Notes under the pieces: model-generated
Told to the model about the DNA's origin: nothing
What the model saw: only the letters and a program-made list of their open reading frames with translations
Databases searched by the model: none
Program-made: the position numbers and the translations under genes
In this document: piece after piece, positions 1 through 64,000 of the stretch
How positions within the stretch are numbered: position 1 is the first letter of the stretch
Layout: the number at the start of each line of letters is the position of its first letter
NCBI GenBank assembly: GCA_054600435.1
Contig: BAAIJX010000005.1
Location: forward strand, 682,001 to 746,000
DNA: 64,000 nucleotides
Source: Neophaeotheca triangularis
Taxonomy: Eukaryota
Direction: 5' to 3'

Positions 1-816
1 CATTTCGCCTACAAAGGCCCAGCGGTTGATGCGTTCGAGTTGCGAGGCGGCTTCGGGGGAGGGCTGGTCGGGGTGCGGGCCGCTGAGGGCGCGGGCTTGC
101 AGGAGAAGGGCGCTGGCGATGCAGACGGAGATGCTGGCGCTGCTGCCGAGGCCAGCGCCGATGGGGATTGTCGAGCGGAGGGTGTAGATGCAGGCGGGGG
201 AGGAGGGGGAGCCGAGGGAGCAGAAGAGGTAGAGGAAGGTTGAGGCGGCGGCTTGATGGATTTTGCGCTTTTCCGGGGGGAGGTGGGTGCTGATGGGAGT
301 GATGTGGGGTTGGAGGGCGGAGACGAGGTCTGGGTCGAGGGAGGTGACGAGGTCGTAGTACTTTTTGCGGCGCGAGGGGTGTGTGAAGCAGTCCCAAGGG
401 AGCGAGGGGATGGACCAGGTGTGCGAAAGACCTATGTCGGAGAAGTTGAGCGTGACGGTTCGTTGCGATTTGGAGAGAGTGGTGCAGAGGAGGTAGGAGC
501 GGAGGGAGATGGCCGCCGCCATGGCGGCTTTGCCGTGCACGACGGCATGTTCGCCATAGACTATGACTTTTCCCGGGGCGGAGACGATGAAGGGGGGTGC
601 GAGCGGGTTGGAGAGTTTGCGGTCGTGGGCCGGACGGTGTGGGATGGATGTGGATGTGGATGTGCTGGTCGGGGTGGAATCGTCTTCGTTGCTGCTGCTG
701 CTGGTCGAGTCCGACCTGTGTACTCCGCCTCCTCCTCCTCCCCCTCCTCCATTGGTATGTTTCATCTCGCCATTGACCCTACCACCATCGACCGAATTGG
801 CACGCGTGCTGCTCAT
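1..816 (-). CDS. ERG12: Mevalonate kinase (GHMP kinase), 5' part; continues beyond the left window edge
   Basis: The minus-strand frame from ATG 816 is open to position 1. It encodes SAPGKVIVYGEHAVVHGKAA and the GHMP ATP-binding motif PIGAGLGSSAS, and ends ...INRWAFVGEM. It is missing from the ORF track because there is no stop inside the window. Confidence 0.93.
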   Translation of the reverse strand, partial: MSSTRANSVDGGRVNGEMKHTNGGGGGGGGGVHRSDSTSSSSNEDDSTPTSTSTSTSIPHRPAHDRKLSNPLAPPFIVSAPGKVIVYGEHAVVHGKAAMAAAISLRSYLLCTTLSKSQRTVTLNFSDIGLSHTWSIPSLPWDCFTHPSRRKKYYDLVTSLDPDLVSALQPHITPISTHLPPEKRKIHQAAASTFLYLFCSLGSPSSPACIYTLRSTIPIGAGLGSSASISVCIASALLLQARALSGPHPDQPSPEAASQLERINRWAFVGEM

Positions 817-1806
817 GATTGCTTTCTGATCTACCGTGACCACCTTGTGATCTCTCTTTATATATCTCTTATCTCTTATCTCTTATCTCTCCACGCGCAT
901 CGAGTCTTTCGAGTCCACCTGCACTTGGTCGTCTCCGGCTCGAGAAGGCCAGCGAAAAGAGGAGAGGGTTCTTGGTGCATGTCCATGTTTGGCGCAATCG
1001 TTCGATTTTCTTTGTCTCTCCGAATGCGCCTCGATGGCCCGGCTTGCGTCAGTTTACTAGTTTAGTCGCTTCTGCCAGGGGCAACCGGGAAAACCTGGGG
1101 TGCGTCGATGTTCTCCATCTTGATTGGCTGTGGGTGATTTGCAGCTAGCAGCCGGCTGGGGATTGACGTCTCTCCGACAGGCTGGAGTGCAGGTTGAGAG
1201 GAAGGGGATGAAGAAGTCGTTTTCTCACGATTCTCGGGTGTGAAGAGAGCATGCTGTAGACTTGTAACGAAAACCCGGAATTCCAAAGAAAAAACACCTG
1301 ACAAAAACGAGCCGTTCTCCTCTACCGTTGTGAACACCTGCCAAGTCAAGCCCCTACATACTTGGACACAAGACTAGAAGAGCTATCATCAGCCAAAGCC
1401 GTTCTATACTATGGGAAAAGCCCCGCCTATAGTCTCCTCGCAAAAAGGGGGTTGTAGCCCGCCAAAGACGCAGCTGCTCCTGCTCCCCCCTTCTCTCTCA
1501 CTTCCACGTCACGTCCTGTTTGACGTCCGATGTAAGATACCCATTTGTCCCGAATTCTTCCGCACATGCGACTCATTCCATTCATGAAGAAAAAGAAAAA
1601 GGCTCCCACACCATACAAACATCGTCAACCCACCACGTTTGCTTCCCAATCCCACAAGCCCGCCTCGCTTTCCCCAAAACCCAATTTTCCCCAAAACCCA
1701 ATTGGCCCTACTACAAGCCATGGCAAATCTGGCACAGCAAGAGGCGAGCCAGAGTCGTCAGCCTCCAGCCCCTCCACCAGCAGCCTCCACAGACTGATAC
1801 AAAACT

Positions 1807-3341
1807 TCAGAGATCGTCATCATCAGCATTCTCGTTCTTATTGTCACGACGAATCGGGATTTTGATGCCTTGCTGCGCGAACTTTTTGCTCAACGGTGTG
1901 CTCTCAATCACTCCGGGGAACTTCTTGGCGCTGAAGACCTGGAATTTGTCGCTGAAACACGAGGCGAGGACGCGGGCTTTGCCCTTGTTGAGACCGCCGT
2001 TGCTCGAGGGATTGATGCCCGTGCCTACGTCTATAAAGTTCATTTTGAGGCTGGGACGAGATATTAGTGGGAAACTCTTTGGTTTTTGAGGAGACACAGG
2101 AATAGTGTGGAGACTCACCGGAACCAACCCTCGGTCCGTACCGACAGATCTTGCAGCACGAACCAGAATCCCGGTTGGTCTCGCGTGTCGTCTAGCTTAG
2201 AAGCGTTCACGGTGAGACTTCCGATGAGATTGCGTGAAAACATGGCCGCCGAATGCTGTGCCACGGGCATGGGGTATTGCTGTTGTGGCATGTACATTTG
2301 CCCGTTGAAATTCATAGGCGCGCCGTATGGATTGCCTCCCATTTGCTGCATTTGCCCATACTGGTTGGGGTGGTGCAGTGGTGCCATGAATGATTGCCCA
2401 GTGGCTGGGTCTTGATAGTAGCCCATGGGTGTGCCGTACTGATCTACCAGCGGTCGCTCGGGGGGAGGCGGGTACGAAGTCGTGGTGGCGGTTGAGATGG
2501 AAACTGCTGGGGAAGAGGTCGAGGAACGAACCAGGTTCACTTCCTGGCCGGCCTTTTCGTCCCAGAGATCCACAGAGAGCACGAAAAAGGAGCTATCGAT
2601 TTCCGAGACGTCCACCTCGTTGCCAGTTCCTATTTCTGTGATGATGAGTCTAACGCACGGTGGTGGTGTTACCGGTCTGCGGTCTTTGTCGCCGAAACCG
2701 CACATTCTCGCCCGCTGCGGCTGTTGCTCGCATATCAGACGGTATTGGTAGTTACCATTAATGCCACTGAATGGGGCGGTTCGGTCGAGTGCCGGCGCGC
2801 TGGGCTGAACGCTAGGGCCACCTGATGGCGGCGGAGCCAGTGTCTGCTGTGACATGGCTTGTTGCTCGTTCCACTGCGGCTGCGAAGGCGCACTCGAGCT
2901 GACTGGAGGGTATTGTGATTGGGAGTATGGGGATTGCTGCATCTGTCCTTGCGGCAGCGCGGAGTTCATACCGGAGTATACGGGTGGCAGTTGCACCGGT
3001 TGGTGCATTTGAGGCTGGCCATACTGCTGCTGCTGTTGTTGCTGCTGATGCCTCTGGTAGTGCTGCGGATTCTGCTGGTGGAGGGGCCGAGGGTCGGCTG
3101 GTGGTTGGACAGGCGGTCCTACGTAGTGGGGATAGTGTCCTTGGTCTGATTGCTCGTACTGTTGTCCTTGCTGCTGCTGCTGCGGCGGCGGCGCCTGCTG
3201 CTGTTGCTGGTAATACGGATTCATGTCTTTGCCGCTCGTCGTAGTATATGGATGTGTGGAATGAAGAGCGGCGTTACTGTTGCCGCTCAGCTGCAAAGGT
3301 TGAGAGGATGTTGGGTGGGTGTGGTACAAGTGCTGGGTCAT
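1807..3341 (-). CDS. velB: Velvet-family regulator VelB; exons 3341-2119 and 2050-1807 (~488 aa)
   Basis: Split velvet domain: QQPQRARMCGFGDKDRRPVTPPPC...SRNLIGSL...WFVLQDLSVRTEGWFR|LKMNF...FQVFSAKKFPGVIESTPLSKKFAQQGIKIPIRRD, with a low-complexity insert between the halves as in VelB. Intron 2051-2118 (GTGAGT...CTAAT...CAG) joins the frames. An alternative start at ATG 3224 is possible. Confidence 0.92.
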
Positions 3342-4327
3342 GTTGCGACTGTCGTCGAGCCTGGCTCTTTCTGATATTCCACCCTACCAAGCAAGTGCTG
3401 TCAAGTCTCCAAAAGAGCAAGGAGCGATGCGATTTTCTATTGTGCAAGGAGCTCTCTCTTGACTTGGCGCGGAGTGTTGCAAAGGAAGGTGGGAAGGTGG
3501 TAGCGATTGTGGCTCTCAAGCTTCAAGTCACCAGAAATCCAGGAATGCGTATTGGATCGTCGTCGAGATACACTCGGCCGGAAGCGTGTAGAAGCAGTCT
3601 TGCCCGCAGACCTCATCGCTGACCACACGCGCGTGCCATGTCTATATTGTCTTGCTTTGGAACAACAAATACGCGAGTCTCGTCGAGTCCCAGCGAACTG
3701 CCGCAACGCCCAAGTATCGTGATTCCCCTCGAGCTCCTCTCTTGCGAATATTCTCCGGTGGCTTGCGCCCTCTCCGAACTGGTGCGAAGAATTGTCGCAA
3801 TGGATGCGGTGTGGGCGGACGCCGTGGCAGTGATGTCGTACACGGATGCGCGATTCTGCAGCAAAGGGTCAACGATCGCTCTCAGCCAACGACGCAATTG
3901 GAGCCATCTGTCTGCACCCGGCTACCTACATTCGAACCTGACAATCTCCCTGGGTGTGCTGTGACCGGTACTCTTTTTGATGCCCGACTCCCAAGGCCAC
4001 GGCAGACGCAAGCTCCCCGTCGATCAGCTTTCCAGGATCTGGGTCAAACGTCTGAAATCTCGATTCGATGCGACGCGAGAAGGGTGCTGCAGCGCGCTGG
4101 GGGCTCTGCGCAGAATGTTGGTGATGTGTTTAGCGACAACAACGACCCGAGAGAGCGGTACCGTGCAAGGGCACAGGGCGAGGGGAGGGCGGCTCGTAGG
4201 CGGGAGAAGTGGTAGGGACAGGTAAGGTACGAGACGACGAGTAGTGAGCTGTCAGTCGAGCGTGCAGAGTGCAGAGTACAGATAGATTACGGAGCTGGCA
4301 TGCAAGACGCACAACAGTCGCAGCTGT

Positions 4328-4376
4328 GTAGTAGTAGAATAGTAGTAGTAGTAGTAGTAGAAGTAGTAGTGGTAGT
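4328..4376. repeat. Imperfect (GTA)n microsatellite
   Basis: Directly visible gtagtagta... run. Confidence 0.9.
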
Positions 4377-4399
4377 GATAGACAAGGTACTCGGTGGGT

Positions 4400-4425
4400 A
4401 CTAGGGACTAGGGACTAGGGACTAG
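4400..4425. repeat. (ACTAGGG)x3.7 heptamer tandem repeat
   Basis: actagggactagggactagggactag. Confidence 0.85.
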
Positions 4426-4902
4426 AGTAGCAGGTAGTACGATTGTCCGTCTGTATATATTACTACTGTTATTGCGAACCCAACAACTTTTACAAGGCCA
4501 TGACCAGTCTTACGGCCACGGGGGCACGGGTGTCTGGTGTCTACTGTTGTGTCTACTTCTGGATCATGATTATTCCACTCCATCATCATTTCGGAGGTCC
4601 CACTACAACTGTGAGTGATGGCAAAGGCACTGGCGCATATTTAGTGAGGTACGCTTCTAGCTCCAGTAAGATCGATTCAACTGACGCAAACAACAAAACG
4701 GCCGACTAGACTGGGCCAAGTTGCCAACCTACCACGACTGCGGGACAAATAGGATCGAGCAGCGCGCTTCCGGGGTGGGCGCGATATTCGATGGGGATCG
4801 GCAAGAAAGGTCTAGTAGTTTACTTCTTAACTTAATGTTATTACTTATATAAGTTTATTAGGGCTAAGTTAGGAGGTAGGGGCCGGCCTCCACTAATCAA
4901 GG

Positions 4903-4944
4903 TACTACTACTACTACTACTATTACTACTACTACTACTACTAC
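4903..4944. repeat. (TAC)n microsatellite
   Basis: About 14 TAC units with one interruption. Confidence 0.9.
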
Positions 4945-7334
4945 CATTCTATCATACTAGTCAATGCTACCTACTATTGCAACAAGGCACCCTGCATATC
5001 TACCTATCTGCAATAATGCATTCGACTACTGTTCTAGCAGGAGACTGGAATCAGCCTGGCAATCGATTAGAGCTTTACCGAGAGTACCTTAAAAGTGCTA
5101 GGTAGTATTGTACCTTGGGTAACTCTCTAGGAGGTATCTCATCAACTGCTATCCTGTCTTGTCTGCCACGGAAACTACCTCCTAGGACTTGTCTTGAATT
5201 TTATTGTTGGGTGCGTGATCCGTCTCTCAACTCCCAACATGGCAGGGCAAGACGGCAGGTGATGCGTGAGAATCGATTCTTGAGAGCAGATGGGGAATTG
5301 TCCGAGCTGGCTCCACGCTCCGTCCGGCGGCCTCGTAACTTTTACTTGTTGTTCTCTCGCTAGCAGTCGATGATATCCTCTGAATATTATTGATCGATGA
5401 TCCGGACTGGAGTACATACTCTCGACCCAAGATCTGCTCAACCCGAGTCTAAATCAACGCTACCAGGTCCAGTTCTGCGGCGCTGGGAAGCTGTCAAAAC
5501 ACGGCGTCGGTTCTCTAGAGCAAGCCAAATCGTCCCAATCCGGCCATTTGCAGCTGTCTGGAGCCCTCATTGGCAGGTTGAGCAGTGGTTACGGCCAGCT
5601 TGGTGTCTCGCGCGAATCCTCGGTCTCTAGCCAGCGAACCATTTTTACTATTTCTCACTATTGTCTAGGCTCTCGTGTTGAATCTTTGATGGCTTGATTC
5701 GGCAAAGCATCGCTCTCCAATGGTAGTAATAGTAGTGCCTGGCGCCGTCGCTACGTCTTGTCATTACCGCCTTGCATGCCTTAAGTTTGCCAGACATGTT
5801 CGTCACCCTCGCTATGCTACCTACCTACTAGTATGCTCGTTCCCAAGCTGGCTGGTACGGTAGAACACGTTCGTACCATCACCGCGACCCGTTCACCACA
5901 ACCGCAGTAGGCTCGAGCCTCGCGAGCCGCTCCTTCAGCCCGCTCTCTCAGCCTTAGCCGTTTCATGTACAGCACTACCTACATTGGACGCACCATGGCT
6001 TGTATCAGTACCTAGTCCTGTGCAACGCCATCAACATGCTTGAAACCATACTTTGCGTCGCGTGGACGCATTCGACGCTGCCTCTTACACGAATGGCTGC
6101 AGGATCTGACAACAGACGTGAACGGCCGCCTGAATAGTCTTTCCGCAAAGACAAGTACACGAGAGATGTTTTGTCTTGAATACCAGGGAACAAAGGTGCT
6201 CCCAATAGACCAGCTACGGTGAACTGTAATATCCCTAGAGAGAGCGATTGCTCTAGTCGTGCCCATCTTTTCCCACGGCTGTGAAGAACGGCCTCGGAAC
6301 TAAACTAAAACCCAACCAAGAGACGCTCCAACTAGTATAAATGAAAAGACTGGAAGTACACGAGCGAACTAGCCCAACGAACAATGACCCACCATACGGC
6401 AGAACATCCAAGAAACAGCCTCACCGATACGCGCTGCCAGCATATCCGGAATGGGACCACCGTTAGCTCAAGCGTCACTCTCCAAGAGGCGTTCATGTAC
6501 GCAGTCGTACCGCCACAGCTCAAGGTGGACTCCTGGGAGCATTGCGCCATGTTCACAACCGACATCGTCTACCGCAAGGGCGCGGCATTACGGTCCGCTA
6601 CTGGTAGAACACTGGTCACGGTTCTCCAGCTGAGAATGATGGAGCCGAAATCTACACGGTAGAGCTGCGAGGCTTTTCAATCCTCTCCCATATCGCCAGA
6701 TTCGGACACAGGAGAGCTCGGTGCACACAGGAGGGTTCCGTCTTGGGGGGAGATTCGCAATATTGAATGGCGCATCCCGACTTGTCCTCATTATTAGGCG
6801 TTTAAAGAGCGCCTACTGGGGTCGTTAAGACGCAGAGCGTTGCAACTTTCCAAGAGCAATGTGCTAATGATGGTGTGTAAAGTTTCGTTCTGCAACTTCA
6901 TTGCCCTCTTCATTCGGATCTCGTGGTTGCCTCTTCTCCACTTGCCGACCAACTTCTGGTAGAAACATGTTTCTTTCCTTTCTCGGCTGTTTCTCAATTG
7001 ACCCCGCTCATATACCTCCTACATATCTGGGAGCGAAGAACTGAGTACAATATATTTGTGGTACACAACGTTATATAGCAAAAATCTCCGAGTCGCTCCT
7101 CTTCGAAGGACAAGCGCGGCAACATCCTCTTCCCATAGAGTTCCTGCAGCCTTGCGGTAGCTTGTGACCACTTGTCCGGCGATGGCTTGTCTGTTGTTGC
7201 AGTGATCGTCTCGTGCCTGGGATATCATTTCTCCAGAGCCTTCAGCCTTTGTACATTTGCGGCTCTCTAATGATCTCGGGAAATGCAGGCGGAGGAGAGT
7301 GGTCAAGAGACACTACAAACATTCAGCATAAGCA

Positions 7335-7745
7335 CGGTGCCTCGCTCGAAGCACAACGAAGCACCCTCCCTCCCAAGTCAAGCCTCGTGTATACATCACT
7401 ATCTGCCAGGATGCGTCTAGCTAAAGGGCAACTCCCTGGCCGCTCTCACCGACGACCAAGCCATCCTCCACAACCCTTGCGAGCCGCTTTGTGGCGGAGG
7501 TGACTTTTCGTAATTCAAGGCCGTCTTCCCTGCGTACGCTGCGCGCTTTGCAACTCGCCTGCCCGAAAGAGAGGTTCAAGGCTTTTCTCGACGCCGACGC
7601 CGACGCGATCTGGGCGCGGGATAGGATTGCTACCGCTGGCGGGGCTGAGTTGAGTCTGCTCTGGTCCGGGCCGTTTGTCGCGCCTGCCAATGCGAGTACG
7701 CAGACGTCGGCCCTGGATGTGCTGGTGGCTGCTTTGGCTACTTGA
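7335..7745 (+). pseudogene. Degenerate C-terminal fragment of a glycoside hydrolase family 76 (alpha-1,6-mannanase-like) gene
   Basis: Reads LTDDQAILHNPCEPLCGGGDFS*FKAVF, then after a +1 shift at 7528-7530 LRTLRALQLACP...FKAFLDADADAIWARDR...LSLLWSGPFVAPANASTQTSALDVLVAA. This resembles the GH76 C-terminus (L.D.CE...C..D..QFKGIF.RNL...SIW..DR...WSGP...ASTQSSA.DALVAA). There is an in-frame TAA at 7511-7513, and I found no N-terminal catalytic DD motif. Confidence 0.72.
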
Positions 7746-8532
7746 GAGCGAGAGAGACAGAGAGAGAGCGTTGGTGGTTTGGTCGATACCTAGAGACCGA
7801 CGGACGTGGATATGTGAGATGTGTATGTGCGTGGATACTACTGGTATTGTGGTGTTTGGGGAGAATGGAAGGGGTTTGCGGATATAAGACGTGTAGAGGG
7901 GTGTTGACTTGTTAAAACGAGTCGGTGTTCAGTTCGCAATGGAGGCGGCAGGCCAGGAGGCGTCGGGTTTGCTGATACGTTAGGTAGGTAGCAGTAGTAC
8001 ATACATGTGCTTTTCAACCTCGGGTGGCTTGACCATGTCCCAAGGTAGTTATCAGTAATAATAATAATACCTTGATACCTACCTCCTGACGAAGCCGATG
8101 ATTGATGATGACAAGTTATTTTACACAGCACATGGCCGAGGCGTTTTCAGCAGAAAAGATGCACAGGTGTATCATGTCTTCTCTCTCTCTCCACTTTGTT
8201 GGCCACCTTGAGAGGGGCTGCGGAGGAGGCGGTTTCCAAGCAGCCAATCAACTTGCGCCTACCTTTTGTAACTTGACCGAGGCATCCCACAAACTTACGA
8301 CTTCACCTCTCGATTGCGGGCGGTGTTTGGGTTCATCGCCTGCAGTCACGTTTGTTCGGAATGATAAGTTAAGATACTGACCTAGTTCTACCTCCTATCA
8401 GCTCGTCCTTTTCCTCATCTTTCTCCTTGTCCTTGGGCTTTCGCTTTTGTTATAGAAACATCAAAACACCACATCCGACTTCGCTACCGTCATTGAGAGC
8501 ATTCTCCTTCCCTTCGCTACTACCTAACAATA

Positions 8533-10002
8533 ATGGCCAAAGCAGACGAGAGTTACGATGTTGTCATCGTCGGCGCAGGCATCTCGGGTATCAATTTCGC
8601 CTACCGATTGCAGGAGCGGAACCCCAACCTCACATACACCATTCTCGAGAACCGCCACGAGATGGGTGGCACTTGGTCTTTGTTCAAGTACCCGGGAATT
8701 CGATCCGACTCTGATCTGTACACTTTCGGATTTCCATGGCGACCGTGGAACAAGCAAAATTCCATCGCGTCCGGCGAGTCCATCATCAAGTATCTCAAGG
8801 AAAGCGCGGCCATGTACGGTATCGACAAGAAAATCGAGTACCACCACAAAGTCGAAGCCTCCAACTGGTCAACCGACGACAAGGCCTGGATGCTCGATGT
8901 AACTGCCAACGGATCGACGAAGAAGAAGATTCGCGGTCGTTTCATGATCATGGCCACTGGGTATTACAACTACGGCGAACCGCTCAAGACTACTATCCCC
9001 GGCATCGACGACTTTGGAGGCCAGAAGATCCACCCGCAGTTCTGGCCGGAAGACCTCGACTACACTGGCAAGAACGTCGTAATCGTCGGGTCCGGCGCAA
9101 CCGCAGTCACCCTCCTTCCCAGCATGGCCGACAAAGCCTCGCACGTAACGATGCTCCAACGCTCACCCTCCTACCTCCTCTCCCAACCAGCTGAAGACGG
9201 TATGGAAAAGTTCATTCGGCGATGGTTTCCTCTCTCCATCTCTCACCGCCTCATCCGTATGAAATGGCTGCTTCTCCCCTTTCTTTTTGTAAACTTCTGC
9301 CGCCACTTCCCCAACGCCAGCCGAAACTTCATCATGAAAGCCACTATCCCACAACTCCCCGACTCCACCGCCTACGATCCAACTTTCAAACCCAAATATA
9401 ACCCCTTTGAGCAACGCGTCTGCTTCTGCCCCGACGGCGACTTCTACCAATCCCTGCGCGAAGGCAAATCGAGCGTGGAAACCGGCACCATCGAAACCGT
9501 CACCAAGAACTCCATCAAACTCACCAACGGCAAAGAACTGCACCCAGACATTATCGTCACAGCGACGGGCTTGCAAATCCAACTCGCAGGCGGCATGAAA
9601 CTCTCAACCGACAACGTCCCCTATAACATCCCGGACAAGTACTTCTGGAAAGGAGTCATGCTGCAAGACCTCCCCAATTGCGCTTTCGTAATCGGCTACG
9701 TCGACGCCAGCTGGACTCTGGGTGCCGACGCCACGGCCCAACTCATCAACCGCATGCTGGGCCAAATGTCGCGGGAGAATGCTCTGGAAGTGGTACCCCG
9801 TTTGAGTGAGCGCGAGAAACAGAGTATGGGCCAGATGTCCGTGTTGAACTTGACTAGCACGTATGTGCAAAAGGGCGCTAGTATGTTGCCCAAGGCGGGT
9901 GATACGGGCCAGTGGCGGGCGAGGAGGTATTATTTCCAGGATATTTGGCAGGCTTGGTTCGGCGATATCAAGACGGGGACTGAGTGGGTCAGGGGGGTGT
10001 AG
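8533..10002 (+). CDS. FAD/NADPH-dependent Baeyer-Villiger monooxygenase, EthA-like (489 aa, intronless)
   Basis: Two Rossmann motifs (GAGISG, GSGATA), GGTWSLFKYPGIRSDSD, the BVMO fingerprint FGGQKIHPQFWP, ATG motifs and MLQRSP. Confidence 0.92.
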   Translation: MAKADESYDVVIVGAGISGINFAYRLQERNPNLTYTILENRHEMGGTWSLFKYPGIRSDSDLYTFGFPWRPWNKQNSIASGESIIKYLKESAAMYGIDKKIEYHHKVEASNWSTDDKAWMLDVTANGSTKKKIRGRFMIMATGYYNYGEPLKTTIPGIDDFGGQKIHPQFWPEDLDYTGKNVVIVGSGATAVTLLPSMADKASHVTMLQRSPSYLLSQPAEDGMEKFIRRWFPLSISHRLIRMKWLLLPFLFVNFCRHFPNASRNFIMKATIPQLPDSTAYDPTFKPKYNPFEQRVCFCPDGDFYQSLREGKSSVETGTIETVTKNSIKLTNGKELHPDIIVTATGLQIQLAGGMKLSTDNVPYNIPDKYFWKGVMLQDLPNCAFVIGYVDASWTLGADATAQLINRMLGQMSRENALEVVPRLSEREKQSMGQMSVLNLTSTYVQKGASMLPKAGDTGQWRARRYYFQDIWQAWFGDIKTGTEWVRGV

Positions 10003-10666
10003 AGTCTGGGATGCAATAGGAGGAGTGTGGATGAGGATTTTATTTGGTTCTTTGTCGTCGTTTGTGGGGGATTGTTTCTTGATATATCAATAGATTTCTA
10101 CGAACAGATAGATACTCGAGAAGATATGTACCATTTTGGAAATGTCTTCAAGATTTGACTGCTTTGTATCTTTCCAGCATTCTCTCGAGTGTATCAATTT
10201 GCTAGGTATGGATATTTCCTCTTAGGACATGTCATCGTATTCGTACCTCATTAGCGTGAGAGAGCGACCAAAGCGGGCCGAAGCTTCCTCCACATGGCTT
10301 TTGAGATTCGATGGACCCCCACCACCACATGTCTCTCCCCTACGTCCCTACTCCCCTACCTCCTACTGTACCACGTACACCGGACGCTAGGACTTGTGAA
10401 CACAACACGCGACAAGCTACCTCGTCTTCCTGGGCTGTCATATTTCCCATTTTCCCTCCAAGGCATCGCGCCTCGGCCGAGTACACCATCGAACTACCCT
10501 TCAGCTGCCGAAGCATGCGATAGCAGCCGATGAGATGAGGCAGAACAATACAAGATCTGACCTTTGGGAAAAGACTCGCGGCACAGACATAAGAGGGGAC
10601 AGAGGGCTGTAGCCGCAGCAACAACAAAATCACAACAAGAGCAGGGGACCAATCCAAACCGACATC

Positions 10667-13600
10667 ATGTTCGAAAAAGACATCTACCAACTAATCCGCG
10701 GCCTGCGCGCCAACAAAGGCCGCGAGCGCGAATACATCCAAGAATGCCTGCGCGAATGCCGCAAAGAAGTCAAGAGCCAGGACATGGACCTCAAAGCCAC
10801 GGCGCTGCTCAAGCTCGTCTACCTGGAAATGTTCGGCCACGACATGTCCTGGGCTTCGTTCAACGTGCTCGAGGTCATGAGTTCGCAAAAGTACTTGCAG
10901 AAGCGCGTGGGCTACTTGGCCGCCGTGCAGAGCTTCCGCCCGGATACCGAGGTCTTGATGCTGGCGGAGAATCTGCTCAAGAAGGATCTGGCCGGTGCGG
11001 ATAAGGCGACTATCGGCTTGCCGTTGGGGACTATCCCGCATGTTGTTAGCCCTTCGATGGCTAATTCGCTGCTCACGGATCTGGTGCCGAGGCTGTCGCA
11101 TTCGAGTCCTGCGATTAGGAAGAAGACAATTGTCACGCTGTACAGGTTGGCGGTCGTCTACCCTGAAACGCTGAGACCGGCGTGGCCGAAGATCAAGGAG
11201 CGTTTGCTGGATGAGAATGAGGACTCGAGCGTCACGGCCGCGATTGTGAATGTGGTTTGCGAGCTCGGTTGGCGGAGACCGCAGGATTTCTTACCGCTCG
11301 CGCCGCGGTTGTTCGAGCTCCTGACAGAGGGCGGTAATAATTGGATGGCTATAAAGATTATCAAGCTGTTTTCGACCCTGACGCCGCTGGAGCCGCGGCT
11401 GGTGAAGAAGCTGCTGCCACCTTTGACGTCGATTATCAAGACCACGCCTGCCATGAGTTTGCTTTATGAGTGTATCAATGGTATCATTCAGGGAGGTATC
11501 ATGGAGGCTGCTGAAGACACGCAAGAGGGCGAGGACATCGCTCGTTTATGTGTGAGTAAGCTACGGGCTATGCTGGTGATGGAAGGGGACCCAAACCTCC
11601 GTTATGTTGCTCTGTTGGCGTTTGCGAAGCTCACGTCTGGGCATGCGTATCTGGTCGAGCAGCATCAAGACGTCATCTTGGAATGCATAGACGATGCGGA
11701 TATATCGATACGGACGCGAGCGCTCGATCTTGTAGTGGGCATGGTCAATTCGAACAACTTGCAGACCGTGGTGGAGCGTCTGCTCAGGCAGTTGCGGAAC
11801 GCGGGTGTTGCATCTGTTACCGAAGATCCGGACAACGACAGAGGCGCTCATGAAGGCGTTGAGCCCAGGGGTGACGATGAAGAGGTGGAGATGGCGGCTT
11901 CGTTGCGGCGGCGAGAGCAGGTCTCAAATCAGCCTCCGCCTTTACCCGAAGACTACCGGGCGTCCGTGATAGAGCGCATTCTAGAGATGTGTTCGAGAGA
12001 CACTTACGCCAACATGAGCGACTTTGAGTGGTATATCGGTATCTTGGTTGACTTGGTCAAGCAATGCCCAGCCTCGCCAGCAGCGGGTCGGACGATTTCC
12101 GACTCCATTGGCGCGGAACTGCTCAACGTTGCTGTCAGAGTGAAGGCTGTCAGACCAGATGCTGCAGCTGCTAGTCAGTCCCTGCTACTGTCTGATCAAA
12201 GTGGTAGCCAAGGGGTGCTCGCATCAGCAGCGTTTGTCGCCGGCGAATACGCCAACATGCTTCCCGACCCTGAAGCTGTTCTGACTGCACTCCTACATTC
12301 TTCAAGCGCGCAGCTACCGGCTAACGTTCTCACGAACTACCTGCAAGCTATACCAAAGGTGCTTTCTGCCCTGACTAGCTCTCAGCATGTTTCTTGGACT
12401 CCTCAGCGGCAGTCCTGGATAGTTCTTCTGATTGCTAGAGTCACGCATTTTTTGGAGCCGTTGACGTTGCATCCCGCATTAGAAGTACAAGAGCGAGCAG
12501 TGGAATACCTCGATCTGATGCGTCTGGCATCGGAGGCTTCGTCTAATCAGCATACGGAACCAGAGGATGGCGATTATACCGAACCGCCTCTTCTCTTGAC
12601 TCAAGCTATCCCTTCGCTTTTCACCGGCATGGAACTGAATCCCGTCTCCGCTGCAGCTCTACGCAAAGTGCCACCACCAGAGGACCTAGATCTGGACGCC
12701 ACCATCAACAGCGGTCTACAGATGCTCCTCTCGCAAGCAGACTACGATACCGACTTGGAGGACGGTGAAGGCGAAGTCCAGCGATTCTACTACGAGAAGC
12801 CATCAACAGCTATACCAAACTCCCGTCAGACCGCAGCAGCAGACCTCTTAGATACCTCATCCGCGAGCCGAGGCACCTCGTACCAAGACAGCGAAACGCA
12901 AAGCCTAGACCCGGAACAACTAGAGCGCAAAAAACTGGCGCGGCGCGAGCGCCAAAAAGACGATCCCTACTACATCGACCCAGAGCGAGCCTCGGGAGCA
13001 TCAACACCCCTCCACAACATCCTCCGCAGTAGCAACGGCGAAGAACTCGACGTTGACTCCATTCCAGTCATGGAACTGAAACTCGACAACCGCGAAGCCC
13101 GCCCCGAAAGCCACCAATCACGCACCAAACCTCAGCCGTCGCAAAAGCCCAAACGGCACTTCGAAATCGCCAGCGACGAAACCCTCGGCGGCGACGACGA
13201 CGACCACTCCATCCCATCCACCACCAACCCCAACAATGCCGCCGCTTTTACCCTCTCGTCTTCGACCAGCAAACCACCCCTTATAACCCGCGCCAAAAAA
13301 TCCCTCCTCGAAGTCGACAGCAGCGGCCTCTCCAGCCTCTCGCTCTCGGAAAACACCACTGGCGGCAGCGGCAGCAAGTTCGAAATCGAGCGTCGTCAAG
13401 CCGAGGAAGAGGAAATGGCCAAAGCCATGAAAGAAGTCGAGCGTTTGCGCTTGGAAATGCAGCGGGCGCAGGAGAGGGTCGGGGTTGCGGATGCGTTGCC
13501 GGAGGAGGGCACGGTTGTCCAGAGGAAGAAGAAGAAGAAGGCTAGAGGGGTGGAGTTGGAGGGGAATGGTGATGAGGGGGTGGAGGAGGGAGAGGAAGCG

Positions 13601-13774
13601 GGTGTGAGGAAGAAGAAGAAGAAGAAGAAGCGGAGGGAAGGGATGGCTGCTGCTACTGCAGAGGGGATGGAGGGTGAGCAGGCTGAGGAGCCCGTCGGTG
13701 AGAGTGTTAAGGTGAGGAAGAAGAAGAAGCGGCAGGTTACTTTTGATGGCGATGGTGATGGTGATGGGGTGTAG
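10667..13774 (+). CDS. APL5: AP-3 adaptor complex subunit delta (1035 aa)
   Basis: Adaptin N-terminus MFEKDIYQLIRGLR...KATALLKLVYLEMFGHDMSWASFNVLEVMSS...KRVGYLAAVQSF, plus NNWMAIKIIKLF, DPNLRYVALL and EVQERA, and a Lys-rich C-terminal tail. Confidence 0.95.
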   Translation: MFEKDIYQLIRGLRANKGREREYIQECLRECRKEVKSQDMDLKATALLKLVYLEMFGHDMSWASFNVLEVMSSQKYLQKRVGYLAAVQSFRPDTEVLMLAENLLKKDLAGADKATIGLPLGTIPHVVSPSMANSLLTDLVPRLSHSSPAIRKKTIVTLYRLAVVYPETLRPAWPKIKERLLDENEDSSVTAAIVNVVCELGWRRPQDFLPLAPRLFELLTEGGNNWMAIKIIKLFSTLTPLEPRLVKKLLPPLTSIIKTTPAMSLLYECINGIIQGGIMEAAEDTQEGEDIARLCVSKLRAMLVMEGDPNLRYVALLAFAKLTSGHAYLVEQHQDVILECIDDADISIRTRALDLVVGMVNSNNLQTVVERLLRQLRNAGVASVTEDPDNDRGAHEGVEPRGDDEEVEMAASLRRREQVSNQPPPLPEDYRASVIERILEMCSRDTYANMSDFEWYIGILVDLVKQCPASPAAGRTISDSIGAELLNVAVRVKAVRPDAAAASQSLLLSDQSGSQGVLASAAFVAGEYANMLPDPEAVLTALLHSSSAQLPANVLTNYLQAIPKVLSALTSSQHVSWTPQRQSWIVLLIARVTHFLEPLTLHPALEVQERAVEYLDLMRLASEASSNQHTEPEDGDYTEPPLLLTQAIPSLFTGMELNPVSAAALRKVPPPEDLDLDATINSGLQMLLSQADYDTDLEDGEGEVQRFYYEKPSTAIPNSRQTAAADLLDTSSASRGTSYQDSETQSLDPEQLERKKLARRERQKDDPYYIDPERASGASTPLHNILRSSNGEELDVDSIPVMELKLDNREARPESHQSRTKPQPSQKPKRHFEIASDETLGGDDDDHSIPSTTNPNNAAAFTLSSSTSKPPLITRAKKSLLEVDSSGLSSLSLSENTTGGSGSKFEIERRQAEEEEMAKAMKEVERLRLEMQRAQERVGVADALPEEGTVVQRKKKKKARGVELEGNGDEGVEEGEEAGVRKKKKKKKRREGMAAATAEGMEGEQAEEPVGESVKVRKKKKRQVTFDGDGDGDGV

Positions 13775-14847
13775 TTTTGGTTAGTAGTAGTCGTAGTAGT
13801 TCGAATACCTTACCTCACCTTACCTCATCTCATCTTACCTCATCTCATCTCACCTTCCCTTACTGACTGTCCAGCCATACTGTGCCTCTCAAGCCACCGC
13901 AAGGAGTAAAGTCGCCCCGAAACCCCAACCGCCATTTCCAATGCGAGGCGAGAAGAAGCCCCAAAGCCGTTCCCGTTTACGCTTGAAACCCCCCCCAAAA
14001 AAACCCCCCGTCCTTTCCCAACGGCTCCTACCAAAAACTTACACAACCACCAGAACCGACCCGAACGCTCCACCAGGCGAGCTGAGGTCCAAAAAGCCCC
14101 GAAATCCCCGCCGACTCCCCGAGACGTTGGCACGCTCTGGCAGACCACACCACACGCTCCAAAGCACCGGGATCTCCGCCGAGTCCAAGCCGAAGCACCC
14201 TAGCCAAGGGAGGGGATAACGGACCAGGCGAAAAGGGAAGCGGGGGGGAGGGGGGTCGGAAGTCAATAGGCATGGCATGCACCAACCTGCCACGAGCAGG
14301 GTCAGGGACGGGGCCGACGGGGCTAGAGGATGATGAGGGGAAGCGAGGAGATATTTCTTCAAATCTAGGAGGAGAAGTTGCTCACCTTCGACAGGGGAGG
14401 AGATTGTTTCCTGGCCTGGTTCGAGAGGCATGGCTCGCAGTGGGTCGTGGGTCGGGATCCAAACTTTGGTTTTGAGAGGCATCGACGGGGTTTAGTGGGG
14501 TGGAGGGAAGTAAAGCAGAAGCGAAAAAACAAAGAAGAAGAAAAAAAGGGGAAGGGACGGAAAGGGGTGCTTGTAAGCTAGCTCGCCCGATGTATCTCTC
14601 TCTCTCTCCTGTTTTATCACTCTCCAAATTCGGCTCCTTGTTGGTATCCAACTCATCATCAAATGCTATCGTTAGTTCGTGCCAATGCGCCTTGCCTCGC
14701 TGCCAAACTGAAATCCCGCAAAATTATGTCACGTCACGTCACATACCACCATATCACATCCCATCTCATCACATCACATCCCATGCCTCCAAGCATTCAA
14801 AACCCCCATGCTCTCTCCCTTCCCTCAACCCTCCCGTCTTCTCGTCA

Positions 14848-16102
14848 CTACTTCAGAACAGCAAAAGCGCCCCTCCCCGCCGTAGCAGTGTCAGGAGGGC
14901 TTCTCGGACTCATGGGCAACGCGAACAAATCATCTTCCCTATCCTCCTCGCCCCTGGAAGTAGCCATGAGCCCGGCGTTGCCATCGCCATTGCCATACAC
15001 AGCCCCAATCCCATTCCCAGCACTAGCCGCAGCAGCAGCTAAAGAAGCATCCAGCGACCCCATACCCTGCCCCCTTCCAACCTGACCCTGACCCTGACCC
15101 TGCTGCTGCTGCTGCCGCGCACCCCCAACCCCAGGCTGTTTCGCTCGCCCCATCGGCGCCGCGCCCTTGATAGCAGCAAAAGACCCAAAAGAGCCCACAG
15201 CCACGTCCGAAGTCTCGGGGCTAAGAGGGTTCTGATACGAGCCCTTGGGCGGACCACGGGGTTCGGAGCTCGAACCCGAGCCCGAAAGCACCAAAGGCAT
15301 AGTGGTGGTGGTGGTGCTCAGACCCAGACCCCTGAGTTTCTCCGACAGTCTGCCGCCGCCCGGCGTGCGAGGACTGACGGGGCTGGTGGAATCGGCGGGC
15401 GCGAGTTGTGCTTGTTGCTGTTGTCGGGCTTGGACGCCGAAATTGTCTTCGATCCAGCTCTTTTCCGCCGTCGCCATTTCCAATCCTATACCTTCGGCGT
15501 TGTGCTTGAGCTCGTGGGCGATTTCCGCTGAGAGCACTTGGAGTCGTTTCTTCGCCCATATGGTGTGTAAGACGCCCTTCTTGCCTGCCTGGCGAGCTGT
15601 GGCGCCTAGCTCTGGCGAGAAGATTGCCGGGAGCGGGTTCGTTTTCCAGGTGATGGTGGGGCCTTTCTGGAGGGTTATGGCTGTGGGGACTGGGACGCCG
15701 GCGCCGAGCAGGAAGTATAGTCGGTTCACGGGCTCTTCTTCGGGGGTGAGGGGTAGGTCTTCGCGGGCGGGGAGGACGGTGCGTTTGCCGGCCCAGCTGA
15801 TTTCCCAGTCCCCGCTAACCTCTCGCGAGGTCGCATCTTCGGTCCATTCGACTAGGAGGACTTTTGTGCCGTCCTTGTGTTGTTGTTGGTGCGGGGGGTT
15901 TTGTGACTGACTGTGATTGTGATTGTGGTTGTGTTTGTTGCTGCCCTGCTGGCACCCATGCGTTTGAGATTTCGTATCGGGCGAGCGCGCTCTTGTTCGA
16001 GAGACTCGGGCTCTCTACATCGTCTTTGGTGTCTCGAACGGCGTGGGCGGAGGCATCAAAGGACGTGTCGACTGGGTCGAAAGTGGGGCGCGCGGCTGTC
16101 AT
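14848..16102 (-). CDS. Conserved-looking fungal hypothetical protein with a frame discontinuity near 15907-15955
   Basis: The 5' frame from ATG 16102 (...SALARYE...) and a second frame (KDGTKVLLVEW...GDWEISWAGKRTVLPA...RLYFLL...NPLPAIFSPELGATARQAGKKGVLHTIWAKKRLQVL) read as one protein. The second frame has no ATG of its own upstream of this block. The join needs a 49-nt weak-consensus intron or an indel. Confidence 0.7.
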
Positions 16103-16466
16103 GGCTTGACTCGATATCGCCAGTAAGGGGTGGTTTGGAATTATGATTGCGAAGCTCTAGATGTAGATCCAGCACTCGCACTCAAACTCGCACTCGAGGC
16201 AAAGTGGCTGCTTGGTCTCCTTCAGAGGTTTGGTGATAGAAGCGAGTGGCGCCGAACTCTAGTCACCCACAACAGCCGTGTTGGCTCGTAGCAGACGCAA
16301 AGGAGAGGTGAAGGGAAGATGAGGACCAAAAGCCAGTGCAAAGCGTCGATCTTGACGGGAAAGAAAGAGAAGGAGGCGCAAGAGCAAGCTCTAGAACTTA
16401 CAGCTTGGATGAGGCTCCGGCCGACTGAGACTGCGTAAGGTAGGGAGAGAGAATTGGCGAGAATTG

Positions 16467-16495
16467 GGTAAGGTAAGGTAAGGTAAGGTAAGGTA
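16467..16495. repeat. (GGTAA)n pentamer microsatellite
   Basis: ggtaa x5 plus ggta. Confidence 0.85.
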
Positions 16496-17216
16496 TTTTC
16501 CTTTTTCCCGGCCAACAGGAAACATCCATGGACATTGATGGACTATTTGCTGCAGGGCTGCAGATGGTAAACCTCGATTATTCTGCTCGTTAGCTGCAGA
16601 AGAAGAATGTTAATGACAATCGCCTCGTCTAGGTCGTCGTTTAATTTAGACTGCCGTGTTCATTATTATTTTTACTCGGCAAAGGGAAAAGGAAATTTAG
16701 AGTAGTGGTGAGAGCGAGGTGCATACAGTAGTTAGTAGTAGGTAACGTGTATGTGGGTAATTATTGATTAATAAAACTTGTGAGATTTGACATTTTCGGG
16801 TGGGGTCGAGCCGGCAGATTTGCCTGATTCAGGTCGCCCGACCAAGATTCCATTCGACGATTCCGATATGTCTACAGTCTACTCTTCTAGACCCGTCGTT
16901 TCGGCGTGAAGGTGGTACCTGTGAATATGGCGACAGTACACACGGGCGGGGTTCGGTGGAATGTGAGGGAAAACAGGATTTCGGAATGGAAGACGATTAA
17001 TAGAAAAATGTCCATTGGCATGGCTATTTGACTCAAGCACGCGCTCATTTTATCTCTCATCTCGTTCTTTCAAATTCAGGCGGAATACATAGGCCAGCTA
17101 GGCTAGTAGCAGGGTATACATTTGAGTGTTGGAGAACAAGCCCCCGTCGCCGTAAATGGCCAGCAAGGTGTCCTATCCAACAACTCCCATCCTCAAAATC
17201 CACTTTGATACAATCA

Positions 17217-19152
17217 TCAGTCGACCCCAACGGAGCTCCGACGTCTCTCCTGCTCTTCCGGACTGTCGTCGTTGGTAGGTGGGCCGGCGTAGTGCTTTCG
17301 GCCGCGGATGAAGTAGTAGGCGGCGGAGATGAAGACGCCGCCGACGAAGACGACCGAGGCGTAGTTCATGGATTCCGTGTCGACTGGGAGAGCCGAAGGC
17401 ATGGAGAAGAGTGGGATTGCGAGGAGGCACCATGCTGCGAGTGACAGAGGTTAATTTCACCCACAACTTGAAGCTTGGAAGAATATTGAAGAGTGACACT
17501 CACCTATGGAGACAATGTTGCAGGCCACGCCGAGAGGACCGAGGTTCCAGGCTCCCATTTTCAGGTGCTTGCGGCCTGTGAAGAAGGACACGGCGATCGG
17601 AATGACATAGCTGAGCGTCAGGAAAATGACACCGGAGCCGTTGAAGGCGTTGAAAGCAGCCGTGGAGCCAAAATAGATGAGGCCCAGAGCGAGCTGAACG
17701 ACCATGCTCAACATCATCGCGTTGAAGGGCATGTCGAGCTTGTTGTTGACCTTGCGCCACAACTTGGAGCCTGGGATTGCGCCATCGCGTGAGAAGGCCC
17801 AGACACAGCGAGAGGCTGCCGTGGTGCAGCCGGTGCCGCAGAGGATGCCGAGGATGATGATGGGCAGGCAGAGGGCGAAAGCGCCGCCTTCGTTGCCAAT
17901 CGCGGAGCGCAGGATGAACGGAAGTGGTTGGCCGACCGGGTCGTTGATGACGGAGCTCAGTTCTGGCATGACGAAGACCAAGGGAATCAAGAAGATTGCT
18001 CCTGCGAGTGCGTTGAGCCCAAGCGCACCCACCATGGCTTTTGGCACTTGAGTGGAGGGCTTCTGTACTTCCTCGCACATTCTGTGGGAGTGAGTGTCAG
18101 AGACAGGACATTTCTGAAAATCGCTGGATTTAGGGACGGCAACTCACGAGAGAATCATGCCAGTGGCCGAAGTAGCGTATGCGGCATGCAGCAGACCAAC
18201 ACAAAATGCCCAGCCTGGCGTCCAACCGGAATTGGGCTCGAAGTCGGTGAAGACATACTCTGCACTGCGTCTGCCTTCACTCGCAATGGCGAGAGCACAG
18301 CAAATGATAGCAATGACACCACCAAAGGTCCAGTAAATGGCAATTGTCTACAATCAAAAAGTTTAGCTAGCCGTCAATTACAAGACGAGGGGGGGAGAGG
18401 AAGGGGTGGTTTAGAGAGTGTCTGGTGCTTTGGCGGGCAATACGTAGTTCACTTGCCGTCTCCAGTGAGCAACCACTCGAGGGAACACCTACATCCAAGA
18501 TTGGCAGCCACTTGTTGGCCAGAGAAGAGATGGCGTTGCACAGCAAAGTGATGGCAAGAAAGACCAAGTAAACATGGTAAGTCTCGTAAGCCCAAATGCC
18601 CTCGCCCGCATCATTTGTAAAGACATTGATACAGCCCAGGAAGAACAGCGTAGTGCCGAAGTTGACCGACAGCGTGATGATGATGTTGCCGAGCGTGTAG
18701 GACCAACCACAGATCCATGCCAGGATGCGTTGCGAGGACTTGGGCGAGAGCATAAAGGTCTGGTAGTACACACCGCCGGCGGTCGGGTAGACGGAGGTGA
18801 TTTCACCGAGCGAGATGGCGACGCACAGGATGATGGTGCACACACCGAGCCAGCCCCAGATGATGGTCACGGGACCTCCTCCAGTCAAGGGGTAGATGAG
18901 CGTCGTGGCGAGACCGTAGGGCACCGAAGCGAGCACAAAGGACATGAAGGCGACCTGCCATGTTGTGCGCGAGCGGACCAGCTCTGACTGGTAGCCCAGA
19001 ACGTTGAGGAGGTCATCAGCAGAGTCGCCCTCTTCGCTTGGTGGCAGACCGGATTCGTTTTTGCTGTGCTTCTTGGTCGAGTCGCGGCGCGCGCGCATCT
19101 GATCCAGGCCGGCGGACCCCCGGGAGTCCCGGGTTGCAGCGAAGTCAGACAT
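17217..19152 (-). CDS. APC-superfamily amino acid/GABA/choline permease (UGA4/HNM1-like); exons 19152-18493, 18347-18148, 18081-17504, 17434-17217
   Basis: Motifs LGYQSELVR, GGGPVTIIWGW, SLGEITSVYPTAGGVY, MCEEVQKPSTQVPKAM, AASRCVWAFSRDGAIPGS and SMNYASVVF, with many hydrophobic segments. Three GT-AG introns (18348-18492, 18082-18147, 17435-17503) restore one frame. Confidence 0.9.
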
Positions 19153-19275
19153 GCAATGGAGTAGTTTCGGGTGTGTCGCTTTGGCGTTGGTAGGGTCCAG
19201 AAATATGTCGCTATGGCTGGACAAACAAGCTTGTCAAATTGGGTAGGAATGGGAAGTAGTCGCTGTGGGCAGAAA

Positions 19276-19307
<32 letters not shown>

Positions 19308-19310
19308 TCG
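19276..19310. repeat. (TGTCGC)n hexamer microsatellite upstream of the permease start
   Basis: About 5.8 perfect units. Confidence 0.85.
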
Positions 19311-19826
19311 AGGTGGCTGTCCAGAAGTGAGGTCGAGAGCGGGGTGAGGATTTTGGGCGGCTGAGGTCGCTTGGGGGAGGGGTCGGCAATGCTTGTTTCA
19401 AAGGTCGCGCATCAGATCACTAGGGACAGAGGAATGATAGGAAGCTAGGCGATGTAGAGAGAGAGAGATTGAGAGAGCACTCTGAATGATGTCGTAGTCG
19501 GAAGAAGCACAAGTGAATAGATAAGGTAGTAGGTAGGTATGCCCTGTTGGTTGTAAGAGCTAAGCAATCATGCAGCTCCAGCCCCGCGGTAAGGATAGTT
19601 GACAGCGGTGGCAGTATCTCTTTCCGTAGATATGGCGTTGGGTGGTGGAAGTCTGCAGGGTTTGGAAAAGGAAAGGTCGAAGGGTACAAAAAAGCCACGA
19701 GGGCGTCGAGGAGAGGTGGTGTAAGTAAGTAAGTAGTAGTAAGTAAGTCTGTGTGTATGTAGTAGGCTAGTAGACTAGTAGACTAGTGAGATTCAGATGG
19801 AAGGCCGCAGATAAGCAGAGGGCGGA

Positions 19827-19852
<26 letters not shown>
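19827..19852. repeat. (AG)n microsatellite
   Basis: Directly visible AG run. Confidence 0.9.
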
Positions 19853-19862
<10 letters not shown>

Positions 19863-21459
19863 GAGGTACAAGGGTCAGGCTGGTCACTGGTCACTGCCAC
19901 ACTTACTACTACTGGTCAGGCTCCGTCAGCTCAGACTCTGCGGGATGATGAAAAAACTCGGAGAATGCTCCATCGCCTAGCTCAGCCTCCATATGATGCA
20001 TGCTCAGTGGTGACCTGCTCAGACTACTGCCCAGTCCGCCCTCCCCTCCCCCACTACTAGATACTATAGTACTGGCCACTACTTACAGTCTACGCGACCG
20101 ACGACAAGGCTTTATTAACAACCGTAAAAAGTCAAGCTTTGAGGGTGGTGGATGAATACTAAACCATCATGTCCCTAGTGTCTCTCTCTCCCCTCCTCTT
20201 AGCCCCTCCCAGGGACCAAGACTCCCTTTTACTACTACTACTCTACTAGTACCGAATACTGGCGCAACACCCGATGTCCATTTCATTCCGCCTCGCTTCC
20301 AGAACAAACAAACCGACAGACGCATGTCACCCTCACATGCACCTCGCCTTTGATCCGCCACACTCCGCAGCCATACCCGACCTTACCTAGATAGCTACTA
20401 GCCGTAACAAGCCCAAAAGCCGCGGCAAAACGCTGCCCTTTGACTTTTCACCCAGGCCATCTTCCCTCGCCGTCGACAAATACAACGAAGAGAGGCCGAA
20501 TTCGTTGACAACTTCCACAGTCCGGAAAGCTGGTGGTGTTTCCCGTCGCCCGTGTATCCAGTATGATGAAATACCCTACTCCATAGTGGGAACGAAAGAG
20601 GACCCTGACATTGCCGTCGTTACCCGATCAGAGACTTTCCATTAGGTCGTTCGACGTCGTGGGTCCAGATTGTCAAGTTTTGCACGTGTTTTAATGGGGC
20701 TCTCAGCTCTGGACTCACGTGCTTTCGCTGACCCTCAGCAAGTGCTAATTCAAATCGAACGCTACCTACCTGGTACCTACTAGGAACCTTACAGCTTCCA
20801 TTGGGATTGGCCGGCCGAGAGCGTGTCTGACAGATCTCGCTCGTGCTAACCGAAACCGAGCACATGTGGCGGACGTCACACATACTTATGCAAGCATAAC
20901 GACGGGATTTGAAGCTAGTACCTACCTTATACCTTACCGCATGCCTTGCCCGGGGCGTTGACAGTAACACGCAATCATCAACGGAAACCCGGCAAAGACG
21001 ACAACAAACACGCGCTGACGATATTCTTGAAAATGCAATGGGTTGCAGCAACTATCTACAAATCCCCGGCCCCTTGCCCTCCAATTCGAAACCCGCTTTC
21101 CACCCGTGCGCACTGGCCTGAGAGCTGCACTAGATCAAGGCCTTACCCAAATCCCATGTCGTCCCTTCACTCCATCGTATCGTCGTCATAGCCCATAAGA
21201 AGAGAAGAGAAGAGAAGAAGAGTGCAAAAGGCTGGGTATATAGATGTGAGAGAACTGTGTAGTAGGACCGGAAAAGAAGCAAGGAGCACCAAAAAAAGAA
21301 AAACCGGCCGCGGAGCTGGCCGTAACGCCGTCGCTATGCGTTCGCGAGAATATAGTGTCTGGAAGTTGTAGCAACTCGGTGAAAATGTAGCCTGGTGAAG
21401 TCGGGCCGCGCGAGAAAAAAAAAGGTAGAAAGAACTCGGCAAGAGTCGGTAGATGTCGT

Positions 21460-23530
21460 CTAGATCAGCAAGACGTCCCAGCCCTTTTGCTGCATCACGT
21501 CGCGCCAGTGCACGAGGGATGTCTCGCACTGGAATGTTTGCGGGTCGTTGAGCTGCCAGATATCCCTCAGGAGTTCGTGGATGCGGCCGAAGGAGCCGAA
21601 GTCGGCCGCTTCCCCTAATCGGCTGCAGCGCTCGGCGAACATGGCGCGGAAAGGGGAGTCGGGCAATGAGACAGCGCCGGCGATGAGGAGAGGCCAGGAG
21701 AGCGAGCGGTCGAAGCCCTCGGGGCCGGCGGGTATGTATTCCATCAGTTGCGCGAAGTGCGCGACGAGGTGTCGGGTGCTGTCCTGGGTTGGGCTGAAAC
21801 CTGGAACCAGACCGCAGAGGTAGATGCGCGCCGCGAGACAGAAGACGGCTGACATATTGGTGTTTAGCTGTTTCGGTCTGATGGCACCGGTTGTGGAGAA
21901 GCAGGTCTGGACGGAGCCGGCGAGAGGCTCCGTCGTGCCGATTTCGCGGGCGAGGACTTCAACGTATTTGCACAGCATCATTTCGTTCAGGCCCTCGGCC
22001 TTTTGGACGTCCAAGCACGCAATCTCGGAAATGAGGAACATGATTCGGTCGTCGCAGCCCATGAGTTCTGCGAGACCGGCACTGCCACCGTTGAGGTTCA
22101 ACTCGCGGTAGGCATCGGCGAAAACGGGAGAGCGTCCGATCATCGTTGCGCCGAGGATGTCGATCCACGAAGTCAGCGCCATATTGAAGGGAGGGTGCAT
22201 TTGGCCACTATTGGCGGCTTCGACAACTAGACTTGGTAGCTCCAGCTTGTTGACCAGGCTCGTTGCAGCTTGGAAATGTTGGTGCCAAGGGATGTCTGGA
22301 AGCGCATCGTCTGGACGCCCGACCGAACACTGGAAGAAGATCATGCCAAGCGTTGCTTCGAGGATCCGGCCGTGGTCTTCGTCCTTGCCAAGAGCTTCGC
22401 AGAGCTCTGAGATGGCTGCGTAGCGATGTTTAACAATGTCGTTGTCGACCTGCTCCCCGGACAAATGCTCAGTGGCCTTTTTGTGAGTCGCCGAAATGCT
22501 AAGGCAGCAGTGTAAGTATGCTTTGTTCGTCTCCAAGGCGGGTAATATCACGTCTGAACGGGCGGATCCATGTTGGTTTGCGTCCAGGATAGGAAAGATG
22601 AGCTTCAGCACTTTGTCCAGAAAATGGTTGAGAAGGTACTTGTCGCCCTCGTCGACGCTGATGACTGCTTCGTGGGTAGGCGTGATTGGACCATGTGGGT
22701 ACTGAAAAAAGTCGAAGTCGACGGGCTCTTCACCAAAGGACTCCCGCGAGCTTTCAAAGTGCTGCTGCTGGATCCAGCTGTCTGCTGGGTATTCAGAAGG
22801 TGCGCCATCAATCGATGGCGGAGGCTGAAAGGTACTGAACGTTGACAATGTTGAGTCCCGTCGAGTTGGAACATCGTTCACAAAGACTTGTCGCTCTGTC
22901 TTGATATCGATTTCGTAAGGTGAGAACATCGGGTAAGGTGGTTGGCCAACGAAGCTATGCGGTGGTGGCGGCATAGCAAAGTAGCCATCTTGCGACATGC
23001 CCGAGAAATCGTAGCCGGTTGGAAATGGCGAGTCTATTGATGGGTCTCGGCTCTCTGGTAGGGAATCCGAGAAGACATCCGCAGTCGTTGGCAAAGAATG
23101 GCACAAGCTTGGCGGAGTCGATGAGGTAGGATGCTGTTGGTTTTCTTGCTGCCGTGCAGAGTCTGCCGTTTTCTTCGACAGTTGAGTCCGCTTGATGATG
23201 TTCTTGATGGCTTCCTTTTGGGCTTTTCGTTGTTCGCCGTTACTCCACCACATGGGTCGCTTGTAGTCGCATCGAAGACCGAGATGCTTGCAAGCTTTAC
23301 ATGCTGGTCGGCCTTCTTCGCACTTCTTCCGTCTCAATCTGCAGGTGAAGCAGCCTGAACATGTCAATTGTCAAAGCTTATCGATCGTACACATCAATAC
23401 TCGACATACCAGAACGAGACCGCCTATGCATTTTCGAAGCCATTGCTTTCGCATCGGAAGAAGGTGCGGTCTTTGCGGCGGCCATTTTTGCGGTTGAGTT
23501 GAGTGTACTTCCGTACGCGGAAGAAGACAT
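21460..23530 (-). CDS. pro1: Zn(II)2Cys6 transcription factor, PRO1/NosA family (sexual development); exons 23530-23410 and 23354-21460
   Basis: KMHRRSRSG|CFTCRLRRKKCEEGRPACKACKHLGLRCDYKRPMWWSN, YEIDIKTERQVFVNDVPTRRDS and the C-terminal VHWRDVMQQKGWDVLLI are characteristic of PRO1/NosA. Intron 23355-23409 is GTATGT...TTGAC...CAG. Confidence 0.9.
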
Positions 23531-26500
23531 GGGGTGTATATGTACAGCACTCCAGGGCTCGTGGGGCTTCTTCAGGCTAGAGTTGCGCCAACGGCTGGCA
23601 ACGGACAGGGTTCGGGAGGGACGGTAGGGGCAATCACCAGGATGCCACAGATTAAAGATAGGCGAGCGTAAGAAAGCCTGGCCAGCAGGCTGTAGATGGA
23701 GCGAAAAAGAGAGTAAATTAGTCGGTGAATGATGGCTATACTCCTGCCAGAGGAGAGGAGCGAGTACCTTATATCACCAGTCTGGGTGAATTGACGTGCA
23801 TTCTATTCTTGGGTGAGGATGGAAAGGCAGCATAAATTGTTGCCCAGTGTGGGGTCGGCATCGAGCTATTGGTTGCTCATGCAGATAGCTGCAGATTGCC
23901 TGCCTCTATTAGGCTCGCTTGCTCTCGCGACTATTCTTGCACTCGCCGTATATGGGTGGTAACTGGTCACGGCACAGATTGAGTAGCTTTTGCACTACTT
24001 TGTTAGTACGACTGTGTTCATCCAGCGAGGGTCCACGGCGCGGTTCCGAGCATGAAGATTGACCATGATCTCTCATGGTATTCTCCGCGATGGCCGCACA
24101 ACGGAATGTGCTACTGGTACGCAGACCGCGGGGTTTTGTTGGAGCCCCTCGCCTACTCACGATGGCCTCTCACCTACTAATTGCGCTTTCACGGGTTGGG
24201 GGTCGCCTGGAAGGCTTTCCCATGGTCTTCAGTGGTTGGCGCGGGACCTCCTGACGAGCTCGACAAGCATCTAGAGCCGATAGCTATTGATTCACAGGAA
24301 CAGGAAAAAGCCGCAAGGGTCCATGGAATCCTTACCGATCTTGCGCTATCCTGCGAGTGCGACTGGATAGCTCGGTACTGTGTCGTGCCGCAGGAAGGGT
24401 TGAGCAGCACTGCGTATCGGGCAATTGCCGTAGTTGGGCTTCCATATCTTATTGGCGAGGCTGGTCAATCAAGAGGCGTAGAGAAAGGCGTCGAGGTGGC
24501 CAGTCGTCTGGGCTTGCAGGTGAGCGACGTGAAGAAGAGAGGAGAGGCATGGTCACCGTGTAAGCATGACAGGAACAGGTCGAAATATCGTCTTGGCGGG
24601 ATGACAGGCTGAAAGGCGATGTGATGAAGTGTGATGATAGACGCTGCTGTGCAGAAAGCTGGGCTGTCTACTGTAGCTAGCGCCGGGCTCTGTCCACGCC
24701 TGTCGAGCCGAGTTAGGTAGTGAGGTGATGTCGTTTGGTGGGGAACGTCGTCGCGACCTCGGGAGCCTCCCGCCCCGCCCCGCTTTCTTGGACTTTGCTG
24801 CGACCTCACCGACTCACAGCGGAGTGTCGGAGGTGGAACAGGGCAATCATCAATCACCACTATCACCACTATCACCTCCCGTTCCGACATCTTCACCACC
24901 TCCACTCGATTTTTAATATTAATACCGACCGGCTACATCACATCTCAGTTGTACCGTCTCTCCAGTGTCCAACGGGACAATAATGGCACGTTCGGAAACA
25001 ACCCTACCTTACCCTCTGCATCTCCCTCCACATGGGAGCACGATGATGCATGCATGCCACACGAGTCCCTACACCAGCATCCACCCGCCCGCCCGTCTGA
25101 TTGATGAGAGTGTCGAGTCGGCTCGAGTCGAGTCATATGGGTGATGGGTGGCTGGGAACGTGCAGCCAGTAGGTACCCGGTTTTGCCTTCTCACCCTGCC
25201 ATTGGGTACCGCCACGAGGTATCTATACCCATTAGCTCTGCAACGTCTATACTGTACTAGGTAGTTACTATAATCTGCAGTCACAGCTCGACTTCTCCTC
25301 ATCAACCTCTGCCTCGGGTTCAACCATCCACGTTTGGCACCTGACCCCATCTCCAACTGTTCTTCCGTCCTATCGACTAGCAACGGCTTGTAGTTCATTG
25401 AACGACAAGATGTGGAATGACTCGATGTAGGCGCACTCACGGTGATGACTGGCGAGCATTGCTCGCCCTCGTCTGTCATCATCTTCCGACTTCACCCGCA
25501 ACTTTCAACATGGCCAGTTCTATAACTTGATAAGCCAGCAAGAATTGCGTATGGTCAAGCGGTGAACACTGACGACAGCCCAGTGGCTAGGTGGCCATGG
25601 TAGCGACCTGCCTCGTGTGACGGTCGGATGTGTCTCGTGGTATCGGCCCTGAGTGCGTGGTGATACTGCATTGTCGGCCCTTGCAGAGAATATGCGAGCA
25701 CTTTGAATCGCTTGCATGCTCGACAAACACGACGTTGCACGGCAACCAAAGTGTTGTGCCCAAGTGCTTGCATCATGCACGCACTTTACAGTACTCACAC
25801 TACTTACCTTTTAGGGTTGAACGTTGCTGTGATAACGCTTCCGTTGAACCTCCTAAGCGTTGCAACAGCTTACACTCTTTAACGGCTTCTTCACGGAATA
25901 AAAGGGTCTCTGGAGGCGTTCTTATCCGCATCTCGAGCCAAAGCCGCCCCCAGTGAACGTAGCGGGGATGCAACCAAGGAACTTTATTGGCGAACGCTCG
26001 ATTAAGTGGCATTTTCAGGAAATGTGCGTTAAATTTAGGAGCGGCCGTCACCGCTTTGGCTGGATGCATAAGCACGGACTCTATGTCAATGAGATTGGTC
26101 GACCTATCATCTCTAAGCGCCCAGCTCTACGCACTTGACTCGACGAGGTGAAATGAGATGCGTGACTGGGATGCCGTGCCTGCGAGAACTTACCGGGAAC
26201 GGAAGCAGACTCTGAAGCACGCATTGGTGAGCCAGAACATCCAATGTGAGGTCAAGGGTACATTGTGATGCCTTAGTTGGCGCCGGCAACGATGCAGCAG
26301 GGTGATGCACAAGCACAACATGTCGAGCTTATGCGCGCGCGACCATCACGTTTTGGCTGGTATAGAAGAGACACATAGCGCTCTCTCGCGCGGGGAGACC
26401 CACGGAAGACCTTTTTCACCTACGCCTCGTACTTACATTCCGGTCTCGTGAGCATGCCAGCGTGAGAACGATCATAGTCCCGGGCATTCTGGTATTCTCA

Positions 26501-26532
26501 ACAGCCCAGAGGCGCACTGAATTATCTTTGTA

Positions 26533-29095
26533 ATGCGGGTCACCACTCCCACGTCGCCTAGACAGGCGGGCGGGGAGATTTTTCAGCGAGCAAAGACATC
26601 CTTCGTTGAAGAGCGACCACCAACTACGAGACCACTCTCACAAGCGAGCGAAATCTACGAAACGGAATTCGAGGACGAAAGCGATGTAGAGGGATACCCG
26701 CCAAAGATGAGCTTCGATTCGGTAGGTAGCAGCGTATATTCGAGTATTGCGTAGACCCATGCTAACGCGTGAGCAGGATGATGGTCGGAGACAGAGTCAA
26801 ACAACCATCTCCTCATACGACGAGGCCCCCACCCCGAGCCCCAGTCGAAGCCACCGGCGTCCTTTTGAGCTGCAAATCAAGCCAGTGGAGGGCCCGACGG
26901 GGCCCCATCTCTTCCGTGCCTCGCAAAGCTCCGGCGAATTTGCTTTTGACCATGCCTTGCAAATGTCGCCGTTGTTGCCGAAGGAGCCTCCTCGGACAGA
27001 GACAGCTTTTTCACATGACACGGTGACACCGACCTCTCAACAACAACATGCCAATCACTCTATTGCGGCTACACTGCAGCAAAGCTTCGACTCAGAGCGT
27101 GGCCTTGAAGAAAACGTACGTAACTGGAGTACCGAGCAGGTCGTCGATTGGATGTGCGAGGCTGGCATGGATCCCTTCGTCATTGAGTGCTTCGAGATTC
27201 ACGACATCAACGGTACCGTGCTCATGGATCTTGATTTCGACGACCTCAAAGAGCTCGACATCCCATCTTTCGGGAAACGCCACCAGCTATGGAACGCCAT
27301 CTCTGATCTGCGTGGGGGCCAAGGTCGACTAAGTCCAACCCAAACACCCTTCCAAGATACTAGCCGGCCATGCACTCGACACACGCAACGATCACCAAGC
27401 CGAACGCGGAGTCATGCGAGGAATGCCCGACGTTCGCCTAGCCGCGATGATACTTGCGAGACTCCTGTCGATGGTGCCGCAGAACCCAACGCTTCTGGCG
27501 GCAAAGCGAAGAAACGTCGAGGCCGCAAGCAGCCAAAGGGACTCGATGTGATTACGCCAGCGGAATCCGTATCGATCGTTGCGATTGAGCAGCTGTTGCC
27601 AAAACCTCACGACTGCGGCAGAGGAGAACGCTGTGCCAAGTGGCGGAAGCAGCAAAGACAGATGAAGCAGCTGACTGACGAGCATGGTCTTGGTCGCTTT
27701 CCTGTCAGCCCAGGCAAGGGTGGCCGTGTCTTCGTGGCCGGTGACCCTGGCAACGCAACAACCGCTGAGAACATCGTGCCAAATGTCCGCAAGCATATCG
27801 AGGAGCCCCCACGGCCGACTTCCGAAGCCGTACCGTCTGTCGTTGCTTCCTCGGATCTGCTGGGTCCGGGACAGCTACCTGAATTTGCCCTTCACGCGGA
27901 TGTGCTCCAGCACCTCCAGAGCCGGGATCCACAAGACAACGTAAAGCAATTCCTCAACTTCCAACACCTCAACTCTCCATCGGCCCCGGCGGAGCAAGCT
28001 TACTCCCCGGGCGTGCAGACGCCCTTTGCATCACGCAATCACGACAAGCCCCTCGAAATGTTTCCAGCTGAGCACGTCCAACTACCGGCCGCACAATACC
28101 AAAGGACGCCGTCCATGTATCGACCTAGCCACACTGCACCTCCTCCAGAGCAGCTCAAACAACTACCAAGGCTTTCCATACCGCGCTCTGCTACTGCTCA
28201 GCCGAACCTCAACAACGTCGCTTCTCCACAGACAGCTGGCTCAATCTGTCGCAGCATGACCGCGTCGCCAAGCCAAGTGTATCGTTTTGGCACACCGGCG
28301 TCAGAGATGGATGTCCCGGTGACGGCGGTCCCAGTTGACCCAGTCGGCCGCGACACCAGCAGCCAGAGTGTACCACCAGGCATGCAGTACCGCGATCAGG
28401 TCCAGCTGAGCCGCTCTACATCACGAGCCGAGTGGCGTCGACCTTCTTTCGCCATGCCAGCGTTACGAGAGGGCCAAATATTTGACGCCACGCGATCTAA
28501 CAGTACAAAGCGCCCTAACCCCAGTAGCCGCACGGCCAGCAGTGGTAGCACATCTACCGACAGCGACGCCAGCAGGAAAACTCCAGACCCCGCCCACCAC
28601 GACCCTGAAACAAAGCACTTTGGCTACGGCGAAGGCTGCACCCACGCTAGCTGGATGCGCAAGCGTAAGACCAGGATGTTGCGCCACGAGTGGCAAGACG
28701 CCCACTTCAGGCTGCGTGGCACACAGCTGGCCATGCACGCCAACGCCCGACTCTCAGCGAACGAGCTCGACAGCATCAACGTCGACGATTACGCCGTGGC
28801 CTGCTCCTCAGTGGCTTCGGGCAACAAGCTAAGCGCCGCTTTCAAGTCCTTTGGCATCAAGAACGAACTCGGCATCAAGGGCAAGGGTAACAACGCCGAT
28901 GCGGCACCCTTTGCTTTCCAGCTGGTGCCGAGCGACAGTGGCGAAAGGTTCAGGGGTGCCGGCGGCAAGACTCACCATTTCGCCGTCAAGACCAAGGATG
29001 AGCGCATCGACTGGATGAGAGAACTCATGCTCGCCAAGGCCCTGCAGCAGAAGGGCAAGGGATTCGATGTCGAGATCAACGGGGTGCAGCGCTGA
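26533..29095 (+). CDS. SAM- and PH-domain polarity protein (Boi1-like, no SH3 seen); exons 26533-26721 and 26777-29095
   Basis: SAM domain (WSTEQVVDWM...HDINGTVLMDLDFDDLKELDIPSFGKRHQLW) and C-terminal PH domain (HASWMRKRKT...HEWQDAHFRLRGTQL...THHFAVKTKDERIDWMRELMLAK). Intron 26722-26776 is GTAGGT...GCTAAC...CAG and in frame. Confidence 0.85.
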
Positions 29096-29770
29096 TCGAA
29101 GGGTTGGGCGGCAATGAAGAGAGGACAAAGATACAAGCATGGATTAGTTTTGCTTTGACTGGCGCAGCAGTAATAAGATACCCCCCTCCCTCCAGCACAA
29201 GCGATTGAAGGCATTCTAGAACGATGGTGAGCGAGCGACCGAGCTTTTTCGGTTTCAAAAGCTGGGTTTCAAAGGCGGCGGTTGCAGCGCAGTCGCAATG
29301 GTTCCCTGTCGGTGGTTATCAAGTCAATCGTTTAGCAATAGTATATAGCATAGTCTTAGCCGACGACGCATGAAACCGTATAGAAGCCTACTCTTCGCGC
29401 TGTCGCATTTGTGACTGTGTTGCATAGACGCTCCCTTCTGTGCCGCCGAGAGGAACCTGGCCTACCGCACCCGGTCTTCGCAGAAGGGTTTTACGGCATT
29501 TATATATGTTCCTCTCCATAGCGCCCGCCGTGCGATTCAGCAATCCATGCGGGTACTCGGAGAAGCACGAGAAAAGGCGGAAAGGAGGTGTAAACGATTT
29601 GAGTCTGCCGGGATGGTCGAGTCTCTTGGGTATCATCTGAAGTCATAGCTCATTTCTCCTCGGTGACAGTGGCTAACCGCCGACCTCGTTCAGTGTCATG
29701 GTAACGACAAGGCGGCAAGGCGGCGGCTAGCCCTTAACGCCCCTACCGTCGCCAAGGTCCACGATGGCCC

Positions 29771-30595
29771 TTACCATGCCGCCTTTCGCCTGCGTCCAGT
29801 ATATTTCGAACTGGGCTTGACAACCTTCCCCTTAGCCTCCATCTGATTCTTCTTCCGCACAATCCAAGCCTTACTTCCCTTCTTCTCAAACTCTTTGCCC
29901 CTCTTCCTTTCCTGCTTCCTCGCATCCATGACATTAACATCGTTCATCCCGTTCACCGCGCCCGTAACATCCCCACCCCCAACCGTAAGCACCAAATACA
30001 ACTTAACATTCTTCGTCTCGGGATCATCCTCCAAGATCCCCGCCCCAAACCCCGCCTTGACCGCCGCCTGCGATATCATAGTCCTCTGCTGCGTATTCTT
30101 CGGGTAAAACTGACAAACCGCCTTCCCGCCTCTTCGCAGACTCGCATAAAGCCCGTCGAAAAACCTCTTCAACCTGCCCTCGGGACTCACATCCGCCGTC
30201 TCGGCATTACACAACCACTGGATCGCAGAGATAGAGATGGCGGCGTCGAACGTCCCCGGTCGGAAAGGTATCCCCTGCCCGATGTCCGCTAACATCATGT
30301 CTCCGTCCGTGTCCCTGCCGATGGCTTCCGCGAGCATGGAGGCGGAAATGTCCATGCCTACCCAGGTGTGCGGCCCGCCTTCTTCCTCGGGGAGGTTACT
30401 GAGGATTTCGCCCGAGAGTCCGGAGCCGCAGCCTACGTCGAGGATCATGGAGGGATGGTCGAGGTCGAGGAGTTCGAGGGCGCGGTTGGTCATGGAAGCT
30501 TGGATGTTTTTTATCCGCGATGAGGTCGTGTATTTGCGGGATTCGGTGTCGTTGTAGAAGAGGTCTGGGGGAAGGGAATCTTCGGGGCGCGACAT
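29771..30595 (-). CDS. BUD23: 18S rRNA guanine-N7 methyltransferase Bud23 (274 aa)
   Basis: MSRPED..PPDLFYNDTESRKYTTSSRIKNIQ, ILDVGCGSGLSG, FDAAISISAIQWLCNA and the C-terminal SKYTGRRRK. Confidence 0.96.
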   Translation of the reverse strand: MSRPEDSLPPDLFYNDTESRKYTTSSRIKNIQASMTNRALELLDLDHPSMILDVGCGSGLSGEILSNLPEEEGGPHTWVGMDISASMLAEAIGRDTDGDMMLADIGQGIPFRPGTFDAAISISAIQWLCNAETADVSPEGRLKRFFDGLYASLRRGGKAVCQFYPKNTQQRTMISQAAVKAGFGAGILEDDPETKNVKLYLVLTVGGGDVTGAVNGMNDVNVMDARKQERKRGKEFEKKGSKAWIVRKKNQMEAKGKVVKPSSKYTGRRRKAAW

Positions 30596-30967
30596 GGTTG
30601 GGGTTGATTTTCTGAGGATGTTCGGTGTTGGGATTAGAAGAACAGATGCAGTAGGGGTACTAGCATCGAATCGTGAGGTAGATTCTTTCCCGAGGGTGAG
30701 AGAACGATTTACATGTTGTATAGGTCAAATTCCTTAGAATTTGGCTCATTGTTGCTAGCGCTGGAAATAGCAAGGTTGACACTAGTAAAGTCCGATATCG
30801 ATAACAGAACATCTTATCGATACTCGGCTTCCTGGAACTCTCACACCTTCCCTCGACACTTCCTTCCTCTTCCAAGGTTCACTCTGAGAGTTGTGTCTTC
30901 TGCTATTCCTCAGCCATACTCCATCCTATGGGATATCGAGTAACACTCAAATTGTCCACTCGAAAGT

Positions 30968-33900
30968 ATGGCCCGAACGACGCAGGCCAGTAGATGGAAG
31001 ACACATAGGCGACCGGCTTCGCCGCCGCCCACCAAATGGACGCAACCTTTCAAGCAGCACGTTGTCGCCACCGTCTTCTCGACGCGAGTGCTCTCGTACG
31101 ATGGAGAATCTATCATAGTTGAAGCGGGGGGCTATCAACCCATGGCGTGGTTCCTAGAGCACGGCTCACAGGACCCCATCGACACCCAAGAGCCACCCAA
31201 AAAGAAGAGGAAGACTGCCGATGACGTCCCAGCAACACCTCCAGCCGGCATTCCCGTCGCGAGGACAACTATCGACTTTCACTTCCCGGAGACTCTCACG
31301 ACCAAGCCGGCGAAAGGCAATGCGCTGAAGGACGACGTAGATTTTGAGGGCGCCAGGGAGGTTTCTGTCGAGTTGAATGAAGTCACGCCGGATGAGGCCG
31401 GGACAAGGATAAAGCTATCGCTGGATATGATGAAGGGCGCTGTCATCGAGTTGGAAGTGGATCAGCTACCCGTCGACGTTGGTCAACGACTGCAAGAGAT
31501 AAGCAGAGGCAGAGGTTCGCCATTAAAAGCTTTATCTTGCAACTTCAAGCTTCTCAGATCTTCCGGGCAGTTATACACTGTGGTGCGCCTCGAAGCAGCC
31601 TTGGAATGGGCGGACGGTGTCTCTTCCTTTGACTACCAACCATGGGAATATCGACAGTTCAACAGAAGGGATCAGACGCTGAAGCAGTTTTACCCAGAAA
31701 CAGGAATGGCCCCCATAGAGTCGCTCTCGGCAGGGACTAGCGATTTCTACGATAGTCTGCATGTGCCATCAAAGGAGGCACAGCACGTACCTGACGTTCT
31801 GGAGAGCGAGCTGTATCCCTTTCAGAAGCGAGCAGTCGCCTGGATGCTGGGAAGAGAAGGGCAAAGTCAAGACACTGTGCCTCTGTGGTCGCAAGTCGAA
31901 GATGCTGACGGCAGACCATGCTTTGTTAGTCACATCTACCACACCATCTCCCTGAGCCCACCACCGGTTTCGACGCTTTCTGGGGGAATACTGGCCGAGG
32001 AGATGGGTCTCGGCAAGACGGTTGAGCTCATGGCGCTCATCTCGTTGAATAAGAGGCCGACCTCTGACGCAGAAGATATCGAAATCGCCGGTTTCGACAA
32101 GCCCATAAAACGCTCCAAGGCCACTTTGATCATCACTCCTCCATCCATACTCCCACAGTGGATATCGGAGCTTACAAACCACGGCCCCTCACTGAAAGTT
32201 CTGCACTATGAAGGTGTTACTAGCACCGGCAAGAACAAGAACAACAAGTCTGAGGCAGAGCTGGTGGACGAGATTTGCAACGATTACGACGTTGTCCTGA
32301 TAACGTACCCTATCCTCGGAAAAGAAATTCACTTTGCGGAGGACCCGCCGCAGCGTAATATGCGACAAGGTCGCAAGTACGAGCGCAAACGTAGCCCTCT
32401 TGTTTTGGTCGAATGGTGGCGAATCTGCCTGGACGAAGCACAGATGGTGGAAACCGGTGTCAGCGCAGCTGCGCGAGTTGCTTGCCGTCTGCCTCGAGTA
32501 AACAGCTGGGCCGTATCTGGTACCCCTCTGAAAAAGAATCTCGCAGATCTTCAAGGTCTTCTGATCTTTCTTAGGCTGGCGCCGTTCAACACCGACACGA
32601 AGCTGTGGAAGTATCTGGTCTCGCACCACAAGCATCTATTCCGGCAGCTCTTCAGTACGATAGCCATGCGTCACACCAAAGTTCTTGTACGAGAGGACTT
32701 GCGCTTGCCGCCGCAGAAGCGTATTGTCATCACCATGCCCTTTACCGCTCTTGAACAGCAGCGCTATTCGCAGCTTTTCGAGGAGATGTGCAATGAGATT
32801 GGTATGACTTCTGATGGCGCGCCCGCGTACGATGACTGGGAGCCGGAAGAACATGCAGCTGCCATGAGGGGTTGGCTCGTCCGACTACGACAAACATGCT
32901 TGCATCCACAAGTTGGCACCCACAACCGCAGGGCTCTAGGCCGTGGGCAAGGCCCTCTGCGAACGGTGGAGGAGGTGTTGCACGTAATGATAGAGCAGAA
33001 CGAATTGACAACTCGCACGGAGGAGAGGAGCTTGGTGGAAGTGCAATTGACCCGCGCACATGTTCTTGCAAATGTCAAAGACGACGAACATCGAAGCAAA
33101 AAGGCGTTACGGGTGTATGAAGTAGCCATGGAGAGGAGTGCCGAGATTGTCCAAGATGCCAGGGATCGCCTCAAGCAAGCCATTAGGGAGCAGGCTGACA
33201 CCACAAAGAACACTTCTGACAGTGATAGCGATGGGTCTCCAGAGATTTCGACAGCCGTCGCTCGTTTAAAGAACAATGTGAAGACTGCGCTGGCACTACA
33301 TCATGCCTGTGTCTTCTTTACTGCGAACGCGACATTCCAAATCAAAGCTGCGGAACACCTCACGCCTCCAGATTCCGACCGATTTCGAGACCTTGAAGAA
33401 CGTGAGACCAACCTCTACGAAACTGCCAAAAGAGTCCGGCAAGAGATTCTCCGGCACGCATCAGAGAGAGCCGACAAGCTTACGCAGAGGATCAAAGGCA
33501 CTGGGACCAGCATGACTAAGCCGCCTGTGCTCAAAGACCTTGAAAGCTCGGGAGGTATCGAGAGTCGCCGAGTGGTTGAGAAAAGTGACGAGCTCTTTGA
33601 TTTACTGCGCGACCAAGCAGCCGTGATCGTGGAATGGAGAGAGAAAATGGCAGAATATCTCTCAAAACCACTTGTCGATCAGGATGAAGAGGGACAAGAG
33701 ACTACTGGTGAGGAATACGAGGATTCTACCAAGCTCCAGGACGAACTCTTTGCCTACTTCGACGCTTTCAAGGCCATGCTCGCTGACCTCAACACGTTTG
33801 TGACGGGAGAAGACGCCCCGCTCACTGACCACGAGGTAAAAGGTCTTATTAAAGCAGGTAAAGCACTTTTGAGTGGACCTGCTCAAGTGCTCGATCCCAA

Positions 33901-35581
33901 GGATGACTTCAGGCAGAATGTGCATGCGCCGGAACTGTTGCTCAATCTACTCCAGAAGCGCAACGAGTTTAGAGCCCAGAGAGGTCGAGTCGGTTCCCTC
34001 CGCGGCTTGATTCAAGAGGTCCGCCAGCTTGAAGGGAATATGGACCTGCAGATTGGTAGCGCTCGAGCTCAGGCTGAACAATCGCTCGCAAAGGGCCACC
34101 TCACTGCTCTTCAATCCATCTTGACTTCGTTCACCAAGGCTCTTGAAGGCTTTGAAAAGGAGCTTGATCTTTTCCGATCTACGCAGAACCAACGTCTCGA
34201 ATTTTACCGTCAATTGCAAGAGCTGTCGGATGATGTGGCGCCTTGGAAAGAGGAGCTCGACGAACACCTCGATCTGGCCGCTTTTGAGGCCGCTAAAGCA
34301 CGAGAGAATTCCCTCACGAACTCCCTCAACAAATTACGTACCAAACATCGTTTCCTGGTCAACTTACGCGATGAGTCTGGGTCCACTGAGGGTCCGAGAA
34401 CCTGCGTTATCTGCCAAGGCACCTTTGAAAACGGCGTCTTGACTGTCTGTGGCCACCAATACTGCAAAGAATGCATCCAGCACTGGTGGTCTCAGCACAA
34501 AACCTGCCCAGTCTGCAAGCGCCACCTAGTAACCGCCGACTTCCACAACATAACCTACAAACCCCGTGAAATCCGCGCCAAAGAAGAAGAAGCGTCCTCA
34601 ACCAGCCCCACCAAACCCCGAGCCTCCTCCTCCACGTCCCCCACTACGGACGAAAACCGCTCAATCTACACCTCCCTCCCGACCCACCTCCTCAGCGAGA
34701 TCAAGTCCTACGACCTCCCCAACAGCTACGGCACCAAAATCGACACTCTCTCGCGCCACCTTCTTTGGCTCCGCACCCACGACCCGGGCGCCAAATCCAT
34801 CGTCTTCAGCCAATACAGCGAATTTCTCGACGTGCTGGCCTCGGCCTTCAAGAACTTCCGCATCGGTCACGCCCGTCTGGCCCATAACCGTGCCACGGCC
34901 GTGGAGAAGTTCCGACACGATCCTAGCGTTGACGCCTTACTATTGGACGCCAAGACGGATTCCTCGGGCTTGACTCTTGTCGAGGCCACGCATGTCTTCA
35001 TGTGCGAGCCGCTTGTTCAGACGGCGGTGGAGGCACAAGCGGTTGCCAGGGTCCATCGTATCGGGCAGAAGCGCGCGACGACGGTGTGGATGTATCTCGT
35101 CGAGGGAACCGTGGAAGAGGCAGTCTATGATTTAAGCGTGCAGAGAAGACTAAAGCACGTCACGAAGAGCGAGAGCGGTGAATACCCCGGCAAGGCAGAG
35201 GCGAGACGAAAGGCAAGCTCCGGAGCCTCGACGCCTAGGGGTTTGGACGCTCTGAACCAGAATGCCCTCGACGCGGCCGATTCGGCTGAATTGCAGAGTG
35301 CGCCTTTGACCAAGTTGCTTGATGCCGGTAAGACTGGGGGCGAGCACGTTCAGGAGGGCGATTTGTGGACGTGTCTTTTTGGCCGGCCAGGGGGGAATAG
35401 TGGTGCGGGCTCGGGGATTCCTGTTGGGAGGGATGGGGAAGATGGGGAGGTGAGTAGATTTGTCAGGGGGGAGGCTGCCGAGATGAGGCGTGCGGGTGAG
35501 CTTGCTGGGGTTGAACAGGGTCATGCGGTCGGTGGTGCTGAGGTGCGAGGGAATGGGGATGCGGATGTGGATCGGGAGTGA
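30968..35581 (+). CDS. SNF2-family helicase with RING finger, IRC20/SHPRH-like E3 ligase (true start may be ATG 31142)
   Basis: LYPFQKRAVAWM, GGILAEEMGLGKT, WWRICLDEAQMVE, WAVSGTP, RLRQTCLHPQVG, a RING finger CVICQ...CGHQYCKEC...CPVCK, and helicase C-terminal motifs KSIVFSQY and QAVARVHRIGQ. Confidence 0.9.
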   Translation: MARTTQASRWKTHRRPASPPPTKWTQPFKQHVVATVFSTRVLSYDGESIIVEAGGYQPMAWFLEHGSQDPIDTQEPPKKKRKTADDVPATPPAGIPVARTTIDFHFPETLTTKPAKGNALKDDVDFEGAREVSVELNEVTPDEAGTRIKLSLDMMKGAVIELEVDQLPVDVGQRLQEISRGRGSPLKALSCNFKLLRSSGQLYTVVRLEAALEWADGVSSFDYQPWEYRQFNRRDQTLKQFYPETGMAPIESLSAGTSDFYDSLHVPSKEAQHVPDVLESELYPFQKRAVAWMLGREGQSQDTVPLWSQVEDADGRPCFVSHIYHTISLSPPPVSTLSGGILAEEMGLGKTVELMALISLNKRPTSDAEDIEIAGFDKPIKRSKATLIITPPSILPQWISELTNHGPSLKVLHYEGVTSTGKNKNNKSEAELVDEICNDYDVVLITYPILGKEIHFAEDPPQRNMRQGRKYERKRSPLVLVEWWRICLDEAQMVETGVSAAARVACRLPRVNSWAVSGTPLKKNLADLQGLLIFLRLAPFNTDTKLWKYLVSHHKHLFRQLFSTIAMRHTKVLVREDLRLPPQKRIVITMPFTALEQQRYSQLFEEMCNEIGMTSDGAPAYDDWEPEEHAAAMRGWLVRLRQTCLHPQVGTHNRRALGRGQGPLRTVEEVLHVMIEQNELTTRTEERSLVEVQLTRAHVLANVKDDEHRSKKALRVYEVAMERSAEIVQDARDRLKQAIREQADTTKNTSDSDSDGSPEISTAVARLKNNVKTALALHHACVFFTANATFQIKAAEHLTPPDSDRFRDLEERETNLYETAKRVRQEILRHASERADKLTQRIKGTGTSMTKPPVLKDLESSGGIESRRVVEKSDELFDLLRDQAAVIVEWREKMAEYLSKPLVDQDEEGQETTGEEYEDSTKLQDELFAYFDAFKAMLADLNTFVTGEDAPLTDHEVKGLIKAGKALLSGPAQVLDPKDDFRQNVHAPELLLNLLQKRNEFRAQRGRVGSLRGLIQEVRQLEGNMDLQIGSARAQAEQSLAKGHLTALQSILTSFTKALEGFEKELDLFRSTQNQRLEFYRQLQELSDDVAPWKEELDEHLDLAAFEAAKARENSLTNSLNKLRTKHRFLVNLRDESGSTEGPRTCVICQGTFENGVLTVCGHQYCKECIQHWWSQHKTCPVCKRHLVTADFHNITYKPREIRAKEEEASSTSPTKPRASSSTSPTTDENRSIYTSLPTHLLSEIKSYDLPNSYGTKIDTLSRHLLWLRTHDPGAKSIVFSQYSEFLDVLASAFKNFRIGHARLAHNRATAVEKFRHDPSVDALLLDAKTDSSGLTLVEATHVFMCEPLVQTAVEAQAVARVHRIGQKRATTVWMYLVEGTVEEAVYDLSVQRRLKHVTKSESGEYPGKAEARRKASSGASTPRGLDALNQNALDAADSAELQSAPLTKLLDAGKTGGEHVQEGDLWTCLFGRPGGNSGAGSGIPVGRDGEDGEVSRFVRGEAAEMRRAGELAGVEQGHAVGGAEVRGNGDADVDRE

Positions 35582-36360
35582 AGGCGTGGTTTGTTATATT
35601 GATACCCCTACGGCGATTGCTAGTCTCGGAATTTTACTTGTGGCGTCAATGACCGACTAAACGAGACGATATGGTTGATAACCGCGTTACTTGAAGAAAT
35701 GTAAAGTGAGCAACTTCATCTCATAAACCCACAGCGGACCGAATCAACACAGCTCGAACCCGCTCCCGGTCGGCGAGTCTGATGTCCAGCTCGTGGTTTT
35801 AGACAGATAGACTCGAATGCGCTCGATTCGAAGGGAAAGGCAGGGCAGGGCAGGACAGGGCTCAACCAAGCCTCTCCGCCCGGAGTTCAAGGGCGCCCTT
35901 GCCATAACGTGGCGGCTAAGGTACGCGCCCGGAGTTGTCTCGACTCGAGGGAGGGAGGGAGGGAGGTTTCGGTGCATGGGATTTGGGGGTGGGGGGCCTG
36001 GGACTTGTGGGACTGTTCTGTCTACTACCGTTACAATTTTAGGCTGAGAGTTTGCGGTACGTCTGTCTGCCGCTATTGCGACGCTTCGTTTCTTCATCGT
36101 TACTATCAAAGGGAGAGGATTGGGGTGGAAAGGATCTTTGACCCGTGAGGATGCCCGTCGGCCTTTGCGAAAAGAGGAGTCGTGGAAATTAGCTAATTAG
36201 TCTACGTAAAAGGTCGACCGGAGTAGCAAAGGAAAAGGAATCTCGGCCGTGATGTCGTTGATATCCATAAAAAGCCCCCGTTGGTTCGTTGGTTCGTTCG
36301 TCGGTTCGTTGTCCAAGGCCAACCAGCAGCCAGAGATTTAGCCAAGTGCATGACCAAATC

Positions 36361-39218
36361 TCAACTCGCCCCGGGAGGCAAGTGGAGAAAAGGCAGCAAA
36401 AACCTAGCGACCAAGCGGGAAGTGTAATCGCATTGGTTCTCGAGAGCGAAAGCCACGTCTTTGCGGCTTTGGAGGTGTTGGTCTGTGCGAGTAAATAGCG
36501 TCAGTCATCTCTGTCCACGGCAAAGAAATCAAAGTATTCCTTCCAGAGTAACGGAAAGAAGAGGCGAATACGTATGATAGGAGGAACTTACACTTCTCCT
36601 CCACCAACGCCCTAACCCCCTGGCAGAATTTCCTCTCAGCCGGATTGGTCAAGGGAGGCGTCTGGTTGCCAAAAGCGCCCTGACCCGTCCACTTCTTATC
36701 TCGATACTTGCACTGGAACAGTCCTACCAACAAACCCCAGCGCTCATCAATTCTCTCGCAAGCATTGCGCGCCTCAGCGACAGCCTCGACTTCGCTCTTC
36801 TCCCGCTTCTCCGCTTTGGCATCCGCCTGGATCAGCAGCGTGCGCTGCACCTCTTCCAACACCATGCCAAAACCTAGCATCATGCAAAAAGAGGGTAGCC
36901 ATGTTGAGGAGCGTTCGTGGGAGTTTTTGAGCGTTTGTTGCGCCCATTTGAGAATTTTGGTGTAGATGTTGTTGCGCAAGACGGAGAAGAAGAATTTGAG
37001 TTGGCGGTTGGCGAGGCGGGGGGAGGTGTGTCGGGGTAGGTGAGTGGGTCTGCGGGAGTGGTGGAGGTGGGTGAGGATGGAGGGATGGGTCTCTTCGAGG
37101 AGAGTCAGGGTGTGGCCCATAATGTAGGTTATTATCGTCATGCGGAGGATGTCTTTGAGGAGGAGTTGAAGCTGACAGAGAGAGCTGGTTAGCTGGGCCG
37201 GTCTTGGCTTGGGGGGAAGTGATTAGACTTACGTCGTAGTCGAGCTTCTTGGTCATGTAGAGGTCGCACATCAGATCTAGTAGTCTGGGTTGGAAATCGT
37301 CGATCTGGCTTTCCTCCTCGAAACACACCCAAGCAAAGTCTTGCAGATACTCATCGCTCATGAGTTGATCCAAGTAGTTCTGGAAATGGGCTTCGTCGCT
37401 CGTTTGCAGTTTCAATAGTCCCAGTGGCGGCGACCACTTTTCATGCCGCACAGATCTTCTCGATTCCACCTTTTGCAAGTACTGATACTGGTTGAGCAGC
37501 TCGTCGGTCCTCGGCTGAAACTCGTATACAGTCCATCGCAGCGCTTGGCCGTAGCCGCTGGTCAGATAGATGTCGACCGGTCGCGTTCGGTCCCAGCCGC
37601 TAACCTGCTCGCTTACACAATCTTCAATTGATTGCTTCTGATGCATCAAGGTCATGGAAGCTTGAGCTGCACGGTTAGCGCGGTCTATAGTTTGGCTACC
37701 GTTTTGTTACAGCACTTACGAGGTAGAAAGTCGAACACAAAGTCTGGCAGCTTTGAGCGATCACATCCGAAGAAATATGTCTGCCCCGTTTGTGCTTTCA
37801 TACACCTTTCGCACGGGTCGCCTCGACTACACTAATGCCTCGTCAGTACGAATGTAATTGCATGTGTGAAGATGATGAATGTTTCCTACAGGATCTCGCT
37901 GCAGTGCACACCGCCAGCACGCAGTTTTCTTGCGCATAAGTAAGACTTCCTCTCTCTTTGTCGGTTTGAGTGAACTTCTCAGCGGTCTCCCTCCCTTATT
38001 CTTGGGCTTCCCATTAGCTTTCGACTTCCGCTTCGTGAGTGGCGATGACGGAGGTGTCTGGGGGGGCTCCTTCTTCAGAAAAGGCTGTATTGGCTTGGGT
38101 GAACGCTTGGCAGGCTGCACATTCTCTTCTTCAGGCTCCGCTTCTGGGTTTTGATCTCTCACGCGAGCTTCTTGTCTCTCGCGCTGCTCCTGTATGCGTC
38201 GAGCATGTTGCTCTTGTTTGGTCGGTGAAGGTGGGGCAGGGGCCACTGGTAGGCTCGGAGGCTGTGGTGCTGGCTGGACTTGAGGCTGAGGTGAGTAAAT
38301 CATACAGCCTCCAATCCCGGGAAACGTATTGTTATGACCGTATCCATACGAGTTTGTGTAGTGTGGAAGCTCGCTAGGAAAGTTGGGGATCATGTCCATC
38401 GCCATGGAACCGTTGAATGGATACCCGGAGACAGCAGGTTCGTTGATGTTCATTGGTAGCGGCAGGGGCATGTTATTGCCGTAGACTTCTCCGCTGTAAG
38501 ACACACTGTTACCAAAGAGGGAAGTACTGGTGCCGCCGTCAAAGAACCCGGAGCCCGACACTATGTCGCGGTCTTGATAGTCATCCATGGGAAAGTCATC
38601 GAAAGGGGCTCCATAGCCGGTGACAGACTCGTCACCGGCCTGGCTGTCTTGATTGTGAGACTGCATCCAAGGGAAGCTGTTGTTGTTGGAGTTGATTTGA
38701 ATCAAACTTGCATTAGGGACAAGGGATGAAGCCCTGGACTGTTGCTGCGAAGAGTTTTCTCCCGACAAGGAGGCGGGTCCGATCGCGTGCCGAATTCCAG
38801 ACGGACAGTCGTCCGAAGGACTTGGTACGTAGACATAGCCGTCGGAGGAGCTGATAAAGGAGCCCACGGACGCAGGATAGCTGCTTCGGTTGGATTCGTC
38901 GGCAGTGTTATATTGTCCATATCGATGAGGTAGACGGACTGCTGAATTACTGGATGACGGCGTGTAGATCGTCGACCTCGGGGAGAGCGAAGGGGTTTCT
39001 TGTCGATGATGAGAGGCTCCCGTCACAGATGCGGAAGGCGGTGTTCCCGAAAAGACAGCCTCAACATCTGAGGATGAGCTTGGCTCTGTGTCCTCAGCAG
39101 AGAAGTCGAACATTTGTTCGAATCGTTGCTTTGCAGTCAATTCCTCCGTCAAGAACAAATTGTCCAAACTCGCAAAATCGAGGACGACAGGCGCCATAGC
39201 GCTCATGGTCGTAGACAT
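36361..39218 (-). CDS. Putative fungal Zn-cluster transcription factor; exons 39218-37890, 37831-37720, 37666-37233, 37171-36592, 36482-36361
   Basis: Four canonical introns (37832-37889, 37667-37719, 37172-37232, 36483-36591) join separate ORFs into one frame. The product has a basic region (KGGRPLRS...MRKKTA), then CWRCALQRDP|CSRGDPCERC...C, and a helical C-terminal domain (SPRLANRQLKFFF). Confidence 0.8.
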
Positions 39219-39588
39219 AGGTGTCAGCCGGTGAGCGTGAGACCCAGTGGGCCAAAAGGAGTCGTGCGGGAATCGGTTAAAACGATCCTCCCGTGCAAAG
39301 TTGGCGACGTTTTTGCGTCGTATGATGGTGTCTTCTTTGCTGGAAGGGAGTCGTAAGTGAGGCTGAGACCGGTGAGACGTAGATGGGCGGCCTCAGGCTC
39401 ACAAGGATGCTGCGCCCCACTCTGCAGTCGGCGACGATTGGTCCTTTCTTCACCGGTCGAGTAGCTGAAATTCAAGAAATTTGGTATTTCCGATGGAGAA
39501 GGTTGTGGAGATGGAGAAAAGTCGCTTGAAGTGAAGAGACAAAGGAGATAGTACTACCTGGTATCAACCTTGGTCTTCCGGGCGCAAG

Positions 39589-39589
<1 letters not shown>

Positions 39590-39619
<30 letters not shown>
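39590..39619. repeat. (TG)n microsatellite
   Basis: About 15 TG units. Confidence 0.92.
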
Positions 39620-39623
<4 letters not shown>

Positions 39624-40010
39624 AGTGCGCAGTGGTATATATTGATTAATGATCTGCACAGCCAACACGCATTGCATGAAGACAGCCTTGGAAGTCACAG
39701 CTCAGCCCGTTATCGAGGTACTTAAGCGAACGACTCGAGCCATGGTTTGGACGAGGTGATTAGCGGAGAAGAGAGGATATGGGTCTTACCTCCTACATGG
39801 CTGGAAGTGTTGCCTGCGGTGCGGGGCATTTTGGAACGTCGGACGGATCATGCTGGTTGCGCAGTATATGCAGTTGTATATTCTTGACTTGAGCGGTACT
39901 GTAGCAAAGCCGTGGACAGCGAGTACTATGTAGGTATAGGGACTGGAAGGGAGAAAGGGACCTGGAAGTTGCAGGTGCCCTTCTAGCATCCATGTTTCTG
40001 CCTGGACGGT

Positions 40011-40046
40011 CGTGACACGTGACTCGTGACACGTGACTGCACGTGT
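40011..40046. promoter_or_regulatory. Cluster of three CACGTG E-boxes, two of them GTCACGTG on the minus strand, in a divergent promoter
   Basis: CACGTGAC at 40016-40023 and 40030-40037, and CACGTG at 40040-40045. Function is inferred from the motif only. Confidence 0.5.
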
Positions 40047-40657
40047 CGGATAACCCAAACTCGTACCCTACCTTGGAGAAGGAGGCTACTAGGCTCCTAG
40101 GCTAGGAGCCAGGTCCGACCGGAATGCTCCCGAAGGATCGGCAAGCGTGTTAAGGTTAGCTATACGGTATACCTAGGTACATGGGTACTAGTAGTAGCAC
40201 AGTAGTACCTATATTGGCCATGGCCGAGTCTAGAGCGGGAGACGAAGCCGTGCATCTTCGATTCTTCTAAATACTAGTATTAATATTATCCAAATACTTC
40301 CAGATTCCAGCCTCCCGTCTCCATCACCAAAAACGAGGCGAATCTGCTTCTTCCCAGTAACTTGACTTATCTTAGTGTGTACAGTGTGCGCCGTCAAAGC
40401 AAGGAAGAGACCCTCCTCTCCTGCAGCCCGACACAACAAGTCAACGATAATTCTGCTTTACTTTAGACCGACGACCCCTCCAACTTATTCCTCTCCTCTC
40501 CTCTCCCCTTCCCTTCCCTTCCCTTCCCTGACAATGACCTTCTGGCCCCGTCCCTTCACCTCACACAACACCCGACAGGACCCTTTGTGGCTTGTACAAG
40601 GCGCAACAAGCCCTGGTTGAACACTCGCTTGTTGACTCGCCAGCCAGATAAGCGAAC

Positions 40658-41957
40658 ATGCATTACAGTAAGCCATCACCATCATCACTCTATCAGATGC
40701 TGCTTGACATTTCGTCGCTGACCACCCCATCACCTTACAGTCCGCTTCCTCAAACTGCCCAAGGTGCAAGTCGACAAGAACAACATCACCCTCAAGGCCG
40801 TCGTCACAATCACCACCGATCTCGGCGAGACTTTCCACCCCGAAGACCTCACCCTCGTCGCTTCATTACGATCCCCTGATACTGGGGGCGAGATATATCT
40901 GCGGCGCAAAGTTGAATGGACTGGCAGCGACGGCGCACGATCGCTCCCAATCACCCTCGACCTCTCCCGCTCCGACACAGATTGGCCGGCGTGTCTGCAT
41001 GTGTCAGCAAAACTAGACAACCGACAAGAGCATCGCGGCAAGCCATCAGCCGACAACTTCCTCCCACCTATTCTCGACGTCTGGAGTGGCCTTCTCAATC
41101 CAACAAAAGGCCAGTTCGACTCCGGAGGCCGAGTCGAACGCCGATTCACCGCCCTCTCAGAACGCCAACTCTCCATCCTTGAAGACGCCGGCGACAGCAT
41201 AGCCCGACACCTCTGGGACGGCAGCCTCGCCCTAACCCAGCACATCGACCAAACCATCGCCCTATCCCATACCACCACCAACCTCCCCCTCCTCGAATAT
41301 GTCCTAGTCTCCGCCACTTACCGCCGTCTCCACGTCCTCGAACTCGGCTGCGGCGTCGGTATCGTAGGCCTGAGCCTTGCTCAAGCCATCCCAGATAGCG
41401 ACATCATCCTCACCGACCTCCCAGAAGCCTCGGACATTGTCCACGCCAACATCGCACGCATGAATGCCGCCATCAACAGCAAATGCGCCTTCCAGCCCCT
41501 CGACTGGCTCGACGCCCCTACCCTCCCAGACAAACTCACAACCCGCACCAACGACCTCATCATCGTCAGCGAATGCACCTACAACACGGATACCCTCCAA
41601 CCGCTCGTGCAAACCCTGCAAGCCCTAATCAAACGCTCACCCAAAGCCGTCATCGTCGTCGCGACCAAAACCCGCCACAGCTCCGAATCCGCATTCTTCG
41701 ACATGATGGCCCAGGCTGGTTTCGTCGACGACGGCAAGCTACGAATCCCACTCCCCGGCATTCCTGGACAGGGCTACGCCGACTCGGCCGCTGACGTCGG
41801 TGTCCATATTTTTCACGGTAAAGAGCATCGCTTGAGTTTGAGCCCGAGGGAGAGTCAGGAGGACGGCGTGCCCAAGGTTCGGAAGCGGCATGAGGGTGCC
41901 GTAGCTGCGGGTGCGAGGGAGGGCAAGAGGAGGAGTTGGGCGAAGAGTTCTCGATGA
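40658..41957 (+). CDS. SAM-dependent methyltransferase, Methyltransf_16/METTL21-like (putative protein-lysine MTase); exons 40658-40667 and 40741-41957
   Basis: A 10-nt first coding exon and intron 40668-40740 (GTAAGC...GCTGAC...CAG) give MHYIRFLK. Motifs are DSIARHLWDGS, VLELGCGVGIVG, ILTDLPEA, LDW and DLIIVSECTYN. Confidence 0.88.
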
Positions 41958-43498
41958 TTGGGAGTTTCCCGGAGTTTGGATAAGGTAGCGTGAGGCTGCT
42001 CAATGGAAGGTTAGCGTTCGTGGGGGATCTGGGGATCCTATCTCTTTTCTTTGAGGATTGGGCTATGTTGCGTCATTTTACGAGCTTGGGTTATAAACCA
42101 TTTGGGCGCTATGGTATGATTTGGCATGGGATTTGCATTGGGAAAGGTAACACACTCTACACTGGCTGGCTGCTATGGATTGGGGAGTTTGGCGCTTCTC
42201 TATCTCCCGGCTTATGGGCTTGCATTTTCTGGAGAAAGGAAGTGAAGGGATTGCGCTTCTGGGTTAGGGCGGGAGTAAGGGATTGGAAGGTTCGCATGGG
42301 AGGGCTGGCATTGGATGGAGAGGATTGGATGCGATGGCATGGGATAGTGTCGGAAAGTATGGTATGGTTACACTGGCTTGAAATGTTTAGCTAGTGATGT
42401 AGAGGCTATGGCAACGCGGAATCGCGCGGCGTACCTACGATGTATGCGGTCAAGAATCAGTGATGTTCCTGTGGGATAATATGCAGTAGTCAAGGTAGTA
42501 GTAAAAGGCAGTGGTAAAAGCAGTAGTAAAGGCAAACCTAGCGAACTACCCGCTCAGATGATACACACGGTAGGCACCTTACCTTAGGTCCATAGTGTTG
42601 GCCAAAGATTCAGCGATAATGCATGCTCGTGGGAGACAAAGGACGAAGCCTGGTTTCTTTGCGCAAAGAAAGGGTCATCCCTGGATACATCCAGCTCATG
42701 GCCTGTCAGTGTTAGTAGATCGATCTGAGCGGAACGTTGATCTAGCGAAGAGAAGCGTTCCGGTCTCGTATAGTGAGAAGTCCGCGAATCCTTTGCTATG
42801 CCCTTTGAATTCGTGGGTCTGAGAATACGACTTTTAGCTATATACTTTAACGGTTCCGCCCTCTTCACCTCATATCAGCTATAGCGAATAGACAGCGAGC
42901 ATCCTTGCATAGCTCAAGTTCCCAATGCAAAAAGATATGAATTCCCCTCAAACTCAGCGAGCCCGCTAGAGTAGGTAGGTGTATCTCACTTTATACACTT
43001 CCCCCTAAGTCTAGAGAAAGAGCAAACAGGAAAGCCCCTAGTAACTTAAGCACTAGAGTGAAAGTAAACTCGGCCTATTGAAAGGATTGGTTTTCTTTAA
43101 ACACGGAAGTACTTAACGTCAGCGAACCGATAAACCGCCAGTCGCTAATTTAACGTCGTAACTGGGGGAGAGGATGGTGGCGGCCACGGGATTCGAGCTG
43201 TGGACTTCAGAGGGAAAGGGATCTGGAGGTTTTGGTTAGTCTCGTGTCCTGGTTGGAAGCTGTACTGGGTAGAGGGGGAAATATACCGACTGCGCCTTAA
43301 ATTTGATTCGAGGAAGGTTGAGTATATACATTCACTCCTTACCCCTGGAACCGTCTGCAGCCTCTCCTTTCCTATCCTTCCCTCTTCGAATCTCACGCTT
43401 ACTCCAGAATCCTCTCTCCCTACTCTATTCTCTTTCCAATCCTCTACTCTTTACGACACCATCATCCAAAACACCACAGCAACAGCCCAGCAGCGATC

Positions 43499-44271
43499 AT
43501 GGCACCAAAGCGAAGCCAATTCTTCCAAAACTTGAAAGCCGGCAAGCTCGCCAAAGCCTCTCCTGGCGTAAGTGAAGCATCCAAACCCCCGCTCGCCCCC
43601 GTCCCACTGCTAACTGCCCATCAGCAGCAAGCAGCCCCAGGCTCAGCCTTTCACCGTGAGAATACTGCCAACAAGTCCCGACAAGTCAAGTGGAGAGATT
43701 CTGACGATACGGCGACAGAACAACAAACAACCAACCGCGCCATCATCGCCGCACACGCTAGAGAAGATTACCTGAGCGGTCGAGGCGTAAGTCCGGAATT
43801 CTCAACATTTCACCAAGGAAAACCAAAATGCTGATATCTTAGCAGCGCAAAGTCACCAAGTCCAAGTCCAAGCCCAAGTCCAAGCCCAAAGCTCAAGCCC
43901 AGGGTCTCACGCTCCCATCGCCAGTTTCGACAGCCCCTGTTCGTCCGGTGGAGAAGTGGCGCCCAGTAGGAGGCCGCGCTTTCCCGCCATCAGCGCCTCC
44001 CAACTCAATACTCGCGGTCGCTCGGCTCCCGGTATTCAGGCTAACGACCTTTCTGGAAGATTTCAAGTCTGAGCTGGGATTATTACTGGACGAGACTCTG
44101 GTGATCGAGGAGACGGTGACGCGGGAGAAGCTGCTGAGCGACGGAGAGAAGGTCGTGGATGTTTTCATGCGGTTCCTGGATCGTGGGGCGGCGGGTAGGG
44201 TTATGGCTTTGATGGGGAACAGTATCGTGAGTGGTAGGATGGTGGCGATGGGGTTTGCGAGTGGGGACTAG
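43499..44271 (+). CDS. Hypothetical ~238-aa protein; exons 43499-43786 and 43843-44271
   Basis: Intron 43787-43842 (GTAAGT...GCTGAT...TAG) joins two ORF-track ORFs exactly in frame, and there is a pyrimidine-rich leader upstream. I recognise no domain. Confidence 0.62.
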
Positions 44272-44511
44272 GGGTAGATGCTATGATATGAATGGGTACG
44301 GGAGCGAGAAGGTAGAAGAGGAGAACGGCAACGAAGTGCTGGCAGTGTGAAGTAGAGCAGGTGGCCAAGTCAATTTTGCGGGACTGCTCCGAACTCAGCT
44401 CCCTAACGACTGTGGGATCAACACCAAAAAGGGGAGCAAAAAGAGTTCGTATCTTCCATGGTTCGAACATGGCATGGGGCCTCTTTGATTATCGGCGTGC
44501 ATGAACCGGGT

Positions 44512-44645
44512 GAGCACAAAGGCTCACTTTCATCGGAGACAAGGCTTCCACGAGTCGGAGGCAAATCTCTCTTCAGTCGAAGACAAGGCTCCTACAATTC
44601 AGAGACAAGGCTGTCTACAAGGCGGAGGCAAAGCTCCATCAAAGC
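44512..44645. repeat. Degenerate 22-23 bp tandem minisatellite, six units
   Basis: Units start at 44512, 44535, 44557, 44579, 44601 and 44624 and share a core resembling GAGACAAGGCT. Confidence 0.75.
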
Positions 44646-45085
44646 CGGCGTCCCGACTGCTCTTGCGGGCACAATGCACACTTGATCAAGATGCACCACT
44701 ACTGCGCCAAAGATCCATCTGCTGAGTAAGGGAGGTGGCGAGCAGTACTTGCGGTATTGATGGTACGAGAACGGCATGGACTTTAGATGTGAGGCGTGGA
44801 TGAGGACAGCCCTATTCGCGTGGCTCAGGGGGGAAGGAAACTGGCATGATACAGCTCGTGGACCTCGTCGAAGCTGTGACATCTTCCTGAACCAGGCGCA
44901 GGACCATCTTCTCGTCAGACATGCTGCACTTGCTGGGCCTGAAAGGGCTCAGATCTGTTCTGCTGTCTGACACCCCTGCCTGTCATTTGCCTAGATTGAA
45001 TAATCGACCGGACGATCGAGAGCCTTTTGTTTGGATGATCCTGCTCTTGTCTTGTCCATCCGTCAGAAGTTCCATCGTTGACACT

Positions 45086-45934
45086 TCAGTTGTTGTCGAC
45101 CGCCATAACCAAAGCACCCTTACCCCCCTGATCCTTCGCATCAAGCTTCTCCATATCCTCCTTGCTCAGCTCGAAACCAAACAGATCCGAATTGGCCGCG
45201 ATCCTCTCAGGGTTGTCGCTCTTCGGCAACGGCGCCCAGGCCTTTTGCAAAGCATACCTGATCAAAACCTGCGAAGTCGACTTGCCAACTTTGTCCGCAA
45301 TACCCTTCAAATCCGGGTCGTCCTTCTTCTGGTTCCTGACAATCGGGCAGTAAGCCTCAACAGCGATACCGTTCTTGTGGCAGAAGTCTACGACCTCACG
45401 CTGCTGGTTCCAGGGGTGGAGCTCGAGCTGATTGACCGACGGTGGCCAGACCTGTGCGTAGTCCTTGAGCTCGTTGATTTGGCCGATGCCGAAGTTGCTC
45501 ACGCCGATGGCTTTGAATTTGCCCTGCTGCTGCAGCTTCTCCAACGCCAGCCAAAGCTTCTTGCGCTTCTCCGCACCGACTGAGCCGTTGTGGATGAGCA
45601 TGAGATCGACGTAGCCATCTTCGCCGTCGATCTTGCGGACCGTATCGCGGAGTGCCTGCTCGGTCTCTTCGTCCGTCGAGCCGGGAGAGATGATCTTGCT
45701 GGTGATGAAGACGTCTTTGCGCTGGAGGCCTGATTGCCGGACTGCCTCGCCGACTTCTTTCTCGTTGGCGTAGTACTGGGCGGTGTCGATGTGTCTGTAG
45801 CCGACTTTCAGAGCTTCAATGCATGATTTGGTGGTGACTTCGGCGGGCGACTCGTATACTCCGAAGCCTAGGGCGGGGAGCTTGGCGCCGGTGTTGAGAT
45901 TGAGGGTCGACTGGAAGGTGAGCTTCGATGCCAT
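45086..45934 (-). CDS. Aldo-keto reductase (AKR5/2,5-DKG reductase-like)
   Basis: LPALGFGVY, GYRHIDTAQYYANE, VFITSK, YVDLMLIH, AIGVSNF, VNQLELHPW and PLPKSDNPERI. First ATG is 45934; the ORF track starts at an upstream non-ATG codon. Confidence 0.93.
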   Translation of the reverse strand: MASKLTFQSTLNLNTGAKLPALGFGVYESPAEVTTKSCIEALKVGYRHIDTAQYYANEKEVGEAVRQSGLQRKDVFITSKIISPGSTDEETEQALRDTVRKIDGEDGYVDLMLIHNGSVGAEKRKKLWLALEKLQQQGKFKAIGVSNFGIGQINELKDYAQVWPPSVNQLELHPWNQQREVVDFCHKNGIAVEAYCPIVRNQKKDDPDLKGIADKVGKSTSQVLIRYALQKAWAPLPKSDNPERIAANSDLFGFELSKEDMEKLDAKDQGGKGALVMAVDNN

Positions 45935-46191
45935 GATTGTGTTGTGGTGAATCTTGCAAGTGATTTCTAGCAAATACCAAATCTCAACGGCAGGTAGTTG
46001 TCGAGCAATTGCCTAGGTAGAATCGACGTTTTGTTGACAGCTCACTTTTAAACCTTGACGTTCCCAAAGCGGAAAGAGGGCAATACATGTCGTCATGCGG
46101 CGACGTCGGCGAAAGCAAAAACCGTTTCCCCGACGACTCTAACCAGACATCACCGCCCGCAGGCAGAACAGCTGGACGGGCAGACAGAAAG

Positions 46192-47418
46192 ATGGTCCTC
46201 GAAGCGATCAGATACCGCGAGGGCAGACTGGACATTCTCAACCAGCTCAAGCTCCCTCACCAGACCGAGTATGACGAGGTCACGTGCGCAGAAGATGGCT
46301 GGCATGCCATTAGGGACATGCGCACTCGAGGCGCTCCAGCCATCGCCATAGTTGCCGCGCTATCCTTGGCGGTGGAACTGCAAACCACGACCTTGTCCGG
46401 AAATGCTGAGGAAGTGCAAGCTTTCGTTGTCGAGAAATTGGATTATCTCGTCACGAGCCGGCCAACGGCTGTCAATCTCGCAGATGCAGCGCGCAAGCTT
46501 AAGAAAATCGTCAACTCGGCCGCAACCAAGAGCGATGCTGCTGGTCCGAGCGTAGTCAAGGCTTATTGTGATGCCGCTTCTCAGATGCTCGTCGACGATG
46601 TCTCAGACAACCAAGCCATTGGCAAGTATGGCGCTGAGTGGATAGCAAATCAGGCAGGGGGGAAGCCAGCGAGCGTTGTAACGCACTGCAATACCGGGTT
46701 TGTGATGAAAGTGCAATAATGTATGTAGGGGATGAGATGCTGATCGACTGCCAGATCATTGGCAACAGCAGGCTACGGCACCGCCTTGGGAGTAATTCGT
46801 TCCCTTCACGCCAACAAATCCCTCAAGCATGCCTATTGCACCGAGACCCGCCCGTACAACCAGGGCTCCCGCCTCACAGCTTTCGAGCTCGTGCACGACC
46901 AGATCCCGGCAACTCTAATCACCGACTCCATGGCATCCGCTTTGCTCCGACTCAAGGGGCCTTCGGAGAACATCACCGCCATCGTCGTAGGCGCAGACCG
47001 AGTCGCTGCCAACGGCGACACGGCGAACAAGATCGGCACCTATCAGCTCGCCATCACCGCCAAGCATCACGGGGTGAAGTTCCTCGTCGCCGCGCCGAGG
47101 ACCACGATAGATCTCGAAACCAAGTCAGGCGCTCACATCGTGATCGAAAAACGCGCTGGCAAGGAGATGACCATGATCAAGGGTCCACGGTTCGATGGTG
47201 TCGATCTAGACCTCAGCCAAGCCGAGACCGTGAGCATCGCTGCTCAAGGCATCGATGTCTGGAACCCTGCTTTTGATGTGACGCCGGCGGAGTTGATCGA
47301 TGGCATCATCACCGAGATTGGCGTTGTTGAGAAGAACGCTGATGATCGCTTTGACCTGTCGATTGCCATGGAGGCGAAGAATGAGGGTATCAAACCTGTC
47401 AGTATTGGTGGGCTTTAG
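46192..47418 (+). CDS. MRI1: Methylthioribose-1-phosphate isomerase (methionine salvage); exons 46192-46697 and 46755-47418
   Basis: MVLEAIRY...[76 protein letters not shown] and [10 protein letters not shown]. Intron 46698-46754. Confidence 0.96.
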
Positions 47419-47579
47419 GTTTCGGTAGCGTACGAAGATGATCTGCCCATCAAAGAGCAGTTACTCAAAGCGAAATATCCTATGTACATGGCGAGAAAGA
47501 TGAAACTATGTGGTTCTTCTTCGTCCCTCGTGTTGACCCAACCACAGAACTATTCAAATTCCCCAGCACCGCAACGCTA

Positions 47580-50500
47580 CTACGCGGGTGCGCTGGACAC
47601 AGTCATAGCGATATTGCTCAAACTGATGATACAGGGGTCGGCTTCGCAATAGAAGTAGAAGATCAAGGCATTGCCATCGGCGACCTGAGTCCTGGACACT
47701 CGGATCGCTGTAGGGCTTCCGACCTCCCACGAAGCAAAAATGTCGCTACTTCCTCCGAGGCGCACATCAAGGTAAGCATAGCCAGAGACGGTGAAGCCAA
47801 TGTCGAACTGCAAATTGACGATTTGGCCCGCGCGAGCGAAAGGCAATATGCCGCCACTGGTTTGTCTGAAGCTGAAGCCGTCGTAGGGGGTTTGTCTGGG
47901 GTGGGTGAAAGTCCTGTTCGGTGTTAGTTCCGCTATTAATTTGCCAATCACAAGGCGTGTTCAAAGTGACCAGGGATACTTGCACTTGGCCGCCAGAGGC
48001 TTGTACGATCATCCCGTAGCGGGCCTGTTCGGGCACGTCCCATGGAGCAATCGTTCCGCTCGCAAAGTTCGTGTTCTGGAGTTGAGGTAGGACCTCGGCC
48101 GGTGGCGGCGGAGGTGGCGGTGGCGGCGGAGGCGGCGGAGGAGGCACCGAAGGAAGCGTGTAAGTCAGAGTCTGCGTCTGGACCGCTCCCGAAACCGTCG
48201 TCGTAAAGGTGAGGAAGATGGAACTCGCCGGGAGTGTCGTGAATTGTGTAACGACATTTGTCGTCCGGATAGTAGAGACGATAGTCCTGGTCAGGGTACT
48301 CGCAGGCGCAGTCGTGATCTGAGTGCTCACAATCGTTACTGGCGGACGGATGCTCGTAGCCGTGACGATAGCTGTAGAAGCAGGCTGCACGCTGATTTGA
48401 GTAAAGGTGATGGGTAGTGTCGTTGTCGCTGTGATGAAGCTTGTCGATCCGTCTTGAATGGAAGTAAATGTAATAACTTCCGTGCTCAGATAGCTGGAGA
48501 CAATTGTAGAAGTCCTATCAAGTGTCGTCGTCTCTACGAGTATGCTCGTTCGCGCAGGCTCGGTTGTTGTGAAGATGTTGGTCGAGACGAGTACGAAGGT
48601 CTGCGTTTCAGTCCCTGGAGGAATAGAAGTGACTACGGTGGAAGTCAAGTATTCAGTCAAGGTGGATGCCGGCAGTACTGAAGTTAAAGTGGCCGTCTGC
48701 GTCAGGGGAGCAATGCTGAAAGTCTCAGTAATGTAGGACACTGTGGACTCCGTCTCACGAAGAGTTTGGGTTTCTCGGGGCAAGACGGTTGTGACCGTGT
48801 TGGGGAAGAAGCTGGTTGTCACCGTTGTTCCTGGAATGACAGAGGTCTCGGTAGAGACGATAGTGCGCTCTGGCTGGATGCTGGTAGAAATCTCCGTAGT
48901 AACATAGGTCAGAATAAGAGGAGGTATTGAAGTTGTCTCGGTCTCGCGTGGAAGGGTGACAGCCGGGAGGCTCGTGGTCTCTCGTACTGTCCCAGGAGGA
49001 ATCGAGGTAGTGTCGGTCTCGCGAGGGAGCGTGAGAGTAACTGCCTCGAGGCTCGTCGTCTCCCGTACAGTCACAGGGGGAATTGAGGTGGTATCAGTCT
49101 CCCGCGGGAGTGTGATAGCTGCAAGACTCGTCGTCTCTCGTATGGTCTCTGTCCCAGTCCGAAAGTCTACTGAGATGGTTGTCTCAGTCTCACGGGGAAG
49201 TGTGATTGCTGCCAGACTGGTCGTCTCGCGCGGAAGAGTAGTGACAATGGTGCGCGGATCGAGGCTAGTGGTCTCGCGATCGAGTGTAATCGGGGGAATG
49301 CTAGTGGTCTCGCGATCCAGAGTAATGGCTGCCAGACTGGTCGTCTCGCGCGGAAGAGTAGTGATAATGGTGCGCGGATCGAGGCTAGTGGTCTCGCGAT
49401 CGAGTGTAATCGGGGGAATGCTAGTGGTCTCGCGATCCAGAGTAATAGCTGCCAGACTGGTCGTCTCGCGCGGAAGAGTAGTGATAATGGTACGCGGATC
49501 GAGGCTTGTGGTCTCGCGATCGAGTGTAATCGGGGGAATGCTAGTGGTCTCGCGATCCAGAGTAATGGCTGCCAGACTGGTAGTCTCGCGCGGAAGAGTA
49601 GTGACAATGGTACGCGGATCGAGGCTTGTGGTCTCGCGATCGAGGGTGATTGGTGGTATGCTGGTCGTTTCGCGCGGAAGAGTAGTAATGACGGTACGCG
49701 CATCGAGGCTTGTGGTCTCGCGATCGCGGGTGATTGGTGGTATGCTGGCCGTTTCGCGCGGAAGAGTAGTAATGACGGTACGCGCATCGAGGCTTGTGGT
49801 CTCGCGATCGAGGGTGATTGGTGGTATGCTGGCCGTTTCGCGCGGAAGAGTAGTAATGACGGTACGCGCATCGAGGCTTGTGGTCTCGCGGTCGAGGGTG
49901 ATTGGTGGTATGCTAGTCGTTTCGCGCGGAAGAGTAGTAATGACGGTACGCGGATCGAGGCTTGTGGTCTCGCGGTCGAGGGTGATTGGTGGTATGCTAG
50001 TCGTCTCGCGCGGAAGAGTAGTAATGACGGTACGCGCATCGAGGCTTGTGGTCTCGCGCGGAAGAGTAGTGATAATAGTACGCGCATCGAGGCTAGTCGT
50101 CTCGCGCGGAAGAGTAGTGATAATAGTACGCGCGTCGAGACTAGTCGTCTCGCGCGGAAGAGTAGTGATAATAGTACGCGCATCGAGGCTAGTCGTCTCG
50201 CGGTCGAGGGTGATTGGCGGGATGCTAGTCGTCTCGCGATCGAGGGTGATTGGCGGGATGCTAGTCGTCTCGCGATCGAGGGTGATTGGTGGTACGCTAG
50301 TAGTCTCGCGGTCGAGGGTAATAGGTGGAATGCTAGTCGTCTCGCGCGGAAGAGTAGTGATAACAGTACGCGCATCGAGGCTAGTCGTCTCGCGCGGAAG
50401 AGTAGTGATAATAGTACGCGCATCGAGGCTAGTGGTCTCGCGGTCGAGGGTGATTGGCGGGATACTAGTCGTCTCGCGATCGAGGGTGATTGGTGGTATG

Positions 50501-52402
50501 CTAGTCGTCTCGCGGTCGAGGGTGATTGGCGGGATGCTAGTGGTCTCGCGATCGAGAGTGATTAGTGGTATGCTAGTAGTCTCGCGGTCGAGGGTGATAG
50601 GCGGGATGCTGGTTGTTTCGCGGTCGAGAGTGATAGGGGCGATGCTAGTTGTCTCGCGATCTAGGGTGACAGGGGCAATGCTAGTGGTCTCGCGGTCGAG
50701 AGTGATAGGGGCGATGCTAGTGGTCTCGCGATCAAGCGTGACAGGCGGGATGCTAGTTGTCTCGCGATCTAGGGTGACAGGGGCAATGCTCGTTGTCTCA
50801 CGGTCGAGAGTGATAGGGGCGATGCTAGTGGTCTCGCGATCAAGCGTGACAGGCGGGATGCTAGTTGTCTCGCGATCTAGGGTGATAGGGGCAATGCTAG
50901 TTGTCTCGCGATCCAGGGTGACAGGGGCAATGCTAGTGGTCTCACGGTCGAGCGTGATAGCAGGAATGCTAGTTGTCTCGGTCTCGCGATCCAGGGTGAC
51001 AGGCGGGATGCTGGTTGTCTCGCGATCCAGGGTGACAGGGGCAATGCTAGTGGTCTCACGGTCGAGCGTGATAGCAGCAATGCTAGTTGTCTCGGTCTCG
51101 CGATCTAGCGTGATAGGCGCAATGCTCGTTGTCTCACGGTCGAGCGTGATAGCAGCAATGCTAGTTGTCTCGGTCTCGCGATCTAGCGTGATAGGGGCAA
51201 TGCTCGTTGTCTCGGTCTCGCGATCTAGCGTGATAGCAGGAATGCTAGTTGTCTCGGTCTCACGATCTAGCGTGATAGGGGCAATGCTCGTTGTCTCACG
51301 GTCGAGCGTGATAGCAGGAATGCTAGTTGTCTCGGTCTCACGATCTAGCGTGATCGGAGGGATGCTCGTGGTCTCAGTTTCGCGATCTAGCGTAATTGGG
51401 GGGATGCTAGTGGTCTCGCGAGGAAGTGTGATTGCCGCGAGGCTAGTGGTCGCTGTGGCAGTTCTTTCGTCTATTGAGATAGATAGTGTGGTCTCTGTAG
51501 CAGTCCTCTGGTCTATTGAGATAGAGACGGTCGTCTCGGTTTCGGTCTGACGGGGAAGCGTAATTGGGGCAATGCTCGTGGTTTCGCGGTCAAGAGTAAT
51601 TGCCGGGAGGCTAGTGGTCGCCGTAGCGGTCCTCTCGTCAATAGAGATGGACAAGGTCGTCGCAGTCTGGGTCTGGGTTTCGCGGTCAAGAGTAATTGCC
51701 GGGAGGCTAGTGGTCGCCGTAGCGGTCCTCTCGTCAATAGAGATGGACAAGGTCGTCGCAGTCTGGGTCTGGGTTTCGCGGTCAAGAGTAATTGCCGGGA
51801 GGCTAGTGGTCGCCGTAGCGGTCCTCTCGTCAATAGAAATGGACAAGGTAGTCTCGGTCTGGGTCTCACGGTCGAGAGTAATTGCCGGAAGCGCCGGGAG
51901 GCTCGTTGTCGCCGTAGCGGTCCTCTCGTCAATAGAAATGGACAAGGTAGTCTCGGTCTGGGTCTCACGGTCGAGAGTAATTGCCGGAAGTGCCGGGAGG
52001 CTCGTGGTCGCCGTAGCGGTCCTATCATCTATGGAAATAGATAGAGTAGTTTCGGTCTGGGTCTCACGGTCAAGAGTAATTGCTGGGAGGCTAGTAGTCG
52101 CTGTCGCTGTAGCTGTAGCTGTCCTTTCATCTACCGAGATGGACAAGGTAGTCTCGGTCTGGGTCTCACGGTCAAGAGTAATTGCTGGGAGGCTAGTAGT
52201 CGCTGTCGCTGTAGCTGTAGCTGTCCTTTCATCTACCGAGATGGACAAGGTAGTCTCGGTCTGGGTCTCACGGTCAAGAGTAATTGCTGGGAGGCTAGTA
52301 GTCGCTGTCGCTGTCGCTGTAGCTGTCCTTTCATCTACCGAGATGGACAAGGTAGTCTCGGTCTGGGTCTCACGAGGGAGAGTAAGAGCGGCAAGGCTCG
52401 TG

Positions 52403-52433
<31 letters not shown>

Positions 52434-55400
52434 TTGCTGTAGCTGTCGCTGTCCTTTCATCTACCGAGATGGACAAGGTAGTCTCGGTCTGGGTCTCACG
52501 AGGAAGAGTAAGAGCGGCAAGGCTCGTGGTCGCTGTCGCTGTCGCTGTCGCTGTCCTTTCATCTACCGAGATGGACAAGGTAGTCTCGGTCTGGGTCTCA
52601 CGAGGGAGAGTAAGAGCGGCAAGGCTCGTGGTCGCTGTCGCTGTCGCTGTCGCTGTTGCTGTCGCTGTCCTTTCATCCACCGAGATAGATAGGGTCGTAT
52701 CCGTCTCACGAGGAAGAGTAAGAGCGGCAAGGCTCGTCGTCGCTGTCGCTGTCGCTGTAGCTGTCGCTATTGCTGTGGCTGTCCTTTCATCTATCGAGAT
52801 GGATAGGGTTGTCTCCGTCTCACGAGGAAGGGTGAAAGCGGGGAGGCTAGTGGTGGCCGTGGCGGTCCTCTCATCTATCGAGATGGATAGGGTCGTCTCC
52901 GTCTCACGAGGAAGGGTGAAAGCGGGGAGGCTAGTGGTGGCCGTGGCGGTTCTCTCAGCTATCGAGATGGATAGGGTTGTCTCCGTCTCACGAGGAAGGG
53001 TGAAAGCGGGGAGGCTAGTGGTGGCCGTGGCGGTTCTCTCATCTATCGAGATGGATAGGGTTGTCTCCGTCTCACGAGGAAGGGTGAAAGCGGGGAGGCT
53101 AGTGGTGGCTGTAGCGGTCCTCTCATCTATCGAGATAGACAGGGTCGTATCCGTCTCACGAGGAAGGGTAATAGCGGCGAGGCTCGTGGTCGCTGTTGCT
53201 GTTGCTGTTGCTGTAGCTGTCCTTTCATCTACCGAGATAGATAGGGTCGTCTCGGTTTCCCGTATCGTTGCGGTCCTTTCATCTATCGAGATAGACAGGG
53301 TCGTATCCGTCTCACGAGGAAGGGTAATAGCGGCGAGGCTCGTGGTCGCCGTTGCTGTTGCTGTTGCTGTAGCTGTCCTTTCGTCTACCGAGATAGATAG
53401 GGTCGTCTCGGTTTCCCGTATCGTTGCGGTCCTTTCGTCTATTGAGATGGACAGACTTGTCTCTGTCTCCCGAGGAAGAGTGAAAGCGGCGAGGCTCGTG
53501 GTCGCTGTAGCTGTAGCTGTCGCTGTCGCTGTCCTTTCATCTACCGAGATAGACAGGGTCGTCTCGGTTTCCCGGACCGTGAGTGCCGCTAGGCTGATGG
53601 TCTGATTCTCAGTCCTGGTCTCAGCGGGCAAAGTCAATGCCGCAAGTGAGGTGATTTCGGTAGTGGTCACTTGCGGGAGTGTATAATTGACAACCTGGGT
53701 AGAGGCCGGTATGGTCGAGTACTCAGTAAAATACAGTGTGGTGGGAGTGTAAGTGGTCTCTATTGTCTGTGTTTCGCGGGGCAAGACGCTGGTTTCGGTG
53801 AGGAAGCGATCGGTGGTGAAGAAGCGGTCCGAAGTAGCAGTCAGCGTGACGAATTCAGTCCTGGCCGGTTGAATTGAGATGGAAACTGTGGTGATAGCGG
53901 GCTGAATGGAAGTGCTAACGATGATCGAAGTTTCCACTGGCAAGGTGTATGTCACTTCGAAGATCGTGGTAGAAATCTCGCGGCTCGTTTCGGTCTGAAT
54001 TTGCGTGGATGCAGGAGCTGTTGAAATCACGGTGCGGTCAACTAGAGAGATCGTCGTGAGCGTTCCCGTGGGAGCATATGAAACAGAAGTGGTCGTGATG
54101 GGAGCAAGGGTCGTCGTCAGGGTATAAGTCACACCAGATATTGTCGTCAGAGTCTCTCGTTCTGTGCTAACAATGGTAGTCAAGACTTCGCTGGTCAAGG
54201 TCAGGGTGTAGCCAGAGGTCGTAATGAGCGTCTCAATTGCAGTTGAGACGACTGTAAGATCTGTGACTGAGGGTTAGCAATTTGGTGTGACCTGGTAGTT
54301 AGCCCTCGCGGCTTTCAAGTTTCATGAAAGCCTGTCCAAGAGGTGGCAATGTCTTCTCGATGGGACGAATGGAAAAAGCTTGAACTCTGCCAAGGGGGAA
54401 GGGGATGCCAGGAAAAACAAGCTTACCTATGGTTCGATCAACAGTCTCAGTATCAGTGACAAACGACACCTCGCGGGTAGTCTGGGTAGCAGTCAAGCTC
54501 TCGACCAAAGTCGTGGGCACGAGGCTAGTGAGCACGACGGTGCTAGCTTCGGGGGTAAAGGTAATAGTCGAAGCATCCTCGATCAAGGTCGATGTCACCG
54601 GTGGCGGTATCGACAGTGTGGTCACTAGTATCGTCTCGTAGCTGACTGAGAACTCGCGAGATGTCTCGGTGATTGCGGGTAGCAGGCTCGTGAGCACAAT
54701 AGTGCTTGCTTCCGGGAAAATCGTAATGGTTGAGGCGTTCTCTGCGAGGACTGAGGTCACTGGTGGGGGGATAGACAGTGTTGTCACGTAGATCGTCTCG
54801 TAGCTGACAGAAAACTCCCTTGATGTCTCGGTGATCGGGGGTAAAGTGAAATTGACCGTCGTAGGTACTGCCGTGGTGATCGTATATGTGCTTGGCAATG
54901 GAGTAATTACGACCGTGGAGGCATCTAGAATCGTCGTGACCGGCTCTGGGATAGATGTCGTCGTAATGAACAGCGTCGAGTAGCCGGTGTAGTACGATAT
55001 GGTGCTGATGATCTCTGTGGAGGCCGGAAGCGTCTGAGTCTGCGTAAGAATGTAGGTGCTCGGCCACGGGGTTGAGATGATAGTGGAGGCGTCTAGATAG
55101 GTCGTGATGGGGTCTGGATACGCCGTAGTGGTCAACAAGATTGTAGCGTAGCTGAAAGTGGTCTCGGTGGAGGCTGGAGGATAAATTGTTGTTGGCACAA
55201 GGGTAGTATAGACGATAGTGCTCGGCTCCGGAGTGAATGTCACGGTCGATGCGTCGAGCGCATAGGAGGAGATCTCGCCAGGGAGCGTCGTAGTCAGTAC
55301 GACTGTCTCATAGCTAACAACAAGCTCAGTAGAGGCCGGAGGAAAGAATGTTGTTGGAACAAGAGTAGTAAACACGACAGTGCTCGGCTCTGGAGTGAAT

Positions 55401-57841
55401 GTCACCGTGGATGCGTCGAGCGCATAGGAGGAGATCTCGCCGGGGAGCGTCGTAGTCAGCACGACTGTCTCATAGCTAACAACAAGCTCAGTAGAGGCCG
55501 GAGGAAAGAATGTTGTTGGAACAAGAGTAGTAAACACGACAGTGCTCGGCTCCGGAGTGAATGTCACCGTAGATGCGTCGAGCGCATAGGAGGAGATCTC
55601 GCCAGGGAGCGTCGTAGTCAATACAACAGTGACAAAGCCTGTGTAAAAAGATACTTCGCGAGATGTCAAAACTTGGCTGGTGGTTTCGATGCCGTCCACT
55701 CGAGTGGTCGCGGTCGCGGTCTGGGTCTGAACCACAAAAGCCGTGGTCGTCACAAAAATTGACGTGGTCACGGTAAGCGGTTGCTGGGTCTCGACGGAGC
55801 TGGAGGTCGTCCCAGGAGTGGGGACAGAGACAGGCTCAATGGTGACTCTTTCCAGACCTACATATGCGTTGCCGATGCACACAACGTTGAAGGTAGCGAT
55901 AGAGGATCCGTCCGCCTCGGCGGTGAAAGCATAGCTGTATAGTGTGGATACTGATGAAAGCTGGTTGGGACTGCCGCAAGTCTGATCACCGCAGATTGTC
56001 AAGGCGCAGTTAGGCAAGGTGTTGCCGAACTGAGAACTGGCAGCGAAGGTGCTGAGGATGTACTCTCTACCGGCGATGGTGGTGAAGCTCTGAGTAGCGT
56101 TGTAGGACAGCGGCTCTTCTGCTTGACGCTTTTTCTTAAGACCAGGTGCACCACTAGTTCCAAATGTCAACAAAAGGAAGGTTTCATCACCGATTGTATC
56201 CACTGGCGGGTTTTGGGTAGGCTCAAAGGCCTGAGCGGTTACTAGTAGAGGATTGGAAGCTGTGCCGGACTCAGCCAAGTTGGTAGCATCCGCGACGATT
56301 GGGGTCGACCCGGGAAGAGGTGGAATACTCGGGGAAACGCTACTGCTTTCACTAAAAGTCTGACCAGGGCTGGTAGTATCGGCTCCGGGCAACTGGCATG
56401 TCGTAACATCTCCAGACACAGTCACGGTCGCGGTCACAGTCAACTCGGGTGGCGAAAGGGTTGTAACAGATCCAAGTGTTGTGCTACCAGCACCCTCGCC
56501 GGGAAACGGGAGGCACAACGAAGAGTTTCCGGCAATTACTGTGACCGTCGAATTTTCTCCGTATATAAAAGACGTTATGGTACTGGCATTGCTTGGTAGT
56601 GTGCTGAACAGGTAGGAGATGACTGTCGAGACCATCACCGGGGCGGAGGTGGGATTCAACGTCGGAGTGATGACTCCCTGTGATTCGCCAGTTGGGCAAA
56701 TTGAACCATTCAAGAAGGAGGTAAAAGTTGACACTACGGTAGATGTCGCAGTCGCTAGGGATGGTGGAGAGGCATCTGGCGGGCAAGAGCCGTTGTTCAC
56801 GTATGAGGTGAATGTCAGCGGCGTAGTAAATGGAGCAGACGGGCAGCTGGCCTCTACCGTGGAGACTGGCCCGGGCAAAAAAGAAGTCACCGTCTGCTGT
56901 GCGCCAGGCTCATCAGTCTGCGTGCTAAGGCTCAAGTCGGCGCTCACGGTTGAAGCACCATCGATTGTTGGACAGCTCAGGTTGCCCGAGATGTAAGAGG
57001 TGACGGTCTTCTCCAGAGGCGGCAGGCTCGTCAAACTAAAATTCGATCTCGTAATCGTTTGTGATATGTACACGGTAACCGTTGTAGAGGTAAGATGGCC
57101 CAAGCTAGCTATGTCGCTCGCTGGAACGTAGGAGGTAATAACGAGGCCAGAACAATCCTCTGGATTTAAAGTCACCGTGGTAGCAGCGGGACAGGTTGGT
57201 GTGGTGTCGGGATTCACGCTTGGCCCACCAAAGAGACTGCTGGTAAATGCGGACGATTGCCCCGTCGATGTCGCTTGGCTTGGGCCAGCTGGATATTCGC
57301 TGGCCCACGAGCTGGTCGCAAAGGTACCACCGGGAAGAGAAAGATTTTGCCCAACCGAAGTCGCCTGGGTCGAGATCGTGGGGCTTTCGCTGGACCACGA
57401 GTTAGGCAACGAAGGTTCGCCTGGAAATGCGAAGGATTGACTAGTGGTCGGGGTCTCTATCGACTCGGGAAGACCTTCATCGGAAGAGACATCGCTGGCT
57501 TCAGGCGACGCAGTTGATATATCCGTCGAGGAGACCGAGCTCGTTCCCAGTGAACCAGGAGTTCCCGGAACTGACGCAAGGGTAGTGAGTGTGGTGAGCC
57601 CCGATGGCTCTGTGCAAACAAACTCAGAGGTTGTTGATGAGGATGGACCCGGAAGTTGCGAGATGATATACGTCGACTGCCCCGAAGTATAGACGTATAC
57701 CGTTCTTGGCCGAGTGACGCATGGTCCTGTCGACGTGACGGTGAAGACGTTAGAATCAACGCTGTTCCAGTAGGAAAGTTGCTGTGCTGTTGCTGTGTAG
57801 GCACTAGCGAGCGTGCACAGAAAAATGATCGGGAGTCGCAT
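47580..57841 (-). CDS. Giant secreted Thr/Ser-rich tandem-repeat (mucin/adhesin-like) protein, ~3,343 aa; exons 57841-54427, 54266-47984, 47913-47580
   Basis: Signal-peptide-like start MRLPIIFLCTLASAYTATA. Intron 54267-54426 (GTAAGC...GCTAAC...CAG) joins the 1189-aa and 2143-aa ORFs in frame. Intron 47914-47983 (GCAAGT...ACTAAC...CAG) joins to the 47580-47951 frame. Exon lengths sum to 10032 nt. Confidence 0.82.
48960..53600 (-). repeat. Coding tandem-repeat array in the giant gene (12-, 14-, 16- and ~28-40-aa units sharing TTS...TL(P/D)RE)
   Basis: Visible in both DNA and translation. For example, a 120-bp higher-order unit recurs at 49211, 49331, 49451 and 49571. Confidence 0.95.
55140..55640 (-). 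repeat. Three near-identical 162-bp (54-aa) coding repeats, followed by diverged copies toward 54430
   Basis: gcgtcgagcgcataggaggagatctcgcc occurs at 55251, 55413 and 55575, a period of 162. Confidence 0.92.
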
Positions 57842-58373
57842 AGCATCATTGTCATCTAGACGCAACAAACTTCAAGACCTGGCCTAGAGAGTATCCTGGC
57901 GAGGACCTCTCGACTGTTAGTAGAGTGGCAGATGATTGTTTGGAGATCTTCAAGGAATGAAGCCGAAGTATGGGGTCCAGTAAATCTAATACCAAGCATG
58001 CCATGAAGCTCTGGAATGCAGTTGGCACGCATACTCGGCATACTGCTAAGCAGCGATCTGGAACAAGACCTTTCATCCTGCATCCCTGTCCACCGTGAGC
58101 AAGGTTGTTCTTATCCCTCTTTGTCTTCCACGCGGCATCTCGGAATCTGCGCCAATGGGTTGAGAGCGTCCAGATTGCATTTAGAACCCTACGCTGGGAC
58201 GACGAGCGTTTTGCTGTCGGGGTGAAGTTGCGAGGTGGCCTCGTTGAGCAGACGGTCGGCGGGCCTAGCTAGCCTACACCTCCATGAGATCCCAAGGCTT
58301 GCCTGGCGGGTTGAGTAGATCTTAATAGCACGGAAAACAAAGGTCTTATAGCGAAGCCTAGATAGGCTTCTGG

Positions 58374-58402
58374 TTTTTTTTTCTTTTTTTTTTTTTCTTT
58401 TT
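58374..58402. repeat. Poly(T) tract in the divergent intergenic region
   Basis: About 27 T with two C interruptions. Confidence 0.85.
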
Positions 58403-59733
58403 GTCGTCAAGTTTTACGTTTCATCACTCGCCGGATGATGAACATATTTTTCTGTTTCAAACATAATTAGTATTGTGTGGTAGAGCCACATACATTCATA
58501 CCAACTAAAAGATCCGTGGATATTTCTAACAGTGATGATTAGAGACTTCGAAGAGAATTTGAAGCCGCTTACGCGACAATGATTGTGCTAGCGAAACAAG
58601 CACAACCATCTCCTCCTCAAGTCCGGCTGACCCTCAATCCTAGTCGTCGCTCCCTACCACATTATTGCCATCTGCTGCCCACCCGCCTCTCGCGCCCTCG
58701 GATCAAGGCACCGTGCGCCAGATTGTTCTTATCCATCCCTTTTCGCCTTCTACGCGGCATTATCCGGACTATCGGTAAAGGAACGCTCGCCGGGAGCAAC
58801 TCCTTTCGACGGTTCTTAGCAAATGAGAGCAATACGTGATGGCGGAAGGCTTCTTTTTGCTTTCAGATCCAAACCGGGCCCGAGTGTTTAAAAAACATGG
58901 TGGTCCCTGTAGCCACGCTGGAACTTGGAAGTCATGTCAAGAAGACCTTTATGCCTGGTGGAGCGCAGAATTTCTGAGCAAGGGCCCTGTGTTTCGGAGT
59001 CAGTCTGATAGGAGGACGCCGGTGTAGCACATGGATGCAGGCGGGGCGCCATCACTTCGCGCGGCGGCTGAACCATGTCACCGAGACCAAATCGTAGCGC
59101 ATCGTCTGGGCCAATGCGTGGACATTATTGTTCCAGGGTAGATGATGCAGTAGGAGTAGTAGGAGTAGTAGCAGTCAGAAGTACATAGTAGTACAGGTAC
59201 TGAGGTAAGGTAGTAGTAATTCTGTACCGTGATCCGTGAGGTACCTCCAGTATGGGGTTATCGTTCGGCGCCAAGCATACCTACTGTATCTGGCCCTACC
59301 ACAAGAACCAAAAGGGAGGCCCCACTGTGAAGCTGGAGCCGGAAGCGCCAAGATTCCACACCAACCAACCTAAGGCATGCGCATCCTCTGACGTCCCACC
59401 GTAAACCGGCCGCTCGCTCTTTCTTATTGAGACGACGACACATACCACATCTTCTACTACCTAGGCACCTTACCCTCGACACCAAACACCATACCATACC
59501 ATACCACCTCATACCGTATTCTATTCCGAACACCAAGCGAACACTTGGTGGCTGATACATTCACTTCCACCACTCGCCATCACACGTCCAACATCTACAC
59601 TATCGCTAGCACAGCGGACTATCATCCCTGCCTTGGCGCACGCGTTCCCTGGAAATATTCGCCCTGAGGGCCCTCGCTTTGAATCCATCCTACTACTTGC
59701 CAGCCCTCAGACACCTATGGCGCAATCGTCGAA

Positions 59734-62700
59734 ATGTCGCCCAAAAGACCCCCAGGCCTGAAAGACCTGCTCATCTGGAGCAGCTTCATCTTGCCAGTCG
59801 TCGCGACCAACGCTCTGCAGCAGCAGAAGTCGCACGAAGCTTACCACGTCCACCCCTCGGCGGACACGGCGGCCGAATTCTTTGGCAAGAATGCACCGGA
59901 CTCGCTGAGTGCGGGACACGAGCACCATGGATACCGCGATACTTTCGTGAACAATGCGCCGTCCAATCACCAGCGCGCCCTCGCGACCCTTCCTTCTTCC
60001 CGCGATTTACCTGCGCGGTCGACTCTCCCTCCTGCCCGCGAGGCACTCGCCGCGCGAAAATTAGAGGACTGGAAAGTCGAGGATGTGGTCCTCTTGGCGA
60101 CGGTGGATGGGAAGCTTCACGCAAGAGATCGGAAGACTGGGACCCACAGATGGGCACTAGAGCACGAGAGACCAATGGTGGAGACAATCTACCATCGTAC
60201 AAACAAGAGCGCGAATGAGGACGGCTTGGAACTCGAGGACCCTCTGTGGATCGTGGAGCCGAGCCAAGATGGAAGTATCTATGTCTACGCGCCCGGTGTC
60301 GGATTAGGGCTACAGAAGCTGGGCTTCACGGTGAAAGAGCTCGCCGACATGGCCCCTTACGCTGGAGACGGACCCATCGCAGTCGCATACACGGCCGAGA
60401 AAAGGAACACTCTGTACACTGTGGATGCAAGCAACGGCATGATTCTCAAGACTTTCAGTTCGGGAGGCTCTACCGTTAACAACGAATCAAGTTGTAGAAG
60501 GGTGAACCCCCTGCAAGCGTCGGACGAAGCGGAATGCGAAACGATTGGTACTTTGACATTGGGCCGCACTGAGTACATCATCAGCGTGCAGGACCGTCAA
60601 ACTGGCGAGCAGATCAGTACCATCAAATACGCAGAGTGGGGCCCTAACAACCGCGATGAGGATCTGAGAAGGGAATACAGGTCCACCATGGATCACAAAT
60701 ACATCTACACCAAACACGACGGTACGGTCTTCGGCCTGGATTTGAAGCCACTCACTGTAGGAAAGCCGCCGAACAAGCCTGCCTATTACGCCAAGTTTGG
60801 GTCTCCCGTTGCCAGGATATACGACGTAGTCCGACCCCATGACCAGCTTAGGAACGACGCGTCCTTGGTCATTCTGCCTCAACCTGTCGGCCCTGCCCTA
60901 GACGTCGACGATTTCCGCGAGGACGATGCCTACGACAGCATTTTTGTCAACTGCACGCCCAGCGGTACATGGTACGCCTTATCCGAGACGAAATACCCCA
61001 CCGTTACCGACAAGCTTGCAATGGCCAGGCTGTATCTAGACACTGACATCAAGATCCCCGACCTCTGGTCCAATATGACAGCTGATGATCGTGAAATCTT
61101 CACGGGCGTTCATTGGCTCGCAGAAGCACCGCAGCCCGTTATGGCGCCTGGCGTCCCCAGGATTGAACCCCCGCCTTCCGATGCTGGCGTTATACCGCTC
61201 GATGGCCGCAGCGATGTCTTGGATCCCCTTCAAAACATGAGACCACAGGATGGTCTGTATTCGTTGTGGTATCTAATGATCCCCCTTGTTGCACTGGCAC
61301 TCGCAGTCAGTGCTTTTTATCAAACTCGGCTGAGGAGGGAGCATACCAGGGCCGAGGCCAAAGAGTCGATCGTGCCACCAAAGAAGGAAGTCAAGATTGA
61401 GCTACCTGAACCGGTCTTCGAAAAAGATGAGGGAGAGCCTAGTACGCCAATGGTGCGTGAATCTGAACCCGCTCGCGAGACTATCTTCCCCCAACAACAC
61501 GAGCTCGAGAAGATACCCACTCTCGACGACGGTGAGAAGGAGGATGATGAGCTTGTGTTTGTCGATAGCAAAGAAGCCGAGGCAGCTGTAGAGACTGAAG
61601 CCAATACCCCCAAGAAGAAGAAAGCCACACGTGGTAAGCGAGGCGGTCGCAAGGCGAAAGAGAAGGAGGCTGAGAAAGCAGCCTGGCAGGCCAAGAAGAA
61701 GGGCGAATCACCCGCGCCTCAACTTGCCGAGGTTATCAGCGTTGCCGCTTCTGAGAGCCCTCAAGTGGCTGGCCCTCTTCAGATCAACAGCCTCATCATT
61801 CACACCGACAAAGTGATTGGTCAAGGCAGCTGTGGCACTTCGGTCTTCGAGGGCTCTTTTGAGGGGAGAGATGTGGCGGTCAAGCGTATGCTGTCGCAGT
61901 ATTACGAGCTGGCATCTCAAGAAGTCTCATTCCTGCAGCAAAGCGACGACCACGCGAACGTCATCCGTTACTTCTGTCAGCAAAAGGATGACCACTTCCT
62001 ATATATCGCCGTCGAGCTATGTCAGGCTTCGCTCTACGAAGTTTGGGAAGCTGAAAAGGCAAGAACGGACGAGCGCCAACAGCAGCTGCGCCTGCTGAAG
62101 TTCACCATCCAACAAGACATTCCCAGAACACTGCAACAGCTTGCGGCCGGGCTGCATCACCTGCACAATCTGCGCATCATTCACCGAGACATAAAGCCCC
62201 AAAACATTCTCGTCGCTTACCCCAAGAAACACCAAGCTACCGGACCACGACTTGTCATTTCAGACTTCGGCTTGGGTAAGAACTTACCGGAGAACGTGAG
62301 CACGCTCATCGATCCCACGGGGAATGCAGGCACGTCCGGCTGGAAAGCACCCGAGCTCATCTCTCAACCCAGAGAGTCGGAAAGCAGACACAGCCAGTCC
62401 GTCAACGGCTCCCACACGGGTGGCAGCGAACCCGGCGGTCCTTCAGGTGTCAAACGAGCCGCCGACATCTTTAGTCTGGGCTGCCTCTTCTTCTGGGTCC
62501 TAACCGACGGCATCCACCCCTTTGAAGATGACAATGGCTGGACACAACTCCGCGAACTCAATATCAAACGTGACAACAAGAAAATGGGCGTTCTCGAGCG
62601 CTGGTCCGACGCCTACGAGCCCATGTCCCTTATTACCAGCATGCTCGAACACCAGCCAGAGAACCGACCCACGGCACTCCAAGTCCTCAACCACCCCTTT

Positions 62701-63150
62701 TTCTGGACACCGGAGAAGCGGCTCTCCTTCCTCTGCGACGTGAGCGACCATTTCGAACGCGAGCCCCGCAGCTTAGACGGCCACTACCCACACCCGTCGG
62801 CCCAGCTCAACGCGCTCGAAGACCGCGCTTACGAGGTCATCGGCATCGAGGACGCGAGTAGGGACGGCGGCTTCTTGGACAAGCTCGACAGACACTTCGT
62901 CGAGACGCTAGGCAAGCAGCGCAAGTACACGGGCGACCGATTGTTGGACTTGCTCCGCGCACTGCGGAACAAGAAGAATCATTACGAAGATATGCCTGAA
63001 GGGGTCAAGAAGATTGTCGGCCCCTTGGCGGGCGGGTATTTGATGTTTTGGACCAGTCGTTTTCCGAGGTTGTTGATGGCTTGTTACGAGGTGGTGCACG
63101 AGTGTGAGGTGCAGGGTAATGATCGATTCAGGGGGTATTTTGCTACTTGA
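59734..63150 (+). CDS. IRE1: ER stress sensor kinase/endoribonuclease Ire1 (1138 aa, intronless)
   Basis: Signal peptide, luminal domain (VLLATVDGKLHARDR, WIVEPSQDGSIY), one TM helix, a basic linker RGKRGGRK, kinase motifs (IGQGSCGTSVFEG, VAVKRM, HRDIKPQNIL, SDFGL) and the KEN RNase domain (LLRALRNKKNHY). Confidence 0.97.
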   Translation: MSPKRPPGLKDLLIWSSFILPVVATNALQQQKSHEAYHVHPSADTAAEFFGKNAPDSLSAGHEHHGYRDTFVNNAPSNHQRALATLPSSRDLPARSTLPPAREALAARKLEDWKVEDVVLLATVDGKLHARDRKTGTHRWALEHERPMVETIYHRTNKSANEDGLELEDPLWIVEPSQDGSIYVYAPGVGLGLQKLGFTVKELADMAPYAGDGPIAVAYTAEKRNTLYTVDASNGMILKTFSSGGSTVNNESSCRRVNPLQASDEAECETIGTLTLGRTEYIISVQDRQTGEQISTIKYAEWGPNNRDEDLRREYRSTMDHKYIYTKHDGTVFGLDLKPLTVGKPPNKPAYYAKFGSPVARIYDVVRPHDQLRNDASLVILPQPVGPALDVDDFREDDAYDSIFVNCTPSGTWYALSETKYPTVTDKLAMARLYLDTDIKIPDLWSNMTADDREIFTGVHWLAEAPQPVMAPGVPRIEPPPSDAGVIPLDGRSDVLDPLQNMRPQDGLYSLWYLMIPLVALALAVSAFYQTRLRREHTRAEAKESIVPPKKEVKIELPEPVFEKDEGEPSTPMVRESEPARETIFPQQHELEKIPTLDDGEKEDDELVFVDSKEAEAAVETEANTPKKKKATRGKRGGRKAKEKEAEKAAWQAKKKGESPAPQLAEVISVAASESPQVAGPLQINSLIIHTDKVIGQGSCGTSVFEGSFEGRDVAVKRMLSQYYELASQEVSFLQQSDDHANVIRYFCQQKDDHFLYIAVELCQASLYEVWEAEKARTDERQQQLRLLKFTIQQDIPRTLQQLAAGLHHLHNLRIIHRDIKPQNILVAYPKKHQATGPRLVISDFGLGKNLPENVSTLIDPTGNAGTSGWKAPELISQPRESESRHSQSVNGSHTGGSEPGGPSGVKRAADIFSLGCLFFWVLTDGIHPFEDDNGWTQLRELNIKRDNKKMGVLERWSDAYEPMSLITSMLEHQPENRPTALQVLNHPFFWTPEKRLSFLCDVSDHFEREPRSLDGHYPHPSAQLNALEDRAYEVIGIEDASRDGGFLDKLDRHFVETLGKQRKYTGDRLLDLLRALRNKKNHYEDMPEGVKKIVGPLAGGYLMFWTSRFPRLLMACYEVVHECEVQGNDRFRGYFAT

Positions 63151-64000
63151 GAACGGGTCGTGCCGGCATGGTATATGAGGTGTTTGTTTTGGTAGGGTAC
63201 TATTCATTCATAGCGACTGGAAGCGTGCGGCATTGCGAAATTGCATGATTTAGATACGACCATGATCCATCATCCATGCTCGTGATAACCCAGGAGACCC
63301 AGGTAGCGAGATGGCTCTCGGCGAATTAAATCAAGACACACCACTGATGCCACTCATCCCGTTGACGATTCCCAAAAAAGGGTTTCAACGAGCGGCAGAC
63401 TCATCAACCACCAGCTGCGCAAGTCGTCGCTCATGGCCATTTTTGTCACCGGGAAACATGGACTGCCATGGTTGCAAAAGGGTTTTAAGGTAGAGCAAGC
63501 GGGCTGCCGGCGACTTGCAAGATTGAAGGCTGCAAGTTTTCTTGCTAAGGTATATGTATACATGGCCGTGACTGCGTGGGTACTACTGGGTAAGTAAGGT
63601 ACAGTACTACTCTGGCTGCTTTGTGTTCGCCGCGTGGCTGCATACGTTGCCTCCCGTTGTCTTCGTCGTGGAGGTTGTGGAGGACGGGGTTTTTGACTTG
63701 GAAGAATGTCTCGTGAGGAGAGATAGCCCTAAAGGCCCGGCTCCGGAGACGACGACGGGAGATGAGAGGTGAAGTAAGGTTGACCAGGTATAACATGGAG
63801 ACAGCGCGGGGGTTGGGCACAGCTTCGATCCACCTCTTACCTCTTACCTATCTTAACTTCTTCATACATTCAATCCCTTCAGGTACCTTCAACAATATCT
63901 AGATTTTGCCTTGTAAACGCGCAGGGCATGTATTCTGGATGACCTTTAGCGAAATGTCGTACCTAATTCGTTCCGGAAGAAGGGAGACAGTGCCTAACCT

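Follow-up and report, generated by a model that had tools for sequence, protein, structure and literature searches.

What does the minus strand encode between positions 57841 and 47580 of this Neophaeotheca triangularis window (the 64,000-nt stretch of DNA analysed here), and is the product one protein or several? The region lies among housekeeping genes, as a preliminary description of the locus had noted from MRI1 and IRE1; the neighbours are an ORF of the IF-2B/MRI1 type, IRE1 with both its kinase and its RNase, an aldo-keto reductase and an ORF of the Methyltransf_16 family. It contains three open frames, delimited from stop to stop rather than by starts, at 54299-57871 (1190 codons), 47767-54273 (2168 codons) and 47580-47960 (126 codons). 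Joined across two consensus introns, they give one coding sequence of 10,032 nt whose only stop is the terminal one, encoding 3,343 amino acids in three exons (whole gene 47580..57841, minus strand, ATG to stop). This bears out the earlier proposal that the three pieces form one ~10-kb coding sequence, with intron 2 corrected to a GC-AG intron.

Exon 1 (54427..57841) begins at the first in-frame ATG, position 57841, with an in-frame TGA at 57874-57872 just upstream of its ORF, and encodes residues 1-1138 together with base 1 of codon 1139. Intron 1 (54267..54426; 160 nt, GT-AG, phase 1) has a GTAAGC donor, a GCTAAC branch site and a CAG acceptor. Exon 2 (47984..54266) is separated by intron 2 (47914..47983; 70 nt, GC-AG, phase 2; GCAAGT donor, ACTAAC branch site, CAG acceptor) from exon 3 (47580..47913), which supplies the last 111 codons and the TAG stop (47580-47582). 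Intron 2 falls within the C-terminal domain, and the GC-AG join alone keeps the reading frame across it, there being no frame-keeping GT donor. The only Met of the second frame is at codon 2088 of 2168 and that of the third at codon 119 of 126; with no usable ATG, neither can be a gene of its own.

The same DNA is present in two air-metagenome runs, X3 (0.44 of sampled words) and X4 (0.10), whose contigs are 99-100% alike over 200-250 nt. A further isolate, X2, shows just two indels over 47594-48156, one of 3 nt and one of 18 nt, both in frame; the second shortens a proline run. Of 25 listed exonic substitutions, 15 are synonymous and 16 fall at third positions. We consider it very unlikely that this gene model is wrong, that is, that the C-terminal domain is unjoined (intron 2 unspliced, or the gene frame-shifted and decaying) or that exons 1 and 2 belong to different products. 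In favour of such an error, intron 2 requires a GC donor when GT-AG makes up 98.7% of fungal splice-site pairs in an extract of PMC7072748, and in-frame introns within the long exons are also possible. Set against this, AAGT follows the GC donor, the ACTAAC box sits a short way 5' of the CAG acceptor, and only the GC-AG join reaches the frame in which a homologue, P0004, is found. An assembly frameshift is unlikely because independent X2 and X4 contigs cross intron 2 without an indel; exon 3 variation is in frame, with three of five changes at third positions, and the repeat theme of the protein continues across intron 1. The model is thus supported by splice signals, by the lack of ATG codons in frames 2 and 3, by the exon-3 homologue, and by in-frame indels and third-position variation in other isolates. 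This is one genuine gene, with its structure and coding frame established in silico.

The product is predicted to be secreted. Residues 1-19 (57785..57841) form a signal peptide whose second residue is Arg, whose hydrophobic core spans 11 residues and which has Ala at both -3 and -1; it was called from hydropathy and the -3/-1 rule for signal-peptide cleavage. Hydropathy heuristics were likewise used for membrane and GPI calls, and they located no transmembrane segment beyond the signal peptide (the most hydrophobic 19-residue window reaches 1.56 and includes Pro and Glu) and no GPI-type hydrophobic tail, the extreme C-terminus being polar or small. Near the C-terminus the top 12-residue window (1.82) coincides with a strand that is also conserved in P0004, and six non-hydrophobic residues come after it. 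By these measures the initial view of a single, very long secreted protein lacking a GPI-type tail and a transmembrane segment is upheld.

The order of parts also agrees with the one first described: signal peptide, S/T/P-rich region, KKKR, Cys-containing domain, 54-residue repeats, charged Thr repeats, poly-Pro and C-terminal domain. Thr (24.9%) and Ser (10.9%) are abundant and lysine is nearly missing, at 4 of 3,343 residues, three of them in KKKR. The S/T/P-rich region (56303..57784, residues 20-513) has 10 Cys, 8 of the protein's 13 N-glycosylation sequons, and no Pfam family at E≤10. A loosened pattern, [TVI][VFIL][TI]S[YF], matches it seven times, several matches being followed by Cys-Pro, and the originally noted T(V/F)TS(Y/F) core is present in four of the seven.

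Next comes an internal globular candidate (55826..56302, residues 514-672; 4 Cys) for which hmmscan at E≤10 gave no Pfam match and a PDB search no sequence match. Its neighbours in the Atlas language-model comparison are CBM_4_9/DUF642/GalBD-like clusters at 0.90-0.94 (best 0.94, 0.94, 0.93), sharing 151-165 features against 170 typical for true family members; scores of at least 0.9 are also reached by 4-10% of shuffled proteins. A single-sequence AF2 model is all-beta but, at pLDDT 36, unusable. The KKKR motif (56126..56137, residues 569-572) is the protein's one dibasic site, a candidate for cleavage by Kex2, and falls midway in the 159-residue stretch behind the CBM-like lead. Consequently, either the domain comprises only the 100 residues after KKKR or cleavage would nick it.

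At the other end of the protein, a run of 15 prolines (48100..48144, residues 3180-3194), length-polymorphic and 18 nt shorter in X2, leads into the C-terminal beta-sandwich domain (47583..48096, residues 3196-3343; 2 Cys, no Lys). AF2 models its exon-3 part as a generic beta-sandwich of seven strands (pLDDT 61.8). A search of 1.84 billion representatives yielded one true relative, P0004, which matches exon 3 at E 2.7e-11 and 46% identity and is conserved through the very C-terminus. Foldseek returned weak rows, including chitinase-associated, CBM2 and CBM3 modules, at a strength that the tool calls common among unrelated beta-sandwiches, and Atlas placed the domain near galactose-binding-like (CBM_4_9, DUF642) clusters, more faintly, at 0.83-0.82. 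No Pfam family (E≤10) or PDB sequence match was obtained. The proposal of a carbohydrate-binding-type beta-sandwich at the C-terminus is weakly supported, the CBM-like lead being stronger for the internal domain (0.94). Carbohydrate binding is in either case a language-model lead only. The two domains show no mutual similarity (z -0.18; 292 of 500 shuffles scored as well). Folded domains do flank the stalk on both sides, as had been proposed, and judged by their sequences both are near-orphans. The initial impression of an unrecognised family held up: Pfam (E≤10) assigned no part to a family, and PDB gave no match by sequence.

Between the two domains, Tandem Repeats Finder reported 37 rows from 48100 to 55624. 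Seven beta-prone repeats of ~54-60 residues (54476..55654, residues 730-1122) come first, three of which are almost the same as one another (period 162 nt, 2.9 copies, 93% matches). This region also gives a weak CshA_repeat match (E 0.0046, 18 bits, under the Pfam cut-off of 27), which is probably compositional. The charged Thr-rich stalk proper (48802..53664, residues 1340-2960) measures 1,621 residues, close to the ~1,550 first estimated, and contains 29% Thr, 9% Ser, 7% Pro and 0 Cys, with a net charge of about -107 and strictly periodic placement of charge and Pro. Cut at (D/P/V)RE anchors, it falls into 82 pieces, including 35 of 12 residues and 13 of 16. The 35 twelve-residue units exist in 30 DNA versions but encode just 9 peptides, and the commonest peptide occurs in 14 identical copies from 11 DNA sequences. 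Differences among these units are distributed 988/130/3635 over the three codon positions, so that the second position accounts for 130 of 4,753; single-change codons are synonymous in 2955 cases and nonsynonymous in 325. Second positions contribute 0 of 431 differences in the 16-residue units, and the 16-, 28- and 54-residue units follow the same synonymous-biased trend. Purifying selection acts on the repeat peptides, a finding that is new here, as is the scarcity of lysine noted above. This conservation of charged repeats exceeds the needs of a mere glycosylated spacer, and the stalk may thus have a function beyond that of a tether.

To place the protein, we compared it with known surface and wall proteins. 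It shares with the Flo, Epa, Als and Hyr/Iff adhesins a signal peptide, a repeat stalk (glycosylated in those families, predicted to be so here), Ile/Val/Thr-rich aggregation-prone stretches and repeat-length polymorphism; the N-terminal lectin or Ig-like head and the C-terminal GPI signal of those families were, however, not found. Pfam searches of all non-repeat pieces (E≤10) gave no PA14 or GLEYA lectin domain of the Flo/Epa kind, and Pfam gave neither the Als Ig-like domain nor 36-residue Als repeats. The DGQ core of the Pir repeat has 0 occurrences, and a single dibasic site in 3,343 residues does not fit Kex2-processed repeat proteins of the Rep1/KEP type, with their many KR-separated repeats. 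Bacterial fibrillar adhesins such as CshA have in common with this protein a very long stalk of small repeated beta units and an adhesive end (predicted here), but the present gene is eukaryotic and intron-bearing and its product is predicted to be O-glycosylated. The likeness to galactose-binding-like modules (CBM_4_9, DUF642) consists of the language-model neighbours given above and an all-beta sandwich prediction over ~150 residues; fold searches are non-specific, and profile searches of both domains (hmmscan, E≤10) assigned neither family.

The closest parallels are secreted repeat adhesins that lack a GPI anchor and depend on a C-terminal domain for attachment or activity: Map4/Mam3 (fission-yeast adhesins, of the family of Linder and Gustafsson) and Blastomyces BAD-1, as presented in an extract of PMC6023273. 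A C-terminal head without GPI is already built into these proteins, so the novelty that the preliminary description implied for this feature is not supported. From the same extract, Map4/Mam3 share with the present protein a signal peptide, tandem repeats rich in Ser and Thr, the absence of a GPI signal, a C-terminal folded domain (functional in Map4/Mam3) and beta-aggregation-prone segments. Their C-terminal domains are GLEYA/lectin-like or DIPSY, whereas the C-terminal pieces here have no Pfam family and no DIPSY or GLEYA letter motif (DIPSY was checked by letter motif only); the present protein is also several times longer than those described there, with a second folded domain ahead of the stalk and charged D-R-E repeats. 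BAD-1 is likewise secreted, GPI-less and composed mostly of tandem repeats, and its wall re-binding through a C-terminal domain (PMC6023273, extract) is proposed here as well. In BAD-1, however, Cys/Trp loops of 24 residues make up the repeats, and the C-terminus is EGF-like and binds chitin (extracts of PMC6023273 and PMC3708853); the present stalk has 0 Cys and no WxxW, and the C-terminal domain has 2 Cys and an all-beta model. SUN wall proteins, in the portion of PMC13251364 considered, are secreted without a transmembrane or GPI anchor and combine a Ser/Thr-rich disordered region with a folded, glucan-binding domain; they share this general plan, but differ by about tenfold in size and by the absence of a long tandem-repeat stalk, and no SUN domain was found by Pfam.

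Our preferred reading, to which we give an even chance, is a secreted, heavily O- and N-glycosylated, non-GPI surface or matrix fibre, an adhesin-like tether that by analogy would act like Map4/Mam3 or BAD-1 yet belong to neither. We infer its glycosylation, ligand binding, choice of anchoring end and adhesion phenotype. Directed to the ER by its signal peptide, the protein would be O-mannosylated along its Thr/Ser-rich 2,500-residue middle to give an extended acidic rod, ~0.6 micrometre long if each residue spans ~0.25 nm, and in the Golgi Kex2 may cut after KKKR. Outside the cell it would be retained by its ends rather than by a lipid-derived anchor, with the internal (514-672) and C-terminal (3196-3343) beta-sandwiches binding polysaccharide or protein ligands, one end on the producer's wall or matrix and the other on a substrate or neighbouring cell. 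The Ile/Val/Thr-rich 54-residue repeats might add beta-aggregation-type cohesion.

Somewhat unlikely, though with a real claim, is a role as a surface coat, be it protective or structural, or as a component of mucilage, instead of as an adhesin: a highly hydrated, acidic, O-glycosylated polymer that retains water, chelates cations or shields the wall, with end domains that merely hold it in the wall or exopolysaccharide. The stalk composition and net charge would suit such a polymer, as would the presence of the DNA in the X3 and X4 air samples, since a need to withstand stress would be in keeping with life in the air, and the lack of a lectin or adhesin head recognisable by Pfam. Yet the charged-repeat peptides are conserved far past compositional need, and two distinct folded domains together with a Cys-bearing N-terminal region suggest specific binding. 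The coat and the adhesin-like tether overlap, and the present data do not separate them.

That same conservation, with its 14 identical 12-residue copies, near-absent second-position change and strict periodicity, would also suit a stalk that is itself the functional element: a folded or self-associating rod (for example beta-solenoid-like, or a salt-bridged 12-/16-residue D-R-E array) forming a structural fibril with a defined surface rather than a disordered mucin. We regard this as quite unlikely; a Pro-Pro in each unit and a Thr+Ser content of ~37% are just as compatible with an extended glycosylated chain, and concerted evolution plus selection on glycosylation spacing could produce the same conservation. 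The size, signal peptide and Ser/Thr-rich repeats would also fit an Msb2/Hkr1-type signalling mucin or a wall adhesin with a classical GPI anchor, but this reading is disfavoured to the point of being hardly credible: hydropathy shows no transmembrane segment, cytoplasmic tail or hydrophobic GPI signal, and Pfam detected no adhesin head, whether PA14, GLEYA, Als or another.

Beyond the adhesin-like tether that we prefer, there is an unlikely but more far-reaching reading: the protein could be the first known member of a class of fungal extracellular tethers not yet described, GPI-less and scarce in lysine, with two unrelated orphan lectin-like beta-sandwiches ~2,500 residues apart on a sequence-constrained, periodically charged rod of 12- and 16-residue D-R-E units with its own structure or binding function. 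If this were true, wall or matrix polysaccharides would be cross-linked over sub-micrometre distances.

The gene on the minus strand at 57841-47580 is built from three open frames, measured from stop to stop: frame 1 (54299-57871, 1190 codons), frame 2 (47767-54273, 2168 codons) and frame 3 (47580-47960, 126 codons), which give exons 1, 2 and 3, respectively. An in-frame TGA directly precedes frame 1, whose first ATG lies at 57841. Two predicted minus-strand introns join the frames. Intron 1 (54426-54267, 160 nt, phase 1) has the donor GTAAGC, and intron 2 (47983-47914, 70 nt, phase 2), which sits within the C-terminal domain, is of the GC-AG type with the donor GCAAGT. Both end at a CAG acceptor, and their internal boxes read GCTAAC and ACTAAC, respectively. 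The joined coding sequence of 10,032 nt contains a single, terminal stop and encodes 3,343 amino acids (T 24.9%, S 10.9%, L 8.6%, P 8.1%, A 8.0%, I 7.9%), as expected if the three ORF pieces noted in the preliminary description belong to one CDS.

A GT donor for intron 2 was sought and rejected, since none in the region keeps the frame; the GC donor followed by AAGT does. One source describes GC-AG introns as the major non-canonical class, U2-spliced and accounting for no more than about 1% of introns, and gives GT-AG as 98.7% of fungal splice-site pairs (PMC7072748). Gene callers restricted to GT-AG would frame-shift or truncate this gene, and its C-terminal domain would be lost.

The case for a single gene with a minus-strand coding frame is indirect, drawing on splice sites and frames, a homologue, variation between isolates and variation between repeats. 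Frames 2 and 3 cannot start a protein, because their sole methionines lie at codon 2088 of 2168 and codon 119 of 126. The exon-3 frame is reached by the GC-AG join only, and it is this frame to which P0004, the one retained homologue of the exon-3 domain, is homologous. Contigs from X2, a sequencing run of a different isolate of this organism, and from X4, an air-metagenome run, cross intron 2 free of indels, which makes an assembly frameshift unlikely. Over 47594-48156, X2 carries just two indels, both in frame: one of 3 nt at 47850, a single Gly codon of a loop in which P0004 is likewise gapped by one residue, and one of 18 nt at 48100, six Pro codons of the poly-Pro hinge. Among the 40 of 48 substitutions listed, 25 are exonic (15 synonymous, 16 at third positions), the remaining 15 fall downstream of the stop, and none lies within intron 2. 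Runs X3-X5 left parts of 47300-49000 uncovered. We regard an error in the gene model as improbable. Run X2 also yielded two contigs of similar depth over the same stretch at 47445-47623 (12 versus 1 differences) and again, on opposite strands, at 48127-48274 (7 versus 6 differences); such pairs suggest that two haplotypes are present, that the genome is duplicated or heterozygous, or that the sample is mixed.

The strongest of the coding-frame signals came from the repeats. The 35 twelve-residue units exist in 30 DNA versions that encode nine peptides; their pairwise differences by codon position number 988/130/3635, and codons separated by a single change include 2955 synonymous and 325 non-synonymous cases. 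The same bias was seen in the 14 units of 16 residues (11 DNA versions, five peptides; 264 synonymous changes versus 67 not), in the 28-residue units (20 versus 6) and in the 54-residue units (29 versus 10). Unit pairs are not independent in these counts, and the direction is unambiguous: as judged from codon changes, the short charged repeats are under purifying selection. Two long ORFs run antisense to the repeats on the plus strand, at 48908-51550 (880 codons, codon-usage score -0.127) and 51551-53605 (684 codons, -0.065). Both score below exon 2 (+0.021), are rich in Arg, Val, Ser and Gly, and lack a signal peptide. We rejected them as genes; because the codon-position pattern of the repeat units fits the minus-strand frame, they are by-products of repeat composition, and they could mislead ORF-based annotation.

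The preliminary description placed the gene among housekeeping genes, and it is indeed flanked by an IF-2B/MRI1-type gene on one side and IRE1 (kinase plus Ribonuc_2-5A) on the other. The MRI1-type gene converges on the studied gene: its stop, at 47418, is just 161 nt from that of the studied gene (47580), so the two 3' UTRs probably overlap. IRE1 is divergent, its frame starting at 59683. A Methyltransf_16 (lysine methyltransferase) ORF (40722-41957, plus strand, E 1.5e-42) and an aldo/keto reductase ORF (45086-46012, minus strand, E 4.7e-44) showed no oddity, and no further long Ser/Thr-rich ORF was found within the 64-kb window.

The encoded protein begins with a predicted signal peptide (residues 1-19; hydropathy) whose second residue is Arg; its hydrophobic core spans 11 residues, and Ala occupies both -3 and -1, the positions on which the signal-peptide cleavage rule depends. 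An S/T/P-rich region follows (residues 20-513), holding 10 Cys and 8 of the protein's 13 N-glycosylation sequons. Seven sites in it match the loosened expression [TVI][VFIL][TI]S[YF], several of them followed by Cys-Pro; the stricter T(V/F)TS(Y/F) core first described as recurrent here is present in four of the seven and absent from the other three. Residues 514-672 form a more complex stretch, a candidate internal domain with four Cys that encloses KKKR (residues 569-572), the sole dibasic site of the whole protein. The stalk comprises seven repeats of about 54-60 residues with Ile/Val/Thr runs (residues 730-1122), three of which are near-identical (162-nt period, 93% matches); degenerate Thr-rich sequence (1123-1339); charged repeats (1340-2960) with about 29% Thr and a net charge of about -107; and degenerate Thr/Ser/Ile/Val-rich sequence (2961-3179). 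Cut at (D/P/V)RE anchors, the charged region gave 82 pieces, 35 of them 12 residues long, 13 of 16 and 8 of 14. A run of 15 consecutive prolines (3180-3194) leads to the C-terminal domain (3196-3343), which has two Cys. Hydropathy revealed neither a TM-like segment (the highest 19-residue window reaches 1.56 and contains Pro and Glu) nor a hydrophobic C-terminal tail, in agreement with the earlier remark that a GPI tail was not obvious.

Lysine accounts for only 4 of the 3,343 residues, three of them within KKKR; arginine stands at 4.8%, and lysine in four neighbouring ORFs at 4.6-9.1%. There is none in the C-terminal domain and none in the 108 residues of P0004. Near-total lysine avoidance is common to the protein and its homologue.

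Searches for relatives of the two non-repeat domains returned very little, and the initial impression of an unrecognised family held up: Pfam was silent on every non-repeat piece, even at E<=10. In the 54-residue repeat region (54476-55654, minus strand), CshA_repeat, from a streptococcal adhesin, matched at E 0.0046 and 18 bits, short of the 27-bit cut-off, and the match is probably compositional. An exhaustive comparison of the exon-3 domain with 1.84 billion representatives gave four proteins at E<=0.001, of which one was kept. This protein, P0004, a singleton on a 2,174-nt Logan contig, aligns over 108 residues (E 2.7e-11, 46% identity) and is conserved through the last strand and the C-terminus. 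The other three, P0005-P0007, were set aside as chance matches: all are long repeat proteins of animal or bacterial type, aligned on stretches of 27-70 residues that recur four to eight times. In word-seeded searches, which low complexity crowds and which are therefore a weak guide to absence, no homologue of the 100-residue Cys domain was found among proteins of 176-2000 residues, and none of residues 11-700 among proteins of 654-2083 or 2084-5000 residues. Metagenome scans produced 168 pattern matches for the C-terminal alignment and 362 for the internal domain, with none confirmed in either case.

Sequence searches of the PDB gave no match to the C-terminal profile and a single chance row (E 0.67) for the internal domain, for which the single-sequence AF2 model was unusable (pLDDT 36). 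Foldseek returned no row at E<=0.001 for the C-terminal model, which covers the exon-3 part and omits the domain's first ~35 residues, the exon-2-encoded portion beginning LQNTNF in the preliminary description. In the ESM Atlas, the 158 internal residues fell near CBM_4_9, DUF642 and GalBD-like clusters (0.94-0.90), which is a lead only; these neighbours share 151-165 features, fewer than the 170 typical of true members. The C-terminal piece fell near unnamed bacterial clusters at 0.90 and reached CBM_4_9 at 0.83-0.82 only. The suggestion that the C-terminus is a carbohydrate-binding-type beta-sandwich is thus reasonably supported as to fold, and glycan binding is hypothetical for both domains, the internal one offering the better hint. 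The two do not appear to be paralogues: BLASTP gave no alignment, and their local score, 29, does not exceed the mean of the shuffles, 29.9.

We consider it about an even chance that the protein is a secreted, O-mannosylated, non-GPI tether of the cell surface or matrix. Mucin-like chains extend about 0.25 nm per residue; if this value holds, a 2,500-residue stalk would span about 0.6 micrometre, far exceeding wall thickness. Because a lipid-derived anchor is absent, either the ends or aggregation would have to retain the protein. Kex2 has KR specificity, and since lysine is so strikingly confined to KKKR, it may cut after this site. Such a cut would nick a folded domain that spans 514-672; if only 573-672 folds, a 550-residue N-terminal region would be freed or kept non-covalently.

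The protein might instead belong to the mucilage or form a hydrated coat with a protective role, a reading that overlaps with the tether and strikes us as unlikely. Less probable again is a structured or self-associating stalk in which the D-R-E units are themselves the function; in its favour, the repeats are conserved at the peptide level, which a mere spacer would not need. A signalling mucin or GPI adhesin is very improbable, as the protein has neither a TM-like segment nor a hydrophobic C-terminal tail.

The tether reading has precedents. According to one source, BAD-1, once secreted, attaches again to the wall by its C-terminal chitin-binding domain, and Map4/Mam3, which alkali extracts, have no GPI and bear lectin-like or DIPSY domains at the C-terminus (PMC6023273). 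SUN proteins are described as joining a glucan-binding domain to a Ser/Thr-rich region, with neither TM nor GPI anchor (PMC13251364). Like the studied protein, all of these lack a GPI anchor, and an architecture of signal peptide, repeats and C-terminal domain with no GPI is one already known. In each named family tested, membership failed on a defining domain. For these reasons we judge the protein not categorically new; word searches of open-access text, which cannot prove absence, found no described equivalent. Its interest to specialists lies in two orphan domains, one with a single relative in so large a set, and in the purifying selection on charged short repeats together with the lysine avoidance.

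The first of these sources describes proteins of adhesion and matrix in filamentous and black-yeast-like ascomycetes as barely characterised, and proposes that rebinding after secretion, by way of a terminal glycan-binding domain, may be a common yet unexplored means of surface attachment in filamentous ascomycetes (PMC6023273). The gene is a clean, testable candidate for such a route, with two candidate binding modules, no lipid anchor, one dibasic site, and stalk repeats whose peptides are conserved while their DNA has drifted. Should its domains not bind defined polysaccharides and its stalk not be structured, it would be one more lineage-specific Ser/Thr-rich secreted protein, of which fungal genomes hold many. 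If the domains do bind, they would represent new carbohydrate-binding families, and if the stalk is structured, it would revise the common practice of treating Thr-rich repeats as no more than spacers.
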